Source: an uncultured Pseudomonadota bacterium
Lineage (GTDB): Bacteria > Myxococcota_A > UBA9160 > PR03
Direction of reading: 5' to 3'
DNA length: 64,000 nucleotides
Assembly: GCA_900696485.1 (NCBI GenBank)
Contig: CAADGG010000013.1
Span: 124,015-188,014 of the forward strand
The translations under genes were made by a program, and so were the position numbers. Below are positions 1 through 64,000 of this stretch, in pieces. Every line of letters starts with the position of its first letter. Position 1 is the first letter of the stretch. The notes under the pieces are model-generated. The model worked only from the letters and a program-made list of their open reading frames with translations, was not told where the DNA came from and did not search any database.

Positions 1-351
1 ACCGCCGAACTCGCGCAGGTGCTCCGCGCGCTGAGCGAGACGCCGCCCCCGTGCGCCGTGATGGTGCCCTCCCGCGACGGCGGCACCGCGGCGTTGGCGC
101 GGAATCCGCACGACGTCTTTCCGGCGCAGTTCGGGCCCGACAGCGCCCGGGTCCACCGCGCCGCCGCCGCGCAGGCCGGGGTCCCGCTGATCGAGCTTGC
201 GCTGGCCTCGCTCGCCATCGACATCGACGACAAGCAGGATCTGCGCGACTTCGCCGCCGGCCCGGGAGCCGGACCCCGCACCCGGGCCCGACTGGCGGCG
301 CTGGGCCTCGCGCCGGCCGCTTCGACGCCGCGACGAGGCGGAACGGAATGA
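1..351 (+). CDS. cofC: CofC/FbiD-like guanylyltransferase of F420 biosynthesis, C-terminal part (5' end outside window)
   Basis: Frame is open from base 1 (same frame as ORF 19..351). The tail '...FPAQFGPDSARVHRAAA...IDIDDKQDL' resembles the CofC/FbiD C-terminus. Its stop overlaps the next start (ATGA at 348-351), and cofE follows directly. Confidence 0.6.
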   Translation, partial: TAELAQVLRALSETPPPCAVMVPSRDGGTAALARNPHDVFPAQFGPDSARVHRAAAAQAGVPLIELALASLAIDIDDKQDLRDFAAGPGAGPRTRARLAALGLAPAASTPRRGGTE

Positions 352-1106
352 CGGAAACCCCGGACGCCTTGCGCCTCGTCGCGCTGCGCGACCTTCCCGC
401 CGTGCAGCCGGGGGACGACCTTGCTGCCTTGACGCGAGCCGCCGCCGCCGCGCAGGGACTCGTGCTCTCCGGCGGGGTGCTCGTCGTCGCCCAGAAGATC
501 GTTTCGAAGGCCGAGGGGCGCATCGTCCGGCTCGCCGACGTCGAGCCGTCCGCACAGGCCCGGCGGATCGCCGCGGCGAATGACAAGGATCCGCGTCACG
601 TCGAAGTCGTGCTGCGTGAGACCGCCCGGGTGGTCCGCCATGCCCGGGGCATCTGGATCGCCGAGACCCGACACGGTTTTGTGTGTGCCAACGCAGGGGT
701 CGATCTCTCGAACGCCCCCGACGCCGACACCGCCGTCCTGCTGCCGCTCGACCCGGACGCGAGCGCACGACGGCTTCGCGATGATCTCCTCGCAGCCGGC
801 GCCGGGCCGCTCGCGGTGATCGTCTCCGACACCTTCGGGCGTCCGTGGCGCGAGGGGCTCGTCGACGTGGCGCTCGGCAGCGCGGGCCTCGCGCCGTTGG
901 CCGACTGGCGGGGGCGACCCGATCTGGCCGGCCGACCGCTCGAGGTCACGGCCATGGCGCTCGTCGACCAGCTCGCCGCCGCCGCCGGCTTGCTGATGGG
1001 CAAGGACGCCGGTCGACCCGCCGTCTGGATCGAAGGCCTGTGGCCGGCCGGCGACGGCAGCGTCCGGCAACTGCTCCGCGACCGGAGCGGAGACTTGTTC
1101 CGCTAG
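348..1106 (+). CDS. cofE: Coenzyme F420-0:L-glutamate ligase (CofE / FbiB N-terminal domain type)
   Basis: Internal ATG at 348 of ORF 51..1106. 'VVAQKIVSKAEGR...NAGVDLSN...VSDTFGRPWREG...GKDAGRPAVWIEG' is typical of CofE. The upstream part of the ORF is Arg-rich shadow sequence. Confidence 0.85.
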   Translation: MTETPDALRLVALRDLPAVQPGDDLAALTRAAAAAQGLVLSGGVLVVAQKIVSKAEGRIVRLADVEPSAQARRIAAANDKDPRHVEVVLRETARVVRHARGIWIAETRHGFVCANAGVDLSNAPDADTAVLLPLDPDASARRLRDDLLAAGAGPLAVIVSDTFGRPWREGLVDVALGSAGLAPLADWRGRPDLAGRPLEVTAMALVDQLAAAAGLLMGKDAGRPAVWIEGLWPAGDGSVRQLLRDRSGDLFR

Positions 1107-1220
1107 GGTCCTGTCGCGATCGGAACCGGATCACGCCGCTGCGCCGGCGGACCCCCTCCCCGGGGATCCGCGCGCCCGGGGCCGGGCTCCGGCGACGGGA
1201 GGAGCCTCGCCCGGCGCTCT

Positions 1221-2030
1221 ATGCTCGACCCGGTGTCGGACCTCCGCGTGCTCTTCATCCACGGTCTCGAAAGCCACCCGCAGGGCACCAAGGCTCGCGT
1301 GCTCGGCGACCACTTCCGGACCGAGACGCCGGCCATGGACACGCGCGACTTCGAGGCCTGCGTGCAGGTGCAGGCGGCGGCGATCCGGCGCTTTCGCCCG
1401 GACGTCGTCGTCGGTTCGTCGTTCGGCGGCGCCATCGCGGTCGCGTTGCTGCAGCGCGGTCTGTGGCGCGGGCCGACCCTGTTGCTGGCGCAGGCCGCCG
1501 CGCTGCAGGGGCTGCGGCCCGAGCTGCCGACGGGCGTGCGCGTGTGGCTCGCCCATGGGACAGGCGACGACATCGTGCCGCCGGCGGCGAGCCGGCAGCT
1601 GGCGCGGACCGGCTCACCGAGCCTCGTCCGCCTGCTCGAAGTGGATGACGATCACCGGCTCCGCGCGGCCGTCGCGGACGGGCGTCTCGTCACCTGGGTC
1701 CGCGAACTCGCGGCGGCGGAAGCCGCATCGCAGGCCGACGGCGCTTCCCGTCACCTTCGTGTGTTCGTCCAGGAGTCGACACTGTGGCCGGTGCTGATCA
1801 CCGTGATCGTCGGACTCGCTGCGATCCTCGCTTTCGGTCTCAGCACGGCGCTGCGCACCCGCAATCCGCCGCTGCTGCTGGCCGTCGCCGCGCTCGCTGT
1901 CGGCAGTGCGGAGTTCGTCCGCCGCGACTGGCGCGGGAGGCGACCGGGCCTCGTCGGGGGCGCCCTGCTCGGGCTCTGGGCCCTCGCGATCGGGCTGGCC
2001 GTGGGGGCGGGGCGCTACGGCCTGTTCTGA
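1221..2030 (+). CDS. Alpha/beta hydrolase (YqiA-like esterase fold) fused to a C-terminal multi-TM segment
   Basis: 'VLFIHGLES...VVVGSSFGGAIA...HGTGDDIVP' is a Ser-Asp-His hydrolase pattern. The last ~90 aa are hydrophobic helices. Confidence 0.6.
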   Translation: MLDPVSDLRVLFIHGLESHPQGTKARVLGDHFRTETPAMDTRDFEACVQVQAAAIRRFRPDVVVGSSFGGAIAVALLQRGLWRGPTLLLAQAAALQGLRPELPTGVRVWLAHGTGDDIVPPAASRQLARTGSPSLVRLLEVDDDHRLRAAVADGRLVTWVRELAAAEAASQADGASRHLRVFVQESTLWPVLITVIVGLAAILAFGLSTALRTRNPPLLLAVAALAVGSAEFVRRDWRGRRPGLVGGALLGLWALAIGLAVGAGRYGLF

Positions 2031-2659
2031 TCACCAGGTGCCGCGGCGGCACCGGCCTCGATCTGCGCGTCGATCGCGGCCCACAAGGCGTCGATGCCGA
2101 GCTTCGTCTTCGCCGAGGTCAGGAGCACGCGCGCGTCCTCGAGGCCATAGTCCGCCCGCAGCGCCCGCCACCGCACGCCGCGCGCGCCGGCCTTCAGCTT
2201 GTCGCTCTTGGCGAGCGCGACGAGCACCGGGATGCCGCGCTCGGCCAGCCACGCGACGAGATCGCGTTCGTCATCGCCGACGTCGCGGCGCAGATCCTGG
2301 ATCAGCACCGCGGCGCGCAGCGGCGCCCGCGCGGTCAGATAGCTCTCGACGAGGCGCTGCCACGCGGCGCGCTCGCTGCGGGCGACACGCGCGAAACCGT
2401 AGCCGGGCAGATCGACGAACAGCAGCGACGAAACGCGGTCGGCGTCATCGAGCCGTTCGATGCGGAAGAAGTGGAGCGCGCGGGTCTTGCCCGGCGTCGA
2501 CGACACCCGCGCCAGCTCGCGACGTCCGGCCAGGGCATTCAGCAGACTCGACTTGCCGGCATTCGAGCGACCGAGAAACGCGATCTCCGGCAGCTCGTCG
2601 CTCGGAAATCCGGCCGGTCCGACGGCGGTGGCCACGATCCGGGCGTCGCGGATCCTCAC
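2015..2659 (-). CDS. engB: Ribosome biogenesis GTP-binding protein YihA/EngB
   Basis: 'EIAFLGRSNAGKSSLLNAL...SSTPGKTR...VDLPGYGFA...LAKSDKL' gives the G1-G4 motifs. I chose the GTG at 2659 because it overlaps the upstream stop (GTGA). Confidence 0.85.
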   Translation of the reverse strand: MRIRDARIVATAVGPAGFPSDELPEIAFLGRSNAGKSSLLNALAGRRELARVSSTPGKTRALHFFRIERLDDADRVSSLLFVDLPGYGFARVARSERAAWQRLVESYLTARAPLRAAVLIQDLRRDVGDDERDLVAWLAERGIPVLVALAKSDKLKAGARGVRWRALRADYGLEDARVLLTSAKTKLGIDALWAAIDAQIEAGAAAAPGDQNRP

Positions 2660-3831
2660 CGTCCCCTCCCGAGTGCGCGGCCGATCCGCGCCAGCGCCTC
2701 CTCGATCTGCGCATCCGGCGCCGACAACGTGAAACGCAGCCAACCCTCGCCGGCCGCCCCGAAATCGACACCCGGGGTCACGGCGACGTGGGCGCGCTCG
2801 AGCAGATCGAAGGCGAGCCGGCGCGAGTCCGAGTCGAAGGCCCGGGCGTCGGCGAAGACATAGAAGCCGCCTTGCGGCGGCGCCGGCACCCGGAAGCCGA
2901 GCGCCCGAAGCCCGTCGACCAGCAGCGTCCGGCGCCGCTGGTACGCGTCGACCATCGCCTTCCGGGTCGGCTCTCCGCCGGAGAGGGCGGCGATTCCCGC
3001 TCGCTGCACGAAGTGGCTCGCCGAGATGAACAGGCTCTGCTGCATCACCTGCAGCGTGCGCAGCGCCGCCTCATCCGGTGTAATCACGTAGCCGAGCCGG
3101 AAACCGGTCATCGCGTAGCGCTTCGAGAAGCCGTCGAGCACCCACACCGGCGCACCGCACGCGAGCGCCGACGGAGCGTGCGCACCGTCGAAGAGCAGCC
3201 CGTCGTAGATCTCGTCGGCCACCAGCGGGATGCCGAGCTCAGCGAGCGCGCGCAACGTCTCCGCCGTCTGGATCGCGCCGGTGGGGTTCGCCGGCGAGCC
3301 CAGCACGAGGGCGCGCGTGCGCGGCGAGCGTGCCCGCCGCACGGCGTCGACGTCGATCTGCCAGCCCGCCGCGGCCGCATCGTTCGCCGTGGGATCAGCC
3401 CGAACGAACACCGGCGTGCCGCCGCAAAAGCGCACGAAGTTCGGATAACAAGGGTAGTGGGGTGTCGGGATCAGCACTTCGTCGCCCGGCTCGATCAGCG
3501 CGCCGAACACGAGCAGCATGGCGGGCGATGTCCCGCTCGTCACGAGAACGTGTCGGGCGTCGATGGGGACCGCGGCCCGGCGCGACTTGTCGGCGGCGAT
3601 CGCCGCACGCAGCTCGGACAACCCGCGGCTGTCCGTGTAGTGCGTCTCGCCGGCCTCGAGCGCGCGTGCGCAGGCGGCCAGCACCGACGGCGGCGGAGCG
3701 GCGTCGGGCTCACCGAGCTCGAGGTGGAGGATCCGGATGCCGTCGCGCTCCATCTCCTGGGCGCGCTCGAGCACCTCCATCGCCAGAAAGGGCTCGATGA
3801 CCGCGGCCCGTCCGGCGAACGAGTTCATCAT
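2656..3831 (-). CDS. Class I/II pyridoxal-phosphate-dependent aminotransferase (aspartate/aromatic type)
   Basis: 391 aa. 'LGSPANPTG', 'DEIYDGLLFDG' and 'SFSKRYAMTGFRLGY' (PLP lysine motif). Confidence 0.85.
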   Translation of the reverse strand: MMNSFAGRAAVIEPFLAMEVLERAQEMERDGIRILHLELGEPDAAPPPSVLAACARALEAGETHYTDSRGLSELRAAIAADKSRRAAVPIDARHVLVTSGTSPAMLLVFGALIEPGDEVLIPTPHYPCYPNFVRFCGGTPVFVRADPTANDAAAAGWQIDVDAVRRARSPRTRALVLGSPANPTGAIQTAETLRALAELGIPLVADEIYDGLLFDGAHAPSALACGAPVWVLDGFSKRYAMTGFRLGYVITPDEAALRTLQVMQQSLFISASHFVQRAGIAALSGGEPTRKAMVDAYQRRRTLLVDGLRALGFRVPAPPQGGFYVFADARAFDSDSRRLAFDLLERAHVAVTPGVDFGAAGEGWLRFTLSAPDAQIEEALARIGRALGRGR

Positions 3832-4054
3832 GGAAGCGGGCGATAGCTGTGCCCGTTCGACGCGTCAAGCGGGCACGCGGCCGGATCCGCGCCCGCCCGA
3901 GCCGGACGCAGGAACGACGTCCGCCGCCGCCGGACGGCCCGCCGCCGCTGCTCCGTCGCGGCCCTGCGCTGGATGGAAAGCGTCTGCCCGGATGCTAGCT
4001 TGCAAGCGCCCGCTCCTTCGCAGGGTCCCCACTTCGATTCGAGAGGACCTGTCC

Positions 4055-4495
4055 ATGTCCAAAGGCCTGCAAATCGCGCTCGGTGGCCTGTTCGTCGCCG
4101 GTCTCCTCGGTTGGTACGCGGCGACCAACCTCGAGGAGATCGGGACCTTCCAGTACTACCAGACGCTCGCCGAGTTCCGCGATGATTCGCAGAGCGGCCG
4201 GCCGGCGCGCGTCCACGGGTACGTGGCTCCCGGCTCGATCGTGCGCAGCCTCGAAAGCCGCGAGATCCGCTTCGACGTCGTGCAGAACCCGCCTCACGCC
4301 GGCGCGGACACGAGCGGCACCGATCGACTCGCGGTCGTCTTCGGCACGCTCGAGACGCCGGACATGTTCAAAGACGGCGCCGAGGTCGTCGTCGAAGGAC
4401 GTCTGCAGGACGACGCCGTGTTCGTCGCGGACAACGTCATGGCCAAGTGCCCGTCGAAGTTCGAGGCCAAGCAGGCAGAACAGGCGATGTTCTAG
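4055..4495 (+). CDS. ccmE: Cytochrome c-type biogenesis heme chaperone CcmE, Cys-type variant
   Basis: Internal ATG at 4055 of ORF 3737..4495. It has an N-terminal TM anchor and an OB-fold pattern ('RVHGYV.PGSI....REIRFDV...VVFGTLETPDMFKDGAEVVVEGRL'). The C-terminal 'AKCPSKF' replaces the canonical 'AKHDENY'. Confidence 0.85.
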   Translation: MSKGLQIALGGLFVAGLLGWYAATNLEEIGTFQYYQTLAEFRDDSQSGRPARVHGYVAPGSIVRSLESREIRFDVVQNPPHAGADTSGTDRLAVVFGTLETPDMFKDGAEVVVEGRLQDDAVFVADNVMAKCPSKFEAKQAEQAMF

Positions 4496-4498
4496 GCC

Positions 4499-6475
4499 GT
4501 GGCGGAGATCGGCCTCTACGCGCTCCGGATCGCCTTTTTCGCCGCCCTCGCCGGAGTGATCGCCGGCGCGATCGGCGGCGCCAAAGCGCGCGCCGATTGG
4601 GCGCTCGTGGCCCGCCGCGCCGTCTGGATCACGCTGGCGTTCACCAGCCTCGCGACGCTGGCGCTGCTCTGGTGCCTGGTGACCGGCGACTACTCGCTGT
4701 CCTACGTCGCGCGCCACAGCGCCCGCAGCATGAGCTTGCCGTATCGCGTCGCCGCGCTGTGGGGCGGACAAGGCGGATCCCTCCTGTTGTGGGTGCTGAT
4801 CTCGCTGGTCTACGCGGGAGCCGCGGTCTGGATCCACCGGCAATCGCAGCGACGCCTGATGCCCTGGGTCAGCGCCGTCTTGTTGTTGAATGCCCTGTTC
4901 TTCCTGGCGCTCATCAACTGGGTGCCCCATGTGAATCCCTTCGACCGGCTCCCGCCGGAGCAGGTGCTCTCCGACGGCCAGGGTCTCAACCCCCTGCTCC
5001 AGCATCCGCTGATGATCCTCCATCCGGTGATGCTGTACGCAGGTTTCACCGGCTTCTCGGTGCCGTTCGCCTTCGCGGTTGCCGCGCTGATGACCGGACG
5101 CCTCGGTGACGCCTGGCTGCGCGCGACCCGGCGCTGGACGCTCGTGCCGTGGTTCTTTCTCTCGGCCGGCATCCTGATCGGCGGACGCTGGGCGTACGAA
5201 GTCCTCGGGTGGGGGGGGTACTGGGCCTGGGATCCCGTCGAGAACGCCTCCTTCATGCCCTGGCTGCCGGCCACCGCCTATCTGCACTCCGTGATGATCC
5301 AGGAAAAGCGGGACATGCTGAAAACCTGGAACCTGGTGCTGATCGGGATGACCTACGCGCTGTGCCTGTTCGGGACCTTCCTCACGCGCAGTGGCGTGAT
5401 CTCGTCGGTCCATTCCTTCACCGCAGCGGGCTGGTTCGGCTACATCTTCCTGGCCTACGTCGCGCTGCTGTCGCTCGGATTCCTCGGCCTGGTGCTGTGG
5501 CGGCGCGGCTCGCTGCGCACCGAGAACCGTCTCGAGTCGTTGATCTCGCGGGAAGCGAGCTTCGTCATCAACAACTGGGTGTTCATGGTGATCCTGGTGA
5601 TCGTGCTGTGGGGCACCATGTTCCCGGTGCTGTCGGAGGCGGTGCGCGGCACCAAGATCTCCGTCGGCCCGAGCTTCTTCAACCAGCTCACCTGGCCGTT
5701 CGCAGCTCTGCTGTTGCTGCTGACCGGGATCGGCCCGCTGGTGGCGTGGCGGCGCGCATCACTCGAGAGCCTGCGTCGTCAGTTCGTGATTCCGACCGCC
5801 ATCGGCGTCGGGACCGCGATCGTGCTGCTGGTCCTGCTCACGCGGAGCGGGAATCTGTCGATCCACCCGCTGGTGTTCTGGTCGCTCGCGGCCTTCGTGA
5901 CCGCGACGATCGTCCAGGAGTACGCCCGCGCGATCACGGTGCGCATGCGCAACGGCGAGTCCGCGCCTCGCGCGCTCGCCACGCTGCTGCGGAAGAACCA
6001 ACGCCGCTATGGCGGCTATGTCGTGCACCTGGGCGTCGTGTTCATCTTGCTCGGCATCTCGGGCGCGGCCTTCAACGAGGAGCGGCTCGAGAACGTGAGT
6101 CCGGGAGAGGCGGTGGCGATGAACGGCTACCGGCTCGAGTACCTGACCGCCCAGCCGCTGCCGAAGCAGCACTACGGCGGCGCGGTCGCCCGGCTGGCGC
6201 TGTACCAGCACGACGAGCCGCTGGCGGTGATGGTGCCGGAGCGGCGCATGTACTGGCTCGAGCAGCAACCGGCATCGATCCCGTCGGTCTACTCGACGCT
6301 GCGAGAGGATCTTTATGTGATCCTCACCGCCCTCGAGCCCGACGGCTCGGCCACGCTGAAGATCCATCGCAACCCGCTGGTGAACTTCCTGTGGATCGGC
6401 GGCTACACGTTCCTGTTCGGCGCCGTGCTCGTGCTGTGGCCACATCCCGAGCGGCGCGCGCAGCGAGCCGGATGA
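4499..6475 (+). CDS. ccmF: Cytochrome c-type biogenesis heme lyase CcmF
   Basis: 658 aa polytopic protein with the WWD motif 'WGGYWAWDPVENASFMPWL'. GTG start lies 3 nt after the ccmE stop. Confidence 0.9.
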   Translation: MAEIGLYALRIAFFAALAGVIAGAIGGAKARADWALVARRAVWITLAFTSLATLALLWCLVTGDYSLSYVARHSARSMSLPYRVAALWGGQGGSLLLWVLISLVYAGAAVWIHRQSQRRLMPWVSAVLLLNALFFLALINWVPHVNPFDRLPPEQVLSDGQGLNPLLQHPLMILHPVMLYAGFTGFSVPFAFAVAALMTGRLGDAWLRATRRWTLVPWFFLSAGILIGGRWAYEVLGWGGYWAWDPVENASFMPWLPATAYLHSVMIQEKRDMLKTWNLVLIGMTYALCLFGTFLTRSGVISSVHSFTAAGWFGYIFLAYVALLSLGFLGLVLWRRGSLRTENRLESLISREASFVINNWVFMVILVIVLWGTMFPVLSEAVRGTKISVGPSFFNQLTWPFAALLLLLTGIGPLVAWRRASLESLRRQFVIPTAIGVGTAIVLLVLLTRSGNLSIHPLVFWSLAAFVTATIVQEYARAITVRMRNGESAPRALATLLRKNQRRYGGYVVHLGVVFILLGISGAAFNEERLENVSPGEAVAMNGYRLEYLTAQPLPKQHYGGAVARLALYQHDEPLAVMVPERRMYWLEQQPASIPSVYSTLREDLYVILTALEPDGSATLKIHRNPLVNFLWIGGYTFLFGAVLVLWPHPERRAQRAG

Positions 6476-8358
6476 TCGCCGCACGCATCGCCCGCGCGAT
6501 TGCGCTGGGAGGCATCGCGGCGGGGCTCGTCGCGAGCCCGGTGGCGGCCCAGCACGAAGCCGGCGGACCGGCCGGCATCGCAGACGTGCCGGCCGGTCCG
6601 GCAACGATCCGCGGCGTCGTCCGGCATGGCGAGGATCCGGATCGCGCCGCCGGCGTCGAGGTGTTGCTCTATGCGCTGCCGGCGGGTGGCGCCCCGGGGC
6701 TTCGCCGTACCCGCAGCCGCACGGACGGCACGTTCGCGTTCGAGAACATCGCGAACGACACACAGACGGCCTACCTGATCGGCGCGCGCTATCAGGACGT
6801 CCCGTTCCCGGGCGCACGCGTCGGATTCGCGGCCGGCGAACTCGAGAAGACCGGCATCGAGATCCGGATCGGCGAGATCCGCTCGGATTCCACACCGATC
6901 ACGGTCACCGAGGTCGAGCTACGGCTGGCGCCGCGCGGCGGCCAGCTCGCCGTGCTGGAGCGGTACCGACTCCGGAACGACAGCGCGCGCACCGTCTACG
7001 CACCCGCCGCGACACGCTCCGGCGCGGGGCCCGCCCTGGTCACGCGGCTGCCCGCCGGCGCGACCGGCTTCCGCGTCCCGCTCGGTCTCATGCCCGAAGG
7101 GCTGGTCTTCGCGGACGACGAGGTGAGTTTCTACGGCCCGGTGTATCCGTCGGCCTGGGAGACCCCGGGCGCCCAGGACCAAGATGTTTCCTTCGAGTAC
7201 CAGTTGCCCGCATCGCCGGAGGGTGGCATCGATCTGCGCAAGCGATTCCCGGCGGGTGCGGGCCGGGTCGTCGTGCTGGCGCCGGCCGATGCCGATGCGC
7301 CGCGGATCCCGGGCGCTCGCGAAGAGGCGCCGCAGGAAGTCGACGGGCGGACCTGGCGACGCTTCGTGCGCGACGGCATGCCCACCGGCGGCGAGCTCAC
7401 CATCGCGCTCGAGATCCCCGCCCAGCGGATCGACCCGAGTGCCGTCGCACGCAGCGAGGTGCGCATCTTCCTCGAGCTCGACGATGCGGCCTTGCTGGTC
7501 CGCGAGGAGCACCATCTGATCGTCACGGGGGATACGCCGGTGGTCGGCCGCCCCGGCGAACCCCTGCTGTCCCTCGGGATGCCGGAGCACGCGACAGACC
7601 TGCGCTTCGATCCCGCCCTGTTCGAACGGGGCCTCAGCGCCGGCGAGGACGGGGGCGCCGTGTTCGCGGGTCCGTTCCCGCCCGGCGAGAGCAGCATCGA
7701 CATCGCCTACCACCTGCCGATCCCCGATCCGGACGCCGGCGTCCAGTTGGCCCGTCGCTTCGACGCGCCGCTGCCCTTGCTCTCGATCTTCGTGGCCGAC
7801 ACCGGCTTGCACTTCGAATCCGAGCGCCTGCATCGCCGGCGACCGATTGCCACGCCGGACCGCAACTTCCTGCATCTCGAAGCCTTCCAGGTCGACCCGA
7901 ACGAAACCATCCGGCTCTCCCTCGCCCAGCGTCAGGCCCCGGCGACGCCTCCGAGGGCGATCCTCTATCTCTTCGTGGCGCTGACCGCCGGCGTCGCCGT
8001 GGCGTTCCTCGGTGCGCCGCTCGGTCGCGGGCTCGGATCCGAGCCGCTCGAGGAACCGGCCGAGGATGCGGCCCGCCATGATCGCGACGCGGTGTACGGC
8101 GCGCTGCGAGATCTCGAGCACGACCACGAGACCGCCAAGATCTCGGACGACGATTACGCATCGATGCGCCAGGAACTGCGGGCGCGTGCGGCCACCCTGA
8201 TCCGCGAGAGCCGGACGGCGACGCCGAGCGTCGACCCGGCGCCGGCTGCGGCGCCCGCTTGTCCGACCTGCCACGCGGCGACCCGCAGCGGCGACCGTTT
8301 CTGCGCGCAGTGCGGCGGCCGGATCGAGACCGCCAGCCCGCAAGAGGCGTCTGCTTGA
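6472..8358 (+). CDS. Uncharacterised 628-aa protein embedded in the ccm operon: signal peptide, carboxypeptidase-regulatory-like N-domain, large periplasmic region, one C-proximal TM, cytoplasmic zinc ribbon
   Basis: ATG at 6472 overlaps the ccmF stop (ATGA). Features seen: 'IALGGIAAGLVASPVAAQ' signal; 'IRGVVRHG...VEVLLYAL...TDGTFAFENI'; TM 'AILYLFVALTAGVAVAFLGA'; C-terminal 'CPTCHAATRSGDRFCAQCGG'. The 5149..6471 part of the track ORF is a shadow frame inside ccmF. Confidence 0.6.
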   Translation: MIAARIARAIALGGIAAGLVASPVAAQHEAGGPAGIADVPAGPATIRGVVRHGEDPDRAAGVEVLLYALPAGGAPGLRRTRSRTDGTFAFENIANDTQTAYLIGARYQDVPFPGARVGFAAGELEKTGIEIRIGEIRSDSTPITVTEVELRLAPRGGQLAVLERYRLRNDSARTVYAPAATRSGAGPALVTRLPAGATGFRVPLGLMPEGLVFADDEVSFYGPVYPSAWETPGAQDQDVSFEYQLPASPEGGIDLRKRFPAGAGRVVVLAPADADAPRIPGAREEAPQEVDGRTWRRFVRDGMPTGGELTIALEIPAQRIDPSAVARSEVRIFLELDDAALLVREEHHLIVTGDTPVVGRPGEPLLSLGMPEHATDLRFDPALFERGLSAGEDGGAVFAGPFPPGESSIDIAYHLPIPDPDAGVQLARRFDAPLPLLSIFVADTGLHFESERLHRRRPIATPDRNFLHLEAFQVDPNETIRLSLAQRQAPATPPRAILYLFVALTAGVAVAFLGAPLGRGLGSEPLEEPAEDAARHDRDAVYGALRDLEHDHETAKISDDDYASMRQELRARAATLIRESRTATPSVDPAPAAAPACPTCHAATRSGDRFCAQCGGRIETASPQEASA

Positions 8359-9086
8359 GCCAGGGCGCGAGCGTCCCCGCACCGGCCCTTGCGGCGTACG
8401 GGCTCGCCAAGCGCTTCGGTCCCGTCGTCGCGCTGGCCGGCGTCGATTTCACGGTCGCGGCCGGTCGTGTGCTCGCGGTGCTGGGGCCCAATGGCGCCGG
8501 CAAGAGCACGCTGCTGCGGATCCTGGCCGGCCTCACGCGACCGAGCGCCGGACACGTCTCGCTGGGGACCGAGTCCGGACGCCCGGGCGATCGACGGCAC
8601 GAGCGCGGGCGCGTCGGCTACGTCGGACACGCGACGTTCTTGTATCCGAGTCTCAGCGCCCGCGAGAACCTGGTCTTCGCCGCTCGTCTCTACGGCGTCG
8701 CGGATCCTCGCGCGCGCGCCGCGACGCTGCTCGCCGAGCAGGGGCTGACGGCGATCGCCGAACGTGCGGCCGGCTCCTTCTCGCGCGGGCAGGCCCAACG
8801 GCTCGCCATCGCGCGCGGCCTGGTCCACGACCCCCCGGTCGTGCTGCTCGACGAACCCTTCACCGGCCTCGATCCGACCTCGGCCGACCGATTGGGGGCC
8901 GGCCTCCGCGCGCTCGCCGACAGCGGGCGCGCCGTCGTCCTGGTCACGCACGACCTCGCCCAGGCGGCCGTCCTCGGCGACCGCGCACTGCTGCTGGTGC
9001 GCGGGAGGATCGCCTTCGACTCGGGTCCGACGCGTGCCGATGCCGGAACGCTCGCGGCCGCCTGGCGCGAGGCGGCGGCGGCGTGA
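8355..9086 (+). CDS. ccmA: Heme exporter ATP-binding protein CcmA (ABC ATPase)
   Basis: Walker A 'GPNGAGKSTL', signature 'FSRGQAQRLAIA', Walker B 'VVLLDEP'. I preferred the TTG at 8355 (TTGA overlap with the upstream stop) over the TTG at 8259. Confidence 0.8.
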   Translation: MSQGASVPAPALAAYGLAKRFGPVVALAGVDFTVAAGRVLAVLGPNGAGKSTLLRILAGLTRPSAGHVSLGTESGRPGDRRHERGRVGYVGHATFLYPSLSARENLVFAARLYGVADPRARAATLLAEQGLTAIAERAAGSFSRGQAQRLAIARGLVHDPPVVLLDEPFTGLDPTSADRLGAGLRALADSGRAVVLVTHDLAQAAVLGDRALLLVRGRIAFDSGPTRADAGTLAAAWREAAAA

Positions 9087-9748
9087 ACGTCGCCCTCGCG
9101 ATCCTGTGGAAGGATCTCGCCACAGAGTGGCGGGGTCGCGATCGCGTCGTGGCGATGGCGGTGTTCTCGTTCCTGGTCGTCGTGGTGCTGCACTTCGCCC
9201 TGCCCGCTCGGGATGCCGAAGAGGCGCGGCGTCTCGCTCCGGGACTGCTGTGGGTCGCGTATATCTTCGCCGCGATCCTCGGCCTCAACCGCGCGTTCGC
9301 GCTCGAGCTCGAGAACGAAGCGCTCGCCGGTCTCGCCCTCGCGCCAGCGGACCGGGGTTGGATCTTCCTCGGCAAGGCCGCCGCCAGCTTCGTGATCCTC
9401 GGGGCCGTCCAGGCCGTCACCGCCGTCGTGTTCGCCCTGGCGTTCGACGTCGATCTCGCCGCCATCGCGCCGTCGCTCGCGATCGTGGTGGCCCTCGGGT
9501 CGCTCGGCATCTGCGCCGTCGGAACGCTGCTCGGGGCCGTCTCGGTCCGCACGCGCTATCGCGAGGTCATGCTGCCGCTGTTGATGCTGCCGCTCCTGGT
9601 TCCGGTTCTGTTGGCCGCCGTGGATGCGACAGCGGGACTCCTCGAAACCGGGACGCTACGTTGGCGATCGGTCCAGCTGCTGCTCGTGACCGACGCCGTG
9701 TTCTGGATCGTCTCGTTCACCAGCTTCGAGTACGTGCTGGACGAGTGA
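9083..9748 (+). CDS. ccmB: Heme exporter membrane protein CcmB
   Basis: 221 aa, 6 predicted TM helices. The N-terminus 'ILWKDLATEWRGRD' is typical of CcmB. The GTG start overlaps the ccmA stop (GTGA). Confidence 0.85.
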   Translation: MNVALAILWKDLATEWRGRDRVVAMAVFSFLVVVVLHFALPARDAEEARRLAPGLLWVAYIFAAILGLNRAFALELENEALAGLALAPADRGWIFLGKAAASFVILGAVQAVTAVVFALAFDVDLAAIAPSLAIVVALGSLGICAVGTLLGAVSVRTRYREVMLPLLMLPLLVPVLLAAVDATAGLLETGTLRWRSVQLLLVTDAVFWIVSFTSFEYVLDE

Positions 9749-9788
9749 GCCCTGGGGACGACGGCGTGCCGGGGGATACGCGACGCTC

Positions 9789-10529
9789 ATGACTGCACCG
9801 GGACCCGGACCGTCCGGCATCGAACGCCTCACGGCCCGGCTGCGAGGCCCGACCGGATGGCTGTTGCTCGTGATCCTGGTGCCGTGGTTGGCGGCGGTGG
9901 CCTGGGCGCCCGAGGACTCGGTGCAGGGCGTGGTCCAGAAGATCCTGTACGTCCATCCGCCGCTTGCGTTCGCGGCCTACCTCGGATTCCTGCTGACGGC
10001 ACTCGCCGGCGGCGTATTCCGCTGGCGGGGCGACGAGGCTTGGGACCGGCTGGCCCGCTCCTCGGCGGAGGTCGGCGTGTTGTTCTGCACGCTGGTGGTG
10101 GTGACCGGCCCGATCTGGGCACGCGGCACATGGGGCCGCTGGTGGTCGTGGGATCCCCGGCTCACCGTCACGTTGCTGCTGTGGTTCGTCTACCTCGCGT
10201 ACCTGCTGCTGCGTGGCTTCACCGAGGGCAGCGAGCGCGCCGCACGTTTCGCCGCGGTCTATGGAATCATCGGGATTGCAGTGATTCCGCTCAACTATTT
10301 TGCGATCGAGCTGGCCGGTGGACGAGCCATCCACCCGGAGAATCTCGCGCGCGGAAGCCTCGGCGCCGGCATGGGGCTCCCGTTCCTGTTGGGCACGCTG
10401 GCGTCGCTCGGCGCCTTCGTCCACCTGGTCGTGCGCCGGGTCGAGCTGGAAGGGCTCCGGAACCGGCTCGCGGAGCGGGCCGGCGCTGACGGCGGACGGG
10501 GCGAGGAGTTCGGCTCGTGGGATACGTGA
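9789..10529 (+). CDS. ccmC: Heme exporter protein CcmC
   Basis: 246 aa polytopic protein with the WWD motif 'WGRWWSWDPRLT'. Confidence 0.9.
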   Translation: MTAPGPGPSGIERLTARLRGPTGWLLLVILVPWLAAVAWAPEDSVQGVVQKILYVHPPLAFAAYLGFLLTALAGGVFRWRGDEAWDRLARSSAEVGVLFCTLVVVTGPIWARGTWGRWWSWDPRLTVTLLLWFVYLAYLLLRGFTEGSERAARFAAVYGIIGIAVIPLNYFAIELAGGRAIHPENLARGSLGAGMGLPFLLGTLASLGAFVHLVVRRVELEGLRNRLAERAGADGGRGEEFGSWDT

Positions 10530-10672
10530 TCGCCGCCTATGCCGTCACGCTCGGCACCGCCGCTGTCTACCTGCTCCGTCTGGCCCGCGAGCGGCGCAGC
10601 CTGGTGCGCGAGTTGGGAAGCGAATCGGCGCGTGAGCAGCCCGGCTCGCCCGCCGGTGCCTCTCCGTCGTGA
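10517..10672 (+). CDS. ccmD: Heme exporter protein CcmD (small single-TM protein), not in the supplied ORF track
   Basis: Hand translation from the GTG at 10517 gives VGYVIAAYAVTLGTAAVYLLRLARERRSLVRELGSESAREQPGSPAGASPS*. This is one TM helix followed by a basic stretch, in the CcmD position after ccmC. It overlaps the ccmC end by 13 nt. A GTG at 10526 is an alternative start. Confidence 0.55.
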   Translation: MGYVIAAYAVTLGTAAVYLLRLARERRSLVRELGSESAREQPGSPAGASPS

Positions 10673-10680
10673 AATTCCGG

Positions 10681-10709
10681 TTGACTTCCGGGGCCGCGAA
10701 CAGTACAAC
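10681..10709 (+). promoter_or_regulatory. Candidate sigma70-type promoter (TTGACT-17 nt-TACAAC) at the start of a 780-bp non-coding region
   Basis: TTGACT at 10681-10686 and TACAAC at 10704-10709, with a 17-nt spacer. There is no ORF within ~750 nt downstream. Confidence 0.3.
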
Positions 10710-10934
10710 CAAGAAGCTCGCAAGCTGCGGCTCTCGTTGCGGTTTTCAGGCTCTCAAACGCGGTTCTCCGAACCCCTCGAGAATCGTGCCCGCGGGTCGG
10801 CGACCGTGGCCTCGGCCGGCAGCGTGCGAGGCGGCGATCCGAAGGGGTTCTTCCCTTCGGATCCTCCGTGTGGTTCCGGTTCCTGCACGGTGCAGAGCTT
10901 CGGGAGTTCGGACGCAGAACTTTTGACGCAGGGA

Positions 10935-10970
10935 CGCAGATTGGCGCGCAGATTGGCGCGCAGATTGGCG
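10935..10970. repeat. Tandem repeat, 12 bp x 3 perfect copies (cgcagattggcg), with degenerate flanking copies
   Basis: Read directly: cgcagattggcg at 10935, 10947 and 10959. Related 'gacgcag' words occur at 10911, 10925 and 10933. Confidence 0.9.
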
Positions 10971-11454
10971 CAGGATGGCGCCCGGGGCCGCCGGGATCGT
11001 CGTCCGGTCCGGCTTCCTTCTTGTGCACTCGTTCCTGGCCCTTGGGCTCTCGAGTCCCCCGCTGCCTTCAGGCGGTGACGTCGACTGCCAGACCGAGGAT
11101 TTGCTTGCCCCCCGCCCCGCTTTGGACAGCTGCATCCGCCTCGATCGCCGATCGCCTCGCTGCGAAGGCCTTTGCATGCCCGGGGCCTACGCGAGCGGCG
11201 CAGTTCCCAGTGAGGGATCCCGGCCGCCGCATCAGGCTCCGAGCGGCGTGCCCCGCCCACCGGCAGGACTCCCGTGTAAGCTCTCGCGTGCAAAGTGGAA
11301 TCGCGACCTCCGCACGCTTGGCATGCGGACTGCTAGATCGATGGACGTTCGGCACCGGGCATCGGGCGAGCGCAACGCCACAACCGTGATGAACCCCCGC
11401 CGGACGGCCCCCACGCCGGAACACGAGCGGCGATCCGAGGATGAGACAGGAACC

Positions 11455-11952
11455 ATGGCCACCATGAAGCGCGGCGTCGGCTACTGCGAGAACACGGACT
11501 GCGAGGACTACGCCAAGGGCGTGTTCCTGCTCAATCACGGCGACACCTTCTACTGCCCCCGCTGCCGGCAGCTCGGCAAGGTCGAGAAGGAACGCGGTTT
11601 CTACACCGGCAACTCGGACGTCTTCAAGGAGGTCCGCGTCGAGTACAACTACGATCCGATCAACGGCGTCTACCGCGAGATCGGGATCGTTCGCGACGAG
11701 AGCCTGTGGGGCCGCAACAACGTCTACACGCTCCAGAGTCCGTTGATCAAGACCGAGAAGCGCGCCCTCAAGGTGGCGGAAGCGATCCTCGCCAATTTGA
11801 ACCGCTACCGTGGCCTGCTCAACGGCGACGAGATCCCGCGCACCACCGAGATCCTGTTGTCGTTCGACGAGCCCTACGAGGAGTTCCAGCGCAAGCTCTC
11901 GCAACTCAGCAGGGAGTGGGAGGCGAGCGGCCTCCGCGAGGGCCGGCGCTAG
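11455..11952 (+). CDS. Hypothetical protein with an N-terminal zinc ribbon (C-x4-C ... C-x2-C), 165 aa
   Basis: ATG at 11455 within ORF 10975..11952. Third codon positions are strongly G/C-biased from this ATG onward. 'GYCENTDCEDYAKGVFLLNHGDTFYCPRCRQLG'. Composition is Tyr/Asn/Glu/Lys-rich, unlike the neighbours. Confidence 0.6.
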   Translation: MATMKRGVGYCENTDCEDYAKGVFLLNHGDTFYCPRCRQLGKVEKERGFYTGNSDVFKEVRVEYNYDPINGVYREIGIVRDESLWGRNNVYTLQSPLIKTEKRALKVAEAILANLNRYRGLLNGDEIPRTTEILLSFDEPYEEFQRKLSQLSREWEASGLREGRR

Positions 11953-12012
11953 CGCACTCCGCAGGTTTCTCGACGTCTCGATTCCCGATTCCAGCTTCGA
12001 GTCGTCTTCCAC

Positions 12013-12036
12013 GGGTCCGGTCGCAAGACCGGGCCC
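12013..12036. terminator. Hairpin between convergent genes (10-bp stem with one G-U pair, GCAA loop)
   Basis: gggtccggtc-gcaa-gaccgggccc, between the stop at 11952 (+) and the stop at 12053 (-). There is no strong U-tract. Confidence 0.4.
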
Positions 12037-12052
12037 GTTGCGTTCCGGGAAC

Positions 12053-12583
12053 TCACTCCTCGCGGCGACGCATCGTGAGATCGATGCGGATTCCGGCCGC
12101 GATGGCCGCGAGTCCCAGGTGTTCGCGCCGCGCGAGCGGCGCCGGCAGTTCACGCAGGGCGTCGTCGAGCGGACCGCGAAACCACGGGAAGATGCCGTCC
12201 GGGAGGGCTTCCACGTCGAACCACGCGACGCGCGGCATCTCGCGACACGGCCGCAGCCTACCTCCCCGCACGCGGCATACGTACACGTGCGCGCTATGGG
12301 ACCGGAACCCGGTCCGCACGTAGTCGCCGACCCGGCGCTCGAGCGAGATCTCGAGACCGGTCTCTTCGGCGACCTCGCGATGCAGCGCCGCCTCGTCGGA
12401 TTCGCCGGCCCGCACGGCGCCGCCGGGCAGTTCCCAGCCGCGCAGATCACGCCGCTCGCAGAGCAACACGCGATGATCGCTTCGTACCACCGCCTGCACG
12501 ACCCGCGCGCGTCCGGCGCCGCCGACCGAGCGGGGCGCCAGAGTCTCCCAGACCACGTGTCCCCAGGCGGGTAACGCCGTCAT
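12053..12583 (-). CDS. NUDIX hydrolase
   Basis: ATG at 12583 inside ORF 12053..13564. Nudix box 'GGAVRAGESDEAALHREVAEETGL'. Confidence 0.8.
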   Translation of the reverse strand: MTALPAWGHVVWETLAPRSVGGAGRARVVQAVVRSDHRVLLCERRDLRGWELPGGAVRAGESDEAALHREVAEETGLEISLERRVGDYVRTGFRSHSAHVYVCRVRGGRLRPCREMPRVAWFDVEALPDGIFPWFRGPLDDALRELPAPLARREHLGLAAIAAGIRIDLTMRRREE

Positions 12584-12618
12584 CAGCGCCCGCAGGCGCC
12601 CGGCCACGCGCGCGACTC

Positions 12619-13506
12619 CTAGTCCACGATCTTGGAGAGCGGGTACTCGACGATCCCGGTCGCCCCGCTCTCCTTGAGCTTCGGCAACAGCTCCCGGACC
12701 AGTCGCTCCTGGATCACCGTATTGATCGCAACCCAGCGTTCGTCCGCCAATGTCGAGATCGTGGGGGTCGCGAGCGCAGGGAGCTGCTCCAGCACCTTCT
12801 CCAGCCGATCCCGTGGAACGTTCATCATCAACCCGACGCGATCGATCGCCGCGATGGCGCCACGCAGCAGCAGAAGCAGGCGATCCATCTTGTCGCGCTT
12901 CCAGGGATCCTGCACGGCGGCCGGATGCGCGATGAAGCGAGGAGTGCTCTCGAGCACGACGTCCATCACCCGCAGATGGTTGGCGCGCAGACTCGAACCC
13001 GTCTCCGAGACGTCGACGATGGCATCGGCGAGCACCGGCGGTTTCACTTCGGTGGCGCCCCACGAGAACTCGACCTCGGCGCGTGCGCCGTGCTTCTTCA
13101 GATAGGCCTTCGTGAGCCCCACCGCCTCGGTCGCAATGCGCTTGCCCTCGAGGTCCTTCACGCTCCGGAAACGGGCGTCCTCCTTGACGGCCAGCACCCA
13201 GCGGACCGGGCGGTAGTTCGGCCACGGCGCCCGCAGATCCGCCAGCTCCTTGACCTTCGCCTTGTTCTCGAGCACCCAGTCGAGTCCGGTGATGCCGGCG
13301 TCCATCACACCCTGCTCGACATAGCGAGCCATCTCCTGGGCGCGAATCAGGATGCACTCGATCTCGGGGTCGTCGATGGTCGGATAGTACGAACGAGACG
13401 GCACGCCGATCTGGTAGCCGGCGTGCGCAAACAGCTTCACCGTCGTCTCCTGCAGACTGCCCTTGGGAACGCCGATGCGGAGCATCCGTCTGCTGGAACT
13501 CTTCAC
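12619..13506 (-). CDS. hisG: ATP phosphoribosyltransferase, long form
   Basis: '[12 protein letters not shown]...', '[16 protein letters not shown]', and a C-terminal regulatory domain. The GTG at 13506 overlaps the hisI stop (GTGA); an ATG at 13485 is an alternative. Confidence 0.9.
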
Positions 13507-13919
13507 TTTCCGTACACCTCGGCTGGATCGAAGACCTGCTCGCCCTCGTCCGCCCAGCTCTCACCGTCCCAGCGACGGAAGAAACAACTACGCCGGCCGG
13601 TGTGGCACGCGGCGCGGCCGATCTGCTCCACCTCGAGCAGCACGGCGTCGGCGTCGCAATCGATCCGGATGTTCTTCAGCCGCTGCACGTTTCCGCTCTG
13701 CTCGCCTTTGTGCCAGAGCCCCCGACGGCGGCTCCAGTACACGACCTCCCCGCGGGCCAGCGTGGCCCGCAGCGACTCCTCGTTCATGTGCGCGACCATC
13801 AGGATCTCGCCCGTGGCGGTATCCTGCGCGATGGCCGTCACGAGGCCGTCTCCCTTCGCGAAGTCGAGGGCGGCCAGCGCAGCGGTGATGCGATCGGGAT
13901 CGGATTCGGGCGCAGACAT
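13503..13919 (-). CDS. hisI: Phosphoribosyl-AMP cyclohydrolase
   Basis: '[25 protein letters not shown]...G...[17 protein letters not shown]....I..DCD.DA.L..VEQ.G.ACHTG..SCF'. Confidence 0.9.
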
Positions 13920-13933
13920 GGCGGCGGCGGAAC

Positions 13934-16507
13934 CTACCCGGCCCGAAGTGCGGCCGCCAGACGCTCGGCCAGGCCCGCCAGCTCATCGAAACGTGCGCCG
14001 CGCACGTAGGTCGGCTCGCGCGCGCCCTCGCTCCGCACGCGCTCCAGGATCCCGCGCCGGGCCAGCGCGTCGAAGGCGCCGGAGAAGGTCGCGGGATTCG
14101 CCGCCTCCCGGCCCGTCACCTCCCCGAGCAACACGCTGCGTTCGAACGCATCGGCCGCGCGCCGCGTGAGCTGGCGGGGCGTTCCGAGCTGCGGGTCGCC
14201 CAGCGCAGAGTCGAAGGCCGCCGCATAGGCTTCGAGCAGCCCCCGCGTCTGCATCGCAAGCCGGCCCAGGTAGGGGCGACCCTTTTCGGTGGCGACGACC
14301 ATGCCCTCGCGACGCTCGATCACGCCGAGCCGTTCGAAGTAGTCGAGGAAGGCCTCCCCATGCGCCGCCAGCACCAGGCCCCGCGGCGTGAACAGCTCCT
14401 CGTGGAACAGATCGAGCCAGAAGCGCAGATCCTCACGGAGTTCCGCGGGCGTCGCCCCTTGAAGCAGCCGCCGAGCCTGGAAACTCGGCGCGGCCAGGAA
14501 ATGCAGGATGCCGTTGCGATAGAGATCCAGTGCGCGACGCGCACTCTCGTCGTAGCAGAGGATGTCACCCCGCGGATCGCTGATGGATTTCACCAGGTCG
14601 CTTCGCAGCAGGAACGCAATGGCGTCCTCGAAGTCGGCGAAGTCACGGGCCAGCGCCGGCGTCACCCGGGCGTCCTGGAGCCGCAGCAGGTCGATGATCT
14701 CCTGCATCCGCGTGACGAGTTCATGACGACGCAGGCCGCGGCGCGTCTCGCCGAGGAACGCCGCGGCCGACACGGCCGTCGCATTGGCGACGGTCGTCGA
14801 GTTGATGCGCTCGACGATGCGGTTGCCGAGTTCGACGATGAACTGGCGCTTCTCGGCGGCATCGGCCGGCGTGGCCTCCGCGGCAAAGCGGGCGCGACGA
14901 TCCCCGAGCGAATCCGCCAGCGAGATCGGCTCGCCGAAGCTCAGATGGGCGCTCCCCCAGCGGCGACGCAACACCTTCCGGGCGCGCACCAGGCCGAGCA
15001 TGCTCTCGTCCTGCTTCTTGCTGCCCTCGAGCTCCGAGACGATGGCCCCTTCCTCGATCAACCGTTCGTAGGTGATCGAGATCGGCACGAAGAAGAGATC
15101 TCGGCGCCCCGATGCCAGGAAGCCCTCGACGTCCCACGACAGCATGCCGAGCTTGGGCGCCAGCGTCCGGCCGGTCCGCGAGCGGCCGCCTTCGATGAAG
15201 AACTCCTGCGTGAAGCCCTCCTTCACCAACCAGATCACATAGGCGCGGAAGACCTCCTTGTAGAGGGGGTCCTCGAACGACCTGCGCAAGAAGAAGGCGC
15301 CGGCGCGCCGGAACAGGAACCCGAACGGCCCGAAGCCCATGTTCTCACGTGCCGCGATGTGCGGAGGAACCAGGTGGTTGGCGTAGAACAGCCACGAGAG
15401 CAGCAGGAAATCGAAGTACGATCGATGGCTCGGCACCAGCACGATCGGATGGCGCTTGGCGTACTCGGCGACCTTCTCGAGGCCGCTGGTCTCGACTGCA
15501 ACGAAGAGGCGCCGGAACAGGACCGTGACGATCGCGTTGAGGATCGCCAGGAAGGTCGAGTTCATGTTCGCCGCGATCTCGCCGAAGCAACGCTCGGCTT
15601 CCGCACGGGCCTGTTCCGGCGTGCGCCGGCGCTCCCGGACGCGGACCGCCATCGCTTCGTGCACCACCGGGCTTGCGAGGACCGCGTCTCGCACCTTGTG
15701 GAGCGGAGGCAGCGTCGGGCCTTCGACGACCTTTTCCTCGCGCCACAGGAAGACCAGGATCGAGCGCCGCACCTTGCGCGCGACGGACTGCAGGCCTTCG
15801 GAGCGCCGCTGTCGGACGAAACCCGTCAGATCGATCGGATCCCCCACCTTGACCGCCAGGTTGCGGTAGTTGACGAGGAAGGAAGACACTTTCGCAATGT
15901 CGCTGGGCCGGGTGGGCGCCCCATACGCGAGGTTCAGGAAGCGTCGCTCGCTGCGCGGCCCTTTGCGCCAGAAGAGCGCGAGCGGAACCACGGAAACCGG
16001 CGCTCCTCCCTGCCAGACGGCGCCCACCGTCTCGGCGAGCAGGTCGAGGTCCGCCTGGGCTGCGGCCGCCCTCGCGCGACGACCGAGCAGCCGCGAACTC
16101 AGGCGTTCCGTGCGCAGGAAGACGAACACCGACGAACCAGCCGTGACCAGCCGGTGCACGCGCTCTCGCGGCCCGACCGCACGCCGACGTTCGCGCCGGG
16201 CGCTCCAGCGGGCACGCAGCGACTGCCACAAAGGCTGGTAGTAGTCGAAGTGGATGCCATTGGCGAAGGCCGACAGACGCAGGCCATGGCGCAGGAACAG
16301 CGCATTGAACAGGAAGTAGTCGAGCCGGCTGGCATAGCGCATCACGTAGATGACGGTGCCGGCGCGCTCGAGCTCGCGCAGCTGTCCGATCGTCGGATCC
16401 TCGAGATGGATTCCGCGAAAGAAACGCCGCGCGAACCAGCGGAAGAACAGATTGAAGCGCGGCGCCATCGCCGACAGCGGATCGCGAAGGTCGGCGTCGC
16501 TGGGCAT
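13934..16507 (-). CDS. plsB: Glycerol-3-phosphate acyltransferase PlsB-like
   Basis: ~857 aa. Acyltransferase H(X)4D motif '[13 protein letters not shown]', '[11 protein letters not shown]', and a long C-terminal PlsB-type domain. I chose the ATG at 16507 because the upstream 40 codons are Arg-rich. Confidence 0.8.
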
Positions 16508-16578
16508 GGCGCTGAAGGTAGCAGAGGACCCCGCGCAGCCAGGGTCGGCCGCACGCCGCGCAGGGGACGAAGCGGAGG

Positions 16579-17424
16579 CTATGCGAGGATTTCGCCGATC
16601 TGCCCGGCGATCTCGTCGGGCGTCCACAGACCCTCCTTCTTGGTGACGCCCGGGGTGCGCACCATCCGCATCTCGGAGATCTGACCGCCGCCGACGAAGA
16701 AGATCTTCTTCGTCACGTCCTTGGCGAGATCACTGGCGAGATAGACGATCAGCGGTGCGATGTGTTTCGGAGACATGCGCTCCTGGAACGCCTCGTTCTT
16801 GGCGAGCGGCAGATCCTCGGTCATGCGCGTCAGCGCCACCGGGGCGATCGCGTTCACGCGGACGCCGTACTTCTGACCCTCGATCGCCAGGCAGCGCGTG
16901 AAGCCGGCGATCCCGGCCTTGGCCGCGCCATAGTTGGTCTGGCCGAAGTTGCCCTCGAGACCCGACGTCGAAGACGTATTGATGATCGAGCCACCGCGAC
17001 CCGACTCGCGCATGTGCAGGAAGATCGGCCGCGTCACGCAATAGGTGCCCTTCAAGTGCACGGCAACGACGGCATCCCACTCCGGTTCTTCCATCTTGGC
17101 GAAGGTCTTGTCGCGCAGGATGCCCGCGTTGTTGACCAGCACATCGGCCTGGCCGAACGCGTCGAGGGCGCTCTTCAGGATGCCCTGCCCGCCCGCCACC
17201 GTCGCGACGTTGTCGTAGTTCGCGACGGCGGTCCCACCGGCGGCACGGATCTCCTCGACGACGGAGTCCGCCATGTTCTGGCCGGTTCCGGTCCCATCAC
17301 GGCTCCCGCCGAGGTCATTCACGACGACCGCAGCGCCGGCACCCGAAAGCGCCAGCGCGTGCTCCCGTCCGATTCCACCGCCCGCGCCCGTCACGACCGC
17401 GACCTTCCCATCGAGCAGTCCCAT
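16579..17424 (-). CDS. Short-chain dehydrogenase/reductase (MFE-2 / 3-hydroxyacyl-CoA dehydrogenase-like)
   Basis: 'VAVVTGAGGGIG', 'NNAG', 'SSTSG...YGAAKAG' (the Ser-Tyr-Lys catalytic pattern). Confidence 0.85.
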   Translation of the reverse strand: MGLLDGKVAVVTGAGGGIGREHALALSGAGAAVVVNDLGGSRDGTGTGQNMADSVVEEIRAAGGTAVANYDNVATVAGGQGILKSALDAFGQADVLVNNAGILRDKTFAKMEEPEWDAVVAVHLKGTYCVTRPIFLHMRESGRGGSIINTSSTSGLEGNFGQTNYGAAKAGIAGFTRCLAIEGQKYGVRVNAIAPVALTRMTEDLPLAKNEAFQERMSPKHIAPLIVYLASDLAKDVTKKIFFVGGGQISEMRMVRTPGVTKKEGLWTPDEIAGQIGEILA

Positions 17425-17464
17425 GTCTGTCTCCTCCGTCGAAAAACGCTCGCATCCTAGCGAA

Positions 17465-17559
17465 CCGTCAAGAAAGGGGCCGGGTTCGAAACGTCAACTT
17501 TTCCCGGCCGGAACGGCCGGGAAAAGTTGACGTTTCGAACCCGGCCCCTTTCTTGACGG
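17465..17559. repeat. Perfect long palindrome (46-bp arms, 3-nt loop); copy 1 of a dispersed palindromic element
   Basis: ccgtcaagaaaggggccgggttcgaaacgtcaacttttcccggccg-gaa-cggccgggaaaagttgacgtttcgaacccggcccctttcttgacgg. I checked the arms base by base. It ends 5 nt beyond the stop (17565-17567) of the minus-strand GNAT gene. Confidence 0.95.
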
Positions 17560-17564
17560 CGAGT

Positions 17565-18434
17565 TCATGCGAACAGGAGCGTGCGAAGGGTGGTGTGAGG
17601 GAAAAAGCCGAGCTGGGTGTAGAGCGCGATGGCGGCGGTATTGCCTTCGACGACCGATAGCTGAACGTGGCGGGCGTTCGCCGCGAACGCCTGGCGGCAC
17701 AGCGCCGACACGCCGGCGGCCGCCAGTCCTCCGCGGCGCTGGTCGGGCCAGCTGTAGACGCCTTGCAGAAGCCAGCCATCGACGAGTTGGACGTCGGCGT
17801 AGCCCACCCACACCACGCGCCCCCCGCGCTCTGCCACCAGGGCGCGCTGGTGGCGCGACGTCACCCAGCGGCGGAAGCCGCGCGGATCCCCGAGGAACGG
17901 GTCCGGCCGGTTCTCCTCGCGCAGGCTCGCGCGGGCCGCCTCGACCAGCCGGTCCAGGTCCTGGCGCCCGGCCGGCCGGACCCGCACGCCGGCTGGCGGG
18001 TCGCGCGGTGCGAAGCTCTCAGGCTCGAGGATCAGCGAGATCTCGAGCCGATCGACCAGGGCACGCCGCCGACGCGGAGCGAGTCCTGCCCACAACGGCT
18101 CCACGATCGGCGCCGGGGCGCGAATCAGCCCCATCGACAGGGTCGCCAACGGCCCGACGAGGGCCGTCAGGACGTCGGCGTCGAGTCCGGTTTCGAGCAC
18201 GATCGTCGGCCGGGCGGACGCGAGCCCGACCAGCGTGCCCCCACGCCAGGCCGCGAAGATCTCCACCTCCGGCTCACCCCGTGCGAGCTGGCGCACGAGA
18301 TCGATCAGGAACAACTCGTCGTGGGCTCGGGCGCGCAGTCGGGTCAGGACCGGAGGGCACTCGCGCGGTCGCAGCGCGCGAACCTCCAGACGCGGGCCGC
18401 TGGCCGTCACGGGCGGGTTCGGGACGATCGCCAC
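17565..18434 (-). CDS. GNAT family N-acetyltransferase with an N-terminal extension domain
   Basis: C-terminal 'LQGVYSWPDQRRGGLAAAGVSALCRQA...VVEGNTAAIALYTQLGF' is the acetyl-CoA binding motif A region. Confidence 0.7.
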   Translation of the reverse strand: MAIVPNPPVTASGPRLEVRALRPRECPPVLTRLRARAHDELFLIDLVRQLARGEPEVEIFAAWRGGTLVGLASARPTIVLETGLDADVLTALVGPLATLSMGLIRAPAPIVEPLWAGLAPRRRRALVDRLEISLILEPESFAPRDPPAGVRVRPAGRQDLDRLVEAARASLREENRPDPFLGDPRGFRRWVTSRHQRALVAERGGRVVWVGYADVQLVDGWLLQGVYSWPDQRRGGLAAAGVSALCRQAFAANARHVQLSVVEGNTAAIALYTQLGFFPHTTLRTLLFA

Positions 18435-18487
18435 GCCGGGAGTCTAGTCGCGCCGGCGTCCGGCGTCGGGCGCTCCACGCGCAGCGT

Positions 18488-18703
18488 TCAGTCGAGCACC
18501 GCGAGGACGTGGCCCTCTTCGACGCTCTCTCCTTCGGTCACCCGGATCTCGGAGATCCGTCCGCCACACGGCGCCTCCACGGGAATCTCCATCTTCATCG
18601 ACTCGAGGATGATCAGCGTCTCGCCTTCACTCACGACGTCGCCGGCGATCTTCTCGATCTTCCAGACGTTTCCGGTGATCTGCGCCTCGATCTGCGTCGG
18701 CAT
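18488..18703 (-). CDS. Stand-alone biotinyl/lipoyl attachment domain protein (71 aa)
   Basis: 'GETLIILESMKMEIPVEAP' is an (E/A)MKM-type biotinylation motif. Confidence 0.8.
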   Translation of the reverse strand: MPTQIEAQITGNVWKIEKIAGDVVSEGETLIILESMKMEIPVEAPCGGRISEIRVTEGESVEEGHVLAVLD

Positions 18704-18842
18704 CCGGCTTCCTCCTCGGCCCGCCCGCGGCTTCCCGCACTTCCCTGGCGACGGGCTCTAGCACGCTCCCGCGTCGGCCGGCAACGGCCAGGGGCCTTCG
18801 GTTATCCTGCCCGGTCCGATCTGGCCCCTATGCGGAGATCCC

Positions 18843-20372
18843 ATGCTCGAGACCCTGACCCGAGGCTTCACGACCGCTCGCGAGCGCCTGCAAGGCGTCC
18901 GCGAGTTGTCCGAAGAGAACATCGACGTCGCACTGCAAGAGGTGCGCAGCTCGCTGCTCGAAGCCGACGTCGACTTTTCCGTCGTGAAGGGATTCCTCGC
19001 CCGCGTGAAGGAGCGCGGCCTCGGCGAAAAGGTCCGCACGAAGATTCGCGACAAGAGCGGCAAGCTGCTGCGCGTCAGTCCCGGCCAGCACTTCATCGGC
19101 ATCTGTCAGGAAGAGCTGATCGCGCTGATGGGGCCGGTCGACACGCGTCTCGCGCGCGACGCACGAGGCCTGACGTCCGTCATGCTGTTCGGCCTGCAGG
19201 GCGTCGGCAAGACGACCGTCGCGGCCAAGCTCGCGCGCCACCTGCAACGACAAGGTCGCAAGGTGCTTCTGGTCGCGGCCGACGTGCAGCGACCCGCCGC
19301 CGTGCTGCAACTCCAGCAGCTCGGCGAGCGCATCGACGTCCCCGTCCACGTCGGGGTCGCGGGAGAAGCGCCTCCCGCGATCTGTCGCGCAGCCGCGGAA
19401 CGTGCCAAACGCCAGGGCTTCGATGCCGTGGTCTACGACACCGCCGGCCGCCTCGCCGTCGATGACGAACTGATGCAGGAGCTGGCGGCCGTACGCGCCG
19501 GCGTCGAACCAGCCAACGCCCTGCTCGTCTGTGATTCCCTGATGGGCCGGGACGCCGTGAACGTGGCGCAGGCGTTCTCCGAACAGATCCCGCTCGACGG
19601 GTTGATCCTGACGAAGCTCGACGGCGACGCGCGCGGCGGCGCCGCCGTGGCCGTGAAGGCCGTGACCGGTGTGCCGATCAAGTTCCTCGGCACCGGGGAG
19701 TCGCTGGACCGGATCGAGACGTTCCGCCCCGAGGGTCTGGCATCGCGCATCCTCGGCATGGGCGACATCGTCGGGCTCGTCGAGGACTTCGATGCCGTCG
19801 TCGACGAGCAGGAAGCGGACCAGGCCGAGGAGGACGCCGAGCGGATCCTGAAGGGCCAGTTCGGCATGGACGACCTGCTGAAGCAACTGCGGCTGATCCA
19901 GCGCATGGGCCCGCTGCGCGACGTCATGGCCAAGATGCCGGGGATCGGCAAGCTCGCCGAGCACGTCGACGAGGGAGAGCTCGGCAAGGTCCAGGCGATG
20001 ATCCACTCGATGACGCCGGGCGAGCGCTCGCGTCCGGAGCGCATCGATCGCAGCCGTGCGAGCCGGATCGCCCGCGGCAGCGGCCGACAGCAGAGCGAGG
20101 TGAACGACCTCGTGAAGCGCTTTGCGCAGATGCGCGAGATGATGGCCGCGCTCGGCGGCGGCGGCGCCGGCGGTCTGTTGTCGAAGATCCCCGGCCTCGG
20201 CCGGATGACGCCGGCGGGCGGCGGCTTCGACCCGTCGATGCTCTCCGGCCTCGGCGCCCCGACCGGCCGCTCCCGCCCCCTCAGCGCCACCGCCGAAGCC
20301 CGCCGCCGAAAAGACGCCAAGAAGAAGCGCAAGGACGCGCGCAAGGCGCGGCAGAGGGGGCGACGCCGGTAG
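18843..20372 (+). CDS. ffh: Signal recognition particle protein Ffh
   Basis: N, G and M domains are present: 'GLQGVGKTT', 'DTAGR', 'TKLDGDARGGAA', a Met-rich M domain, and an extended Lys/Arg-rich C-terminal tail. Confidence 0.95.
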   Translation: MLETLTRGFTTARERLQGVRELSEENIDVALQEVRSSLLEADVDFSVVKGFLARVKERGLGEKVRTKIRDKSGKLLRVSPGQHFIGICQEELIALMGPVDTRLARDARGLTSVMLFGLQGVGKTTVAAKLARHLQRQGRKVLLVAADVQRPAAVLQLQQLGERIDVPVHVGVAGEAPPAICRAAAERAKRQGFDAVVYDTAGRLAVDDELMQELAAVRAGVEPANALLVCDSLMGRDAVNVAQAFSEQIPLDGLILTKLDGDARGGAAVAVKAVTGVPIKFLGTGESLDRIETFRPEGLASRILGMGDIVGLVEDFDAVVDEQEADQAEEDAERILKGQFGMDDLLKQLRLIQRMGPLRDVMAKMPGIGKLAEHVDEGELGKVQAMIHSMTPGERSRPERIDRSRASRIARGSGRQQSEVNDLVKRFAQMREMMAALGGGGAGGLLSKIPGLGRMTPAGGGFDPSMLSGLGAPTGRSRPLSATAEARRRKDAKKKRKDARKARQRGRRR

Positions 20373-20601
20373 GAGAACGTCCCGGGCCGCGACGTGCAGC
20401 GAGCCGCAGGCGAGCGAAGGCGGCGTCGGTGGGATCCGGGGACTCTCCTTGCCCGTCATGACCGATTGTCCTTAGACTGGCGGGGAATCTGAGGCGCCGG
20501 ACGTTCCCTCCCCCCTGGACGAAGCCGCCGCCGTGGGACCACGGCCCTCCGGGTCGAGTTCCCGCGTCCCTGCCGCATCGCCGATGCAGAGGTCCGTCCC
20601 C

Positions 20602-22245
20602 ATGCGCAGAGCCATCGTCCTCAGCCTGATCGTGATCCTTGCGACCCCCGCCGCGGCTTCGGCGGGCTCACCGGCGTTCGGCAAGCAACGCAAGCGGGCG
20701 ACCGCACCGGCTCCGCGCGTCGCGCCGCCGCCGGTTGCGGCGCCCACCCCGCCGGCACGAGCGGATCCCGCCCGCGTCGCCGTCTCCTCGACGCTGTTCC
20801 CGCGGCCGGCGTCGATCGAGGCCCGCGTGCGCTTCTGGACTCGCGTCTACAGCGAGATCGAAACCCATGAGGGATTCATCCACGACAACCGGGATCTCGC
20901 GATCGTCTACGACGTCGTGCGCTGGCCGAAGGGACTCTCCGAACGGCAGGCCTCGGCGCGCTACGAGGTGGCCAAGCGGCAGTACAGATCTGTGTTGCTC
21001 CGGCTCGCCGAGCGTCCGCACGATGCGCTCAGCGCCGAAGAGCGCCGGGTGCTCGCCCTGTTTCCGAAGGGTGTCTCACGGACACGACTGGAGCAGGCAG
21101 CCGAAGGGGTCCGGTTCCAACGCGGCCAGGCGGACAAGTTTCGCGCCGGCCTGATCCGGTCCGGACAGTGGACTCCTTTCATCCGAAAGGTCCTGCAGGA
21201 ACGCGGCCTCCCGCTCGAGCTGGCCGCCCTGCCGCACGTGGAATCATCGTTCGATCCGACCGCCCGATCGCACGCCGGGGCCGGCGGGCTGTGGCAGTTC
21301 ATGCCGTCGACGGCCCGCATGTTCAAGCTGCGTGTCGACCACGTGATGGACGAGCGCTTCGACCCCTGGCGCGCCACGGAGGGCGCGGCCGCCCTCCTTG
21401 CCGACAACCATCGTGTCACCGGAACCTGGCCGCTGGCGCTGATCGCCTACAACCACGGACCGGGCGGTCCGCTGCGGGCGATCCGGGAACTCGGGACCCG
21501 CGAGATCGGCGTGATCCTCTCCCGCTACGAGGGGCCGAGCTTCGGCTTCGCGTCGCGGAACTTCTACCCCTCGTTCCTCGCCGCGCTCGAAGTCGACCGC
21601 AACCAGGTCCTGCATTTCGGCCCGCTTCGGCGCCTGCCGACGCTCGATCACGAAGCCGTCGTCACGGACGGCTTCTATTCCGCCCGAGCGATCGCCAAGA
21701 CCTTCGGCGTCGATCTCGGCCTGTTGCGGGACTTGAATCTCGGACTGCGCGAGCCGGTATGGAAGGGCCGACAGCTGGTGCCGAAGGGCGTGACGCTCCG
21801 ATTGCCACGCGTCGACGGCCGGGCACCTGCTGCGCAGCTGCTCGCGTCGATCGCGCAGGAGCGTCGAGCCGAGCAGGTTTCGGGCCGCACCCACATCGTC
21901 GAACGCGGCGACACGATCTCGCGGATCGCCCGCCGCTACGGAGTCAGCGCCCGAGCGCTGGCCTCGGCCAATGGGATCCGGAACCCCCGCGCGCTCCCGG
22001 TCGGACGCCGGCTGCGCATCCCCGGAGCCGTGGAGGCGGCGATCGTCGCCGACTCGGCGAGCCGTCGTCCGCCCGCGAAGGCCGCCGTCGCGAAGACGTA
22101 CACCGTTCGGCGCGGGGACACGCTGTCCTCGATCGCACGCCGGCACGGCACCTCCGTCCGGCAACTGCTGGCGGCCAACAACATCGAGCGTGCGGACCGC
22201 ATTCGCGCCGGCCAGAAGCTGCGCGTCCCGGCCACCGGCGGCTGA
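20602..22245 (+). CDS. Membrane-bound lytic murein transglycosylase (MltD-like): SLT domain plus two LysM domains
   Basis: Signal 'MRRAIVLSLIVILATPAAASA'. SLT catalytic region 'HVESSFDPTARSHAGAGGLWQFMPSTA'. Two C-terminal LysM repeats ('HIVERGDTISRIARRYGVS', 'YTVRRGDTLSSIARRHGTS'). The start could also be 20533 or 20584. Confidence 0.85.
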   Translation: MRRAIVLSLIVILATPAAASAGSPAFGKQRKRATAPAPRVAPPPVAAPTPPARADPARVAVSSTLFPRPASIEARVRFWTRVYSEIETHEGFIHDNRDLAIVYDVVRWPKGLSERQASARYEVAKRQYRSVLLRLAERPHDALSAEERRVLALFPKGVSRTRLEQAAEGVRFQRGQADKFRAGLIRSGQWTPFIRKVLQERGLPLELAALPHVESSFDPTARSHAGAGGLWQFMPSTARMFKLRVDHVMDERFDPWRATEGAAALLADNHRVTGTWPLALIAYNHGPGGPLRAIRELGTREIGVILSRYEGPSFGFASRNFYPSFLAALEVDRNQVLHFGPLRRLPTLDHEAVVTDGFYSARAIAKTFGVDLGLLRDLNLGLREPVWKGRQLVPKGVTLRLPRVDGRAPAAQLLASIAQERRAEQVSGRTHIVERGDTISRIARRYGVSARALASANGIRNPRALPVGRRLRIPGAVEAAIVADSASRRPPAKAAVAKTYTVRRGDTLSSIARRHGTSVRQLLAANNIERADRIRAGQKLRVPATGG

Positions 22246-22281
22246 CTCCGGGAGTGAAAGCCGAGCGAGCGGGCGGGCGGC

Positions 22282-22959
22282 TCAAGCCTGGAAGATCGTC
22301 TCGTCCGGCAGCCGGAGCGCCGTGAGCGGCCCCCCGTACACCGCGCCGGTATCGATCCCGATGCTGTACGGGCGGTTCCAGCGCACCTGGAAGTCCGGAC
22401 GCGGGGTGTGCCCGTACACGACGGTGATCCCGAGTCGATGCGGGACGTCCATCGTCGAGCGATCCCAGAGCAGTTCCTCGGTCCGGGCGCGGCGCAGCAC
22501 CTGCTCCACGTGGTCGGAGCGCGACAGCGCCCGGCCCAGCCCGGCGTGGACGAACAGGAAATCGCCTTCGACATGGTGCAGCTGCAGGGAGCGGAAGAAC
22601 GCCTCGTGCGCCGCTGGCAGCACGAAGTGGCGCGGCCGCGGCGCCGGCGTCTCGAAGTAGTCGTAGGACAGCAACGTCTCGGCGCCTCCGTTGGCGATGA
22701 AGACATCGGCACCGAAATACTGCGGGCCCGACCACCCGAGGAAGTCGAGGAACATCGACTCGTGGTTGCCGAGCAGGAACACGGTCGAGCGCTGCTCGGC
22801 GACGCGGATCAAACGGTCGATCACGCCCTGCGAGTCGGGACCCCGATCCACGTAGTCGCCGAGGAACACCAGGCGGTCCTCGTCGCGCAGGGGCAGCCGG
22901 CTCAGCAGCTCGTCGAGCTTGTCGAGACGCCCGTGGATGTCACCGATCGCGTAGAGCAT
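22282..22959 (-). CDS. Metallophosphoesterase (PPP-family Ser/Thr phosphatase / ApaH-like)
   Basis: 'GDIHG', 'GDYVDRGPDS', 'GNHE', 'GHT'. Confidence 0.8.
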   Translation of the reverse strand: MLYAIGDIHGRLDKLDELLSRLPLRDEDRLVFLGDYVDRGPDSQGVIDRLIRVAEQRSTVFLLGNHESMFLDFLGWSGPQYFGADVFIANGGAETLLSYDYFETPAPRPRHFVLPAAHEAFFRSLQLHHVEGDFLFVHAGLGRALSRSDHVEQVLRRARTEELLWDRSTMDVPHRLGITVVYGHTPRPDFQVRWNRPYSIGIDTGAVYGGPLTALRLPDETIFQA

Positions 22960-22964
22960 GGCGC

Positions 22965-24005
22965 TCAGGCCGATCTCCGGGCCGCGAGCTGCCCGCAGGC
23001 TGCATCGATGTCGGCTCCTCGCGGCCGGCGCAACGTCACGATGACACCGTGACGCATCAACTCGCCAGCGAAGCGGGAGCAGGCCTCAGGGGAAGGCGGC
23101 CGATACGACGAGTCGGCGTGGGCGTTCATCGGAATCAGGTTGACCTTGCTGGGAATGCCGCGGATCCGTCGCGCCAGCTCGATCGCATCGGCCGGAGCGT
23201 CGTTCACGCCTGCGATCAGAGTCCACTCGAAGAACACCGGCCGCCGCGGACCGAGTTCCGGCGCCGCACGCAGCGTCTCGAGCAACAGATCGAGCGGGAA
23301 ACGCCGATTGATCGGCACCAGCACGTCGCGGAGGGCGTCGTTCGCCGCGTGGAGCGACACCGCGAGATTCACCGGAACGGCGCGCAGCAGCGTTCCGAGG
23401 CGCGGCACCACGCCGGCCGTCGAGACGGTCACCTTGCGCGGACCGAGCGCGAAGGCCTTCGGATGCAGCAACAGGCGCACGGCTTCGATGACGCGTGGCA
23501 GGTTGAGGAGCGGTTCGCCCATGCCCATGAACACGACGTTGGTGATTCGCTGGCCGGACGCGAGCGCCTCCTTCATCCGACACACCTGATCGACGATCTC
23601 CGCCAGCGTCAGGTTGCGAGTGAAGCCGAGGGCTCCGGTTGCGCAGAATGAACACGCCAGAGGACAACCGACCTGCGTCGAAACGCACAGCGTCGTGCGC
23701 TCCCCCTCCGGGATCAACACGGCTTCCACGAGAGCGCCGTCGGCGGCGCGCAGCCTGCCCTTCGCCGTCCCGTCGGCCGAGCGCTCGAGGGCATCCCACT
23801 CGAGGGCCCGGATCTGCCACTCGTCGGCGAGCCGCTCCCGCAGCTCCTGCGGCAGATCCGTCCATGCCGCGGGGTCCTCGACGCCGCGCGCGTAGAGCCA
23901 CCTCGCCACCTGCTCGGCACGCCACGGGGCCACGCCGGACCCGGCGAAGCGGGTGCGGAGGGCCGGGATCGACTGATCCTTCAGCTGCGGACGCGGGTCA
24001 GGCAT
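22965..24005 (-). CDS. rlmN: 23S rRNA (adenine2503-C2)-methyltransferase, radical SAM
   Basis: 'CVSTQVGCPLACSFCATG', 'NVVFMGMGEPL', 'LAVSLHA', 'EWTLIAGVND', 'VNLIPMN'. Confidence 0.9.
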   Translation of the reverse strand: MPDPRPQLKDQSIPALRTRFAGSGVAPWRAEQVARWLYARGVEDPAAWTDLPQELRERLADEWQIRALEWDALERSADGTAKGRLRAADGALVEAVLIPEGERTTLCVSTQVGCPLACSFCATGALGFTRNLTLAEIVDQVCRMKEALASGQRITNVVFMGMGEPLLNLPRVIEAVRLLLHPKAFALGPRKVTVSTAGVVPRLGTLLRAVPVNLAVSLHAANDALRDVLVPINRRFPLDLLLETLRAAPELGPRRPVFFEWTLIAGVNDAPADAIELARRIRGIPSKVNLIPMNAHADSSYRPPSPEACSRFAGELMRHGVIVTLRRPRGADIDAACGQLAARRSA

Positions 24006-24059
24006 GCGCTCCTGGAACAGGCCGGCGGAGGGCGGGGCCGCCCCCGCGGCCGGGCGAGG

Positions 24060-24785
24060 CTACGGGAGGCGTTTCGGCTCGTCGACGCCGAAAGGACAGT
24101 CAGCGCGCAACGCCGCCCCCGCCGGCCCGCGCGCCGCTTCGGCCAGGGCCCGCCGCTGGTAGGCCCAGAAGTGCAGCGGCCGACCTTCGGCGCGCCACTC
24201 GCGCTCATAGGCCGTCGGGGGGCGACCCGGGACCTCCGGTCGCCAGCGCGCCGGCGCCCAGAGGTTCTGGAGACGCGCCTCCGCCGCCAACACCGCGTCG
24301 ATGTGTTCGGCATAGTCGACGTCATCGGTTGCGACATGCAGCACGCCGCCGGTCACGAGACGCTCGGCCAGCGCCGCCACCAATGCCGGTTGGATCAGCC
24401 GCCGCCGATGATGCCGTTCCTTCGGCCACGGATCCGAGAAGTTGATCCAGACGGCTTCGAGGGATGCGGGGGAGATCGCTGCGGCCACCACGGACTCCCC
24501 CGGCCCGTGCACCAGCCGCACATTGGTCAGATCCATCCGCGCGAGTCGCCGCGCCATCTTGAGGACACGCTTCCAGGAGACCTCGACACCCACGTGCGAC
24601 ACTTCGGGAGAGGCTTCGGCGAGCGCTTGCAGGAACTCGCCCCGGCCGAAGCCGATCTCGAGCACCATCCGCAGCGGCGGTTGCAAGTCCGGCGCAAAGA
24701 TCTCTTCCCAGCCCTTCGCCTGCACGTCCTCGATCGAGACGCGCCGATCCGGACCCGGAATGTCGTAACGAAGCCGGCGCGCCAT
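24060..24785 (-). CDS. trmB: tRNA (guanine46-N7)-methyltransferase
   Basis: 'LEIGFGRGEFL', 'WINFSDPWPKERHHRRRL'. Confidence 0.9.
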   Translation of the reverse strand: MARRLRYDIPGPDRRVSIEDVQAKGWEEIFAPDLQPPLRMVLEIGFGRGEFLQALAEASPEVSHVGVEVSWKRVLKMARRLARMDLTNVRLVHGPGESVVAAAISPASLEAVWINFSDPWPKERHHRRRLIQPALVAALAERLVTGGVLHVATDDVDYAEHIDAVLAAEARLQNLWAPARWRPEVPGRPPTAYEREWRAEGRPLHFWAYQRRALAEAARGPAGAALRADCPFGVDEPKRLP

Positions 24786-24797
24786 GGCCCCGGTCTA

Positions 24798-24869
24798 GCA
24801 GGCGGCGCAGCCGCTGGCCCGCTGGGTCATAGAGCAGGCGGCGCAGCCGCTGGCCCGCTGGGTCATAGA
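24798..24869. repeat. Perfect 36-bp tandem duplication in an intergenic spacer
   Basis: gcaggcggcgcagccgctggcccgctgggtcataga occurs twice (24798-24833 and 24834-24869), between the sppA stop and the trmB start. Confidence 0.9.
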
Positions 24870-24883
24870 GCCAGTGGGTCGCG

Positions 24884-26509
24884 CTAGCACAGGCGGGTTT
24901 CGAGCCCGACCAGGCGGCGCAGACTGTCGACGGAGGCGCGCCCCGGCAACACATCCAGCACGATGCGTTCCTGCGCGGCGATCCCGGCCCGCGCGCGCGC
25001 CTCGGCGATTGCCTCGAGCGGCCCCCCGAGCGCATCGACGAGCTGCAGCGCGTGCGCCCGCCGGCCGCTCCAGATGCGTCCTCCGGCGATCCGCTCGACG
25101 GCGGCGCGGTCGAGGCCCCTCCCCTCCGCGACGCGGTCCAGGAAGACCTCGTAGATCTCCTCCATCTCGCGCCGGACCGCCGCACGCTCATCCGGCGTGA
25201 AACCGCGCGACGGCGCGGCCAGCCCCGCACGCGCGCCGCGCTCGACGAAGTCGGTTCCGATGCCGAGCCGTTCGAGCAGCCCGCCGGCGTCGAGCTTGCC
25301 GCCGACGACGCCGATCGAGCCGGTGAGCGTGGCGGCTTCGGCGAGCACGACATCCCCCGCCGCCGCGGCGAAGTAGCCGCCGGAGGCCGCCACGTGCCCC
25401 ATCGAGACGATGACGGGCTTCTCCGCCCGAAGCCGGCGGATCGCGCGCCACAACAGATCCGACGCCAGCGCATCCCCGCCCGGGCTGACCATCCGCAGCA
25501 CGACCGCGCGCACCGCATCGTCGTCCCGCAGCTTGCGCAGCAGCGTGACCCAGGACTCCGCCGAGATCCCGCCGAGCCCAACACGGCGGTGGATCGCACC
25601 GGTCGCGGCGACGTACGCAACGTGCGGCAGATCGCGCAGCAGCGGCCGCCAACCCGGATCGGAGACACGCAGCGCGTCGTAGGCGAGGACGTCGACGAGC
25701 CGTGCGCGTGCGGGCCCGCCGCCGGCCGGCGTCTCGCCGGAATCCGGCACCCACTCCGCCAGGGCCTCTTCCACCTCATCGGGATACCGGCACGCATCGG
25801 CGAGACCGGCTTCACAGGCGGCTCGCGCGCCGTACGGCCCGGCGTCGATGCGCGCGCGGACCGCCGCGGCGTCGAGCTGGCGGCCCGCCGCGATCGCCTC
25901 GACGAGTTCCGCGAAGGCGTCCTCGAGATAGGCCTCCTGCTGCTCACGACTCTCCGGCGACATCCCGCCGCGCGTGAACATCTCCGCCGCACTCTTGTGC
26001 GATCCGATCCGCACGGCATCGACGCGAACATCGAGCCGGTCCAGCAGTCCCTTCAGATAGAGCCCTTCGGCGCGCAATCCGACCAGACCCAGCGAGCCGG
26101 TCTCCGGCAACCAGATGCGGTCGGCACCGCTGGCCGCCAGGTACTCGGCCTGTCCGATCCGTTCGCCGTACACCGCAACCGGCTTGCCCGCGGCGCGCAC
26201 GGCATCGAGGACGCGGCGCAGCGCCGCGGCCGCCGCGAACTCTCCGGGCGCGCCGCCGAGCCGCACGAGCACGCCCGCGACGGCGGGATCGCGGGCGGCC
26301 GCGTCGGCGACACGCAGAGCCTCGAGCAGCGTCGGTCCGCGCTCTCGTCGCCAGAACACGCTGAGGGTGCGCGTCTCGTCGAGCGGCGGCTCGAGGCGCA
26401 AGAGTACCCAGAACGGCGCGCGACGTTCGAGCCAGAGCTGTGCGGCCCCCAGCCGCGCCGCGTGCGCGACGTTGCCAGCGAGGCGCCGGAGAGCCCCCGA
26501 ACCGCTCAA
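24884..26509 (-). CDS. sppA: Signal peptide peptidase SppA (S49 family, two-domain type)
   Basis: 541 aa with two ClpP/crotonase-like halves. 'SMGHVAASGGYFAAAAGD' is the catalytic Ser region. Confidence 0.85.
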   Translation of the reverse strand: MSGSGALRRLAGNVAHAARLGAAQLWLERRAPFWVLLRLEPPLDETRTLSVFWRRERGPTLLEALRVADAAARDPAVAGVLVRLGGAPGEFAAAAALRRVLDAVRAAGKPVAVYGERIGQAEYLAASGADRIWLPETGSLGLVGLRAEGLYLKGLLDRLDVRVDAVRIGSHKSAAEMFTRGGMSPESREQQEAYLEDAFAELVEAIAAGRQLDAAAVRARIDAGPYGARAACEAGLADACRYPDEVEEALAEWVPDSGETPAGGGPARARLVDVLAYDALRVSDPGWRPLLRDLPHVAYVAATGAIHRRVGLGGISAESWVTLLRKLRDDDAVRAVVLRMVSPGGDALASDLLWRAIRRLRAEKPVIVSMGHVAASGGYFAAAAGDVVLAEAATLTGSIGVVGGKLDAGGLLERLGIGTDFVERGARAGLAAPSRGFTPDERAAVRREMEEIYEVFLDRVAEGRGLDRAAVERIAGGRIWSGRRAHALQLVDALGGPLEAIAEARARAGIAAQERIVLDVLPGRASVDSLRRLVGLETRLC

Positions 26510-27360
26510 CGGCGGCGATCCGGCGAGCGTGGACTGCTCTCACCGGTCAGGAGCGCGATGCGTCGCTGGATGATCTCGAGCTTGCCACCGTCGTCCCGAC
26601 GCAGGGCTCCGGAAGGCGGGAGTGCAGCGATGGTTTCGCGCGTCGTCACCAGCCGATCTCGCGGTGCCGGATGGCTCGACAGGAATGCCGGCCCCGACGG
26701 CCCTCCCTCCGCGATCAGCGTCTCGAAGAAGCTCGGCAGCCCGTTCGGGTCGTAGCCCGCACGCGGCAGGACATGCACGGCAAAATCATCGGCCTCCCGC
26801 TCGGCCTCACGACCGAAGGAGTTGAGGACGCCGGCCAACCCGAGTCCCGTTGCGAGATTGGCCGCATTGGCCCCGACACTGCCGCCGAGCAGACCGCCGC
26901 CCAGCACCGCGGCGGTGTGCGCGATGCCCGCGGCCCGTTGTTTGCCGTAGTTCTCGGCCACGTGGCGCTCCGCCACGTGGCCGACCTCGTGCGCGATCAC
27001 ACCGGCCAGTTCGGAGACGTTGCGCGCGGCGAGGATCGTCCCGGTATGCACGTAGATCATCCCCGCCGGTCCCGCGAAGGCGTTGATGGTCGGGTCGTCG
27101 ACGACGGAAAATTCATAGCTGAACGGCTGCGGCCCGGCGGCGACGACGACCCGCCGTCCGATCGCATCGATGTAGCGGACGATGACCCGGTCGGTGACGA
27201 GCCGATGCTGGCGCCGGATCTCCGCCTCGAACTGATCGGCGAGCTGCTGCTCCTCCGGAACCGTCAGCGTCGCGCAGCCGGCCGTGACGAGCGCCGCGAC
27301 CGCGATCGCGACGCATCCCAGCGGCCGCCGAACCCGCAGCTCAGAGCAGAGCCGCCGCAT
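26506..27360 (-). CDS. M48 family zinc metallopeptidase, lipoprotein
   Basis: ATG at 27360. Lipobox 'LVTAGC'. 'HEVGHVAERH' is an HExxH motif. Its stop overlaps the sppA start by 4 nt. Confidence 0.8.
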   Translation of the reverse strand: MRRLCSELRVRRPLGCVAIAVAALVTAGCATLTVPEEQQLADQFEAEIRRQHRLVTDRVIVRYIDAIGRRVVVAAGPQPFSYEFSVVDDPTINAFAGPAGMIYVHTGTILAARNVSELAGVIAHEVGHVAERHVAENYGKQRAAGIAHTAAVLGGGLLGGSVGANAANLATGLGLAGVLNSFGREAEREADDFAVHVLPRAGYDPNGLPSFFETLIAEGGPSGPAFLSSHPAPRDRLVTTRETIAALPPSGALRRDDGGKLEIIQRRIALLTGESSPRSPDRRR

Positions 27361-28543
27361 CCTCTCCTCCCACCTTGCGCAGCGTCTCGCACACGTGCTT
27401 GAGGATCGACAGAACGGAGGCATCGGCCGAGTCGTTGTCGACGATCGGGATCTCGTAGCGTTCGGCCAATTCGAGGAAGTAATCCTGGATCCGCAGGATC
27501 GCCTCCATGTTCTCGAGATAGCGATGCGGCACGCGCCGGCTCTCCCGGGCCCGCTGTTCGAACCGCGCGCGGAACGCGGCCACGTCGAGTGTCGCAACGA
27601 CCAGCGAGATCACGTGGGCCTTCTCGGCGTACGGAGACAGGTCGAGGAGACCCGGGACGATCGACACGCCATCGAGGATCAAGCTGGTGTTCTCGGCGAC
27701 GGCGCGGTCCAGCATCGCACGCACGCCGACCGATACGATCGACGCCTGCGCCAGAAAGCCCTCGATCACCGGATCTTCGCTCGGGGCCACGCGGCCGATC
27801 ACGCGGTGCGCATCGTATGAGGAGGCGTGGATCGCCGGCACCAGTTCCGGCGCCAGGACCAGGCGCATGATCTGCCGGATCGAATCGGTGGACAGCACGG
27901 CCTGGATGCCGAGCCGGCGCGACACCTCGAGCGCAAGCGAGGTCTTTCCGGAGCCTGTCGCGCCGCCGAGCAGCAGGATCACCGGCCGGTCCGGCTCCTG
28001 GAAACGGCGCCAGACGAGGTAGCGCGCGGCGGTCCGCGCCCCGAAACGCCGCTCCAGCGTCTGGTACGCAAGCCGGCGCAACTCGTGGCGGTCGATCTCC
28101 TTGTGCCCGCGCAGGACCAGCGTCCCCTCGATCTCGCGAGCGACATCGAAGGCATCGTCCGGCTCGATCGCGGCGGCGAGCAGCGACTGGGACAGGAACC
28201 CCTTCGAGAACGGAGCGGATCCGGCTGGACTCGTCACGTGGATCCGAGGTCCGAAGGCCGGCGGGCGGGCGTCCTCGAGCAGATGCCGCTCGCGCAGCAC
28301 GTCGTCGACGATGCGCGCGACGTCGACGAGCGGCACGACGCCGCGGCCGCGCAACTGGTCCCGGACGGCCGTGGCGGCCTCGAAGGCATCCTCGAAGGAC
28401 AGTCCGCGCGCCGTCAGCGAATGGACCAGGATCCCGCGCATGAACGGCCGCGGACCCGAGTCGTGCTCGACGAAAATGCGCTCCCGGCCGCCCTGCGGCG
28501 GCCCCGGGGGCGGCGCGCCCTTGTGCCGGACCTGCCCCGTCAT
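27341..28543 (-). CDS. 2-phosphoglycerate kinase-like protein (ATP-cone plus P-loop kinase)
   Basis: N-terminal ATP-cone-like region, Walker A 'LLLGGATGSGKTSLA', then 'STDSIRQIMR', as in the archaeal 2PGK family. Confidence 0.7.
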   Translation of the reverse strand: MTGQVRHKGAPPPGPPQGGRERIFVEHDSGPRPFMRGILVHSLTARGLSFEDAFEAATAVRDQLRGRGVVPLVDVARIVDDVLRERHLLEDARPPAFGPRIHVTSPAGSAPFSKGFLSQSLLAAAIEPDDAFDVAREIEGTLVLRGHKEIDRHELRRLAYQTLERRFGARTAARYLVWRRFQEPDRPVILLLGGATGSGKTSLALEVSRRLGIQAVLSTDSIRQIMRLVLAPELVPAIHASSYDAHRVIGRVAPSEDPVIEGFLAQASIVSVGVRAMLDRAVAENTSLILDGVSIVPGLLDLSPYAEKAHVISLVVATLDVAAFRARFEQRARESRRVPHRYLENMEAILRIQDYFLELAERYEIPIVDNDSADASVLSILKHVCETLRKVGGEDAAALL

Positions 28544-28616
28544 GCAATGAGCCTACCAAAGCGGCTCCCGCAATCGAAACTCCGGCCCGAAAGGAACAAG
28601 AGCCGCGACATTTTGG

Positions 28617-28646
28617 TTGACTCCGAACTGCTCGCGCGGCTAGTGT
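28617..28646 (+). promoter_or_regulatory. Candidate sigma70-type promoter (TTGACT-18 nt-TAGTGT) upstream of the MerR-like gene
   Basis: TTGACT at 28617-28622 and TAGTGT at 28641-28646. The ATG at 28661 is preceded by 'gccagggggg'. Confidence 0.3.
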
Positions 28647-28660
28647 CGTCGCCAGGGGGG

Positions 28661-29497
28661 ATGGCCGTGCCGACCGAGCGCGAGCCTGCGGACGACCCGA
28701 AGGACCCGGGCGACCCGGTCAGCCGGCTGGACCCGGTCAACCGCCTGGACCCGGCCGACCGGAACGACCCGGCCGACCGGAACGACCCGGACGCTTCGGC
28801 CTCGATCACCTCGCTCGCTCCGGTCGCCTCGGCGACGTCGGTGAACCCGGAGCGCGCGGCCGGATCGGTCCGGCGGCGCCCCCACGGTCTCGGCGTCAGC
28901 GATCCCGACCCGTGCCGCGATCCCGACCCGTGCCGAGCTGGGACGCCCGACGGGGCTGCCGGATTCGCCGAGGCCTCTCGGCATCCGGCGGCCGGCGCTG
29001 TGAGCGGACCCCTTTTCCCGACCGGCGATGTTCTGCGCGTGATCGGCGTGTCCCGCCGGCAGCTCCAATACTGGGCCGAGACGGGGCTCGTCGCTCCGTC
29101 CGCCCGTACGCCCGGCGGGCACCGGCGCTACACGTTCGCCGACCTCGTCGCGCTGAAGGCCGCCAAGCAGTTGATCAATGCGGGGATCTCGGTCCAGCGG
29201 ATCCGCAGCAGCATCGGTGCGCTCAGGAGAATCCTCCCGCAAGTTCGGCACCCGCTGTCCGAACTGGTGCTCGTCGCCACCGGAGACGTGGTCCTCGTGC
29301 TCCAAGAAGGGACCGCGTTCGAGGCGCTCTCCGGCCAGGAGTGGATCGTCGAGGTGGCGCGCTTCCAGCGCGAGATCGAGCACGTCCTCGGATCCGACGA
29401 GGCCGTGGCATCGAAGCCTGCGGTAGGGAAGAACCCGGGGCCGCGAACGGCCGTCAAGGTGGCGGCTCGACGTCGGGAGGACGCTCGCATCGCCTGA
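28661..29497 (+). CDS. MerR-family transcriptional regulator with a repetitive Asp/Pro-rich N-terminal extension
   Basis: ATG at 28661 in ORF 27827..29497. HTH region 'FPTGDVLRVIGVSRRQLQYWAETGLVAPSARTPGGHRRYTFADLVALKAAKQL'. The first ~110 aa are low complexity and are encoded by 18-bp tandem repeats. Confidence 0.75.
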   Translation: MAVPTEREPADDPKDPGDPVSRLDPVNRLDPADRNDPADRNDPDASASITSLAPVASATSVNPERAAGSVRRRPHGLGVSDPDPCRDPDPCRAGTPDGAAGFAEASRHPAAGAVSGPLFPTGDVLRVIGVSRRQLQYWAETGLVAPSARTPGGHRRYTFADLVALKAAKQLINAGISVQRIRSSIGALRRILPQVRHPLSELVLVATGDVVLVLQEGTAFEALSGQEWIVEVARFQREIEHVLGSDEAVASKPAVGKNPGPRTAVKVAARRREDARIA

Positions 29498-29585
29498 CGC
29501 CCTCCTGCGGACGAAGCTCTGGAGCCCCGGCACGAGGACTTGCTGTCCGCGAGGTGTGGTCCGCCCCGCCTCGCGCCAGGGGGGG

Positions 29586-30713
29586 ATGTTCATGACGCCC
29601 GACTCCAGCATGCGAACCGTGGCCATCGTCAATCAGAAAGGCGGCTGCGGGAAGACGACGACGACGGTCAATCTCGCGGGCTGCCTGGCCGCCGACGGCG
29701 CCCGCGTGCTCGTGGTGGACATGGATCCGCAGGCGCACGCCACGCTGGCGCTCGGCGTCGACCCGGAGCGTGTCGAGCAGAACCTCTACGAGGTCCTGGC
29801 CGAAGCAACCGGCGCCGCGCGACTCGACGAAGTCATCGTACCGGCGTCGCAACGACTTCACGTCGCACCGTCCGGCATCGCGCTCTCCGCCCTCGAACAG
29901 AAGCTGGCGGCCGAACGCGCCGAAGGCCGTACCGAACGGCTCGCGCGAGCCCTCGCCGGCGTCCGGGATCGCTACGACTTCGCGCTCATCGACTGCCCGC
30001 CGCACGTCGGTCTGCTGACCTTTGCGGCGCTGCGCGCCGCGGACGACGTGATCGTGCCTCTCGAGGCCAGCCACTTCGCGCTCCACGGCGTCCAGAAGCT
30101 GCTCGAGACGATCGCGCTGCTCGGCGAACGGATCGCTCATGCGCCGGTGGTTCACGTGCTCCCGACGCTGTACGACGGCCGCACGCGCTTCGCGCGCGAG
30201 ACGCTCGCGGAGATCCGCCGTTGCTTCGGCGAGCGCTGCTTCGACACGGTGATCCGAAGCTGTGTACGGCTGCGGGAGGCCGCCCGTGCCGGCGTACCGA
30301 TCGTGCGCTACGCGCCGCGCTCGAACGGCGCCCTGGACCATGGCGCGCTCGCCGTCGAAGTCGCGGCGCTGCTGGCCCCTCTGGACCGCACGGCGTCTGG
30401 CATCCGCGCCGAACGATGCCACGACGCGCAATCGGCCGAGACGCTGCGTCAGATCGTCGTCGAGTATCACGACGCCGACGCGCGCGACGTCCGCATCGCC
30501 GGCGACTTCAACGGCTGGGTTCCCGATCGTGACGTCGTCTCCGAGACCGTCGGTGACGATGGCCGGCGGGTGTGGCGGAAGGTGTTGCATCTGGCGCCCG
30601 GGAATTACGAGTATCGCTACATCGTGGATGGCGAGTGGCGTGAGGATCCGGGCAATCCTGACCGCGTACCCACTCCGTTGGGGCCTCCGAACTCACGGCT
30701 GGTGGTGCGCTGA
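29586..30713 (+). CDS. ParA/MinD-family ATPase fused to a C-terminal CBM48 / AMPK-beta-type glycogen-binding domain
   Basis: Deviant Walker A 'NQKGGCGKTTT', 'VVDMDPQ', 'IDCPP'. C-terminal 'VRIAGDFNGW...LAPGNYEYRYIVDGEWREDPGNP'. I chose the ATG at 29586 because it shares the 'cgccaggggggatg' context with the MerR-like start. Confidence 0.85.
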   Translation: MFMTPDSSMRTVAIVNQKGGCGKTTTTVNLAGCLAADGARVLVVDMDPQAHATLALGVDPERVEQNLYEVLAEATGAARLDEVIVPASQRLHVAPSGIALSALEQKLAAERAEGRTERLARALAGVRDRYDFALIDCPPHVGLLTFAALRAADDVIVPLEASHFALHGVQKLLETIALLGERIAHAPVVHVLPTLYDGRTRFARETLAEIRRCFGERCFDTVIRSCVRLREAARAGVPIVRYAPRSNGALDHGALAVEVAALLAPLDRTASGIRAERCHDAQSAETLRQIVVEYHDADARDVRIAGDFNGWVPDRDVVSETVGDDGRRVWRKVLHLAPGNYEYRYIVDGEWREDPGNPDRVPTPLGPPNSRLVVR

Positions 30714-30721
30714 ACCCGCCG

Positions 30722-31501
30722 ATGGCCCGTGAACTCCAAGACGTCCTGCACTACTTCCTGCCCGATCCGATCGGTCCGATCGAGATCTCGGACCGCCTCG
30801 CCGCGCCGCCGGCGCGACGGGTGAGCGTGCTCGTCGCAGAACGCGACCTGGTGCGCCTGGCGCTGTCGTGGAACCTGGCGGTCGCCGCGGCGCAGTTGGG
30901 CGCACGGGTCTCGCTCGTGGTGCCGCCGGATCCGCATCGATGTGCCCCGTGGCCTCGGCGCGGACCCGGTCCGCTGGGCGTCGAGGTCTCGCAAGCCGAG
31001 AGCAGCCGACTCTCCGCGCTGGCCACGGCGGCCCACGGTGCGGCCCAGCGAATTGCGGCACGGCCCGGCGTGCCGGCTCTCGTCTTGACCGTGGTCCCCC
31101 TCGTGCGAGTGCACGCCGCCAGCGACGCCGGCTCGTTGCTCGACCATGTCCTGCTGCTGACGCGGCCCGACGAACGCGAGCTGGTCGAGACGTGGGCGGG
31201 GCTCGGCGCGATCTCGGCGCAGGCTCCCCACGCGCACATCGGCGTTTCCGTCTTCGGCGTCTCGTCGCTCGCCGACGCGCGCCGCGCCTTCGAAGGTCTG
31301 GCCGCTCTGGCCGAGCTGGAACTGGCCCGTCCCCTCGCGAGCTACGGCGTCCTCATCGACGATGTGCACCTCTCGCGCTCCATCGTCTCCCAGCGGCCGA
31401 TCACGCTCAGCCAACCCGCGTCGCCCGCCGCACGCGCCTTGGCGGACGTCGCTACGATGCTGCTCGAAGACGCCGGCGACCCCGCCGAGCTGCCGGGGTG
31501 A
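30722..31501 (+). CDS. Degenerate ParA/MinD-like protein lacking the Walker A lysine loop (putative pseudo-ATPase)
   Basis: 259 aa, starting 8 nt after the ParA stop. 'VSVLVAERDLVRLALSWNLAVAAAQLGARVSLVVPPD' sits where MinD/FlhG have 'GKGGVGKT...NLA.ALA..G.RV.L.D.D'. The C-terminal 'YGVLIDDVHLSRSIVSQRPITLSQPASPAARALADVA' also aligns by eye. Confidence 0.5.
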   Translation: MARELQDVLHYFLPDPIGPIEISDRLAAPPARRVSVLVAERDLVRLALSWNLAVAAAQLGARVSLVVPPDPHRCAPWPRRGPGPLGVEVSQAESSRLSALATAAHGAAQRIAARPGVPALVLTVVPLVRVHAASDAGSLLDHVLLLTRPDERELVETWAGLGAISAQAPHAHIGVSVFGVSSLADARRAFEGLAALAELELARPLASYGVLIDDVHLSRSIVSQRPITLSQPASPAARALADVATMLLEDAGDPAELPG

Positions 31502-32133
31502 GCGACGCCGCAGCAGAGCCCCATCCCGGCCCCCTGCGCCGGACGTTGCGCGCCCGCCTGGGGGCCCTCGGCGCGCCGCTGCAGATCCTCGCGGAGGGCC
31601 TCCTCGGCGAAGGGGACAGCCGGATCGACTGGATCGCCGTCGAGCCTGCCGGACGCCTCTGGGTGATCCTCGTCGATGAGGACGGGAAGGACGATCACCT
31701 GCTGGTGCGGGGTCTGGCCCAGCGAGCCTGGGTCCGCGCGCGGCTCCCGGACTGGCAGCAGTTGGCGCGGGATCTGCCGGCCCGCTCGGAGCCGCAACCC
31801 CTCCTGGCACTCGTGGCGCCTGCGTTCTCACGCCTCGTCCGGGCCGCGGCGCATGAGGCGGATCCCGCGGGCGGCATCCGTCTCGGCCACTTTCGCTGGC
31901 AGCCCGGTCCGCACGGCAACGCCGAGCTGCTGCTCGAGCCCGTGCCCCCGCTCGAGGCCACTGCTCAGCGCGACGCTCCGCCTCCGGAATCGGCGCCGAG
32001 CGGAACCGGCCACGTGCTTGCCTCGAGCTTCAAATCCGGGCTGACCGACCGGGACTTCGAGAGTCCCAACGGCCGCCAGGATGGTCGCCTCGAAGGGGGT
32101 GACAATTCTCGGCCTGCCGATGACAATTTTTGA
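31498..32133 (+). CDS. Hypothetical protein with a NucS/DUF91-like (PD-(D/E)xK fold) core
   Basis: The GTG at 31498 overlaps the upstream stop (GTGA). 'RIDWIAVEPAGRLWVILVDEDGKDD...LVRGLAQRAWV....PLLALVAPAFS' follows the pattern 'D.(L/I)AVD..G.L.(V/I)IE.K......(V/I).Q...Y..W......(I/L)LVA..F'. Confidence 0.45.
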   Translation: MSDAAAEPHPGPLRRTLRARLGALGAPLQILAEGLLGEGDSRIDWIAVEPAGRLWVILVDEDGKDDHLLVRGLAQRAWVRARLPDWQQLARDLPARSEPQPLLALVAPAFSRLVRAAAHEADPAGGIRLGHFRWQPGPHGNAELLLEPVPPLEATAQRDAPPPESAPSGTGHVLASSFKSGLTDRDFESPNGRQDGRLEGGDNSRPADDNF

Positions 32134-32267
32134 CACTTTCCCACGGTCCGGTGCCACCTCACTACGGGGGTGATTCGGACGTCGAGGTTTGCGGCCGCGG
32201 CCGAGGCCGCTCCGTGTGCCTTGCGTCGGTCTCCGGTGGATGCCCGGACGGGAAGGGGAAGTGCGGG

Positions 32268-32960
32268 ATGGCAGCAGGAGAAACTGCAGCAGGACGAGCG
32301 GCAGTCAGAACCGTTGGAAGCGTCGGAACAGAGGGAGCGGCGGGCGGCGCCTCGCGGGCGCAAGCCCGGATCCAGGCTCCCAGAAGCGATTCCGGACCGA
32401 ACGCCGCGACGGCCGCGCGCCCGGTGCCGGACGAGGTCCTCGTCGATCGCGTCCGCGCAGGGAATCAGAGCGCCTTCGACGAGATCTACCGCCGCTACTT
32501 CCCGCGCGTATATCACTTCGTGGCGCGGCGGCTGCGCAACCGATCGGATGCGGAGGAGACCGTCCAAGAGGTCTTCTTCAACGTCTTCGCCTCGATCGAT
32601 TCGTTCCGCGGGGAAGCACCATTCGGCGCCTGGGTGTTCGGCCTTGCGCGTCGCACCGTGTCGGGACGCTTCAAGAAGAGGCTGCCCTTCCTGGTGCCGA
32701 TCGGCGATGACGACGCCACCAGCGCGTTTCATGCCGTGTCCCAGGAGCCGGACCCGCTCCAGTCGTACGAGTGTGGCGAGCGGCTGGCACGCCTCGAAGG
32801 AGCCGTCGCGACGGAGCTGAGCGCCGAGCAGCGCCAGCTCTTCGAGCTGCACCACCTCGAGCACCGGTCGATCCAGGAGATCGCCGGCCTGCTCTCGAAG
32901 AGCGAAGACGCCGTCAAATCGCATCTCTACCGCGCGCGCAGGGTCCTGCTCGCGCAGTAG
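32268..32960 (+). CDS. ECF-type RNA polymerase sigma factor
   Basis: The ATG at 32268 is preceded by 'ggaaggggaag'. Region 2 'FDEIYRRYFPRVYHFVARRLRNRSDAEETVQEVF'; region 4 'QRQLFELHHLEHRSIQEIAGLLSKSEDAVKSHLYRAR'. Confidence 0.85.
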   Translation: MAAGETAAGRAAVRTVGSVGTEGAAGGASRAQARIQAPRSDSGPNAATAARPVPDEVLVDRVRAGNQSAFDEIYRRYFPRVYHFVARRLRNRSDAEETVQEVFFNVFASIDSFRGEAPFGAWVFGLARRTVSGRFKKRLPFLVPIGDDDATSAFHAVSQEPDPLQSYECGERLARLEGAVATELSAEQRQLFELHHLEHRSIQEIAGLLSKSEDAVKSHLYRARRVLLAQ

Positions 32961-32971
32961 ACTGCCATCGC

Positions 32972-33808
32972 ATGAGCACTCCCGACGAAGCGAACGTGCC
33001 GGCCTCCCCGGCGGCCGGCGCCTGGTCTGCGCGCGAGCCGCTTGCCACTTGGCTCGTCCCGCTGCCGCCGCATCCCGGTCGTCCCGGTGTCCGATCCGTT
33101 CGCTTCGAGTACTCGAGTCGTGGCGACCGCGTGCCGGGCCTGTTGCTCCTGCCCGCCGACGGCCCCGGGCCCTATCCGCTGGTCCTGCTCCAGCACGGTG
33201 CCGGGGACTCGAAGGACTCGGATCTCCTCGACGCCGTACGCCTGCCATGGGTGCGTGGCGGGGTCGCGGTCGCGTCGATCGATTTCCCGCTGCACGGCGA
33301 GCGGACGAGCGCCAAGCTGAGCGAGATCCTGCTCGCCAGTCTCGCGGATCTGCACGGTGCCGAACGCCGGCACGCAGTCACGCTCTGGCAGGGTTTCGCG
33401 ACCCAGGCCGTGCACGACCTCGGCCGCGCGCTCGACGCTTTGTCTCCGCACGCCGAGATCGCCGAGGATCGCGTGGCCTATGCGGCCTTCAGCCTGGGCG
33501 CGATCCTCGGGGCCCTCTACTGCGGCCAGGAGCCGCGACTGCGCGCCGCGGCGCTCGCGCTCGGCGGCGGCGGCTTCGGGCCGCCGGCGCTCGATCCAGC
33601 CCGGCACATCGGCCGGTTTGCCGGCCGCCCGCTGCTGCTCGTCAATGCCACCGGCGACGAGCGGATCCCGCGCAGCGCGGCCGATGCGCTGCACGCGGCG
33701 GCCGCGGCTCCGAAGGAAGTGCTCTGGTTCGACAGCGGGCATCACGACCTGCCCGGCCGTGCGCTGAAGGCCATGTGGCTGTTCCTGGCCCGCTCGCTCG
33801 AAGCCTGA
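32972..33808 (+). CDS. Alpha/beta hydrolase (dienelactone hydrolase-like)
   Basis: ATG at 32972. 'VLLQHGAGDSK', nucleophile elbow 'AAFSLGA', 'GDERIP', 'SGHHDLP'. Confidence 0.7.
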   Translation: MSTPDEANVPASPAAGAWSAREPLATWLVPLPPHPGRPGVRSVRFEYSSRGDRVPGLLLLPADGPGPYPLVLLQHGAGDSKDSDLLDAVRLPWVRGGVAVASIDFPLHGERTSAKLSEILLASLADLHGAERRHAVTLWQGFATQAVHDLGRALDALSPHAEIAEDRVAYAAFSLGAILGALYCGQEPRLRAAALALGGGGFGPPALDPARHIGRFAGRPLLLVNATGDERIPRSAADALHAAAAAPKEVLWFDSGHHDLPGRALKAMWLFLARSLEA

Positions 33809-33824
33809 GCCGCGCCGGCTCGTT

Positions 33825-35189
33825 TCAGGGCCCCGACGCCGTCTCGCCCTCCGCCGGGGCGAACTCCTCGATGCGCGCGAGGATCGCATCGCGCCGCACC
33901 GCCGTCGCCGCGGCATCCGCGGCCTCGAGGTTCAGCCGGACGACCGGCTCGGTGTTCGACGCGCGCACGTTGAACCACCAGTCCGGGTAGCGAACCAGCA
34001 GTCCGTCGAGCTTCACGATCTCGGCCCGGCCGGCGTGGTCGGCCTCCAGCGCACGCAGCAGCCCCGGCACGTCCGCGACGCGGCGATTGATCTCTCCGCT
34101 CGGGCAGTAACGCCGCAACGGCGCGATCCACTCGGAGAGCGGCTTGTCCTCTTCCGCCAGCACGTCGAGCAGCGCTGCAAACGCCGCGATGCCGTCGTCG
34201 TGCACCAGCGTCGGCGAGAAGCGGAAATAGAAATGGCCGGAAAGCTCGCCTGCGAAGACCGCACCACTCTCGCGCATCTGCGCCTTGATGAAGGCATGAC
34301 CCACACGACACATCTCCGGCGTGCCGCCGGCCTCGGCAATCGCCTCTGCCGTCGCGCGGCTCGAGCGCAGATCGAAGAGCACACGGCCGCCACCGTGCCT
34401 GCGCAGCACCGCACGGGCGAGCAGTCCGGTCATCAGATCGGCGCCGATCGGCTCCCCGCGCTCATCGACGAACATCGCACGGTCGGCATCGCCATCGAAC
34501 GCAACGCCGAAATCGGCACCCGTCCGGCGTACCGCCTCGATCACGTCGTTCAGGTTCTCCCGCTTCAGCGGGTCGGCCTCGTGGTTCGGAAAGGTGCCAT
34601 CGGGTTCGAAGTACAGCCGCTCGGTCTCGAGCGGCAGCTCGGCGAGCAGCGGCTCGAGACCGACCGAGGCCATGCCGTTGCCACAGTCGATCGCCACGCG
34701 CAGGCGCGGACAGCGGCCGCCGACGGAGCGGGCGTGCTGCACATAGCCGGCGCGGACGTCCTCGTGGCGCCACGCACCGCGCGGCGTCTGCGGCGGCGCA
34801 CTCTCGCGAGCGAGCTGCGCGATCTCCTGCAGCCCTGTGTCGCCGCCCACCGGGATCGCGTGCTCGCGGCACACCTTGATCCCGTTGTAGCGCGCCGGAT
34901 TGTGGGAGGCGGTGACCATCAGGCCGCCCGAAAGACCGAGCGCTTCCACGGCGAAGTACAGCATCGGCGTCGATACCAGTCCGAGATCGACGACCGCGAC
35001 ACCGCCATCGCGAATCCCGTCGATCACCGCTGCAGAGAGCTCCGGGGAGCTGGGACGGGCGTCGCGCCCGACGGCGAGCTCGCGCGCCTTCATCCAGCCG
35101 GCGACGGCCCGGCCGATCCGGCGGCCGGCCTCGGCCGTCAGCTCCTCCCCGTAGAGGCCTCGGATGTCATAGGCCTTGAAGATCGACAC
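33825..35189 (-). CDS. Phosphomannomutase/phosphoglucomutase
   Basis: The GTG at 35189 gives 'SIFKAYDIRG'. Active-site 'TASHNPARYNGIK'; metal loop 'FDGDADR'. Confidence 0.9.
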   Translation of the reverse strand: MSIFKAYDIRGLYGEELTAEAGRRIGRAVAGWMKARELAVGRDARPSSPELSAAVIDGIRDGGVAVVDLGLVSTPMLYFAVEALGLSGGLMVTASHNPARYNGIKVCREHAIPVGGDTGLQEIAQLARESAPPQTPRGAWRHEDVRAGYVQHARSVGGRCPRLRVAIDCGNGMASVGLEPLLAELPLETERLYFEPDGTFPNHEADPLKRENLNDVIEAVRRTGADFGVAFDGDADRAMFVDERGEPIGADLMTGLLARAVLRRHGGGRVLFDLRSSRATAEAIAEAGGTPEMCRVGHAFIKAQMRESGAVFAGELSGHFYFRFSPTLVHDDGIAAFAALLDVLAEEDKPLSEWIAPLRRYCPSGEINRRVADVPGLLRALEADHAGRAEIVKLDGLLVRYPDWWFNVRASNTEPVVRLNLEAADAAATAVRRDAILARIEEFAPAEGETASGP

Positions 35190-35293
35190 GGCCGCGCAGT
35201 GTACGGAGAAGCCCGCACAGCGGCCAACGCGAGCGCCGTGGGGTCGAATCCGCGCCGCTTGACCCATTCCCGGGCGGGCGTCACCCTATCGCC

Positions 35294-35515
35294 ATGTTCG
35301 GACTCGGGGCGACGGAATTGATGATCATTCTCGGGATCTGCGTGCTGTTGTTCGGCGCGCGGCGACTCCCGGAGATCGGCGAGGGTGTCGGCAAGGCGAT
35401 CAAGAACTTCAAGGCCGGCGTGTCGGGCCAGGACGAGCTCGACGTCACCCCGAAGAAGAAAGAAGAGCTGACGCAGCCCGACGGCTCCCCGCGGTCTCCT
35501 TCGACCCCTTCTTGA
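35294..35515 (+). CDS. tatA: Twin-arginine translocase subunit TatA/E
   Basis: 'MFGLGATELMIILGICVLLFGARRLPEIGEGVGKAIKNFK'. Confidence 0.9.
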   Translation: MFGLGATELMIILGICVLLFGARRLPEIGEGVGKAIKNFKAGVSGQDELDVTPKKKEELTQPDGSPRSPSTPS

Positions 35516-35528
35516 TCCTCGCGGGCGC

Positions 35529-36737
35529 TCAGCGACCCGCCGCCGTCGCGCCCCTCTGCGTCGTGACGACGGCGCTCGCCGCCGCGGGCGGTCGCGATGC
35601 GAAGACGGCATCGAAGGCCAGTTCCCCGCCCGCGGTCACGGGACGACGCGCCCAGCGGTCGGCCCCGGCAGCCTGGGCCAGGCGCAGTCGCTCGGGCGAC
35701 TCCTCCCGCAAGTGACGGTCGGATAGCAGCGGACCGGCGGCGGCCGAGCCCGCGAGCAACTGGCCATCGACATCCAGCAAACGGACCTCGAGCGGTGAAC
35801 CCAGCGTGCGCGGTGCCACATCGGGATTCCGGAGTGTGCCCGACACGACGAGCATCGGACCCGCCGTCGCGTTCTCGAGGATCCGGACGCGCGCCTCGAC
35901 AACGTCGAATCCGGCGACCGGCGCGAGGGAAACCGGTGCGGGTACGCGCACCGGCAACGAAGCCCATGCAACGGCTGCCGACAGGGCCAGCGCAGCCGCC
36001 CAGCCTGTCGCCCGGACCGCAAAGGCTGGATGCGCGGCCGACGCAACGGAGCCGTGGGTCGCCGCAGCGGACGGCGCTGGATCGGAGATCTTTGCGACCG
36101 CCAGGGGAGGTTTCTCGACCACACACTCGACGGACTCGGACTTCGCAGTCGGCGCCGGAGCTGAAACCGGCGCCGGGGCGCCTGCGACTGCCGGCACCGG
36201 CGCAGCGGTCTCGGCCGGCGGAGCGGCAACCACCGTCGGGGCGGCCGGCTCGTCATCCGAGAACAGGTCCCACGTCTCAGGGTCGCCGAGATCCGCAAAG
36301 GAGTTCTCGTTGGCATCCGGTGCCGGGGCGAAGGCCGGCGCCGCCGCCGCGCCGGTGAGGTCGCGTGAAACGCGAGTCGCGCCGGGATCGACACCGGGCA
36401 GATCCCCTTCGAAGCGCCAATCATTCGGGTCTTCCTGCTCCGGCGCCGGCGGCGCGACGGGAGCCGGCTCGCTGGATCCAGCCCCCCGTGTGGATGTCAC
36501 CGTCGCCCCGGCGCCATCCTCCAGGTCCCAGGCGGGCTCGGGAGCACTCGGCAGCGGGTTCGACGCCTCCGCCGCGTCGGCGGCGACGTCGTGGACGAGT
36601 TCCTCACGCGAGGCGCCGGGCGGAATCACGAAGAACGCATGTTTGCAGCGGGAGCAACGAACACGGGCGCCACGCGTCGGCAGACGCGCCTCGTCGAGCT
36701 TGAAGCGAGTCTCGCAGCGTTCGCAGCGAACGATCAC
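35529..36737 (-). CDS. MJ0042-type zinc-finger protein with a DUF3426-like C-terminal domain
   Basis: 'MIVRCERCETRFKLDEARLP..GARVRCSRCKHAF', a long Ala/Pro-rich linker, one TM helix, and a C-terminal beta-rich domain. Confidence 0.75.
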   Translation of the reverse strand: MIVRCERCETRFKLDEARLPTRGARVRCSRCKHAFFVIPPGASREELVHDVAADAAEASNPLPSAPEPAWDLEDGAGATVTSTRGAGSSEPAPVAPPAPEQEDPNDWRFEGDLPGVDPGATRVSRDLTGAAAAPAFAPAPDANENSFADLGDPETWDLFSDDEPAAPTVVAAPPAETAAPVPAVAGAPAPVSAPAPTAKSESVECVVEKPPLAVAKISDPAPSAAATHGSVASAAHPAFAVRATGWAAALALSAAVAWASLPVRVPAPVSLAPVAGFDVVEARVRILENATAGPMLVVSGTLRNPDVAPRTLGSPLEVRLLDVDGQLLAGSAAAGPLLSDRHLREESPERLRLAQAAGADRWARRPVTAGGELAFDAVFASRPPAAASAVVTTQRGATAAGR

Positions 36738-36829
36738 GCCCGCCTCCCTCCTCGCTCGCGTCCCGAAGCACGCGACGAGCTTGTGCTAGCGTCCGCGGGG
36801 TTTCAGAGCCGTGTCCCTGTCCGCAACCG

Positions 36830-36893
36830 TTTCGGTCCGGCGTCTTTTCGGTGCGGCGTCTTTTCGGTCCGGCGTCTTTTCGGTGCGGCGTCT
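36830..36893. repeat. Tandem repeat, 16 bp x 4 (alternating tttcggtCcggcgtct / tttcggtGcggcgtct) in a divergent promoter region
   Basis: Read directly: four contiguous units at 36830, 36846, 36862 and 36878. Confidence 0.9.
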
Positions 36894-37016
36894 GCTGCTC
36901 CGGACCGAGCCGGCGACGAGACCCGGGCCGAGCACGTCCGATCGTGCCGAAGCGGCTCGCCCCGTCGGTGTCGGTTCCCCAGTGGGCGCCTCGATCCGCG
37001 TTTCGGGTGTGCAGGG

Positions 37017-38108
37017 ATGCCACTTGAGCCCGCAAGCGAGCGGTCGGTCACCGGCAAGAGGATCCGTCGACGAGGAGCCAGTCGCTTGGTCCCTTCCCCC
37101 CAGCCTGCCCCGGTTTCGCTGCCGTCGATCCTCGAGCGGCGGCTCGTCATCGTCACCGGCAAGGGCGGGACGGGAAAGACGACCGTCACGGCTACGCTCG
37201 GTCTGGCTGCGGCCGCGGCGGGCCGGCGCGTCCTGCTTGCCGAGGTCGGCCCGCAAGAGCATCTGGCCGGAGTCCTCGCGCCCGCGCCGGTCCCGGTCGT
37301 CGGCTACGAAGGGCGCGAGCTGGCCAAGGGACTGCGCGTGATGCGCGTCGATCCGTACGAAGCGCTCGCCGAGTACCTGAGCCTCCAGATCGGACTGCAC
37401 GGGATCGTACGGCGCGTGCTCCGCAACCAGGCCTTCCGGCAGCTGATGGAAGCATCACCGGGCTGGCGCGAGCTCATCACGCTCGGGAAGATCTGGCAGC
37501 TCGAGCAGCTCCGGGACGACGGGGCGGGACCCCACTACGACCTGATCGTCGTCGATGCGCCGGCCACCGGGCACGGACTCACGTTTCTCGATGTGCCGCG
37601 CGTCGTCGGCTCGACGGTGAGAGCCGGGCCGTTGCGCCGCCACGCCGGTTGGGTCGAAGCACTGATTCGCGATCCCGAGCGCACGCTGCTGCTGCCCGTG
37701 GCCCTCGGCGAGGAACTCCCGGCGCGCGAGACCGCGGAGCTGATCGGACGTCTGCGCGACCAGGTTGGCGTGCAGGTGGACCGGGTGATCGTGAACGCCA
37801 TCACTCCCGAACCCTTCCCGCCCGGCATCCAGGACCTCGATGCCCGACTGGCACGCCTTCCCGCAGACACGGAACTTCCCGGAGCGCCCCCCGTCGAACG
37901 GCTCGCCGCCTGCGCCGCCCACCTCCGGGCGCGCTGCGATCTGAACCGGCGCTGGACGGTGGAGATCGCGCGCAGCACCGGCCTTCCCGTCGTCACGCTG
38001 CCGCACCTCGCCCGCGGCATCACCGGCCCCGCCGACATCGAAAGGCTCGGCACTTCGCTCCTCGCCGCCCCGGTGCTGCCTCCGATCGACCCGAATGCCG
38101 GTTCGTAG
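37017..38108 (+). CDS. ArsA/GET3-family anion-transporting-type ATPase homologue
   Basis: ATG at 37017 in ORF 36591..38108. P-loop 'TGKGGTGKTT', 'VVDAPATGHGL'. Confidence 0.8.
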   Translation: MPLEPASERSVTGKRIRRRGASRLVPSPQPAPVSLPSILERRLVIVTGKGGTGKTTVTATLGLAAAAAGRRVLLAEVGPQEHLAGVLAPAPVPVVGYEGRELAKGLRVMRVDPYEALAEYLSLQIGLHGIVRRVLRNQAFRQLMEASPGWRELITLGKIWQLEQLRDDGAGPHYDLIVVDAPATGHGLTFLDVPRVVGSTVRAGPLRRHAGWVEALIRDPERTLLLPVALGEELPARETAELIGRLRDQVGVQVDRVIVNAITPEPFPPGIQDLDARLARLPADTELPGAPPVERLAACAAHLRARCDLNRRWTVEIARSTGLPVVTLPHLARGITGPADIERLGTSLLAAPVLPPIDPNAGS

Positions 38109-38296
38109 CCCGGATCACCGGCCTTCGCGCGCGGCTGGGGCTCGGCGCCGGGAGGCCCGATCGGGGCTCACAGGCCTGCCGAACATCGGCCACTGGCGAA
38201 CGCGCAGCGCCGAAGCTCGTCCGCCGAGGACATCGGCGCAGGGTGTGCTCCTCCCACCCGCCTCCGAACATCGTCGGCCGATTTTCGGCAACCCTG

Positions 38297-39250
38297 TCAA
38301 CGCAGGACACGCTGGCGTAGCAGCTTCCACAGGATCGGACCCGCGTGAAGGAACGGCCGACGGCGCTGACGCTCGCTGATCTCGATGCGGACGCCGCTGT
38401 GTCGCTCCACCTTCCAGACGCCGTAATCGACCCATCCATCGAAGGTGACCGGCGTCTTGATCAGGCCGAGGACCCCGCGCGCCTTCGTGAGAGGCCGCCG
38501 TACGCGCCATGCCAGGCGTGCGCGGCGGCGCCAGCCCGGATCCGACGCCACCTCGAGGACCGTTCCGGACGACACGAGCCGGATCTTTCCGCGCGCCTCG
38601 AGGGCCCGCAGCGCCGCAACGGTGACGCGGTCGAAGCGTTCGCTCTGCGCGGCGTACAGCGCATCGATGGTCTCGGCCTTCTCCCCGCGCAGCTCCGCGC
38701 GATAGGTCTCGCGGAAGGCGGTCCGCCACAGCTCGCCGGGCTCGAAAGACTGGATCGGTCCGTCCCCGGGCAGCCAGTTGAGCATCCGGTCCACCGCCGT
38801 GAGCGTGGCCCCGCGGACCGCGCGGAGAACCGCCGTCCGAGCCGCTTCGTCACGCGCCCACACGAGCCGCGTCGGCTGGCAGAAACGCGACCAGATCCGG
38901 CAATCGAGGCGTTGCCCGCGCGCGGAACGCCCGAAGTCGCGCGCCGAGATGATCGCGTACTTGGCGCGCAAGCGACCATCCTCGGTGTCGACCTCGACGT
39001 AGAACACGTTCGGCGGCAGCAGCCAGCCGAGCGCAGCCTCGAGCCAAGAACCGTGCGACAGGCGATAGCCGTCGACCAGGACGTAGAAGTCGAGCACGCC
39101 GGAGACGGTCCGATGGCGCAGACAGGAGCCGTAGAACAGCACGGCCGACACCCCGCGATGACGCGCGCGAATGGCATCCACCATGCGTGTGACCGCCGCA
39201 TCGACCGGCGCCGACAGCTCCGCATCGAGGAGTGCTTCCAGCTCAGGCAC
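38297..39250 (-). CDS. Nucleotidyltransferase-fold protein, tentatively Tam41/Mmp37-like phosphatidate cytidylyltransferase
   Basis: 'VLFYGSCLR....GVLDFYVLVD', 'NVFYVEV......AKYAIISARDF', 'RFCQPTRLVW' parallel the Tam41 motifs 'YGSGV..MID.I..V', 'VYFNPF....VKYGVVS...L', 'RLQKPV..L'. This is a by-eye comparison only. Confidence 0.45.
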   Translation of the reverse strand: MPELEALLDAELSAPVDAAVTRMVDAIRARHRGVSAVLFYGSCLRHRTVSGVLDFYVLVDGYRLSHGSWLEAALGWLLPPNVFYVEVDTEDGRLRAKYAIISARDFGRSARGQRLDCRIWSRFCQPTRLVWARDEAARTAVLRAVRGATLTAVDRMLNWLPGDGPIQSFEPGELWRTAFRETYRAELRGEKAETIDALYAAQSERFDRVTVAALRALEARGKIRLVSSGTVLEVASDPGWRRRARLAWRVRRPLTKARGVLGLIKTPVTFDGWVDYGVWKVERHSGVRIEISERQRRRPFLHAGPILWKLLRQRVLR

Positions 39251-40193
39251 GGAGGAAGCGCACCCCTTCGAGGGCGCTGATCCGGACGACCCGGTCCGGA
39301 ATCGGATCGTAGAGCTCGCCGTCGAGGATCACGCCGGCGTCGAGCTGGACGACCATCTCGTGCACGTTGCGGCTGAGGTAGCCGTTGACCGGCCGCACGT
39401 GAGGGGCGGGCCGACCACGCAGGATGCCGGGAGCCGCCGCGGCCAGGCGATAGGAGCCGCCGTCCATCAGCGTGACATGAAGCGGCGCCCCCTGCGTGCC
39501 CCAGAACGGGCGCATCCGGAGGAACAGCCGCTCGAGGCCGGTCACGAGCGCCAGCAGGACTTCGCGCGGCTCCTGCGCCTCTCCGTCGAGCACGACGCGG
39601 AGCTTGTCCGGTGACAGCAGGCCGCGCATCCCGCCGAGCGCCGCGCGCGCGACCAGCACGCCCGTCACGATCCCGGCTCCGAAGACACCGCGCGCCTTGC
39701 CTTCCGGAAACAAATGCGGCACCAGCGCGACCGCGCGGTGCAGCACGCCGAAGCCGAGAAACATGCCGTAGTGGACCCCCTCGGCCAGTTCGACGCGCAA
39801 CACCGGGCGCACGCACAGCCGCTCGGCGAGGCGGCCGGCGCGATCATCGGCGATCAGCTCGGCCAGACCGCGCACGGGATTGCGGCGCGCTCCGAGATCC
39901 AGCGCCGTCATGTTGGTGCGACCGCCGCGGACCGGGGCGATCCACGGACGCCACGCATTGGCAGGATTGCCGAACAGATGCGTCATCGCGTGCTGGATCG
40001 TGCCGTCGCCGCCGTTCAGGACCAGGATCTCGACGCCGGCCCGAGCGAAGTCGCGCAGCGCCGGCGGCACCTCGGCATCGCTGGCGGTCTCGACGTGCAG
40101 CACCTCCGGGTACTGCTCGAGAAAGCGCACGACCTGGCGGACCTTCGAATCGCGTTGCCCTGCGCGGAGATTGGACAGGACGCCGATGCGCAT
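39243..40193 (-). CDS. Diacylglycerol kinase catalytic-domain lipid kinase (YegS/LCB5-like)
   Basis: ATG at 40193 in ORF 39243..40679. 'ILVLNGGDGTIQ'; 316 aa. Confidence 0.8.
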   Translation of the reverse strand: MRIGVLSNLRAGQRDSKVRQVVRFLEQYPEVLHVETASDAEVPPALRDFARAGVEILVLNGGDGTIQHAMTHLFGNPANAWRPWIAPVRGGRTNMTALDLGARRNPVRGLAELIADDRAGRLAERLCVRPVLRVELAEGVHYGMFLGFGVLHRAVALVPHLFPEGKARGVFGAGIVTGVLVARAALGGMRGLLSPDKLRVVLDGEAQEPREVLLALVTGLERLFLRMRPFWGTQGAPLHVTLMDGGSYRLAAAAPGILRGRPAPHVRPVNGYLSRNVHEMVVQLDAGVILDGELYDPIPDRVVRISALEGVRFLRA

Positions 40194-40195
40194 GC

Positions 40196-41374
40196 TCACT
40201 CTCCTTCCGGCACCGGATCCCCGGCCGCCGGCAGCGCTTCGATGCCGCCGGTCGCGGGATTGGTCCACGAGAGCCGCGCAAGCGCAGGACTGCGGATCCA
40301 CCGGTTCGGCGCACCGTCGAGCATGAGTTCGAGATCTGCCGGACTCCACACCAGCCGCGGACGTGTGCGCTGTTCCATGACGATGCGCAGCGGCAGAGGA
40401 AGCCGGGACAGAGGTTCGAAGCGGCCGACGGATGCGCCGAAGGCGACCCGACCCGTGAGGCCCGGCGCCCGGAACTGCAGCCGGCTCGGCTCGGGATAGC
40501 CGGGCAATCCGGCGCTCCACAGGATCTCGCTGGCGGTCGCGGGACCGCGAAACACCACGGCGCCATCTCGGTGCACGACGAGCCAGGACCGGCGCTCGCC
40601 CGTCGCGGTCTCGACATCGCGCAGGTAGAGGCCGAGGCCATCCTGCATCGCGAACAGTTCGAGACCGCGACGCAGACACCCGGCTTCGAGCCCAGGCATC
40701 CAGCGGTGGGTGATCGCCGCGAACCCTCGCAGCGGAACGGCCGGCCCGCGCTCGATCCGGAACGATCCGTGGGCCGCGCCGGCGACCTCGATGACGTCGA
40801 GAGCGCAGCCGGCTGCGGGCTCGTCGTCGGGCCAGGCCGGCGCGCCTCCCGTCTCGACCACGACCTCGATGCCGAGTTCGTTCTTGTCGACGACGAAGCG
40901 GCGGGCAGGCGCCGTCAGATCGAGCACGATCGAGCGCAGATCGACGCGGCGGCGGGTGGGGTCGAGTTGCCAGCCGCCGGCACGCTCGCTGCGCGAGAAC
41001 GGATGGGTCGTGCCATCCGGCTCGACGAGTTGCCCGAACGCGACGGCATTGCGCGTGCCGAGACCGGGATCGAACAGCGCCATCGTGGCCAGCAGCAGAT
41101 GACCGGACTCGAAGCGGGCAACGACGTCCCAGGACTCGCTCGCGAAGCTGCCTTCCGGCAGGCGTGCCGCCGCGTCACCGCGCTCCGGAGCGGTCTCGGC
41201 GTGCGCCGTGGCCACGGCGCTCATCCCCGCCAACAGCGCCACGACGCCGAGCCTGCGGAGCCGAACTCCGAGAACCCGAGCTCCGAGGATCCGAGCTCCG
41301 GCGATCCAAGCCCCGCGGACGCCGTTCCCGATGATGCCGATCCCGCGGATGCCGGATTCGCGGATGCCGGACAT
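40196..41374 (-). CDS. Secreted hypothetical protein with a repeat-encoded N-terminal leader
   Basis: I propose the ATG at 41374. The hydrophobic segment 'LGVVALLAGMSAVATAHA' is followed by a ~330-aa domain with no motif I recognise. The stop lies 2 nt before the DAGK start. The start is uncertain; 41446 is an alternative. Confidence 0.55.
   Translation of the reverse strand: MSGIRESGIRGIGIIGNGVRGAWIAGARILGARVLGVRLRRLGVVALLAGMSAVATAHAETAPERGDAAARLPEGSFASESWDVVARFESGHLLLATMALFDPGLGTRNAVAFGQLVEPDGTTHPFSRSERAGGWQLDPTRRRVDLRSIVLDLTAPARRFVVDKNELGIEVVVETGGAPAWPDDEPAAGCALDVIEVAGAAHGSFRIERGPAVPLRGFAAITHRWMPGLEAGCLRRGLELFAMQDGLGLYLRDVETATGERRSWLVVHRDGAVVFRGPATASEILWSAGLPGYPEPSRLQFRAPGLTGRVAFGASVGRFEPLSRLPLPLRIVMEQRTRPRLVWSPADLELMLDGAPNRWIRSPALARLSWTNPATGGIEALPAAGDPVPEGE
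41261..41374. repeat. Imperfect 15-bp tandem repeat, ~7.6 units
   Basis: ccgaactccgagaac / ccgagctccgaggat / ccgagctccggcgat / ccaagccccgcggac / gccgttcccgatgat / gccgatcccgcggat / gccggattcgcggat / gccggacat. It encodes pentapeptide-periodic sequence at the N-terminus of the 40196..41374 protein. Confidence 0.85.
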
Positions 41375-41751
41375 GCGAAGGCCGGAACGGCCGGCGCCCG
41401 GGGTGCGCTCCGAGGCGTGTCGATGGAAGTGACGATCGCCGAACATCTCGATTCTCTCGAAGAGGCCCCGAAGCGCAGCGCCGCATCCGACGAAGCCCCG
41501 CGGCGCTCCGGAAACCACGCGTGGACTCCGCTGTCTGCGCCGACCGCGGCGCTGGACCCCGATCCTCCCCGGCGTTCGCGCATCGACGCGCGCCTCCTCG
41601 AATGCGTGGCTCGCTGGCGACACTGCCTGCCGACCGGAACACTGCAACGATCCAGGATCGGGGCGACGCAGCTGCTCGGGGTGCTCGGGGTGCTCGGGGG
41701 GAACGAGCGCCGGGTGGTCCCGCGCCGGCGACGCCGTATCGTAACGCCTCC

Positions 41752-42750
41752 ATGTCGGAATGCCGCCCGCACGAACTCATGAATTTCCCCGAGGGGCAGG
41801 CGTTCACGATTGCGCATCTGTCGGACCTCCATGCCACCGACGTGCGCCTCGGCTCTCCGCGGGACGTGCTCGGCAAGCGCGCCCTCGGTTGGCTCTCCTG
41901 GCGGCACCGGCGCCGACACGAGCATCAAGCCTCGGTGCTTCGTGCGCTGATCGCGGATCTGCATCAGCGCGCACCCGACCACATCGCCATCACCGGGGAT
42001 CTCACGCATCTGGGGCTGCCGTCGGAAATCGCCGCCGCCACGAACTGGCTCGAGCGGATCGGACCCGCCGAGCAGGTCTCGGTCGTACCCGGGAATCACG
42101 ACGCCTACGCCGGTGCCGAAGGGGCCGAGCGCTGGCTCCCCTGGCGCCACTACATGGGAGACCTCGCCGGCCCGCCAGCCGACGCAGACGACGCAGACGC
42201 CGATGCACGCGGCTTTCCGTGGATCCGCCGGATCGGGGGCCACATCGCCCTGATCGGGATCTCTTCCGCACGACCCACCGCACCGTTGCTGGCGACGGGA
42301 CGGGTCGGCGCCCGGCAGCGCGCGCGCGTCGAGGCGCTGCTCGCAACGCTCGCGGCCGAGGGGCGGGTGCGCATCGTGTTGCTGCATCATCCCCCCGTCG
42401 CCGCCGGCCAGTCGCGCCGTCGTCAGCTCGATGACGCGGCGGAGGTACGCGCGCTGCTCACGCGCGCCGGCGCCGAACTGCTTCTGCATGGACACACGCA
42501 TGAGTGTCATGAGGGCGTCGTCCGGGGACCGCATGGCCCGATCCCGGTCCTCGGCGTCGCGTCCTCGTCATCGGCCGGGCCTCGGCCGGCCCGCCGCGCG
42601 CGCTACCGCCTGGTGCGCATCGTGCCGGAACGCGCAACGGACGGCACACCGCGATGCCGGATTTCCTGGCAGCTCCGCGGCTTCGACGCCGCCACGGGAG
42701 GCTTCGTCGCGGAGACGGAAGAGCCGGCGCTCGCGCACTCCGCCGGATAG
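41752..42750 (+). CDS. Calcineurin-like metallophosphoesterase
   Basis: ATG at 41752. 'IAHLSDLH', 'ITGDLTH', 'VPGNHD', 'LLHHPP', 'LHGHTH'. Confidence 0.8.
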   Translation: MSECRPHELMNFPEGQAFTIAHLSDLHATDVRLGSPRDVLGKRALGWLSWRHRRRHEHQASVLRALIADLHQRAPDHIAITGDLTHLGLPSEIAAATNWLERIGPAEQVSVVPGNHDAYAGAEGAERWLPWRHYMGDLAGPPADADDADADARGFPWIRRIGGHIALIGISSARPTAPLLATGRVGARQRARVEALLATLAAEGRVRIVLLHHPPVAAGQSRRRQLDDAAEVRALLTRAGAELLLHGHTHECHEGVVRGPHGPIPVLGVASSSSAGPRPARRARYRLVRIVPERATDGTPRCRISWQLRGFDAATGGFVAETEEPALAHSAG

Positions 42751-42792
42751 CCGGTCTGTCGCCGACGATCCCGCGTCCCGGAAGCGGGAGCG

Positions 42793-43596
42793 CTACGCTT
42801 CGCGCGTGCGCCGAGCGGCGAGCACGCGCGCTGCCGCTTCCAGATCGGCGGCGCTGTCCACATCGATCGCGCACTCCGCGAACGGCATCCGCACGGCGAC
42901 CACGTGCAGCCCCATCGCCGACGAGACGCGATCCACGGCGCCCTCGAGCGTCAGCCGACCGGTGGCGAAGCGCGCGAGCGCAAGCGGTCCGAACAACGCG
43001 ACCATCCGCCACGGCCGCTTGCGCATGCCCTCAGCGCGCATCCAGAAGCGCGCCGCCTCGGCGGCGCGCGGGGTGCGGAAGAAGAAGAGGTTGGCGCCCG
43101 TCACCGGCTCCTGGGCCAGCGGAACGAAGGTGCGGCGCACGTGCGGAAAGCGGGAGCGAAACAGCGACGCCTCGACCACGGCGACCGCCAGATCACGTCC
43201 GGTTTCCCGAGCCGCCGTGAGGAAGTGGCGAATCATGGCCGGCGTCAGGAGCGGATGATCTGCGGTGGTGACGAGGGTCGGCCCGGCACCGGGCTCGCGG
43301 ACCAGGAAATCGTACACGCTGGCCGCCGGCGAGCTGGCGCTCGGGTGGTGGCGCAGCCAGCCCTCGGCGACCCACGCGCGCAGGTTCGGCGTGGCTTCCA
43401 GCAGGGCCGGGTCTCCGGCGCTCACCGACACCGTCGGCGCACCGATCGCTTCGCGCAGACAGCCGAGCACGCGTTCGAGCATCGGCTGGCCTCCCACCTC
43501 GACCAGCGCCTTGGTCGCGGCCGGCAGGCCCATCTCGCCCTCTCCGGCCCGGCGGCCGGCGAGCACCAGAACGCGTTCGACGTCGCTCTCGCTCAT
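42793..43596 (-). CDS. MobA-like NTP-transferase family nucleotidyltransferase
   Basis: ATG at 43596. 'VLVLAGRRAGE......KALVEVGGQPMLERVL' is an N-terminal nucleotide-binding loop. Confidence 0.65.
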   Translation of the reverse strand: MSESDVERVLVLAGRRAGEGEMGLPAATKALVEVGGQPMLERVLGCLREAIGAPTVSVSAGDPALLEATPNLRAWVAEGWLRHHPSASSPAASVYDFLVREPGAGPTLVTTADHPLLTPAMIRHFLTAARETGRDLAVAVVEASLFRSRFPHVRRTFVPLAQEPVTGANLFFFRTPRAAEAARFWMRAEGMRKRPWRMVALFGPLALARFATGRLTLEGAVDRVSSAMGLHVVAVRMPFAECAIDVDSAADLEAAARVLAARRTREA

Positions 43597-43669
43597 GGCC
43601 GCGCAGCGTAGCCGCAGCCTCCGGAGCCCGCCGCGGATCGGCTCCGGCCGCCGGCTCGCCGCCAGTCGG

Positions 43670-44698
43670 CTACGGACCCGGCGCAGCCGGCTCGAACCGC
43701 GCCGCCTCGGCCCAGCCGCGGGACTCATGACGCTGTCCGTCCGCTTCGAGCAGCAGCCCGGCGCGGTCCCTGCTGGCGTCCAACAGCGCGATCCCCTCGG
43801 CCGGCGGCAGGACCAGCAGCGCTTTCGACAGCGCCTCGGCCCATGCCGCAGTCGGCGCCAACACGACAGCCTGGGCCGCGTGCTGCAGGGGCGCCCCGGT
43901 GCGCGGATCCAGCACGTGGCCATAGCGATGCCCGGCGATCTCGATCCCCTGCCCGACACTCCCGGACACCGACAGCGCGCGATCTCGCAGCGTGGCGATG
44001 CCGGCATAGCCGCCGGCCGGCGTCCGGACCAACAGTCGCCAGCCCGCCTCCCCGGGCGGCGCCCCGATCGCCCACACACTGCTCTGTCCGAACGACAGCA
44101 GCGCGCTCCGGATCCCCGCCGCGCGCAGCGCCTCCGCGATCCGATCGAGCGCCCAACCCTTGGCGATGCCGCCGAGTTCGAGGCGCGCGCCGGGGGAGAC
44201 GAGTTCCGCGGTGCTCGCGTCGAGGTCTACGCGGAGCCCGTCGGCGCCGACGGCCGCCAGCGCACCCGCACGGGCCGCCGCACTGGGCAGCTCGTTCCGC
44301 TGGCCGGCGGTCCGCCAGAGTTCGACCAGCGGCCCGACGGTGATGTCGAAGGCACCGCGCGTCCGGCGCGTGAACTCCTTCGACGCGGCGAGCACGCGAG
44401 CCAGCTCCGGATCGACATCCTGCGGTCCCTGCCCCGCCGCGGCGTTGAGCCGCATCAAGGCACTGCTCGCCTCCCAGTTCGTCAGCAGCGCCTCGAGTTG
44501 GGCGGCGGTGGCAAACGCCTGCTCCGCGAGCGCCCGCCCCCGGGCCTCGTCCGGCGCCAGCAGCGTCAGCTCGAGCACCGTGCCCATCGCGTAACGGCCG
44601 TCCGACACGAGGACCGGCGCATCCGCCGGCTGCGCCGGCCCTCGCGCACACGCCGCGAGCACCAGCGCGCACGCGAGCACGGCGGCGCCGCGCGTCAC
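43670..44698 (-). CDS. apbE: FAD:protein FMN transferase ApbE, lipoprotein
   Basis: The GTG at 44698 overlaps the upstream stop (GTGA). Lipobox 'LVLAAC'. 'YAMGTVLELTL', 'GAFDITVGPLVELW', 'LGGIAKGWALD'. Confidence 0.85.
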   Translation of the reverse strand: MTRGAAVLACALVLAACARGPAQPADAPVLVSDGRYAMGTVLELTLLAPDEARGRALAEQAFATAAQLEALLTNWEASSALMRLNAAAGQGPQDVDPELARVLAASKEFTRRTRGAFDITVGPLVELWRTAGQRNELPSAAARAGALAAVGADGLRVDLDASTAELVSPGARLELGGIAKGWALDRIAEALRAAGIRSALLSFGQSSVWAIGAPPGEAGWRLLVRTPAGGYAGIATLRDRALSVSGSVGQGIEIAGHRYGHVLDPRTGAPLQHAAQAVVLAPTAAWAEALSKALLVLPPAEGIALLDASRDRAGLLLEADGQRHESRGWAEAARFEPAAPGP

Positions 44699-45189
44699 CC
44701 GCGATCGCTGGCGCCGGGGCGGCGGAAGACGGCCCACAGCGACAGCCCCACCAGCGCCGCGAGGCTCGCCTGCAACGAGACGAAACCCAACACCTTGGTC
44801 CAAGCGAAGATCGGATCGGCGAAGCGGACGCCCCAGCCCGAACCCTCGTCCAGCAGCGCCGAAGCGAACGGAAACGCGATCAGCCACGCCCGCACGCGCC
44901 CCGAGAGCGGCACGAAGAGCATCAGGTGTGTCATCACCAGCAGCAGCATTCCCATCGCGAACAGATGGAAGTGCGACATCTCGAGCAGCCCCTGATAGGA
45001 GCGCGGCTGCAGGAACTGCTCCTCGGAACCGAGGTAGTAGTGAACGACGGACGACGGCGCGAGGCTCATCTTCTGGAAGTACAGCAGGCCGTTGGTCACC
45101 CACAGCAGCGCGACGTACACGCAGTACAGAACGATGATCGTCTGCAGCAGCCGGTTCCGACTCCACTCCCCGGTGATCACGAATCGCAT
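44695..45189 (-). CDS. Uncharacterised 4-TM membrane protein with conserved-looking His residues
   Basis: 164 aa with four hydrophobic helices. His residues in 'VVHYYLG', 'EMSHFHLF' and 'VMTHLMLF'. It is translationally coupled to apbE. Confidence 0.65.
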   Translation of the reverse strand: MRFVITGEWSRNRLLQTIIVLYCVYVALLWVTNGLLYFQKMSLAPSSVVHYYLGSEEQFLQPRSYQGLLEMSHFHLFAMGMLLLVMTHLMLFVPLSGRVRAWLIAFPFASALLDEGSGWGVRFADPIFAWTKVLGFVSLQASLAALVGLSLWAVFRRPGASDRG

Positions 45190-45237
45190 GGATCTGCGCC
45201 TGCCTTCCGTCCGCGGTCCCTGGGCTCGGGCCGGGGA

Positions 45238-45801
45238 TCAGCCGCCCTGGCGCACGAGAATCTGGTGCAAGGCTAGCGCGCGGCGTACGCCACCGGTCAC
45301 CGCCTGGGACGACAGTGTGGAGCCGGCGATGCCGTGAACGTCGCGCTGCAAGCGCAGCGGAGCCGCCCCGTCCTTGCCTTCGAACTGATGCAGCCAGCGC
45401 TCCGGCGGCATGTACTCCGGGGGCTCGTAGAAGGCCAGCACACGCAGTCGTTCGACGCTTCCATCCGCCGTGAGGACGACGAGGAACGCCTCCGGCAGCG
45501 TGCGGACGATGTGTTGATCGATGAACGCGTAGCCGAGCACCTGGTCACCCCGTAGGGCGGTGAACAGCCGCACCAGCTTGGTCTCGAGCTTCGTGCGAGA
45601 GAGCGCTTCGACGCGCTGCACCTGGTCATCGGTCAGCACGAAGCTCCGGGATTCGACGTGCTCGGCCTCCGGGAACGCCCAGTCGAGCGCCTCCTGTTGG
45701 CTCATCAGCAAGCCGGCCCCGGCCGGCGTGGCGCTGGCGAGAGCCAGCGCGCACGCCACGGCCGCCGCCGCGGGAAAGTCAGAACGCCACGCCAAAGCCA
45801 A
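45238..45801 (-). CDS. Periplasmic FMN-binding (FMN_bind) domain protein, predicted ApbE substrate
   Basis: C-terminal 'VHGIAGSTLSSQAVTGGV' resembles the flavinylation motif (S/T)GA(S/T) of NqrC/RnfG. The TTG at 45801 (or 45795) gives the signal peptide 'ALAWRSDFPAAAAVACALALASATPAGA'. The start is uncertain. Confidence 0.65.
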   Translation of the reverse strand: MALAWRSDFPAAAAVACALALASATPAGAGLLMSQQEALDWAFPEAEHVESRSFVLTDDQVQRVEALSRTKLETKLVRLFTALRGDQVLGYAFIDQHIVRTLPEAFLVVLTADGSVERLRVLAFYEPPEYMPPERWLHQFEGKDGAAPLRLQRDVHGIAGSTLSSQAVTGGVRRALALHQILVRQGG

Positions 45802-47104
45802 GCTGCACCTCGTCTGCGATGTCGCCCTGATCCGCGTCGAAGTTCCGGTAGTCGAATTTGAACACGACGTTCGGATGGGGCTTGAGGGAGAGTCCGGACG
45901 TGATGAGACGGATGTCCTTCGAGCCGTCGGCCGCAAAGCCGGACGGCGTGCTCTGCTGGGTATCGAAACGCTCGTAGCGCAGGAACGGAGCCAGATAGAA
46001 GCCGCTGTCGGGGGCGATCCACGGCATCACGTCGTAGGCCGCCTCGACGTACCAGCCGAACATCTCGTCGGCGATCACCTCGTTTGCTTTGATCTCGCCC
46101 ATCCCGCGCAGCGCCAGCGTGAGATCGTCGGCCTCGTCGAGGAAGGCCTGGGTCACGAGCGCGCGCAGCTCGAGTCCGAAGCGGCGGTATTGCGCGTGCG
46201 CTTCCCACATCGCCAACGAGGCGCTAGGGAAGCCGTCTCGCGCCTGATCGACGCCGCCGTAGTAGAACGAGCCGCCGAACAGCGAACCCGGCAGCGCCGT
46301 CGGCGTGTAGTCGACGCGGATCACCCCGGCGAGATCTTCCGCCCGGGACCGGTTGCCGTTCGAGCGGGATCCGCGCAGGCTGCTGGCCGACAGACCGAGC
46401 GCATCGAGGCCGGTCACGACGTAGCTGCGATACTCGAGCTGCTCGCCGATGCGTCCATAGAGCCCCACTCCGTTCTCCCGCCACGTCGACGGGATGATCC
46501 GCTGCTCCACCTCCGGGCGCGCGACGCCGTGGAAGAACGGCGGCTCGTGCACCTCGTTGACGAAGCCCATCGGCACCAGCACCAATCCGGTGCGCAGATT
46601 CGCCCACTCGCTCAGCATCCAGTCGAGCGCCGCGAACTCCACCGCCACCTCGCCGGCCTGGCCATCGAGGTTCTCTGCCGTCTTCGCGTGCTCGAACTCG
46701 ATCTCGGTGTTGAAGACCAGCTTGTCGGTGAACTTGTAGCCGACGTAGAGCACGGTACGGAGTGCGTCGGCCGTATCGACCTTGCTGCTCCGGCCGTCGT
46801 TGACGAAGCTGCGGTAGTAACCTTCCGCATAGCCGCCGATCGACAGCCCCTGCGCGACCCCGTAGATCTTCGACGCCGCCGGTCCGAGTCCACCGAAGCT
46901 CTCGAGGTCGCGCTCCTCGGGTACGGCCTGCTCGGTGCGCAGCTTGACCAGCTCGTCCGTCAGCACCTCGACCTTCCGCTCGAGCTCTCCGATGCGGTCC
47001 TGCCGCGCCAGCTCGGCGTCGTCCGCTGCCACCACGCCACCCGCCAGCACGCCGGATGCCACCGCCGTCACCAGGATCCCGATCCTGCTCGCTCGCTCAC
47101 GCAT
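45779..47104 (-). CDS. Outer-membrane beta-barrel porin-like protein with an N-terminal coiled coil
   Basis: ATG at 47104. Signal 'ILVTAVASGVLAGGVVAA', coiled coil 'ELARQDRIGELERKVEVLTDELVKLRTEQ', alternating beta-strand pattern, and the C-terminal 'LGFGVAF' ending in Phe. Confidence 0.75.
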   Translation of the reverse strand: MRERASRIGILVTAVASGVLAGGVVAADDAELARQDRIGELERKVEVLTDELVKLRTEQAVPEERDLESFGGLGPAASKIYGVAQGLSIGGYAEGYYRSFVNDGRSSKVDTADALRTVLYVGYKFTDKLVFNTEIEFEHAKTAENLDGQAGEVAVEFAALDWMLSEWANLRTGLVLVPMGFVNEVHEPPFFHGVARPEVEQRIIPSTWRENGVGLYGRIGEQLEYRSYVVTGLDALGLSASSLRGSRSNGNRSRAEDLAGVIRVDYTPTALPGSLFGGSFYYGGVDQARDGFPSASLAMWEAHAQYRRFGLELRALVTQAFLDEADDLTLALRGMGEIKANEVIADEMFGWYVEAAYDVMPWIAPDSGFYLAPFLRYERFDTQQSTPSGFAADGSKDIRLITSGLSLKPHPNVVFKFDYRNFDADQGDIADEVQLGFGVAF

Positions 47105-47406
47105 GGAGCCCCTCCGCCTCGATCTCGTCGAGGAGTTCGGGGCTCGGGGTTCGCGACCGCTGGCCTCTCTGGTTGTATCGAAACCGAGCAGGGCGTCGTC
47201 TCGCGACGCGCCTCCTCGAGCGCAATCACCTGGGTGCGCTTGCAGCGCCGGCACTTCAGCTCGACGCCGCCAGGGACGAGCCGCGCCAGCAGACTCCCGC
47301 AACGGCAGCGACAGGACGCGGCGCCGCCGTCCGTCGGGTCTCCCGATCGACAGGCATCCGGCCGATCGGCAAGCGATCGGGGCTCGTGGCGCGTCTCGGC
47401 TCGCAC
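47068..47406 (-). CDS. Possible Com-like zinc-ribbon small protein (extent uncertain)
   Basis: 'CRCRCGSLLARLVPGGVELKCRRCKRTQV' matches the Mu Com-family pattern C-x2-C-x2-LL...(I/V)E(I/L)KC.RCK. G/C bias at third positions decays after the ribbon, and the ORF tail overlaps the porin start by 37 nt. Confidence 0.3.
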   Translation of the reverse strand: MRAETRHEPRSLADRPDACRSGDPTDGGAASCRCRCGSLLARLVPGGVELKCRRCKRTQVIALEEARRETTPCSVSIQPERPAVANPEPRTPRRDRGGGAPCVSERAGSGSW

Positions 47407-47537
47407 GGCGTGCAGGATCCTTCCCGGTTTCCGTTCCGTCGGAGGCCAATGTCGGAGGGCAATCTCTCGACCGGGCTGTTTTTCGATCGGCTTTGTCAGA
47501 ACTCGACTATGAAAACGACTTTCATTTTCTTCAGGTC

Positions 47538-47567
47538 ACTGTATCCATTGAAATGCCGGATCGTCAA
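47538..47567 (-). promoter_or_regulatory. Candidate sigma70-type promoter on the minus strand (TTGACG-18 nt-TACAGT) in an AT-rich island
   Basis: The reverse complement of 47562-47567 is TTGACG and of 47538-47543 is TACAGT. It lies upstream of the Com-like/porin operon. Confidence 0.3.
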
Positions 47568-47585
47568 GACCAGCCTCCCTGAAAC

Positions 47586-47625
47586 GCCGTGCGGCCAACC
47601 CGGGTCTCCGGGTTGGCCGCACGGC
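47586..47625 (-). terminator. Perfect 18-bp-stem hairpin 25 nt downstream of the PEP-CTERM gene stop
   Basis: gccgtgcggccaacccgg-gtct-ccgggttggccgcacggc. On the minus strand it is followed by GTTTC, which is a weak U-tract. Confidence 0.55.
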
Positions 47626-47649
47626 CGGCAGCAGAACTGGCGGATGAGT

Positions 47650-48411
47650 TCAGATCCGGCGGCGCCGGGCGCCCAGCATGGCCAGCGCACCGAAGGCGCA
47701 CAGCACGCTTGCGAGCCCGCCCGGCTCCGGCACCTCCAACGCGAGGATCCCGAACGCCGGGATCAGGTCCAACGGCGCGGCGAGGCTCGTTTCGACCAGG
47801 ATCGGCGTCACGAGCCGCACGGTGAGAAACCCGTCCCCGCCTGGCGCCGGAGCAACCGAGCCGGACTCGGACACGCTGCCGACGGACGTGGACCCCGTCG
47901 TCCACGGGGCGCCGGTCAAGCTGACCGCGATGAAGGAGCCGGCGTTCGAGACGGAACCGCCTTGCCCGACGACATCGAGCGGGAGATCGAGGAAGGAGGT
48001 CTGACTCGGGTCATCGCACGAAACGAACAAGCAGACGTTGAACGTCCCGCCGATCGCCATCGGGCCCTCGACGGCGCCCCCAGCGAAAGACGCGAAGAGG
48101 CCCGGGCCGGTCTGGACATCGAAGATCTCGATGCCGGTGACGAATGGGATCCCGGAGACCGGCACGGTGACCTCGTCCGCGGCGAACAGCCCGGCCGGGA
48201 GCGCGAGGCTCCGCAGCGCGGTCTCGGTCCGCGCGCCGGTGACGAGGAGTCCGTCCACGTTGCCGTCCGTCGGGATCTCGAGGGCAGGCACGCCGCGGAT
48301 CTGGATCTCGAGCGACGCCTCGCGGATCGGCAACTGGCCCGCCTCGGCCGGCGTCGGGACGAGGCCGAACCCGACCCCTGTCACGCAGAGCACCAACGTT
48401 CTGGCGCGCAT
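47650..48411 (-). CDS. PEP-CTERM sorting-domain secreted protein
   Basis: ATG at 48411. Signal 'MRARTLVLCVTGVGFGLVPTPAEA'. The C-terminus 'VPEPGGLASVLCAFGALAMLGARRRRI' has PEP, a TM helix and a basic cluster. Confidence 0.8.
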   Translation of the reverse strand: MRARTLVLCVTGVGFGLVPTPAEAGQLPIREASLEIQIRGVPALEIPTDGNVDGLLVTGARTETALRSLALPAGLFAADEVTVPVSGIPFVTGIEIFDVQTGPGLFASFAGGAVEGPMAIGGTFNVCLFVSCDDPSQTSFLDLPLDVVGQGGSVSNAGSFIAVSLTGAPWTTGSTSVGSVSESGSVAPAPGGDGFLTVRLVTPILVETSLAAPLDLIPAFGILALEVPEPGGLASVLCAFGALAMLGARRRRI

Positions 48412-48654
48412 GCCCCCCCTCCGGCTCGGTCCGCACGGCCCCGAGAGGACGATACCAGTCATTTCCCCGGAGCTCAGGCGCCGGCCGGAAAATAAAGGCC
48501 CGGGGCTCGCCGATCTCGCGAGTCCCGGGCCTCCCTGGGAAGGGGATGTATTCGTGCTGTCATGGAGGAAGTGGCCCGCCCACCAGAAAGGTGTCACGGG
48601 CGGCAGAAAAAAATCGGTGAACCGAAAAAAAACCTGGGGGCGGGTCCGTCCCGT

Positions 48655-49191
48655 TCACTCGGGCGGCAGCTCCGACTCCACCGTGAGGATCAGTTTCCCG
48701 CCCTGATAGCGATCGACGCCGATCACGACGGGCCGGCGATCCGGCAGGCGCATGTCCGTGTGGAGCGTGTTCTCGATGTCCACGGCGAGCAGGACACCCG
48801 CGGGGCCCAGGTGCAGCGGCCGGACCCGGACGCGTTTGCCCGACGGCAGGTCGAGACCGCCGATCTCGCCGGTCCGGAGGCTCAGGCGGCGCCGTTCGAT
48901 CACGCGGAGGCTCTCGTAACGGAACTCGTCGCGCAGGCTCTCGTGCAGCCGAGCCGCCGCGGGATCCACCGGCCCGGGATGTGAGGAGGCATGGCTGACC
49001 GTGAGACTCAGGCCGACACGTCGGGCCTGCTGCGCCGAAGCCGGAGCGGAGCCCAGCAGGGCGAGCGCCACGAGCACGCCGGCGACCGGAGCGAGACGCC
49101 ACGGCGGTTCCGAGCCCGGTCCCGATCGCCGACTCCCCAGTCGTCCAGCTCCCAGCGGTGTGGTGCGGATCCCGCGCTCAGATCCAGACAC
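48655..49191 (-). CDS. Secreted hypothetical protein downstream of the sigma/anti-sigma pair
   Basis: 178 aa with signal 'VAGVLVALALLGSAPASA'. The start overlaps the anti-sigma end by 14 nt. Confidence 0.55.
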   Translation of the reverse strand: MSGSERGIRTTPLGAGRLGSRRSGPGSEPPWRLAPVAGVLVALALLGSAPASAQQARRVGLSLTVSHASSHPGPVDPAAARLHESLRDEFRYESLRVIERRRLSLRTGEIGGLDLPSGKRVRVRPLHLGPAGVLLAVDIENTLHTDMRLPDRRPVVIGVDRYQGGKLILTVESELPPE

Positions 49192-49681
49192 TCGTCGACT
49201 CCTCCACCGCCTGCCCGCGATCGTCGTCCATCAGCCAGATGATGGTCGCATCGGTCGGACCGTCGAGCACCATGACCGGCCGGCCGTGGGTATTGAGGGA
49301 GCGCACGACCGTCTGCGGCGTTGCGCCGAAGAGCCGCGACCAGTCGGTCGGACCGCCGAGCAGGAGCGCTCCGACGAGCGCCGCCGCGGCGACACCGAGC
49401 GCCGGCATCGCAAACGCGGGGCGCGACCTGCGGCGCCGATCCGAAGCGGCCGGTCCGGAGGATCTCACCGGCAAGCACTGCTCGAGATCCCGCCAGAGGT
49501 CCGGCGTCGACGCGGCGCCGACCGCCTCCCGGACCCAGGCGCGCAGCGGCTCCATCCCGGCCAGCCGTTCGCTACATCCGGCGCAGCCGGCCAGATGGCG
49601 CCGGACTCGCCACTGGCGCAGACCGCGAAGCTCGCCGTCGTGATAGGCGTCCAGCCAGGGCCCGAGCCGTTCACAGCTCAT
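49178..49681 (-). CDS. Anti-sigma factor (zf-HC2 type), single TM
   Basis: The ATG at 49681 overlaps the sigma stop (ATGA). 'CERLGPWLDAYHDGEL......HLAGCAGC' is an H-x3-C-x2-C motif. TM 'ALGVAAAALVGALLLGG'. Confidence 0.75.
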   Translation of the reverse strand: MSCERLGPWLDAYHDGELRGLRQWRVRRHLAGCAGCSERLAGMEPLRAWVREAVGAASTPDLWRDLEQCLPVRSSGPAASDRRRRSRPAFAMPALGVAAAALVGALLLGGPTDWSRLFGATPQTVVRSLNTHGRPVMVLDGPTDATIIWLMDDDRGQAVEESTSVWI

Positions 49682-50592
49682 CGGGATCCTCCGCGATCCG
49701 AGTCCGGTGCGGTCGTTCGGACCCGCTTCTCCCCCTGGCGCAGCAGCTCCTGGACTCGGCGCCGGGCGTAGTGCAAGCGGCTCATCACGGTTCCCTTCGG
49801 GATCTCGAGGGCAGCCGCGATCTCTGCATAGCTCAAGCCCTCGACCTCGCGCAGGATCAACGTCTCGCGTGCCGCATCGGGCAGATCGGCGATCGCCTGC
49901 GCGAGTGCGGCCCGCAGCTGCTCTCGCCCGAGCGCCTGCTCGGGGTCCTGCTCGTGCGCGCGAAAGACCTGCTCGTCGACGGGACGCGAGTCCGGCGCAC
50001 CGAGCTGCTCGAGATCCATCGATTCGGGGATCGCGACGATGCGAGACGAGCGATCCCGACGCCGCGCATCGAGACACAGGTTCATCACGAGCCGGTAGAG
50101 CCAGGTGTAGAAGCTCGAGCGACCCTCGAAGCGATCGAGATTCACGTAGGCCTTGAGGAAGGCATCCTGAACCGCGTCGCGGGCACGCTCCTCGTCGCGC
50201 AACACGCGCAGCGCAAGCCGGTAGGCACGGCCCTGGTAGCGCTCGACCAGGACACGGAACGATTCGGGATCCCCGCGCCGGGCTCCGTCGACCGCCTCGC
50301 GATCGCTGGGGTCCGATCCCTCGAGACGACTGGCTGCGATCGCCGTGCTCCCCTCCGCGCGCGCCGCGCGACCCGAACGGCCGATGCCCGGCCGGCCGCC
50401 CCCCGGACGGCCGCGGTCGGCACTGCCGGCATCATCGCGCGCCTCGGGCTCGCTCTCCAAATCCGCTCGCGCGACGCCTCGGATCCGCGCGGGATTCCGT
50501 GAACCCGATGACCGCTGGCGGATTCCGGAGCGCTCGGGCCCGGGCCACGCGCCAGACAGGGTCGGAAGCAGTGCAGTCGCAAAAGGGATCAT
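49678..50592 (-). CDS. ECF-type RNA polymerase sigma factor (N-terminal extent uncertain)
   Basis: 'FRVLVERYQGRAYRLALRVLRDEERARDAVQDAFLKAY', 'ARETLILREVEGLSYAEIAAALEIPKGTVMSRLHYAR'. The ~100 aa before region 2 are low complexity, so the true start may be internal. Confidence 0.8.
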   Translation of the reverse strand: MIPFATALLPTLSGAWPGPERSGIRQRSSGSRNPARIRGVARADLESEPEARDDAGSADRGRPGGGRPGIGRSGRAARAEGSTAIAASRLEGSDPSDREAVDGARRGDPESFRVLVERYQGRAYRLALRVLRDEERARDAVQDAFLKAYVNLDRFEGRSSFYTWLYRLVMNLCLDARRRDRSSRIVAIPESMDLEQLGAPDSRPVDEQVFRAHEQDPEQALGREQLRAALAQAIADLPDAARETLILREVEGLSYAEIAAALEIPKGTVMSRLHYARRRVQELLRQGEKRVRTTAPDSDRGGSR

Positions 50593-50713
50593 CGCTCCGG
50601 GCCCACCCTTCGGGCGTTCGACGCCGTCCTCCGGGCGCTATTCGTCCGGTCCCCCTCTGGGGAGCATCGAAGCTCTCGCAGCGCTGCCGACGACATACCG
50701 TCAAGAAAGGGGT

Positions 50714-50796
50714 CGTCAAGAAAGGGGTCGGGTTCGTTTCGTCAACTTTTCCCTTCGGGAAAAGTTGACGAAACGAACCCGACCCCTTTCTTGACG
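50714..50796. repeat. Perfect long palindrome (40-bp arms, TTCG loop); copy 2 of the dispersed palindromic element
   Basis: cgtcaagaaaggggtcgggttcgtttcgtcaacttttccc-ttcg-gggaaaagttgacgaaacgaacccgacccctttcttgacg. It ends 10 nt beyond the polA stop (50807-50809). The outer 15 bp are duplicated in tandem at 50699-50713. Confidence 0.95.
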
Positions 50797-50806
50797 CGAC
50801 GCGCGG

Positions 50807-53500
50807 TCAGTGGGCCTCGCGCCAGTTCTTGCCCGATCCGACATCGACGACCAGCGGAACGTCGAGCGCGAACACGGACTCCATCTCGGTGCGGGCGAGC
50901 TCGCCGACGCGCCCCACTTCCTCGTCCGGTGACTCGAACACCAGTTCATCATGGACCTGGAGGATCATCCGCGCACGAAGCTTCGCCGCGCGGAGCGCCG
51001 CATCGACCGCGACCATGGCCTTCTTGATCAGATCGGCCGCCGTCCCCTGAACGACGCTGTTGACTGCCATCCGCTCGGCTGCGTTGCGCAACACCCGGTT
51101 GCGCGAGGCGAGATCCGGCAGGTAGCGCCGACGTCCGAGCAGCGTCTGCACGAAGCCGCGCTCCCGGGCGTGCTCGACGGTCTCGTCGAGAAACCGCCGC
51201 ACCCCGCGATAACGCGCGAAGTAGGCATCGATGGTCGACTGGGCGTCCGCCGCGGCGATGGCGAGTTGATTCGCGATCCCGAACGCCGTCGACCCGTAGA
51301 TGATCCCGAAGTTGATCGCCTTCGCGCGGGCGCGCTGATCGGGCGTGACGGCCTCCGGCGAGACCCCGAGCACGCCGGCCGCCGTGCGCCGATGGACGTC
51401 CCCGCCACTGCGAAACGCCGCGATCAGCTCTTCGTCCTGCGAGAAGTGCGCGAGGATGCGCAGCTCGACCTGCGAGTAGTCGGCGGACACCAGCGTCCAG
51501 CCCTCGCGCGGCACGAAGGCTTCACGGATCCGAACGCCTTCGGCGCTGCGGATGGGGATGTTCTGCACGTTCGGGTCCGACGCCGACAGGCGCCCCGTCG
51601 CCGCGCCGAGCTGATGGAAGGTGGGATGGATCCGGCCGGTCTTCGGATCGATCAACGGTGGCAGCGCGTCCACGTAGGTGCTCTTGAGCTTCGCGAGGCG
51701 GCGGTAGGCCAGGATCTTCGCGGGCAACGGATGCTGCGCGGAGAGCTGCTCGAGGACCACCTCGTCCGTGGAGTAGCCGGTCTTGGTCTTGCGCAGCACC
51801 GGAAGCTTCAGCTTCTCGAAGAGGATCCGCTGGAGCTGTTTCGGCGAGGCGATCTGGAACGACTCACCAGCGAGCGCATGGATCTCCGCCTCGATCCGGG
51901 CCAGCTCCCTCTGGTACTCGTGGGACAGCGTGGCGAGCGCCGCCTCGTCGACGCGCACCCCTTCGCGTTCCATCCGGGCCAGCACCGCGGCAAGCGGCAT
52001 CTCGATCCGGGTGTAGAGGTCGTCGAGGCCGTCGCGAAGCAACCGCTCTTCGAGGATCGGAAGCAGCTCCGCCACGGCGCACACTTCCTCCGCCGCCCAG
52101 GTCGCCGTCGCGTCGATCGGCAGATCCGCGGGCGGGATCGCCTTGGCGCCGCGGCCGACGAGGTCGCGCCACGCGGACAGGCGCCGGCCCAGATGCAGCG
52201 AGGCCAGAGCCGGCGTCGTCACGGCGGCGGCGGGATCGAGCAGAAACGACGCGATCGCGACGTCGCAGGCGGGGGCCGGCGGACTGCTGTCCCATTCACT
52301 GAGCCACGCGGCCAGCGGCTTGACGTCACGCCCACCCCAGGGACGCACGGCCACGACGCGTCCGACCCGTTCCGCCACCTGCTCGGCGCGCAGCGTCGAG
52401 CCATCGATCAGTGAGCGATGACCGAACGGCACGTAGGCGGCGGCGCGCTCGCCGAGCGCGAAGGCGAGCCCGATGGGTGGGGCCCGCAGGACGTTGTCGG
52501 CACCGCCGACGGGGATCGCAATCACCCGCGGCGCCGCCGAGACGCGCTCGAGCAGCGCGCGCAGCGCCGCTTCGTCGCGCGGGATCTCGACCGGCGTCGC
52601 CGCGGGCCCCGTCGCCGAGGCCTTCGCCGCCGCCGGGCCGGCCGCGGACGCGGAAGCCGGATCCCCGGCCTCGAGCTCGGCGAGCAAGCGCCCGAACTCG
52701 AGCCGGCGGAACAGGCCGCGCAGCGCTTCCCGATCGGGCTCGCGACGCACCAGCGCGTCGGGTCCGAACGGAAGCGCCACGTCGTCCTTCAGGGCCGCGA
52801 GCTGTTTGGACAGGCGTGCCTGTTCCGATTGCTCGCGCAGGGCATGGCGCGTGCGGGCCTGCGGAATCTCGTCGGCATGCGCCAGCAGGTTCTCGAGATC
52901 TCCCCACTCGGCGATCAGCTTGGCGGCGCCCTTGTCCCCGATCCCCTTCACGCCGGGGCTGTTGTCGCTCGGATCCCCGACCAGCGCCCGCACGTCGAGC
53001 ACCCGTTCGGGCGGGACGCCGAAGCGCTGTGTCACCTCGGCGGGGCCGTAGCGGCGATCCTTCATGGTGTCGAGGAGCTGCACCCGATCATCGACCAGCT
53101 GCATCAGATCCTTGTCCGTCGACAGGATCGTCGCACGCCAACCCTCCGGCAATCGTCGGACCAGCGTCGCGATGACGTCATCGGCTTCGACCCCCGGCAC
53201 TTCCAGCACCGGCAGGCGATACGCTTCCACCAGCTCGCGAACGGCCGGCTGCTGGGCGCTCAGATCCTCGGGCTGCGCATCGCGGTGCGCCTTGTACGCG
53301 GGGTAGATCTGTTCGCGAAACGGCGCCCCGCCGGGCGCGTCGAACACGACGACGACGTGATCGGGTCCTTCCTCACGCAGCACCTTGTTGACCATGTTGA
53401 CGAAGCCGTAGGCGGCGTTGGTGGGGACGCCGAGCGCCGTCCGCAGCGGAGGGATCGCGAAGAACGCGCGGTACAGGCAGTTCGCCGCATCGATGATCAC
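50807..53500 (-). CDS. polA: DNA polymerase I
   Basis: 5'-nuclease N-terminus 'IIDAANCLYRAFFA', a 3'-5' exonuclease-like middle region, and polymerase motifs 'DYSQVELRILAH', 'RRTAKAINFGIIYG' (seen as 'RARAKAINFGIIYG') and 'QVHDELV'. The start is uncertain: the GTG at 53500 is the only canonical start near the conserved N-terminus. Confidence 0.9.
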   Translation of the reverse strand: MIIDAANCLYRAFFAIPPLRTALGVPTNAAYGFVNMVNKVLREEGPDHVVVVFDAPGGAPFREQIYPAYKAHRDAQPEDLSAQQPAVRELVEAYRLPVLEVPGVEADDVIATLVRRLPEGWRATILSTDKDLMQLVDDRVQLLDTMKDRRYGPAEVTQRFGVPPERVLDVRALVGDPSDNSPGVKGIGDKGAAKLIAEWGDLENLLAHADEIPQARTRHALREQSEQARLSKQLAALKDDVALPFGPDALVRREPDREALRGLFRRLEFGRLLAELEAGDPASASAAGPAAAKASATGPAATPVEIPRDEAALRALLERVSAAPRVIAIPVGGADNVLRAPPIGLAFALGERAAAYVPFGHRSLIDGSTLRAEQVAERVGRVVAVRPWGGRDVKPLAAWLSEWDSSPPAPACDVAIASFLLDPAAAVTTPALASLHLGRRLSAWRDLVGRGAKAIPPADLPIDATATWAAEEVCAVAELLPILEERLLRDGLDDLYTRIEMPLAAVLARMEREGVRVDEAALATLSHEYQRELARIEAEIHALAGESFQIASPKQLQRILFEKLKLPVLRKTKTGYSTDEVVLEQLSAQHPLPAKILAYRRLAKLKSTYVDALPPLIDPKTGRIHPTFHQLGAATGRLSASDPNVQNIPIRSAEGVRIREAFVPREGWTLVSADYSQVELRILAHFSQDEELIAAFRSGGDVHRRTAAGVLGVSPEAVTPDQRARAKAINFGIIYGSTAFGIANQLAIAAADAQSTIDAYFARYRGVRRFLDETVEHARERGFVQTLLGRRRYLPDLASRNRVLRNAAERMAVNSVVQGTAADLIKKAMVAVDAALRAAKLRARMILQVHDELVFESPDEEVGRVGELARTEMESVFALDVPLVVDVGSGKNWREAH

Positions 53501-53614
53501 GAGATGGTGGCGGGTGGCGGACAGGCTGGAACTCCGTCGTGGACTCGGAACGAGGCCGTCTCGATCGGGAACGTGCAGAAGACGCGGAGGAGCAGGAGAC
53601 CCGGAACGAGCACG

Positions 53615-53643
53615 TTGACCGGCGCACGGATCCTGCGTAGCGT
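53615..53643 (+). promoter_or_regulatory. Candidate sigma70-type promoter (TTGACC-17 nt-TAGCGT) 7 nt upstream of an ATG
   Basis: TTGACC at 53615-53620, TAGCGT at 53638-53643, ATG at 53651. Confidence 0.3.
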
Positions 53644-53650
53644 AGCCGGG

Positions 53651-53974
53651 ATGGGCGTCCCTCCGCGACCGCCGGCGCACCGGCAGCGTGCGGCGCCGGC
53701 GATGTTCCGGCCGCAGTTCACGCTGGTCGCGCTCTACTTCTTCGGCTTCTTCCTGTTCTTCTGTCTGGTGCTGGTGCTGCCGGCGCTGCTCGAAGGCCTG
53801 CGCTCGCTCCCGCCGAGCGAGGGGCCTCTCACGGAGCCGGAGCGCGAACTCGCGGCCGAACTCGCGCGCGATGCCCTGCGCGGCAGGATTCCGCTGGCGC
53901 TGCTCGCGACGGTGGCCGTGCTCGCCCTGGGGCTGTGGAAGCGGCTGTTGCCGGGCTTGCGTCCGCACCCGTGA
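53651..53974 (+). CDS. Small membrane protein (2 TM), hypothetical
   Basis: In-frame ATG at 53651 of ORF 52418..53974. 'FTLVALYFFGFFLFFCLVLVLPALL' and 'LALLATVAVLALGLW'. An ATG at 53702 is an alternative start. Confidence 0.5.
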   Translation: MGVPPRPPAHRQRAAPAMFRPQFTLVALYFFGFFLFFCLVLVLPALLEGLRSLPPSEGPLTEPERELAAELARDALRGRIPLALLATVAVLALGLWKRLLPGLRPHP

Positions 53975-54002
53975 CGGACGGCCGGACGCGCGCAGCCCGG
54001 GT

Positions 54003-54563
54003 TCAGCGCGAGCGCCCCCGGTAGTCCCGCGCGGTCTGCACGTACTCGAGCGCGCTCTCGCGCTGGCCGCGCAGCTCAGCTTCGCTGAGCGCGCGCACGA
54101 CACGTGCCGGAACCCCGCGTGCGAGGTGGCGCGCGGGGATCTTCGCACCCGGAGGCACCAGCGCACCGGCCGCCACGAGCGCCTCCTCCCCGACCTCCGC
54201 ACCGTCGAGCACGACGGCCGCGATGCCGACCAAGGCCCCGTCCCCCACCGTACAGCCGTGCACGGTGGCACGGTGACCCACCGTGACGCCGTCTCCGATC
54301 CACGCTGGGAACCGGTCCTTCGTCACATGCACCACGCAGTGATCCTGGAGGTTGGTCCGCGCGCCGATGTGGATCGCGTGGACATCCCCGCGCACGACGC
54401 AGCCGAACCAGACGCTGCTGTCGGCACCGATCTCGACGTCGCCTGCGACCACCACCCCCGGAGCGAGCCACGCCGAGGCGTCGATCCGGGGCCGGCGACC
54501 GCGAAACGGCAGCACCAGCGGAGGCGGCGCTTCGATCGTGGCGTCTCGATCAGACGTCGTCAC
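54003..54563 (-). CDS. Gamma-class carbonic anhydrase family / hexapeptide-repeat protein (YrdA/PaaY-like)
   Basis: '[41 protein letters not shown]' and left-handed beta-helix repeats. Confidence 0.85.
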
Positions 54564-55524
54564 TGCCCTCGTAGCGGAACGGGGCGAACAGATCGGTGTT
54601 GAGATAGCGCTCGCCGAAGCTCGGGATGATGGCGACGATCAGCTTGCCCTGGTTTCCCGGCTGCTTCGCATACTCGATCGCCGCGTGGACGTTGGCTCCG
54701 GACGAGATCCCGCACAGGATCCCCTCTTCGGCGGCAAGCCGGCGCGCCATCGTGAACGCCTGTTCGTTGTCCACCGCGATGACGGCGTCCACCAGCTTCA
54801 TGTCGAGCACGTCCGGCACGAAGCCGGCGCCGAGGCCCTGGATCTTGTGCGGGCCGGGCGGGCCGCCGGCCAGCACCGCACTCCCCGTCGGCTCGACGGC
54901 GACGGCCTGGAACGACGGTCGCCGTGCCTTGATCGCCTGCGCGACGCCGGTGATGGTTCCCCCGGTGCCGACGCCGGCGATCAGCGCGTCGATCTTGCCA
55001 TCGGTGTCGCGCCAGAGTTCTTCGGCCGTCGTCCGACGGTGGACTTCGGGGTTGGCCGGGTTCTGGAACTGCTGCGGCATGTAGGCCGACGGCAGCTTCG
55101 CGAGCAGCTCGTTGGCCTTCTCGATCGACCCCCGCATGCCCTTGGCCCCTTCCGTCAGGACCAGCTTCGCGCCGAGCGCGCGCAGCACGACGCGGCGCTC
55201 CGGACTCATCGTCTCCGGCATCACCAGCACGCACTGATAGCCCTTCACCGCGGCGACGAACGCCAGGGCGATGCCGGTGTTGCCGCTGGTCGGCTCGACG
55301 ATCACCGTCTTGCCCGGCACCAGCTTCCCCTCGCGTTCGGCCGCTTCGATCATCGCAAGACCGATGCGATCCTTGACGCTGGCCGCCGGGTTCTGGCTCT
55401 CGAGCTTGACGAGGAGAGTGGCGTCCAGCCCTCGGCTGACGCGCTGGAGGCGGACCAGCGGGGTATTCCCGATCAGTTGGGTGATGTCGTCTGCGATCTG
55501 GATGCGGGTGGCCTCGTTGCCCAT
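54550..55524 (-). CDS. cysK: Cysteine synthase A (O-acetylserine sulfhydrylase)
   Basis: 'IGNTPLVRL', '[14 protein letters not shown]' (PLP Lys), '[10 protein letters not shown]', '[10 protein letters not shown]'. Confidence 0.95.
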
Positions 55525-55563
55525 GGACTTCTCCTCGTGCCGGCGCGGAACTGGACTCTACCG

Positions 55564-56580
55564 TCAGGGAGCGCGCCTGCCAGCGAATCCGGCGCCGCCG
55601 TCGACCGGCCCGACCAGTTCTTCGACCAGCACCGTCACGTAGCTCCCCGCCGCCAGCGAACAGCTCAAGCGCAGCACGCTGCCCGCGACCGTCAGCGCGG
55701 CATCCGGCACCGGAATCCGAAGCGCGCGGCGGGCCCCGCGCAGACGGATTCCCGCCGGCGCCTGGCCCAGCAGTTCGTCGGTCACGCCGAGCGCGGCGAG
55801 CGCCGCACGTTCGCGCGCGGCCGCCGCCTTCGTCGGCACCGGATCGCGCCCGCCGCTGCCGAAGATCGGTCCGGTCGCGCTGATCTCGAAGCGGGCGGCG
55901 CGTGGGGCCTCCTGCGCCTCATCCTCGACGAGGAACAGGCCTCCCGACGCCACCACCTGCGCCACCTCGCCCGCCTCGATCGCGTCGAGCCCGAGCGGCC
56001 GCTTGGCGAGGACCTCGTTGAAGACCGCCGACTGGAGCGCGGAGAGCAGGAAGCGTGCGGCCCGCCGATCGCGCAGTCGCAGCCGTCCGGCCAACAGGTC
56101 GCGGCCCCGCTCGGCGTTGTCCGCGTCGCGACCGAAGCGCTGACTCCCGAAGCGGTTCGGCATCCCGAGGCGCCGGAGCTCGTCGAGACGCGCGGTCGCC
56201 CGGGCTGCCGTCTCGGCGTCGACCCCGCGCACGACGAGGACGAAGCGATTGCCGCGCAACTGGCCGGTCCGGAGCTTGTGCGGATGGCGCGCCGCCTCGA
56301 GCACCCGGACACCGGGAAGCGAGAGCGACAGCGCCCGTGCCGGGTCGAGTCCAGGGACCGACAGCCATTGCCGGGTCACGGCGCGCCGATCCTTGCGGCC
56401 GGCGTAGCCGACCTCGCGCAGCGGGACACCCGCGGCGCGCGCCAGATCGCGTGCGACCTCCTCCGTATTGCGATCGCGCTTCTCGATCCACACGAAGGTG
56501 TGACTCCCCTCCCCGGCCGGCGCATACAGCGGGATCTCTTCGACCTGGAAGTCCTCGAGTTCGGCGCGGATCTGGGGCAT
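55564..56580 (-). CDS. truD: tRNA pseudouridine(13) synthase TruD
   Basis: 'EDFQVEEIP', 'GYAGRKDRRAVTRQW' (catalytic Asp region), 'NRFGSQRFG'. I preferred the ATG at 56580 (5 nt after the rnhB stop) over the one at 56640. Confidence 0.85.
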   Translation of the reverse strand: MPQIRAELEDFQVEEIPLYAPAGEGSHTFVWIEKRDRNTEEVARDLARAAGVPLREVGYAGRKDRRAVTRQWLSVPGLDPARALSLSLPGVRVLEAARHPHKLRTGQLRGNRFVLVVRGVDAETAARATARLDELRRLGMPNRFGSQRFGRDADNAERGRDLLAGRLRLRDRRAARFLLSALQSAVFNEVLAKRPLGLDAIEAGEVAQVVASGGLFLVEDEAQEAPRAARFEISATGPIFGSGGRDPVPTKAAAARERAALAALGVTDELLGQAPAGIRLRGARRALRIPVPDAALTVAGSVLRLSCSLAAGSYVTVLVEELVGPVDGGAGFAGRRAP

Positions 56581-56585
56581 CGGGC

Positions 56586-57377
56586 TCAGCGCCGAGGGGA
56601 TGCGGCGCAGGGGGCGAAGGAGAGGCGGTGTTCCGGGCACGGTCCCAGGCGCCGCAACGCCGCCAGGTGTTCGGGAGTGCCGTAACCCATGTGGCGTCCG
56701 AAGCCGTAACCCGGATGGGTGGCGTCGATCCGATGCATCAGCGCGTCGCGATGGACCTTGGCGACGATCGACGCGGCCGCGATCGAACCATCCCGCGCAT
56801 CGCCCTTGACCAGCGACGTCTGGGGGCAGTCGACACCGGGCACCGTTCTGGCATCGACCAGCAGATGGTCCGGGCGCATCGTCAGCGACACGACGGCACG
56901 ACGCATCGCTTCGAGCCCGGCGCGATAGACGTTCAGGCGATCGAGCTCGAGCGCCGAGACTTCGCCGACCGCGACCGCCAGCGCCTGGTCGCGGATCGCC
57001 ACCGCGAGCCGCTCACGCGTCCGCGGCGTCAACTGCTTCGAGTCGCCGAGACCCGGCAGGTCGACGGACACGGGCAGGATCACCGCCGCCGCGACGACCG
57101 GCCCGGCGAGCGGCCCCATGCCGACCTCATCGACCCCCGCCACGTGCCGAGCGCCGGTCTGGTCCAGCCGGGTCCGGAGCGCGAAAAGGTCCGTCAGGCG
57201 CTGCTGGTCCTCCCGCAACGCCGCCAGCCGCCGCGCCACCCGTGCGGCCAGCGTCACGGCGCCGGAGCGCGTGTCCTCGGACAACGTGGCGAGCAGTTGT
57301 TCGAGGGAGCCGGGATCCCGCAGGGCGCGGGCCTGCGCCTCGAGTCGGCCGAGCGGAGGCCGCGCCGAAGCGCTCAT
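56586..57377 (-). CDS. rnhB: Ribonuclease HII with an N-terminal extension
   Basis: 'VAGVDEVGMGPLAGPVVAAAVIL', 'DSKQLT', 'SIVAKV.RD'. The ATG overlaps the lpxD stop (ATGA). Confidence 0.85.
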   Translation of the reverse strand: MSASARPPLGRLEAQARALRDPGSLEQLLATLSEDTRSGAVTLAARVARRLAALREDQQRLTDLFALRTRLDQTGARHVAGVDEVGMGPLAGPVVAAAVILPVSVDLPGLGDSKQLTPRTRERLAVAIRDQALAVAVGEVSALELDRLNVYRAGLEAMRRAVVSLTMRPDHLLVDARTVPGVDCPQTSLVKGDARDGSIAAASIVAKVHRDALMHRIDATHPGYGFGRHMGYGTPEHLAALRRLGPCPEHRLSFAPCAASPRR

Positions 57378-58438
57378 CGCTCGCCCTCGGACTCGCTGTC
57401 GCCGCGGGCGCTTCGCAGGCCGAGCCGGCGCTCGATCACGCGCAGCCGCCGCATCAGCTCCGGCAGCCGGGCGAAGACCGCGATGCTCTTGTGCCAGCGG
57501 CGCTCCTCGAGGGCCGGGGCCCCCCAGACCCGGGATCCCGGCGGGAGATCCTTGTGCAGCGCCGCCCGCGCGCCGAGGAAGGACGCGGCGCCGATCTCGA
57601 GGTGCCCGGCGCTGGCCGTCTGTCCCATCAGGATCGCACCGCGACCGACCCGGGTGGAACCGGCCAGTCCGCTCTGGGCCGCCACCAGCACATCCTCTCC
57701 GACGTCACAGTTGTGCGACACGACGACCAGATTGTCGATCTTGGCGTTGCGCCGCACCCGGGTCTCGCCGAGCGTGGCGCGATCGATGGTCGTGTTCGCT
57801 CCGATCTCGACGTCGTCCTCCACGACCACGCGGCCGACCTGAGGCACCTTGGTCGGCCGGCCGGTTTCATCGAGCGCGTAGCCGAAACCATCGGCACCGA
57901 GCACGACGCCGGGATGCAGGACGACCCGGTCTCCGATCGACACTTCTTCGCGTAGCACGCAGCCGGCATGCAGGATGCAGTCTGCGCCGACCTGGACGTC
58001 GGCATACAGGACGACGTGCGGATGGATCCACGTGCGCGGCCCGACGCGCGCGCGGGCGCCGATCACGGCCAGCGGGCCGACCTGAGCGCTCGCATCGATC
58101 CGCGCATCCGGAGCGACGCTGGCGCGCGCGTGGACGCCGGGGGCGGGCGGCTCGCGTTCGAGCAGCAGCGCGACGGCGCGGGCGAAGTCGAGATCTGGGC
58201 GCGGCGAGCGCAGCGTCGGGCGCCCCCCCGTGTCGAGCCCGGGGGGCGCGATCAAGGCGCCGGCACCGCTCGCGGCGAGCACGCGTGCGAGCGCCGGCGA
58301 GCGGACGAAGGCCAGATCCGCGGGGCCGGCATCGGCCAGCGCGGCCACTGCGCGGACCCGGAACTCGCCGTCCCCCTCGACCGGACGACCGAGGGCGGTC
58401 GCCAGGTCGCGCAGCCGCATCGAACGGAGGCGCGGCAT
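57374..58438 (-). CDS. lpxD: UDP-3-O-acylglucosamine N-acyltransferase
   Basis: N-terminal uridine-binding domain, then long hexapeptide repeats ('VGANTTIDRATLGETRV..N.KIDNLV.V.HN'). Confidence 0.9.
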   Translation of the reverse strand: MPRLRSMRLRDLATALGRPVEGDGEFRVRAVAALADAGPADLAFVRSPALARVLAASGAGALIAPPGLDTGGRPTLRSPRPDLDFARAVALLLEREPPAPGVHARASVAPDARIDASAQVGPLAVIGARARVGPRTWIHPHVVLYADVQVGADCILHAGCVLREEVSIGDRVVLHPGVVLGADGFGYALDETGRPTKVPQVGRVVVEDDVEIGANTTIDRATLGETRVRRNAKIDNLVVVSHNCDVGEDVLVAAQSGLAGSTRVGRGAILMGQTASAGHLEIGAASFLGARAALHKDLPPGSRVWGAPALEERRWHKSIAVFARLPELMRRLRVIERRLGLRSARGDSESEGER

Positions 58439-58521
58439 TCGCGTCTAGCGCAGCGACCCGCGACCGGCCGGGCCGCGGACCCGCGCCTGCGGCTCGGTCG
58501 GCGAGAGCCTGGCATCCGTCA

Positions 58522-59343
58522 CTAGCGCGCCAACAGCACGGCGACCGGAGAGGAGCGCACGACCGCGGCGGAGTTGCTGCCGAGGAAGTACTCGTGGAGA
58601 CGACTGCGGCCGAACGCACCCATCACGATCATCGCGGCGCCCGCCTCGCGGGCGGCATCGACGATCTTCGCATCGGGGCGGCCGAGGGTGGACGCCGCCT
58701 CCCGAATGCCGACCTCCGGCGCGCCGAGCAGTCGCCGCACCTCATCGAAGCGTGCCGCGGAGCGCCCCTTGTCCTTCGAATCCACGAAGACGTGGATCGT
58801 CTCGCCGAGCTTGCCGGCGACCTCCACCGCCAGCCGGGCGGCGATCCGCGAGCCGGGCGAGCCGTCGAAGGCCAGCAAGACCGGGCCGGCCAGGGCCGCC
58901 GTCGACGGGACCACCAGCACGGGCTTCGACGTCTTGCGAAGCACGCCGTCGACGGTCGAACCGATCAGGGCGGTGCGGAAGCCGGCGTGCTCGCCGTCGC
59001 GACCCAGCACGAGCAGGTCCGCCTGCTTGCCCCGCTCGACGATGGCATCGTCCGCGACGCCGCGACTGACCTCGGCGCTGCACTCGACGCCCTTCTCGCG
59101 CGCCGAACCCACCAGCCGCCGGCAGGCCGCCTCCGCCCGGGCCGCCAGGAAGGTTTCGATGGCCTCGAGCGGCGGAGACGGAAGGCCCAGATCCTCGCTT
59201 CGCAACCCGCGCGCGATGCGCTCCTCCACGACCGAGAGCCCGAGTGCGCGAGCACCGAGCCGGGCCGCCAGGGCCACGCCGTAGCGCTCCGCCGCCGCGG
59301 CCGCCTCCGATCCGTCCGTCGCGATGAGGATCGTTTCGATCAT
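58522..59343 (-). CDS. Universal stress protein, tandem UspA domains
   Basis: Two Usp halves: 'ILIATDGSEAA...LLVLG', then 'VLLAFDGSPGS...MIVMGAFGRSRL..FLGS'. Confidence 0.85.
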   Translation of the reverse strand: MIETILIATDGSEAAAAAERYGVALAARLGARALGLSVVEERIARGLRSEDLGLPSPPLEAIETFLAARAEAACRRLVGSAREKGVECSAEVSRGVADDAIVERGKQADLLVLGRDGEHAGFRTALIGSTVDGVLRKTSKPVLVVPSTAALAGPVLLAFDGSPGSRIAARLAVEVAGKLGETIHVFVDSKDKGRSAARFDEVRRLLGAPEVGIREAASTLGRPDAKIVDAAREAGAAMIVMGAFGRSRLHEYFLGSNSAAVVRSSPVAVLLAR

Positions 59344-59455
59344 CGTGAACCCCCCGAGTCTCTGCCCGTCTGCGCTGCCGAGCCGTTGTTGTGCGCTTCG
59401 AACCCGTCACGAACCCGTACCCACCGGTTCGCCGCCCTGGCGACGCGGTCACGCT

Positions 59456-60988
59456 TCACGAGAGCCAACGCCCGAGCGGCGTGCCCCACAGCAGCCGCAT
59501 CACGCGCCGCAACCAACGCGCCTTGCGCGCGTGATACGGGAACCAGAGGGCCTCCGCCTTCGAGCCGAAGCGATCGACCACGATCGACTGCACCGAGCAG
59601 AAGCTCTTCAGCCCCAGCTCCCCGTTGACCCGCCCGATGCCGCTTTCGCCCACACCCCCGAACGGGGACTCCGGAATGCCGTAGGTGATCATGCAGTCGT
59701 TGACCACCGCACAGCCGGACCGGAGCTGGCGAGCCAACTCGGTGCCACGACGCTTGTCCCGGGTCCAGATGTTCGCATTGAGCCCATAGGCGCTGTCGTT
59801 GGCGAGCCGCAGCGCTTCCGCTTCATCGCGCACGCGCATCACCGGCAGCAGCGGACCGAAGCTCTCCTCACGCATCACCAGCATTTCGTGATCGACGTCG
59901 GCCAGCACCGTGGGCTCGTAGAAATAGCCGTCATACTCCGGATTGCGACGTCCTCCCGTCAGCACGCGGGCGCCACGCTGGAGCGCGTCCTCGACGTGCC
60001 GCTCGACGATCTCGAGCTGCGGGGGCCAGATCATCGGGCCGACGTCGGACTCGCCGCCGGTTCCCTGCCGCAAACGACCCGTCTTCTCGACGACGCGGCG
60101 CAGGAACTCGTCGGCGACCGCATCAACGACGTAGACGCGCTCGGTGGAGACGCAGACCTGTCCGGCGTTGGCGAAGGCCCCGTAGACGGCTCCGCTCGAG
60201 GCGCGCTCGAGGTCTGCGTCGGCGCACACCACCATCGGATCCTTGCCGCCGAGTTCGAGGGTGCACGGGATCAGGTTCCGCCCACAGACTTCCGCCACCT
60301 TGCGCCCGGTCCGGACGCTGCCGGTGAAGCTGATCTTGTCGACGCCCGCCTCGACCAGGGCCGCACCGGTCTCGCCGTCGCCGGTGACGCAGGTGAGCAC
60401 TCCCTCCGGAAGGCCCGCCGCCCGGAACAACTCCTCGACCAGCCGGCCCGCATTCGGCGTCACCTCCGAGGGCTTCAGCACCACCGCGTTGCCCGCCATC
60501 AGGGCCTGTGCGCAGGGATTGAGCGCCAGCACGAACGGGAAGTTCCACGGCGTGATGATGCCGACCACGCCGAGAGGCTTGTACACCAGCCGCAGCTTCT
60601 TGGTCTTCATCAAGTGCAGCGGGACGATGCGTTCGGCCAGCAGCTTGCGCGCGCGCTTCGCCCAGAACTCGAGCGCATCACAGCTCGTGGCGATCTCGGC
60701 CGACAGCGCCTCGAACGCCGGCTTCCCGGTTTCCTGCTCGATCGTCGCCACGAACTCGTCCTGACGCGCGAGCAGCTCGTGCACCGCCCGGCGCAACACT
60801 CGCCCGCGCTCGGCGAAACCCAGTTCGGCCCAGTGCAGCTGCGCCTTGCGCGCACGCTCCACGACGGCGCGCACGTCGTCGGCCGTGTGCACCTCGATCT
60901 CGGCGATGATTTCGAGCGTGGCCGGGCTGCGCAGACGCAGCCGTCGGCGCTGGCCCGGCAGATCCGGCAGGGGCTCGACGACAGCCAT
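59456..60988 (-). CDS. NAD(P)-dependent aldehyde dehydrogenase family protein
   Basis: 'ITPWNFPF', 'KPSE.TP', 'FTGS...G', 'ELGGKDP' (catalytic Glu), 'NAGQVCVS' (catalytic Cys). Confidence 0.9.
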   Translation of the reverse strand: MAVVEPLPDLPGQRRRLRLRSPATLEIIAEIEVHTADDVRAVVERARKAQLHWAELGFAERGRVLRRAVHELLARQDEFVATIEQETGKPAFEALSAEIATSCDALEFWAKRARKLLAERIVPLHLMKTKKLRLVYKPLGVVGIITPWNFPFVLALNPCAQALMAGNAVVLKPSEVTPNAGRLVEELFRAAGLPEGVLTCVTGDGETGAALVEAGVDKISFTGSVRTGRKVAEVCGRNLIPCTLELGGKDPMVVCADADLERASSGAVYGAFANAGQVCVSTERVYVVDAVADEFLRRVVEKTGRLRQGTGGESDVGPMIWPPQLEIVERHVEDALQRGARVLTGGRRNPEYDGYFYEPTVLADVDHEMLVMREESFGPLLPVMRVRDEAEALRLANDSAYGLNANIWTRDKRRGTELARQLRSGCAVVNDCMITYGIPESPFGGVGESGIGRVNGELGLKSFCSVQSIVVDRFGSKAEALWFPYHARKARWLRRVMRLLWGTPLGRWLS

Positions 60989-61163
60989 GATGTCTCCCGC
61001 GGGGTCGAACGTTGCGAGAGTACGAGACCCGCGGGGAAAAAGTCAATCGGTGGGCGTCACCGGCAGGATTCCGATGTGTATCGCCTTCGGACGGCTGGAC
61101 AGCGCCCGGGTTGCGCCGCGCCGGACTTCGTGTCACACGGGACGCTCGAAAGGGGGAGCGCGC

Positions 61164-62312
61164 ATGGAGTCGGATCCCGCGGGCGCCGCGGACGCGGGTC
61201 GGGCCTCTGCCCCGGTCCTGCCGCACCGGAACGAGGCGCTGGCCCGCGAGCCGGCGCTGTTCCGCCGCTACCCGGCGCTGCGCGCGCTGCCGCGCGCGCC
61301 GTTCGTCCTGGCCCCGACGCCGATCGAGCCCCTCGCGCTGGCCGGTGCGCCGCCCGGCGACTGCTTCGTCAAACGGGACGACCGTTCGTGCGCCCTCTAC
61401 GGCGGCAACAAGCCCCGCAAGCTCGAGTTCGTGCTCGGCGCGGCGGCGGCACGGGGCACACGGCGGCTGATCACCAACGGCGGCATCGGCACCCACCACG
61501 GTCTCGCCACGGCGATCCTCGGCCGGACGCTCGGAATGGCCACCACCGTGGTGTGCGTGCCGCAGCCGCTGACGAAGCACGTCCGCGAACAACTCGAGGC
61601 GATGCTCGCCTTCGAAGCGGAGTTGCGTTTCGCGCGCAGCGTGCCGGGGGCCGCCGCGCAGACCGTGCGCGCGTTCGTCCGCAGCACACTCGCAGGCGAG
61701 CGCCCGCAACTGATTCCCACGGGTGGCTCCTCCGCCGTCGGTGACATCGGATTCGTGTCGGCGGCCTTCGAGTTGGCCGAGCAGATCGAGACCGGGGCCA
61801 TGCCGGCTCCGAACGAGATCTACCTGCCGATCGGAAGCGGCGGATCGCTGTCCGGACTCACGCTCGGCGCGCGACTGGCGGGCCTGCGCGCGCGCCTCAT
61901 CGGCGTGCTGGTGACGGACATCCTGCCGCCCGGTCCACGGCGCATCGCGGCCTTGGCGCGGGCCACGCTCACGCGGTTGCGCCGGCTCGATGCGACGATT
62001 CCGGAACTGTCGATCGGGCCGGAGGACTTCGAGATCACGCGCGCCCAGCTCGGAGCCGGCTATGGTGCGGAAACCGAAGCCGGCCAGGAGGCGGCGCGGC
62101 AGGCGACCGACGCCGGTCTCTTGCTGGAGCAGACCTACACCGCCAAATGCATGGCCGAGATGCTGGCGCGGCAGGCGGACGGACGGAGCCGGCCGCCGCT
62201 GCTGTTCTGGCACACCTACAACTCGGTGGATTTCTGGACGCAGGCGCCGGCGCATCCAGGCCTCGAGCGCTTGCCCGCCTCGCTGCGGGCCTGGATCGCC
62301 GGTCAGCCCTGA
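61164..62312 (+). CDS. PLP-dependent ACC deaminase / D-cysteine desulfhydrase family protein
   Basis: The ATG at 61164 is preceded by 'aagggggag'. 'VKRDDRS..LYGGNKPRKLEF', 'GGIGTHHG', 'TGGSS'. Confidence 0.75.
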   Translation: MESDPAGAADAGRASAPVLPHRNEALAREPALFRRYPALRALPRAPFVLAPTPIEPLALAGAPPGDCFVKRDDRSCALYGGNKPRKLEFVLGAAAARGTRRLITNGGIGTHHGLATAILGRTLGMATTVVCVPQPLTKHVREQLEAMLAFEAELRFARSVPGAAAQTVRAFVRSTLAGERPQLIPTGGSSAVGDIGFVSAAFELAEQIETGAMPAPNEIYLPIGSGGSLSGLTLGARLAGLRARLIGVLVTDILPPGPRRIAALARATLTRLRRLDATIPELSIGPEDFEITRAQLGAGYGAETEAGQEAARQATDAGLLLEQTYTAKCMAEMLARQADGRSRPPLLFWHTYNSVDFWTQAPAHPGLERLPASLRAWIAGQP

Positions 62313-62755
62313 CGCGGGCTTCCGCGCTCCGCGGCGTCCCGCTCGACACCCGCGACCCAGCACAGCACGTCGGTCTCGGTGATCATCCCGGCCAGCACGT
62401 CGCCGTCGAGGACGGGCAGGCAGCCGATCTTGCGATCGGCCATCAGCCGGGCCGCCAACTGCACCCGGGCGTCCGGGTCGATGACGATCGGCGGGGCCGA
62501 CATCACCCGCTCGATCTCGATCGCGTGCAGGAAGGCGCGGCGCGCCTCGCTGCCATACGAGCCCAGCTCGGACAGCGACGCCCGCAGCAGATCCCGCTGG
62601 GAGAGCACGCCGACCAGTTGTCCGCCGTGCACGACCGGCATGTGTCGCACGCGGCCGAGCGTCATGATGTCCTCGACCGTGGACAGGCGCTCGGTCACGC
62701 CGATCGTCACGATCTTCGTCTGCATGATGTCGCGGACACGCGCATGGTCGATCAA
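62303..62755 (-). CDS. CBS-domain pair protein
   Basis: Two CBS repeats: 'VRDIM....VTI.....L..V...M......HMPVV..G.LVGVLSQRDLL' and 'VMS..P..I.........A..LM....IGCLPV.....L.GMITETDVL'. Confidence 0.8.
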   Translation of the reverse strand: MIDHARVRDIMQTKIVTIGVTERLSTVEDIMTLGRVRHMPVVHGGQLVGVLSQRDLLRASLSELGSYGSEARRAFLHAIEIERVMSAPPIVIDPDARVQLAARLMADRKIGCLPVLDGDVLAGMITETDVLCWVAGVERDAAERGSPRQG

Positions 62756-62873
62756 ATCGATGCCTCGGACCCGCCACCCTCGGCGGCGGGCTGGGGGGAA
62801 CCAGACGACGGGGACGGCCAGGAATCGTTATCGTCGCGTGGTCGTCGGAGGGCTTCGACGCCGGCCGGAGCCA

Positions 62874-62948
62874 CACATTCGAAGCCTGCACATTCGAAGC
62901 CTACGCATTCGAAGCCTACGCATTCGGGAGCCACGCATCCGGGAGTCT
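62874..62948. repeat. Tandem repeat, 15 bp x 5 (progressively diverging), ending 5 nt before a start codon
   Basis: cacattcgaagcctg / cacattcgaagccta / cgcattcgaagccta / cgcattcgggagcca / cgcatccgggagtct. The ATG is at 62954. Confidence 0.9.
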
Positions 62949-62953
62949 ACTCG

Positions 62954-63442
62954 ATGAGCGCAACGCGAGGAAAGCGCACGCGGCCGCGGACGGAGAGCGC
63001 CGCCGGTGGCGAGGGCAAGGCGGAGGGGCCGGCGGCGCGCGAGGACGCGTCCGGCCGGGTCCCGGAGCTTTTGCGCCGCATGGTCGGGATGGGCTTCTCG
63101 GGCTTCTTCCTGACGGAAGAAGTGGTCCGCAAGGCCCTCGGCGAGACCCTGCCGAAGGATTGGGTCGATTTCGCGGCCGCGCAGAGCGAACGGACCCGGC
63201 GCGAGCTGACCGATCGCATCGCGCACGAGGTCCGCCGGACCCTCGACCGGGTCGACCTCCCGCAACTGGCCGAGCGCTTGCTCCGCGGCCATGCGATCGA
63301 GGTCAGTGCTCGGCTCCGCTTCATCCCGCGCCGGGACGAGCCGGGGGCGAGCGACCTGTCCTCCGCAAGCGACACCGCAACCGGACGCAAGCTTCGCGTC
63401 ACGGTGACCGAGGCCCCGGACGAGCAGGAGGACGAGCCTTGA
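62954..63442 (+). CDS. Hypothetical protein (162 aa), basic N-terminus and acidic C-terminus
   Basis: ATG at 62954 in ORF 62147..63442, with strong G/C bias at third positions. 'LLRRMVGMGFSGFFLTEEVVRKALGETLPKDWVDFAAAQSE'. I recognise no family. Confidence 0.55.
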   Translation: MSATRGKRTRPRTESAAGGEGKAEGPAAREDASGRVPELLRRMVGMGFSGFFLTEEVVRKALGETLPKDWVDFAAAQSERTRRELTDRIAHEVRRTLDRVDLPQLAERLLRGHAIEVSARLRFIPRRDEPGASDLSSASDTATGRKLRVTVTEAPDEQEDEP

Positions 63443-64000
63443 CGGGGTCCCGAACCCCTGCCGCCAGCCCCCTGCGCGTCGCCGTCCACGTCGGGCTCCT
63501 CGCGGCGCTGCTCGCGTGGACGGGTTCGTTGCACCACGGCCTCGGCCCGCGCCCGGATCTCGGCGTCGAGTGGTACTCGCCGCGCGGCTTCCTGACGCGC
63601 GCCGTGCTGGCGTCCTCCTGGGAGTCCCTGCTGGCGACACGCTGGAAGGGCTTCCTCGTATTCTGGACCCCGGCCCTGCTGCTGGCCATCGGATGCTGGT
63701 GGACGACGAGGTCCGCGCTGCTGCGAACCCTTGCCGTCAGCGCCGCCCTCGCCGCCGGGATCTTCGTCTTCTACGCGCTCGGCGGCGGCTCGTCACAAGT
63801 CGCGTGGATGCTGTTCCACTGGCGCGCGTCGGCCACGATGCTGGCGCTGGCCATGGTCGTCGGCAGCGTGCTGCTGGCCCCGTGGCTGGCGGCGAGCTGG
63901 TTGGAACTCGGCTGGCCCCTGCGTGTGTTGACGTTCCTGCCCGTCGCCCTGGGCGTGATTGCGATCGAGCGCGGCGTCACCGGCACCGACCCGAAGCTGC
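63439..64000 (+). CDS. Polytopic membrane protein, N-terminal part (3' end outside window); not in the supplied ORF track
   Basis: Hand translation from the TTG at 63439 (TTGA overlap with the upstream stop) stays open to the window end. Third positions are strongly G/C-biased, and several hydrophobic helices are present ('VAVHVGLLAALLAW', 'FLVFWTPALLLAIGCWW', 'LAVSAALAAGIFVFYAL', 'MLALAMVVGSVLLAPWLAA'). Confidence 0.55.
   Translation, partial: MTGSRTPAASPLRVAVHVGLLAALLAWTGSLHHGLGPRPDLGVEWYSPRGFLTRAVLASSWESLLATRWKGFLVFWTPALLLAIGCWWTTRSALLRTLAVSAALAAGIFVFYALGGGSSQVAWMLFHWRASATMLALAMVVGSVLLAPWLAASWLELGWPLRVLTFLPVALGVIAIERGVTGTDPKL

Follow-up and report, generated by a model that had tools for sequence, protein, structure and literature searches.

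A conserved cluster of genes in one uncultured Myxococcota lineage, centred on a ParA ATPase that carries a C-terminal carbohydrate-binding domain, is, we propose with moderate confidence, an undescribed ParA-type positioning or tethering module for α-glucan granules, with an ATPase possessing its own cargo- or surface-binding domain. The four genes, named here G1 to G4 (Table 1), lie in a stretch of 64,000 nucleotides, hereafter the window, and were compared with 86 related loci from different MAGs, all belonging to this lineage. Computation shows which domains and folds the proteins have, which motifs are conserved, how the genes are coupled and what their phyletic pattern is. The initial annotation knew of no described system with this composition.

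Table 1. Features of the locus, with positions counted from the first nucleotide of the window
Feature	Position	Strand	Basis
Sigma-70-like promoter 5' of G1	28617..28646	+	read from sequence
G1, MerR-type winged-HTH, 278 aa	28661..29497	+	Pfam MerR_1
18-nt tandem repeats behind the G1 N-terminus	28694..28799 and 28899..28934
G1 MerR_1 match, aa 121-182	29021..29206		Pfam
G2, Soj-type ParA with C-terminal AMPKβ/CBM48	29586..30713	+	Pfam AAA_31, AMPK1_CBM
G2 CBM, aa ~288-375	30447..30710
Gap between G2 stop and G3 start, 8 nt	30714..30721
G3, P-loop-less FlhG/MinD fold, 259 aa	30722..31501	+	AlphaFold, Foldseek, sequence profile
G3 N-terminal peptide (proposed ParA-binding motif)	30722..30763
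G3 'ERDLVRLA', aa 40-47	30839..30862
G3/G4 GTGA overlap	31498..31501
G4, degenerate PD-(D/E)xK (NucS-like), 211 aa	31498..32133	+	AlphaFold, Foldseek
G4 tail motif	32029..32058

Organisation and conservation of the locus

The four co-directional, tightly packed ORFs previously reported are present at positions 28661-32133, with a spacing of 88 nt between G1 and G2, and with the short G2-G3 gap and the GTGA overlap as described; the start codon of G4 is GTG. In-frame alternative starts of G2 are found at 29556, 29592 and 29610. The 14-nt start context said to be shared by the MerR-like and ParA genes is not identical at the two, as the exact 14-mer CGCCAGGGGGGATG occurs only once, at 28650, the copy upstream of G2 having seven G; what the two sites have in common is CGCCAGGGGGG followed by ATG. 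Since G-run sites also precede several other genes of the window, as well as G1 and G2 in related loci, this context is, as read from the sequences, the usual ribosome-binding site of the lineage and carries no special meaning. The promoter upstream of G1 consists of TTGACT (28617-28622), an 18-nt spacer and TAGTGT (28641-28646), and a T-rich stretch lies upstream of it. In most of 17 related loci that were inspected, TTGACT likewise follows a run of T and is followed after about 18 nt by a -10-like hexamer; G1 has a conserved promoter of its own.

Gene order, whose comparison across related genomes the initial annotation proposed as a check, is kept in 68 of the 86 loci; this and the G3/G4 overlap described below are more than chance would give. 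However, a block of 15-20 kb around the module is syntenic throughout the lineage, being collinear in all relatives from the 2-phosphoglycerate-kinase-like and M48 genes through the PGM and ArsA-like genes, so that adjacency and gene order alone are weak evidence. The proposed four-gene module stands as a conserved, unannotated, ParA-centred cluster, but not as an obligate set: one clade has neither the MerR gene nor G4 and has a reduced G3, while its ParA-CBM gene is kept with the CBM intact. The constant core is therefore made of two genes, encoding the ParA-CBM protein and the peptide-bearing partner.

The ParA ATPase and its carbohydrate-binding domain

The ATPase part of G2 (aa 9-260) matches AAA_31 with an E-value of 6e-52, which confirms the earlier assignment as a deviant-Walker-A ParA, and is followed by a variable linker to the CBM. 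Its Walker A motif (QKGGCGKT) and the motif-2 aspartates D45 and D47 are invariant among the 86 orthologues. The closest solved structures are M. xanthus-type ParA (8ray, 5.6e-43) and Soj (1wcv, 5e-41), whereas McdA is only a distant match (1e-17). R238 of M. xanthus ParA, the DNA-binding residue that was mutated in PMC12462528, aligns with residue 228 of G2, where all 86 sequences have K or R. Judged by these signatures, G2 is an intact Soj-type ParA. Most of the pocket for the ParB peptide is also kept or conservatively replaced (ParA→G2: Y81→Y68, E82→E69, L150→V141, G151→G142, L152→L143, L155→F146, L187→L178 and L192→I183), and three positions, D110, V116 and E117, are changed. E117 is replaced by K106, and pairing of this Lys with D7, an invariant residue of the G3 peptide, could insulate the system from canonical ParAB.

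The C-terminal domain, annotated from the outset as CBM48, matches AMPK1_CBM (2.5e-9) with 37.6 bits, against a Pfam cutoff of 26.8. The PDB chains that it matches are those of AMPK β1 and β2, SEX4 and LSF1, and in the alignment to the AMPK β2 CBM (2.8e-6) a Trp, a basic residue, a Trp and an Asn occupy glycogen-contact positions. As in the CBM48 domains of AMPK β and SEX4, these positions are conserved: W311, R344 and W351 are found in 86/86 sequences and N369 in 75/86, W311 and W351 being the sugar-stacking Trp. The Lys contact of AMPK β/SEX4 is an invariant Arg in G2, and the Leu contact position is variable. With the Pfam cutoff passed, the alignment to AMPKβ and the contact residues conserved, this CBM looks functional, and a polyglucan (glycogen) is the putative cargo of G2. 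Unlike in AMPK β and SEX4, the domain is joined to a ParA ATPase, and our literature search found no description of this fusion, nor of any carbohydrate-binding domain on, or glycogen cargo of, a ParA/MinD ATPase.

CBM48-type domains, such as that of AMPK, are also able to act as protein-docking modules. The pairing of ParA and G3 could then be real while the CBM48-like domain serves docking or regulation and binds no glycogen, the cargo being the ligand of G3-G4, for example a DNA site or a protein assembly recognised by G4 or by G1 as a RacA-like anchor. Such an arrangement would suit the fold of G4, which is of a DNA-enzyme type, the resemblance of the G1 HTH to the chromosome anchor RacA, and the window itself, where no glycogen synthesis or degradation (glg) gene was seen among the ORFs scanned and where the sole nearby sugar-related gene encodes a PMM/PGM-type mutase, inside the same syntenic block. 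Moreover, every ParA/MinD system that has been described has its cargo on the partner, and a 2024 review of the family contains no carbohydrate or glycogen cargo (PMC11407121). We nevertheless regard this alternative as somewhat unlikely: the sugar-stacking Trp pair and the basic and Asn contacts are under strong purifying selection, the CBM stays intact in the clade that has lost G1 and G4, and the non-coding DNA of the locus contains no repeated centromere-like (parS-like) sites.

The proteins encoded around the ATPase

G3 has no match in Pfam. A sequence profile relates it to FlhG/FleN/MinD (8e-9 with FlhG), and its AlphaFold model (pLDDT 89) is matched by Foldseek to FlhG (1e-11), then to FleN, MinD and Soj. 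The pseudo-ParA of the initial annotation is thus nearer to FlhG/MinD than to ParA, but its P-loop is replaced by 'ERDLVRLA' as claimed, at the position of GKGGVGKS in FlhG. The P-loop/GKT, switch and Walker B acidic residues are all missing in 47/47 G3 homologues although an FlhG/MinD fold is confidently predicted, suggesting that nucleotide binding has been lost.

The protein opens with the peptide MARELQDVLHYFLP. The corresponding motif, M-[PA]-R-x-L-x-D-V-L-[HD]-[YF]-[FL], begins the ORF after ParA-CBM in 86/86 related loci, and is kept even where the remainder of the downstream protein is truncated, diverged or replaced. The ParB residues known from experiment to bind ParA and to activate it (PMC12462528) are L11, R13, L15, L18 and I19, and M(i-2), R(i), L(i+2), V(i+5) and L(i+6) of the G3 peptide have the same spacing. 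Together with the mostly kept pocket of G2, this suggests that G3 is probably the cognate ATPase activator, and favours the adaptor role formerly ascribed to the pseudo-ATPase. Searches of the module and its neighbourhood revealed no protein of the ParB, McdB or MinE families, nor a CTPase or HTH ParB domain in any neighbour, in agreement with what had been noted before.

G4 has no sequence match in Pfam, NCBIfam or the PDB, and in its family of 380 representatives none of 10 members sampled matches Pfam. The AlphaFold model (pLDDT 79 overall, >85 in the core) comprises a core (aa 10-150) and a disordered tail bearing an invariant F-[KR]-S-G-L-x-D-x-D-[FL] motif. The best Foldseek match is NucS (2vld, E=2.5e-4, TM ~0.38), then EndoMS (5gke, 9e-4), and further matches with the PD-(D/E)xK fold are XisH, SfsA, AdnAB, R2 and FokI. 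The NucS-like core proposed earlier therefore holds for the nuclease-domain fold only: D44 is retained, but the catalytic ExK motif is missing, the N-terminal DNA-binding domain of NucS is absent, and the Pfam NucS family is not matched. In both proteins a folded core is followed by a tail with a terminal docking motif, the tail of NucS being clamp-binding.

The G3 stop and G4 start overlap in 69/72 loci, and two loci (L044 and L064) encode a direct fusion of the G3 peptide with a G4-like core. Judged from this overlap and these natural fusions, G3 and G4 would work together. With the whole neighbourhood collinear in all relatives, order need not imply shared function, and one could argue that a ParA paralogue has G1, G3 and G4 next to it as unrelated genes and that the likeness of the peptide to ParB is coincidental. 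This is very improbable, as the peptide is the sole part of the downstream gene to survive truncation, divergence and domain replacement, its spacing is that of five ParB positions defined by experiment, and, besides the G3/G4 overlap, the G2-G3 gap is <=20 nt in 30/72 loci.

The assignment of G1 as a MerR-type HTH protein with a repeat-encoded N-terminus was correct (MerR_1, E=1.1e-14). Residues 1-120 form this repeat-encoded, lineage-specific extension, and the HTH is followed by a conserved beta-rich C-terminal domain, in the place taken by a coiled-coil and an effector domain in classical MerR proteins, and by a basic tail with an R-x-A end; a 150-aa core is kept across 70 loci. The top PDB sequence match, restricted to the HTH, is the atypical MerR repressor CvkR/Alr3614 (7xn2, 1.5e-9); RacA (1e-5) and BldC are further comparisons within the MerR family. 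MerR activators typically work on promoters with a 19-20 nt spacer, as against ~18 nt here.

G2 could also be a metabolic or transcriptional switch of the Soj/FleN kind rather than a positioning motor, with its nucleotide state set by G3-G4, glycogen status read through the CBM, and the ECF sigma factor next to the module or the MerR regulator as examples of a target. In eukaryotes the CBM of AMPK serves for sensing, FlhG and FleN, nearest to G3, regulate FlhF and FleQ, and the module always lies between a MerR regulator, where this is present, and an ECF sigma gene. We consider this reading improbable, since the ECF sigma gene belongs to the lineage-wide syntenic block and is kept with or without G1 and G4, the DNA-binding residue and the ParB-type pocket that characterise ParA proteins forming gradients on the nucleoid are still present in G2, and nothing was found that links the module directly to transcription.

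Relation to known systems and proposed mechanism

The ATPases most similar to that of G2 belong to chromosomal ParABS systems (Soj/ParA with ParB; M. xanthus, PMC12462528), whose ParA features, namely the deviant Walker A, motif-2 aspartates, DNA-binding basic residue and most of the peptide pocket, are kept in G2, and whose ParB shares with G3 an N-terminal peptide of the same R/L/hydrophobic spacing. In contrast, the locus has neither ParB nor a parS-like repeat, the partner being a P-loop-less MinD/FlhG fold with a nuclease-like protein, and G2 differs by its extra CBM48 and by E117→K in the pocket. McdAB, PomXYZ, ParC/ParP, PpfA/TlpT and BcsQ follow the same logic of a ParA/MinD ATPase dedicated to a non-DNA structure. 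In McdAB and other cargo-specific systems a small partner activates the ATPase by a terminal peptide, as proposed here, but binds the cargo itself, whereas the carbohydrate-binding module of G2 is on the ATPase. FlhG and FleN, to which G3 is closest in sequence and in fold, are MinD-like ATPases that control flagellar number; Bange et al., in 2011, are said to have found that a short N-terminal peptide of FlhG activates its partner NTPase FlhF. The FlhG motif, DQAxxLR, differs from the G3 peptide, and G3 has no flagellar context and no Walker A.

In the granule module that we favour, where the physical interactions, the identity of the ligand as glycogen and the direction of regulation are all inferred, G1 would act as a MerR-type regulator of the operon at the conserved promoter. 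The ATP-bound dimer of G2 would bind the nucleoid non-specifically via basic residue 228, and its CBM48 would bind α-glucan (glycogen) granules, which would thus be linked to the chromosome. G3 would be the cognate partner of G2, its MinD/FlhG-fold body serving as a scaffold without nucleotide binding. G4, kept at a constant ratio to G3 by the codon overlap, would form a complex with it, where its dead nuclease-like core and C-terminal docking motif probably set the site of the activator, be it DNA, the granule or another protein. As the cargo is on the partner in known ParA systems, and the CBM is here on the ATPase, an activator placed away from the granule would not readily give directed positioning, and the system might only tether the granules.

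Gene layout and comparative loci

All the evidence presented here is computational, and the sequences are all from a single uncultured lineage. The four co-directional genes encode a MerR-type protein (G1), a ParA ATPase with a C-terminal carbohydrate-binding module (CBM; G2, or ParA-CBM), a FlhG/MinD-fold protein without P-loop (G3) and a degenerate NucS-like protein (G4). They lie in a chromosome segment of about 71% G+C, and the flanking genes are housekeeping ones (ffh, hisG, ccmF, a GPAT, polA and lpxD). A defence system or mobile element was considered and rejected, since PADLOC returned generic HTH and P-loop matches only and the context is housekeeping; the region is chromosomal DNA and not a mobile element.

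Features of the locus and of two related loci
Feature	Position	Strand	Description
G1	28661-29497	+	ORF
G2	29586-30713	+	ORF; in-frame alternative starts 29556, 29592, 29610
G3	30722-31501	+	ORF
G4	31498-32133	+	ORF, GTG start
Divergent neighbour	27341-28543	minus	ATP-cone + 2-phosphoglycerate-kinase-like P-loop protein; PRK04220 4e-93, below NCBIfam cutoff
PMM/PGM-type mutase	33825-35267	minus	in the window
ECF sigma gene	about 32331-32960		downstream of G4
Promoter-like element	28617-28646		divergent intergenic region, 2-phosphoglycerate-kinase-like gene / G1; recurs in relatives
G1 repeats	28694-28799, 28899-28934		18-nt tandem; encode DP(x)(x)R(L/N) hexapeptides and 2x DPDPCR
Natural fusions	L044:7103-7639; L064:7102-7599		G3 peptides ARDLGDVLHYFLDD and ARELGDVLHFFLDD, then Pro/Ala-rich linker, then G4-like core

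The tight packing described in the initial annotation is borne out by the ORF coordinates, with an 8-nt spacer between G2 and G3 and a GTGA overlap between G3 and G4. The 14-nt context said to be identical at the starts of G1 and G2 is not: CGCCAGGGGGGATG is found once, and the G2 site carries seven G. Runs of G directly at start codons also occur at other genes of the window, and distant relatives have them ahead of G1 and G2. A regulatory signal was rejected, the match being inexact and the site generic, and the G-run reads as the ordinary strong Shine-Dalgarno site of the lineage. Conservation among G2 orthologues sets in at about residue 5-9.

A scan for G2 with one genome per species gave 473 relatives, the best 80 of which are all MAGs of this lineage; identity across these best relatives is 60-81% for G2, 31-67% for G3 and 29-65% for G4. 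All 66 clusters of G3 homologues are from assemblies of uncultured Myxococcota or "Deltaproteobacteria". Some MAGs carrying the locus are labelled Spirochaetales/Spirochaetaceae (L007, L009, L019, L048, L051, L058, L062, L063, L065, L078, L080, L084) and one Gammaproteobacteria (L085), which are probably taxonomic mislabels in public records.

The initial annotation had looked to the co-occurrence of the genes in a fixed order. The order 2-phosphoglycerate-kinase-like gene (minus strand), MerR, ParA-CBM, G3, G4 and ECF sigma is indeed present in 68 of 86 loci, but it is not decisive, since the wider neighbourhood is collinear as well, whether loci are picked via G3 or via G2. The 2-phosphoglycerate-kinase-like gene adjoins the module in essentially every locus (L001-L085), MerR-less ones included. 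Gene order was thus rejected as a decisive test of linkage; taken alone it proves little, and the cluster could be an accident of synteny. This explanation is the one we rank as least likely, because of an N-terminal peptide conserved in the gene that follows ParA-CBM, the coupling of G3 to G4 and the occurrence of natural fusions. In 69 of 72 loci the stop codon of G3 overlaps the start codon of G4, mostly by 8 nt (NTGgcTGA) and in some as NTGA, which points to conserved translational coupling. The two products are likely to form a complex. One clade lacks the MerR gene; within it G4 is missing and G3 goes undetected by tblastn, which had suggested three or more joint losses of G1, G3 and G4 with ParA-CBM kept. 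For G3 this proved wrong: inspection and HMM searches show that a gene still follows ParA-CBM in this clade. It is a G3 reduced to about 190 aa or, in two loci (L044 and L064), a fusion of the peptide to a G4-like core, without the MinD-like body and without the FRSGL tail motif.

In the same syntenic block, two tandem ArsA/Get3-like genes are found about 7-8 kb downstream of G3 (L001:16059-, L002:15703-16837, L004:15614-16789), after genes for a Zn-ribbon protein, tatA and a PMM/PGM-type mutase. Their products belong to the ParA/MinD superfamily as well.

The ParA-CBM protein and its pseudo-ATPase neighbour

The N-terminal part of G2 matches Pfam AAA_31 with 176 bits and CbiA with 85, each over its cutoff. 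Its deviant Walker A motif of the KGGxGK[ST] type with the signature lysine, QKGGCGKT, is invariant in 86/86 orthologues, as are the motif 2 (switch I) aspartates D45 and D47, which align with D58 and D60 of Myxococcus xanthus ParA. The position aligned with the DNA-binding R238 of that protein, residue 228, is Lys or Arg in all 86. Among solved structures G2 is closest to the M. xanthus-type ParA 8ray (5.6e-43) and to Thermus thermophilus Soj (5e-41), McdA and MinD being far weaker at 1e-17. By these matches G2 is a Soj-type ParA.

The last 90 or so residues of G2 match AMPK1_CBM with 37.6 bits, against a Pfam cutoff of 26.8, and CBM_48 with 21.2 bits, slightly under the cutoff of 22.4. Matches in the PDB are to the CBMs of AMPK β1 and AMPK β2 (2.8e-6), SEX4 and LSF1. 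In the structure of the AMPK β1 CBM with cyclodextrin, reportedly described by Polekhina et al. in 2005, the glucan is said to be contacted by two Trp, a Lys, a Leu and an Asn. At these positions the G2 orthologues have an invariant Trp, an invariant Arg in place of Lys and a second invariant Trp; Asn is present in 75 of 86, and the Leu position is variable. Glycogen may be the ligand of this domain, a possibility to which we give slightly less than even weight. Among the approximately 25 window ORFs scanned no glycogen genes were found, only the PMM/PGM-type mutase. It is also conceivable, if rather unlikely, that the CBM is a protein-docking module, the cargo being set by G3, G4 or G1.

For G3 no Pfam or NCBIfam family was found. 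A profile built from 47 sequences matched FlhG (8e-9), as well as FleN and MinD, and the AlphaFold model (pLDDT 89) superposes on FlhG, FleN, MinD and Soj. Foldseek placed it closest to FlhG (4rz3; 1e-11, TM 0.63-0.67), followed by FleN and MinD. Matches to Armadillo-repeat structures in the PDB were discarded as compositional, no single stretch being above threshold. All 47 homologues lack GKT and the Walker B aspartate, and every one of them has xxRD[VL]VR at the position of the P-loop. From this conserved replacement it follows that G3 belongs to the MinD/FlhG branch as a conserved pseudo-ATPase and is not a decayed copy of G2. The initial annotation, which had called it a ParA/MinD paralogue with a replaced P-loop, was right about the loss of the P-loop; G3 is nearer to FlhG and MinD than to ParA.

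The protein encoded after ParA-CBM starts with M-[PA]-R-x-L-x-D-V-L-[HD]-[YF]-[FL] in 86/86 loci. R3 is found in 84 of 86, L5, V8 and L9 are essentially invariant, and this peptide is the sole part of the downstream protein that is kept through every rearrangement. The G3 model shows it as a helix of low confidence, with a linker after it. In M. xanthus, an unstructured N-terminal motif of ParB is both required and enough for binding to ParA and for stimulation of the ATPase with DNA; L11, R13, L15, L18 and I19 are the residues that matter, the motif contacts V116, L150, L152, L155, L187 and L192 of ParA, and R13 adjoins Y81, E82, D110 and E117 (PMC12462528). Residues M1, R3, L5, V8 and L9 of G3 have the same spacing as those of ParB (i-2, i, i+2, i+5 and i+6), the ParB-type motif being a central Arg or Lys with hydrophobic residues around it. 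Mapped by alignment, the ParA pocket is kept in G2 at Y68, E69, V141, G142, L143, F146, L178 and I183, and differs at three positions (D110→V/A, V116→Q and E117→K/R). The G3 peptide has an invariant Asp (D7) at i+4, a position that in ParB is usually taken by a small residue. We infer that a charge pair between the E→K change in G2 and this Asp could give specificity. Taken at the sequence level, G2 and G3 are probably a cognate pair of ATPase and activator.

The MerR-type and nuclease-fold proteins

G1 carries a MerR-type winged HTH at residues 121-182 (MerR_1, 54.7 bits vs a Pfam cutoff of 21.6). Its PDB matches include CvkR, GlnR, TnrA, RacA, TipA and CueR; the closest, the atypical MerR repressor CvkR, is matched in the HTH only. 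Residues 1 to about 120 derive from 18-nt tandem repeats and are not conserved. This N-terminal extension is missing or different in most orthologues (150-210 aa), and the start of G1 is putative. The core common to the orthologues is 150 aa long and comprises the HTH, then a beta-rich segment under strong conservation (LAELVLVATGDVVLVF...FEAVSGQEW), and lastly a basic tail. Conservation extends over the C-terminal 60 aa, which are beta-rich in appearance and matched no solved MerR C-domain. The basic tail usually ends R-[ST]-A, or more broadly R-[STIM]-A-COOH (L001, L004, L006, L015, L025, L068; 29483-29494 in the window), and this end may serve for degradation as a tag or be one more docking motif.

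Upstream of G1, TTGACT follows a T-rich stretch, and a spacer of about 18 nt separates it from a -10-like hexamer; this arrangement is conserved at the same position in related loci (L001, L002, L004, L006-L009, L013, L015, L016, L021, L025, L037, L043 and L068). An ACAA(A/T)TT box recurs as well, farther upstream. Members of the MerR family typically act on a promoter with a 19-20 bp spacer and have a C-terminal coiled-coil dimerisation helix with an effector site, whereas the conserved spacer before G1 is about 18 nt. No convincing MerR operator palindrome was found in the non-coding DNA of the locus. We lean towards a regulatory over a structural role for G1. Another reading, in which G2 would be a glycogen-sensing switch acting on transcription, appears quite improbable to us.

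G4 has no sequence match in Pfam, NCBIfam or the PDB, searched with the single sequence and with a profile; information came from the fold search alone. In a library of 1.84 billion proteins its family counts 380 representatives, each about 180-250 aa long, and ten sampled members gave no Pfam match. In the predicted model the core (residues 10-150) has pLDDT >85 and the tail is disordered. The best structural matches are NucS (2.5e-4) and EndoMS (9e-4), with a TM of only about 0.38, followed by XisH, SfsA, the AdnAB nuclease, R2 endonuclease and FokI; on this model, G4 is of PD-(D/E)xK fold. The NucS-like core of the initial annotation thus stands as a fold, but not as membership of the NucS family: NucS/EndoMS proteins have a catalytic D...ExK, an N-terminal DNA-binding domain and the Pfam NucS match, whereas G4 lacks the second domain and shares the fold only. 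D44 is conserved and the ExK motif is absent, which makes catalysis unlikely.

The most invariant part of the G4 family, F-R-S-G-L-x-D-x-D-L, lies in the disordered tail, with F178 and L182 invariant and R179 and G181 at least 90% conserved, a pattern characteristic of docking peptides. The final codons of G4 (32094-32135; GTGACAATT...GATGACAATTTTTGACAC) contain the only promoter-like match of the scan, and the peptide that they encode, GSDNSRPADDN(S/F), is kept in the closest relatives only. Conservation at this end may thus stem from a signal in the DNA that serves the ECF sigma gene downstream, and not from the protein.

A candidate system for polysaccharide granules

The ParB partner reported as absent by the initial annotation was not recovered here either, domain searches of G1, G3, G4 and the neighbours of related loci finding no ParB-type domain. 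The non-coding DNA of the locus contains no centromere-like or parS-like repeats, the direct repeats being the coding repeats of G1. ParABS systems need an adjacent ParB (CTPase/HTH) and parS, and the module has neither. It would operate like a ParA-partner system, but it does not belong to ParABS or McdAB, nor G3 to the enzymatic MinD/FlhG proteins, nor G4 to NucS. In known ParA systems it is the activator that is located on the cargo; in the proposed module the ATPase G2 itself would bind it.

In the mechanism that we propose, ATP-bound G2 dimers on the nucleoid would hold α-glucan granules through their two CBM48 domains, and G3 would bring the activating peptide. G4, in a fixed ratio with G3, would provide localisation through its nuclease-like core and tail motif, and G1 would regulate the operon. 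The outcome would be ratchet-like active positioning, or regulated tethering only. Alternatively, the granule surface could be the matrix for G2, as the membrane is for MinD. In either case release would be timed by a nucleotide-blind MinD paralogue with a ParB-like peptide and a dead nuclease-fold protein, and glycogen granules would be evenly distributed or inherited in a widespread uncultured Myxococcota lineage. That this is the first polysaccharide-granule system of the ParA/MinD family, with G2 as a bridge between glycogen and nucleoid or acting on a granule-surface matrix, and G3/G4-timed release serving granule distribution or inheritance, is a tentative proposal, possible rather than probable. 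In full-text searches of the literature and a term search of a 2024 family review, we found no ParA/MinD ATPase that has a carbohydrate-binding domain or takes glycogen as cargo, and no pseudo-ATPase partner.

ParA/MinD ATPases are the general bacterial means of putting large objects in place, among them chromosomes and plasmids, carboxysomes, chemoreceptor arrays and also the divisome. To our knowledge, no member acts on carbohydrate granules, and we know of none with a cargo-binding domain on the ATPase itself. If our proposal is true, the family would gain a new class of cargo. Moreover, the ParB-type activating peptide would be transferable to an unrelated scaffold, in this case a pseudo-ATPase from within the superfamily, and the swap to a nuclease-like domain in two loci would be a natural instance of such a change. 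The possible specificity switch (E117→K in ParA with D7 in the peptide) would explain how paralogous ParA systems are insulated within one cell. Finally, hypotheses of function would become available for two unannotated families, those of G3 (66 clusters) and G4 (380 representatives).

Follow-up and report, generated by a model that had tools for sequence, protein, structure and literature searches.

The window means the whole 64 kb stretch of DNA analysed; one metatranscriptome run contained the sequence. On its minus strand lies an operon that reads, in order, promoter and Fur box, a Com-like zinc-ribbon gene, and genes for a porin, an RnfG-like FMN_bind protein, a four-transmembrane (4-TM) protein of the Aq_1264_TM family and ApbE (Table 1). 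The original prediction described five co-directional minus-strand genes running from the porin to a MobA-like nucleotidyltransferase, and all of the features it described were found in place. The operon begins upstream of position 47104, with the zinc-ribbon ORF, the Fur box and the promoter-like site; neither the zinc-ribbon gene nor the Fur box, with its link to iron, was part of the original prediction.

Table 1. Features of the operon and its downstream neighbour, in window coordinates.
Feature	Coordinates	Strand	Remarks
Sigma-70-like promoter	47538..47567	-	TTGACG, 18 nt, TACAGT; directly upstream of Fur box
Fur box, delta-proteobacterial type	47507..47527		core TGAAAACGACTTTCA at 47510-47524; minus-strand reading AAATGAAAGTCGTTTTCATAG
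Small zinc-ribbon ORF, 112 aa	47068..47406	-	GTG start 47406; overlaps porin start; downstream of Fur box
Outer-membrane beta-barrel porin, 441 aa	45779..47104	-	signal peptide, N-terminal periplasmic coiled coil, C-terminal Phe
Secreted RnfG-like FMN_bind protein, 187 aa	45238..45801	-	TTG start uncertain, 45801 or 45795; predicted flavinylation site Thr162
4-TM inner-membrane protein, 164 aa, PF27139 (Aq_1264_TM)	44695..45189	-	E70, H73, H75, H88 on TM2
ApbE (FAD:protein FMN transferase), lipoprotein	43670..44698	-	lipobox LAAC; Pfam ApbE E=3.3e-65
MobA-like NTP_transf_3 nucleotidyltransferase	42793..43596	-	Pfam NTP_transf_3 E=2.4e-17; neighbour only, outside conserved module

The region was compared with ~170 related loci, among them 82 genome loci and 80 metagenome loci that form a second clade. 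The order porin, FMN_bind, 4-TM was kept in ~70 of the 82 genome loci, which come from different species, at 64-87% identity of the 4-TM protein. The second clade showed the same order at ~40-50% identity, and the order porin/FMN_bind/4-TM(/ApbE) was also retained in members that are 28-32% identical. Because the order is repeated in ~70 of 82 loci and again in the second clade of 80, the arrangement is, judged by synteny, far beyond chance. Many spurious overlapping ORFs occur in the region, which has 70% GC, and several recurrent ORF clusters of the related loci were antisense artefacts, as one might expect of mis-called ORFs or a chance juxtaposition that forms no functional unit. However, order and strand were retained over >160 loci down to 28% identity, together with strong domain matches, natural gene fusions and a common upstream operator. 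The synteny data effectively refute the chance explanation, which is left with next to no probability.

ApbE adjoined the module in 76/82 loci. Next to the 4-TM gene, FMN_bind is the invariant partner; ApbE was inverted, relocated or missing in many loci. Among the proteins of the module, the 4-TM protein shows the highest conservation. From gene order, the conserved unit is the porin, the RnfG-like FMN_bind protein and the 4-TM protein, with ApbE usually adjoining. The five-gene cluster of the original prediction was thus upheld for its first four genes, which are syntenic across deep divergence, and not for its last. The MobA-like gene does follow apbE after a 73-nt gap, and its product scored 18.9 bits against the NCBIfam MobA equivalog cut-off of 151.85. 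No homologue of it adjoined the module in the 82+80 related loci; with 0/82 related genomes carrying it alongside, the gene is not part of the module and was rejected as a member.

The promoter listed in Table 1 was the sole promoter-like match within 42500-47800 (shuffles yielded 0.1). The Fur box differs from TGAAAATNATTTTCA at 2 positions, and no other such site occurs in the 64 kb window, against an expectation of 0.11. Of 63 orthologous loci, 56 have a Fur box upstream of the module; the density there is 1.38 sites per kb vs. 0.017 per kb elsewhere in the loci (83-fold enrichment). The consensus of these boxes is the dFUR box WTGAAAATNATTTTCAW, which goes back to feoAB and fur promoters (Rodionov et al., 2004; PMC545781). 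In 23 loci a fur gene directly precedes the module (none was found in the 64 kb window), and in locus L077 the same boxes precede imelysin (iron-uptake) genes. Given the conserved box and the neighbouring fur genes, the module appears to belong to the iron (Fur) regulon and to be controlled by iron starvation.

The zinc-ribbon ORF contains the conserved core CRCRCGSLLARLVPGGVELKCRRCKR, encoded at 47313-47236, and this core motif was found upstream of the porin in 28-30 related loci. No match was obtained in Pfam or NCBIfam, and the PHROG matches to gpCom/translational regulator were weak (E=0.0035-0.095). Like the Com-type zinc ribbon of phage Mu, a translational activator, the protein has a CxC..C/CxxC ribbon with a basic KCRRCKR stretch. 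In contrast to Com, its gene is chromosomal, stands first in an apparently iron-regulated operon and occurs in about half of the orthologous loci.

The coiled coil and terminal Phe described for the barrel were both recognized, as a/d heptads at ~30-58 and the ending GFGVAF. The Pfam matches of the window porin to KdgM and BBP2 were sub-threshold; among 17 orthologues, BBP2 was matched by 8 (best 4.8e-5) and Porin_O_P by 5 (best 1.7e-7). The proposed profile check on porin O/P and DUF3570-like families therefore gave a weak relation to porin O/P and BBP2 through the orthologues, and no match to DUF3570. The barrel shares a C-terminal Phe with OprO/OprP (Porin_O_P) and OmpL-like BBP2, but falls under the gathering threshold for both and differs in its N-terminal coiled coil and in the invariant acidic and His residues of the porin alignment A3 (e.g., E134, E136, E138, H139, H186, and E187). 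No [ST]GA[ST] motif was found in the porin.

The FMN_bind protein, predicted to carry a signal peptide and the motif HGIAGSTLSS, has both, and the Thr162 codon is ACA at 45316-45318. Its Pfam FMN_bind match (E=9.6e-6) scored 26.6 bits, above the gathering cut-off of 22, which supports the assignment. Profile A4 aligned with the RnfG chain 9eri_G over nearly the full length (2.8e-10), the motif Thr falling on ITGSTITS; in solved RnfG chains, the residue aligned with Thr162 is the flavinylated Thr. As anticipated, the motif residue is conserved (Thr in 79 of 80 orthologues, Ser in the other). A flavinylation-type motif was found in all distant contexts examined, with canonical [ST]G[AS]T in distant members. 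Compared with D-x-x-[ST]-G-A-[ST], the motif has His for Asp at -6, Ala for S/T at -3 and, in the window, Ser in place of Ala at -1; the GST variant is also present in 9eri_G. For all its likeness to RnfG/NqrC of Rnf and Na+-NQR, the protein scores 15 bits against the NCBIfam RnfG cut-off of 102, far below it, and has a cleavable-looking signal peptide with no evident membrane anchor; the operon lacks RnfA/B/C/D/E and NqrA/B/D/E/F genes. We infer that the FMN_bind protein is flavinylated and reduces ferric iron.

The 4-TM protein had 2417 homologues, and PF27139, an uncharacterised Pfam family, was present in all 120 among the matches listed. The His residues described originally are present, at positions 50, 73, 75 and 88. 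E70 (codon 44980-44982), H73 (44971-44973), H75 (44965-44967) and H88 (44926-44928) were found in 82/82 orthologues and are nearly invariant family-wide; the TM2 helix that bears them is conserved on all its faces. The AF2 model is confident (pLDDT 93.2) and consists of four long helices and a short periplasmic helix. Neither its fold nor its sequence matched any PDB entry, and no Pfam, PDB-sequence or Foldseek match was obtained to MsrQ, PepSY, DUF4405, cytochrome b561 or other redox membrane proteins; the relation to DUF4405, MsrQ or cytochrome b561 suggested for checking thus failed in both sequence and fold. Natural tandem forms divide these residues: repeat 1 keeps E70 and, of the His, only H73, while repeat 2 keeps H75 and H88. 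With such a split there can be no more than one bis-His site, unlike in a classical two-heme wire. Since no relation to DUF4405, MsrQ or cytochrome b561 was seen and all the conserved His of the protein lie on one helix, its candidate role as a transmembrane electron conduit is argued by analogy.

In one lineage the 4-TM domain is fused to a DtxR-type iron-sensor and a FeoA domain with fur downstream, and a C-terminal PilZ fusion was also seen. The lipoprotein ApbE is translationally coupled to the 4-TM gene by the predicted GTGA overlap (44698-44695), and natural ApbE/4-TM domain fusions occur (P0126, P0130, P0131, and P0195). Its NCBIfam ApbE match (E=5.6e-38) is under the equivalog cut-off.

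The original prediction assigned the combination to no named system, and it is indeed absent from the classes listed by Meheust 2021 (NapH-like, MsrQ-like, PepSY-like, DsbD, and NQR/RNF-like; PMC8238504) and from the DUF4405/FezC cytochromes of Huang 2024 (PMC11334425). In those clusters, too, one operon encodes ApbE, a secreted [ST]G[AS][ST]-type substrate and a small integral membrane protein, with a recurrent link to iron reduction/assimilation and Fur control. Pfam, however, places the membrane component of the window in none of those families, no fold match was obtained for it, its His are on a single helix rather than paired across two, and a dedicated porin is an invariant member; the word 'porin' is absent from the Meheust 2021 paper (PMC8238504). 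The P19/FTR1 (FtrABCD-type) clusters with FMN_bind (Meheust 2021; PMC8238504) also tie a periplasmic FMN_bind protein to iron import and encode no obvious cytoplasmic electron donor, but the window module has the Aq_1264_TM protein and a porin instead of P19 or FTR1 domains. In the DsbD/DUF3570/DUF4266 system (Meheust 2021; PMC8238504) ApbE is tied to an outer-membrane beta-barrel, which, unlike the window porin, is itself flavinylated at two [ST]GA[ST] motifs. Listeria-type EET (FmnB/PplA/EetA/EetB/FmnA) shares an ApbE-like enzyme, small membrane proteins whose role is unclear (some traffic FAD) and a flavinylated extracytosolic protein that reduces ferric iron, as may be the case here; the window differs in its membrane proteins, in lacking Ndh2 and DMK genes, and in being diderm with a porin and predicted Fur control. 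In the delta-proteobacterial FUR regulon, whose operator consensus is identical, an uncharacterised porin can, as in the window, be the first large gene behind the box: Fur-regulated putative porins ('psp') were noted, one preceding feoA-feoA-feoB2 (Rodionov et al., 2004; PMC545781). The Geobacter/Desulfuromonas porin operons, by contrast, are with feoAB or standalone, without FMN_bind, 4-TM or ApbE genes.

Our leading reading, offered tentatively and a little short of probable, is that Fur represses this operon and that its products acquire iron across the envelope in a flavin-dependent (reductive) manner, with the 4-TM protein re-reducing the flavin. When iron is scarce, Fur would leave the box overlapping the transcription start and the operon would be expressed. 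The periplasmic lipoprotein ApbE would take FMN from FAD and attach it to the secreted FMN_bind protein at Thr162, and the porin, with its invariant Glu/His cluster, may let iron species into the periplasm, where the covalent flavin would act as a ferric reductase, Fe(III) to Fe(II). The 4-TM protein would be the obligate, probably dimeric, inner-membrane partner of the flavoprotein, most likely re-reducing it from the membrane quinol pool via a cofactor (heme b or a metal) whose putative ligands on TM2 are E70, H73 and H75 at its periplasmic end and H88 close to its cytoplasmic one. Against this, neither a cytoplasmic electron donor nor a known Fe(II) transporter is encoded in the operon, and Pfam, PDB-sequence and Foldseek searches gave no sign that the 4-TM protein is a cytochrome or a quinol oxidoreductase. 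The departures from the flavinylation motif, the conserved His on a single helix, their split in the tandem forms and the lack of a fur gene in the window also count against it.

In another reading the iron-uptake module is the same and the 4-TM protein is a permease of a new type for Fe(II)/divalent metals; we consider this unlikely but worth serious attention. At a dimer interface, E70, H73 and H75 would then make up a metal site on the periplasmic side, with H88 as a deeper site on the way to the cytoplasm. Carriers whose genes lie elsewhere would supply the flavoprotein with electrons for Fe(III) reduction, as has been proposed for the FMN_bind genes of P19/FTR1 clusters; FMN_bind/permease clusters without a local electron conduit are described in Meheust 2021 (PMC8238504). 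Fur control, a dedicated porin with invariant acidic and His residues, and the lack of any other iron transporter in the operon agree with this. A Glu and three His along one helix are typical metal ligands, the single asymmetric set kept by the tandems (E70+H73 / H75+H88) is expected for one pathway at a pseudo-dimer interface, and C-terminal cytoplasmic regulatory fusions (DtxR-type + FeoA; PilZ) are common for gated transporters. However, these fusions are single representatives, the protein is small for a permease at 164 aa and resembles no known transporter fold, and the conserved unit would leave the flavoprotein without a reductant.

Fur control would also suit an iron-sparing role, in which the flavoprotein and its membrane partner replace an iron-rich periplasmic carrier in respiration (a c-type cytochrome or Fe-S protein), as flavodoxin replaces ferredoxin. 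Fur-regulated flavodoxin is documented in delta-proteobacteria (PMC545781), and functional redundancy of flavinylation and cytochromes is reported in Meheust 2021 (PMC8238504). We regard this as improbable: a dedicated porin is strictly co-conserved, which points to solute movement, no respiratory oxidoreductase was linked to the module in ~170 loci, and nearby imelysin iron-uptake genes appear to be regulated by the same boxes. Slightly more improbable still is a 4-TM maturation factor that exports or hands FAD to periplasmic ApbE, or docks ApbE on its substrate, and has no function in the redox or transport cycle itself. The stop/start overlap and the independent 4-TM/ApbE fusions in several lineages, with the signal-anchor helix retained, speak for it; the FAD route to ApbE has been described as obscure (PMC12052999), and small membrane proteins of the Listeria EET locus are reported to traffic flavin for the ApbE-like FmnB (PMC9973259). 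But the frequent loss or displacement of ApbE beside a constant FMN_bind neighbour argues otherwise, the iron-sensor fusions and strict porin linkage would go unexplained, and His/Glu in the membrane core are no obvious flavin-transport signature.

In flavinylation clusters, which have been tied repeatedly to iron reduction/assimilation, an FMN carrier is found together with a transmembrane electron-transfer protein (PMC8238504; PMC11334425). While iron species as the porin substrate and electron transfer by the 4-TM protein are presumptive parts of the leading reading, the module as a whole is most likely a flavin-based iron-acquisition system that has so far not been described.

The window is ~70% GC, and its ORF lists were crowded by spurious frames. 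Start codons were chosen from signal peptides, Shine-Dalgarno context and orthologue alignment, which gave five co-directional minus-strand genes (listed in the table with the neighboring features). Re-examination of the ORFs and their Pfam matches left these five genes exactly as the original prediction had drawn them.

Features of the module and its surroundings (nucleotide positions in the window)
Feature	Position	Strand	Remarks
Metallophosphoesterase-like ORF	41521-42750	+	Convergent on the MobA-like gene; from translation
NTP_transf_3 (MobA-like) protein	43596-42793	-	73-nt gap after ApbE; Pfam E = 2.4e-17
ApbE	44698-43670	-	Starts with GTG; shares GTGA with the end of the 4-TM gene; LAAC lipobox
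4-TM protein	45189-44695	-	No Pfam match for the window protein
FMN_bind protein	about 45801-45238	-	TTG start overlaps the porin stop; Thr codon 45316-45318 (Thr162 in HGIAGSTLSS)
Porin	47104-45779	-	441 aa; C-terminal GFGVAF; signal peptide, then heptads I38-L41-V45-L48-L52-L55
Small zinc-ribbon ORF	47068-47406	-	37-nt overlap with the porin start; between box and porin
Predicted Fur box	47510-47524		2 mismatches to WTGAAAATNATTTTCAW
PEP-CTERM-like-tailed ORF	47650-48597	-	Upstream of the operon; from translation
178-aa ORF	within 47650-50592	-	Upstream of the operon; from translation
Overlapping pair reading like ECF sigma and anti-sigma factor	49178-50592	-	From translation
DNA polymerase I-like ORF	50807-54271	-	From translation

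The 4-TM protein has 2417 homologues in a 90%-clustered database. The label PF27139 ('Aq_1264_TM') was precomputed on all 120 homologues listed, from 99% down to about 71% identity. An exhaustive phmmer search of the family yielded 461 clusters at 50% identity and retrieved the tandem member of Aquifex aeolicus (P0186) at 1.5e-22. When one genome per species was scanned, relatives turned up in 227, from Myxococcota, Binatia and Aquificota; the best 80 of these 227 were all MAGs labelled Myxococcota, 'Deltaproteobacteria' or Binatia, and the closest genome relative is a Myxococcota MAG (locus L003). The window sequence at 43600-47600 recurs exactly (100% of sampled words) in ~20 metagenome runs from activated sludge, bioreactors and wastewater, dated 2017-2024, so the source organism is a persistent member of wastewater communities. 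The only RNA run with the window sequence gave a single flat 12-kb contig across everything, which is uninformative on the operon limits.

We mapped the five window proteins onto the best 80 of the 227 relatives and two earlier loci (82 loci in total). Wherever no contig end interrupts the locus, the 4-TM gene is directly preceded by an FMN_bind orthologue; the porin precedes the FMN_bind gene in about 70 of the 82, and ApbE follows the 4-TM gene in 76/82 (six inverted). A metagenome scan queried with a single distant family member detected a second clade (~40-50% identical), in which 80 soil and sediment loci keep the order porin, FMN_bind, 4-TM. The position of ApbE varies in this clade: some loci have it downstream, on one strand or the other, some have it ahead of the porin, and some lack it. 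Members of 28-32% identity retain the same porin/FMN_bind/4-TM set, and a Rosetta-stone protein carries two 4-TM repeats fused to ApbE, with a porin-sized gene and an FMN_bind gene just upstream. Given this synteny across both clades and the distant members, the functional core consists of the porin, the FMN_bind protein and Aq_1264_TM; ApbE usually joins them as a fourth member.

The cluster had been predicted to include a MobA-like nucleotidyltransferase as its fifth gene. Gene order in the relatives bore out the porin/FMN_bind/4-TM(/ApbE) part of that proposal; a homologue of the MobA-like gene was present in 0/162 related loci, and even L003 (87-88% identity) is without it. The protein scored 18.9 bits with the MobA equivalog TIGR02665 (cut-off 151.85) and has only the generic NTP_transf_3 domain; among plasmid-borne relatives, the closest carry the annotation 'nucleotidyltransferase family protein'. 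We rejected it as a module member: it is a neighbor only, outside the conserved core. The DNA polymerase I-like and metallophosphoesterase-like ORFs read as ordinary housekeeping neighbors. In the 82 + 80 loci, no further gene family recurred beside the module besides fur, a zinc-ribbon gene and lineage-specific synteny, and the extra recurrent ORF clusters nearby were mostly antisense artefacts of GC-rich DNA. An AurF-like di-iron oxygenase gene (PF11583, E = 6.7e-15) is found beside the module in 11 loci, downstream of ApbE (e.g., L018:2080-3189).

The FMN_bind assignment of the original prediction was confirmed at 26.6 bits (Pfam gathering score 22). A profile of the orthologues matched PDB chains of RnfG nearly over the full length (9eri_G at 2.8e-10; also 7zc6_G), and Thr162 fell on the Thr within the ITGSTITS and ITGATITS segments of solved RnfG structures, at the flavin position of NqrC/RnfG where it had been placed before. 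The acceptor position holds Thr in 79 of 80 orthologues and Ser in the remaining one. The published flavinylation motif is D-x-x-[S/T]-G-A-[S/T], in which a D-to-A change has minor effects only (PMC12052999). The full motif is absent from the window protein (H-G-I-A-G-S-T), which has His at position -6 (His in 68/80 orthologues, Asp in 10/80), Ala at -3 (S or T in just 13/80) and Ser at -1 (Ala in 60/80). The clade motif is H-G-[IV]-[AV]-G-[AS]-T, and distant members carry the canonical [ST]GAT. Because the Thr is conserved, distant members have [ST]GAT and the reviewed D-to-A effects are minor, the FMN_bind protein is likely flavinylated. The NCBIfam RnfG model scored 15.1 bits on this protein (cut-off 102 bits). 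None of the other Rnf/Nqr subunits (RnfA/B/C/D/E, NqrA/B/D/E/F) was recurrent in the 82 + 80 loci; the module shares an RnfG-like flavoprotein with Rnf and Na+-NQR, but lacks the remaining subunits of those complexes.

ApbE is the FAD:protein FMN transferase, a Mg2+-dependent enzyme that moves the FMN part of FAD onto a Thr or Ser in its substrate. The window protein matched Pfam PF02424 over residues 38-310 (E = 3.3e-65; 220.7 bits vs. a cut-off of 25.6). Its score of 130.7 bits with the NCBIfam equivalog is under the 498-bit cut-off, so it is a family member and not an E. coli-type equivalog. By inspection, the lipobox with Cys17 follows a hydrophobic N-terminus, and the product is a predicted extracytosolic lipoprotein.

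The barrel had been proposed to be related to Porin_O_P or DUF3570. For the first, the picture was mixed: of 17 porin orthologues, 5 matched Porin_O_P (PF07396; best 1.7e-7), 8 matched BBP2 (PF07642; best 4.8e-5) and 4 matched OMP_b-brl. The window porin itself had no Porin_O_P match and reached the threshold of none of the porin models (BBP2: 11.5 bits vs. 26.2). The second was dropped: DUF3570 (PF12094) barrels are flavinylated and have two [S/T]GA[S/T] motifs, whereas the module porin has neither the Pfam match nor either motif. The porin N-terminus gave coiled-coil-type matches, and the porin profile searched against PDB sequences gave marginal OmpX/Ail matches and one coiled-coil match only. 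The invariant porin residues include E134, E136, E138, H139, E156, D161, H186, E187 and E200; these Glu, Asp and His residues hint at cation or metal selectivity.

For the 4-TM protein, the suggested relationship to DUF4405, MsrQ or similar families found no match in either the window protein or 26 diverse members. Pfam (at E ≤ 1) and NCBIfam were both silent on the window protein, and Pfam gave single-member noise matches only on the 26. Candidates rejected with 0/26 matches were NapH-like PF12801, MsrQ-like PF01794, PepSY PF03929/PF16357, DsbD PF02683, NqrB/RnfD, DUF4405 PF14358 and FezC. AlphaFold2 modeled the monomer (pLDDT 93.2, pTM 0.86) with helices at 13-40, 65-90, 97-123 and 128-155 and a short helix (45-53) in a conserved loop; the natural tandem form of the Aquifex aq_1264 type was modeled at pLDDT 85.2 and pTM 0.80. 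Foldseek searches of the PDB found nothing at E ≤ 0.001 for the monomer (best E 1.2, query-normalised TM-score at most 0.47) or the tandem (best E 0.19, at most 0.25), and the 4-TM profile had no match among PDB sequences.

Residues Y52, G54, E70, H73, H75, H88 and F108 are nearly invariant across the 26 diverse members, and E70, H73, H75 and H88 never vary in the 82 orthologues. The conserved His residues are all on TM2, which differs from PepSY protein 7ABW, where central His pairs are on two helices. The topology is N-in, C-in, judged from the positive-inside rule and from ApbE fusions that keep an extra signal-anchor helix before the periplasmic ApbE domain; this puts E70, H73 and H75 close to the periplasmic side of TM2 and H88 close to its cytoplasmic end. 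A cytoplasmic C-terminus is also shown by C-terminal fusions, one, from a distant lineage, to a DtxR-type Fe_dep_repr_C plus FeoA domain with fur immediately downstream (P0166, L088:1477-2730) and one to a PilZ (c-di-GMP) domain (P0137, L089:138-947). The same fusions suggest that the 4-TM activity is worth regulating.

In the tandem 2x4-TM proteins (P0186, P0150, P0193 and others; alignment A2), repeat 1 keeps H73 only and repeat 2 keeps H75 and H88. This division of the conserved His points to a (pseudo)dimer as the working unit, with a single asymmetric site to which both TM2 helices contribute, an arrangement compatible with one bis-His heme or a His/Glu metal site. The classical two-heme, four-His wire of the MsrQ, PepSY and DUF4405 type (PMC11334425) is at odds with the tandem division. 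Single-domain proteins of repeat-1 type (P0240, P0254) and repeat-2 type (P0236, P0262) also exist, a hint that the two types may form heterodimers.

An AT-rich palindrome in the GC-rich DNA is located ~420 nt upstream of the porin start. Its consensus across related loci, AATTGAAAATNATTTTCAATT, corresponds exactly to the delta-proteobacterial FUR box WTGAAAATNATTTTCAW, which Rodionov et al. derived from feoAB and fur promoters; Fur-regulated putative porins were described in the same work (PMC545781). Of the 63 loci with enough sequence, 56 have the box no more than 700 nt ahead of the porin; in porin-less loci the box lies 40-55 nt upstream of FMN_bind. Its density is 1.38/kb upstream of the module vs. 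0.017/kb elsewhere in the loci, an 83-fold enrichment. The window box is the sole match in 64 kb (0.11 expected). It follows immediately after a sigma-70-like -35/-10 pair, the only one in 5.3 kb, and so occupies the position typical of a repressor site. The 64-kb window itself contains no fur gene; in 23 loci a Fur-family gene (PF01475, E = 1e-35) immediately precedes the box. The Binatia locus L077 (9590-13440; also L073 and L075) has three more Fur boxes downstream of the module, and these precede two paralogous imelysin (Peptidase_M75) genes, which suggests a local iron-uptake island in Binatia. The predicted Fur box, together with the adjacent fur genes, the imelysin boxes and the DtxR/FeoA fusion, supports a link between the module and iron.

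The small zinc-ribbon ORF has a core, CRCRCGSLLARLVPGGVELKCRRCKR, that is nearly invariant in 28-30 related loci, with variable tails. It had no Pfam or NCBIfam match, and PHROG gave weak matches to gpCom/translational regulator (E = 0.0035-0.095), a resemblance to phage Com-type zinc ribbons that is only slight. The product might act as a regulator, bind Zn/Fe or serve as a donor in the manner of rubredoxin.

By analogy with known flavinylation systems, we tentatively read the cluster as a Fur-repressed reductive iron-acquisition module with the 4-TM protein in an electron-supply role, a reading that as a whole we put at somewhat below even chances. The porin would admit iron species, the ApbE-flavinylated RnfG-like protein would reduce Fe(III), and an Aq_1264_TM dimer would tie the iron/flavin chemistry to the inner membrane, with electrons passing from quinol to a cofactor and on to the flavin via the 4-TM protein. 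Electron supply is favored over other roles because of the analogy with every other flavinylation cluster. The main rival, in which the 4-TM protein is an Fe(II) permease, is rather unlikely; it would suit the residues that look like ligands, the asymmetry of the tandem proteins and the fusion to an iron sensor, but the flavin would then have no local reductant. A factor for FAD delivery or ApbE docking would account for the natural 4-TM/ApbE fusions and would fill the acknowledged gap in knowledge of how FAD reaches ApbE; however, the constant neighbor of the 4-TM gene is FMN_bind and not ApbE, which makes such a role highly improbable. An iron-sparing carrier swap would leave the obligatory porin unexplained and seems very improbable.

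We also considered a bolder version of the iron reading, in which Aq_1264_TM is a new inner-membrane iron-handling protein, of a fold absent from the PDB, that forms, with a dedicated metal-selective porin and the flavoprotein, a self-contained Fur-controlled reductive iron-import machine. The protein might then transport Fe(II) as a permease with no relation to Feo, FTR1, NRAMP, ZIP or VIT, or it might combine redox and transport in one device. We regard this version as speculative and unlikely to be correct. If it were true, an import machine across both membranes would be a sixth, structurally new class of flavinylation-linked systems.

ApbE-flavinylated extracytoplasmic proteins are used by about half of all bacteria, and many such clusters are unassigned. 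The original prediction had been unable to place this cluster in a named system such as Nqr or Rnf, and the comparison agreed: in its working, the module would resemble the iron-reducing flavinylation systems described in Meheust 2021 and Huang 2024, but its 4-TM protein belongs to none of the membrane-protein classes found there, and a porin and a defined Fur operator come in addition. Full-text literature searches found no description of the aq_1264 family or of a Fur-regulated FMN_bind/ApbE/porin system. The module thereby adds to the flavinylation repertoire a membrane partner with a PDB-unmatched fold and an obligatory porin, in a predicted iron-starvation regulon. The natural 4-TM/ApbE fusions offer a handle on the FAD supply of ApbE or on membrane organisation. 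If the reductive iron-acquisition model holds, the module would let abundant, largely uncultured bacteria of soil, marine and wastewater habitats reduce ferric iron in the periplasm and take it up, and the orphan family PF27139 (Aquifex aq_1264), which is widespread in Myxococcota and Binatia, would gain a function.
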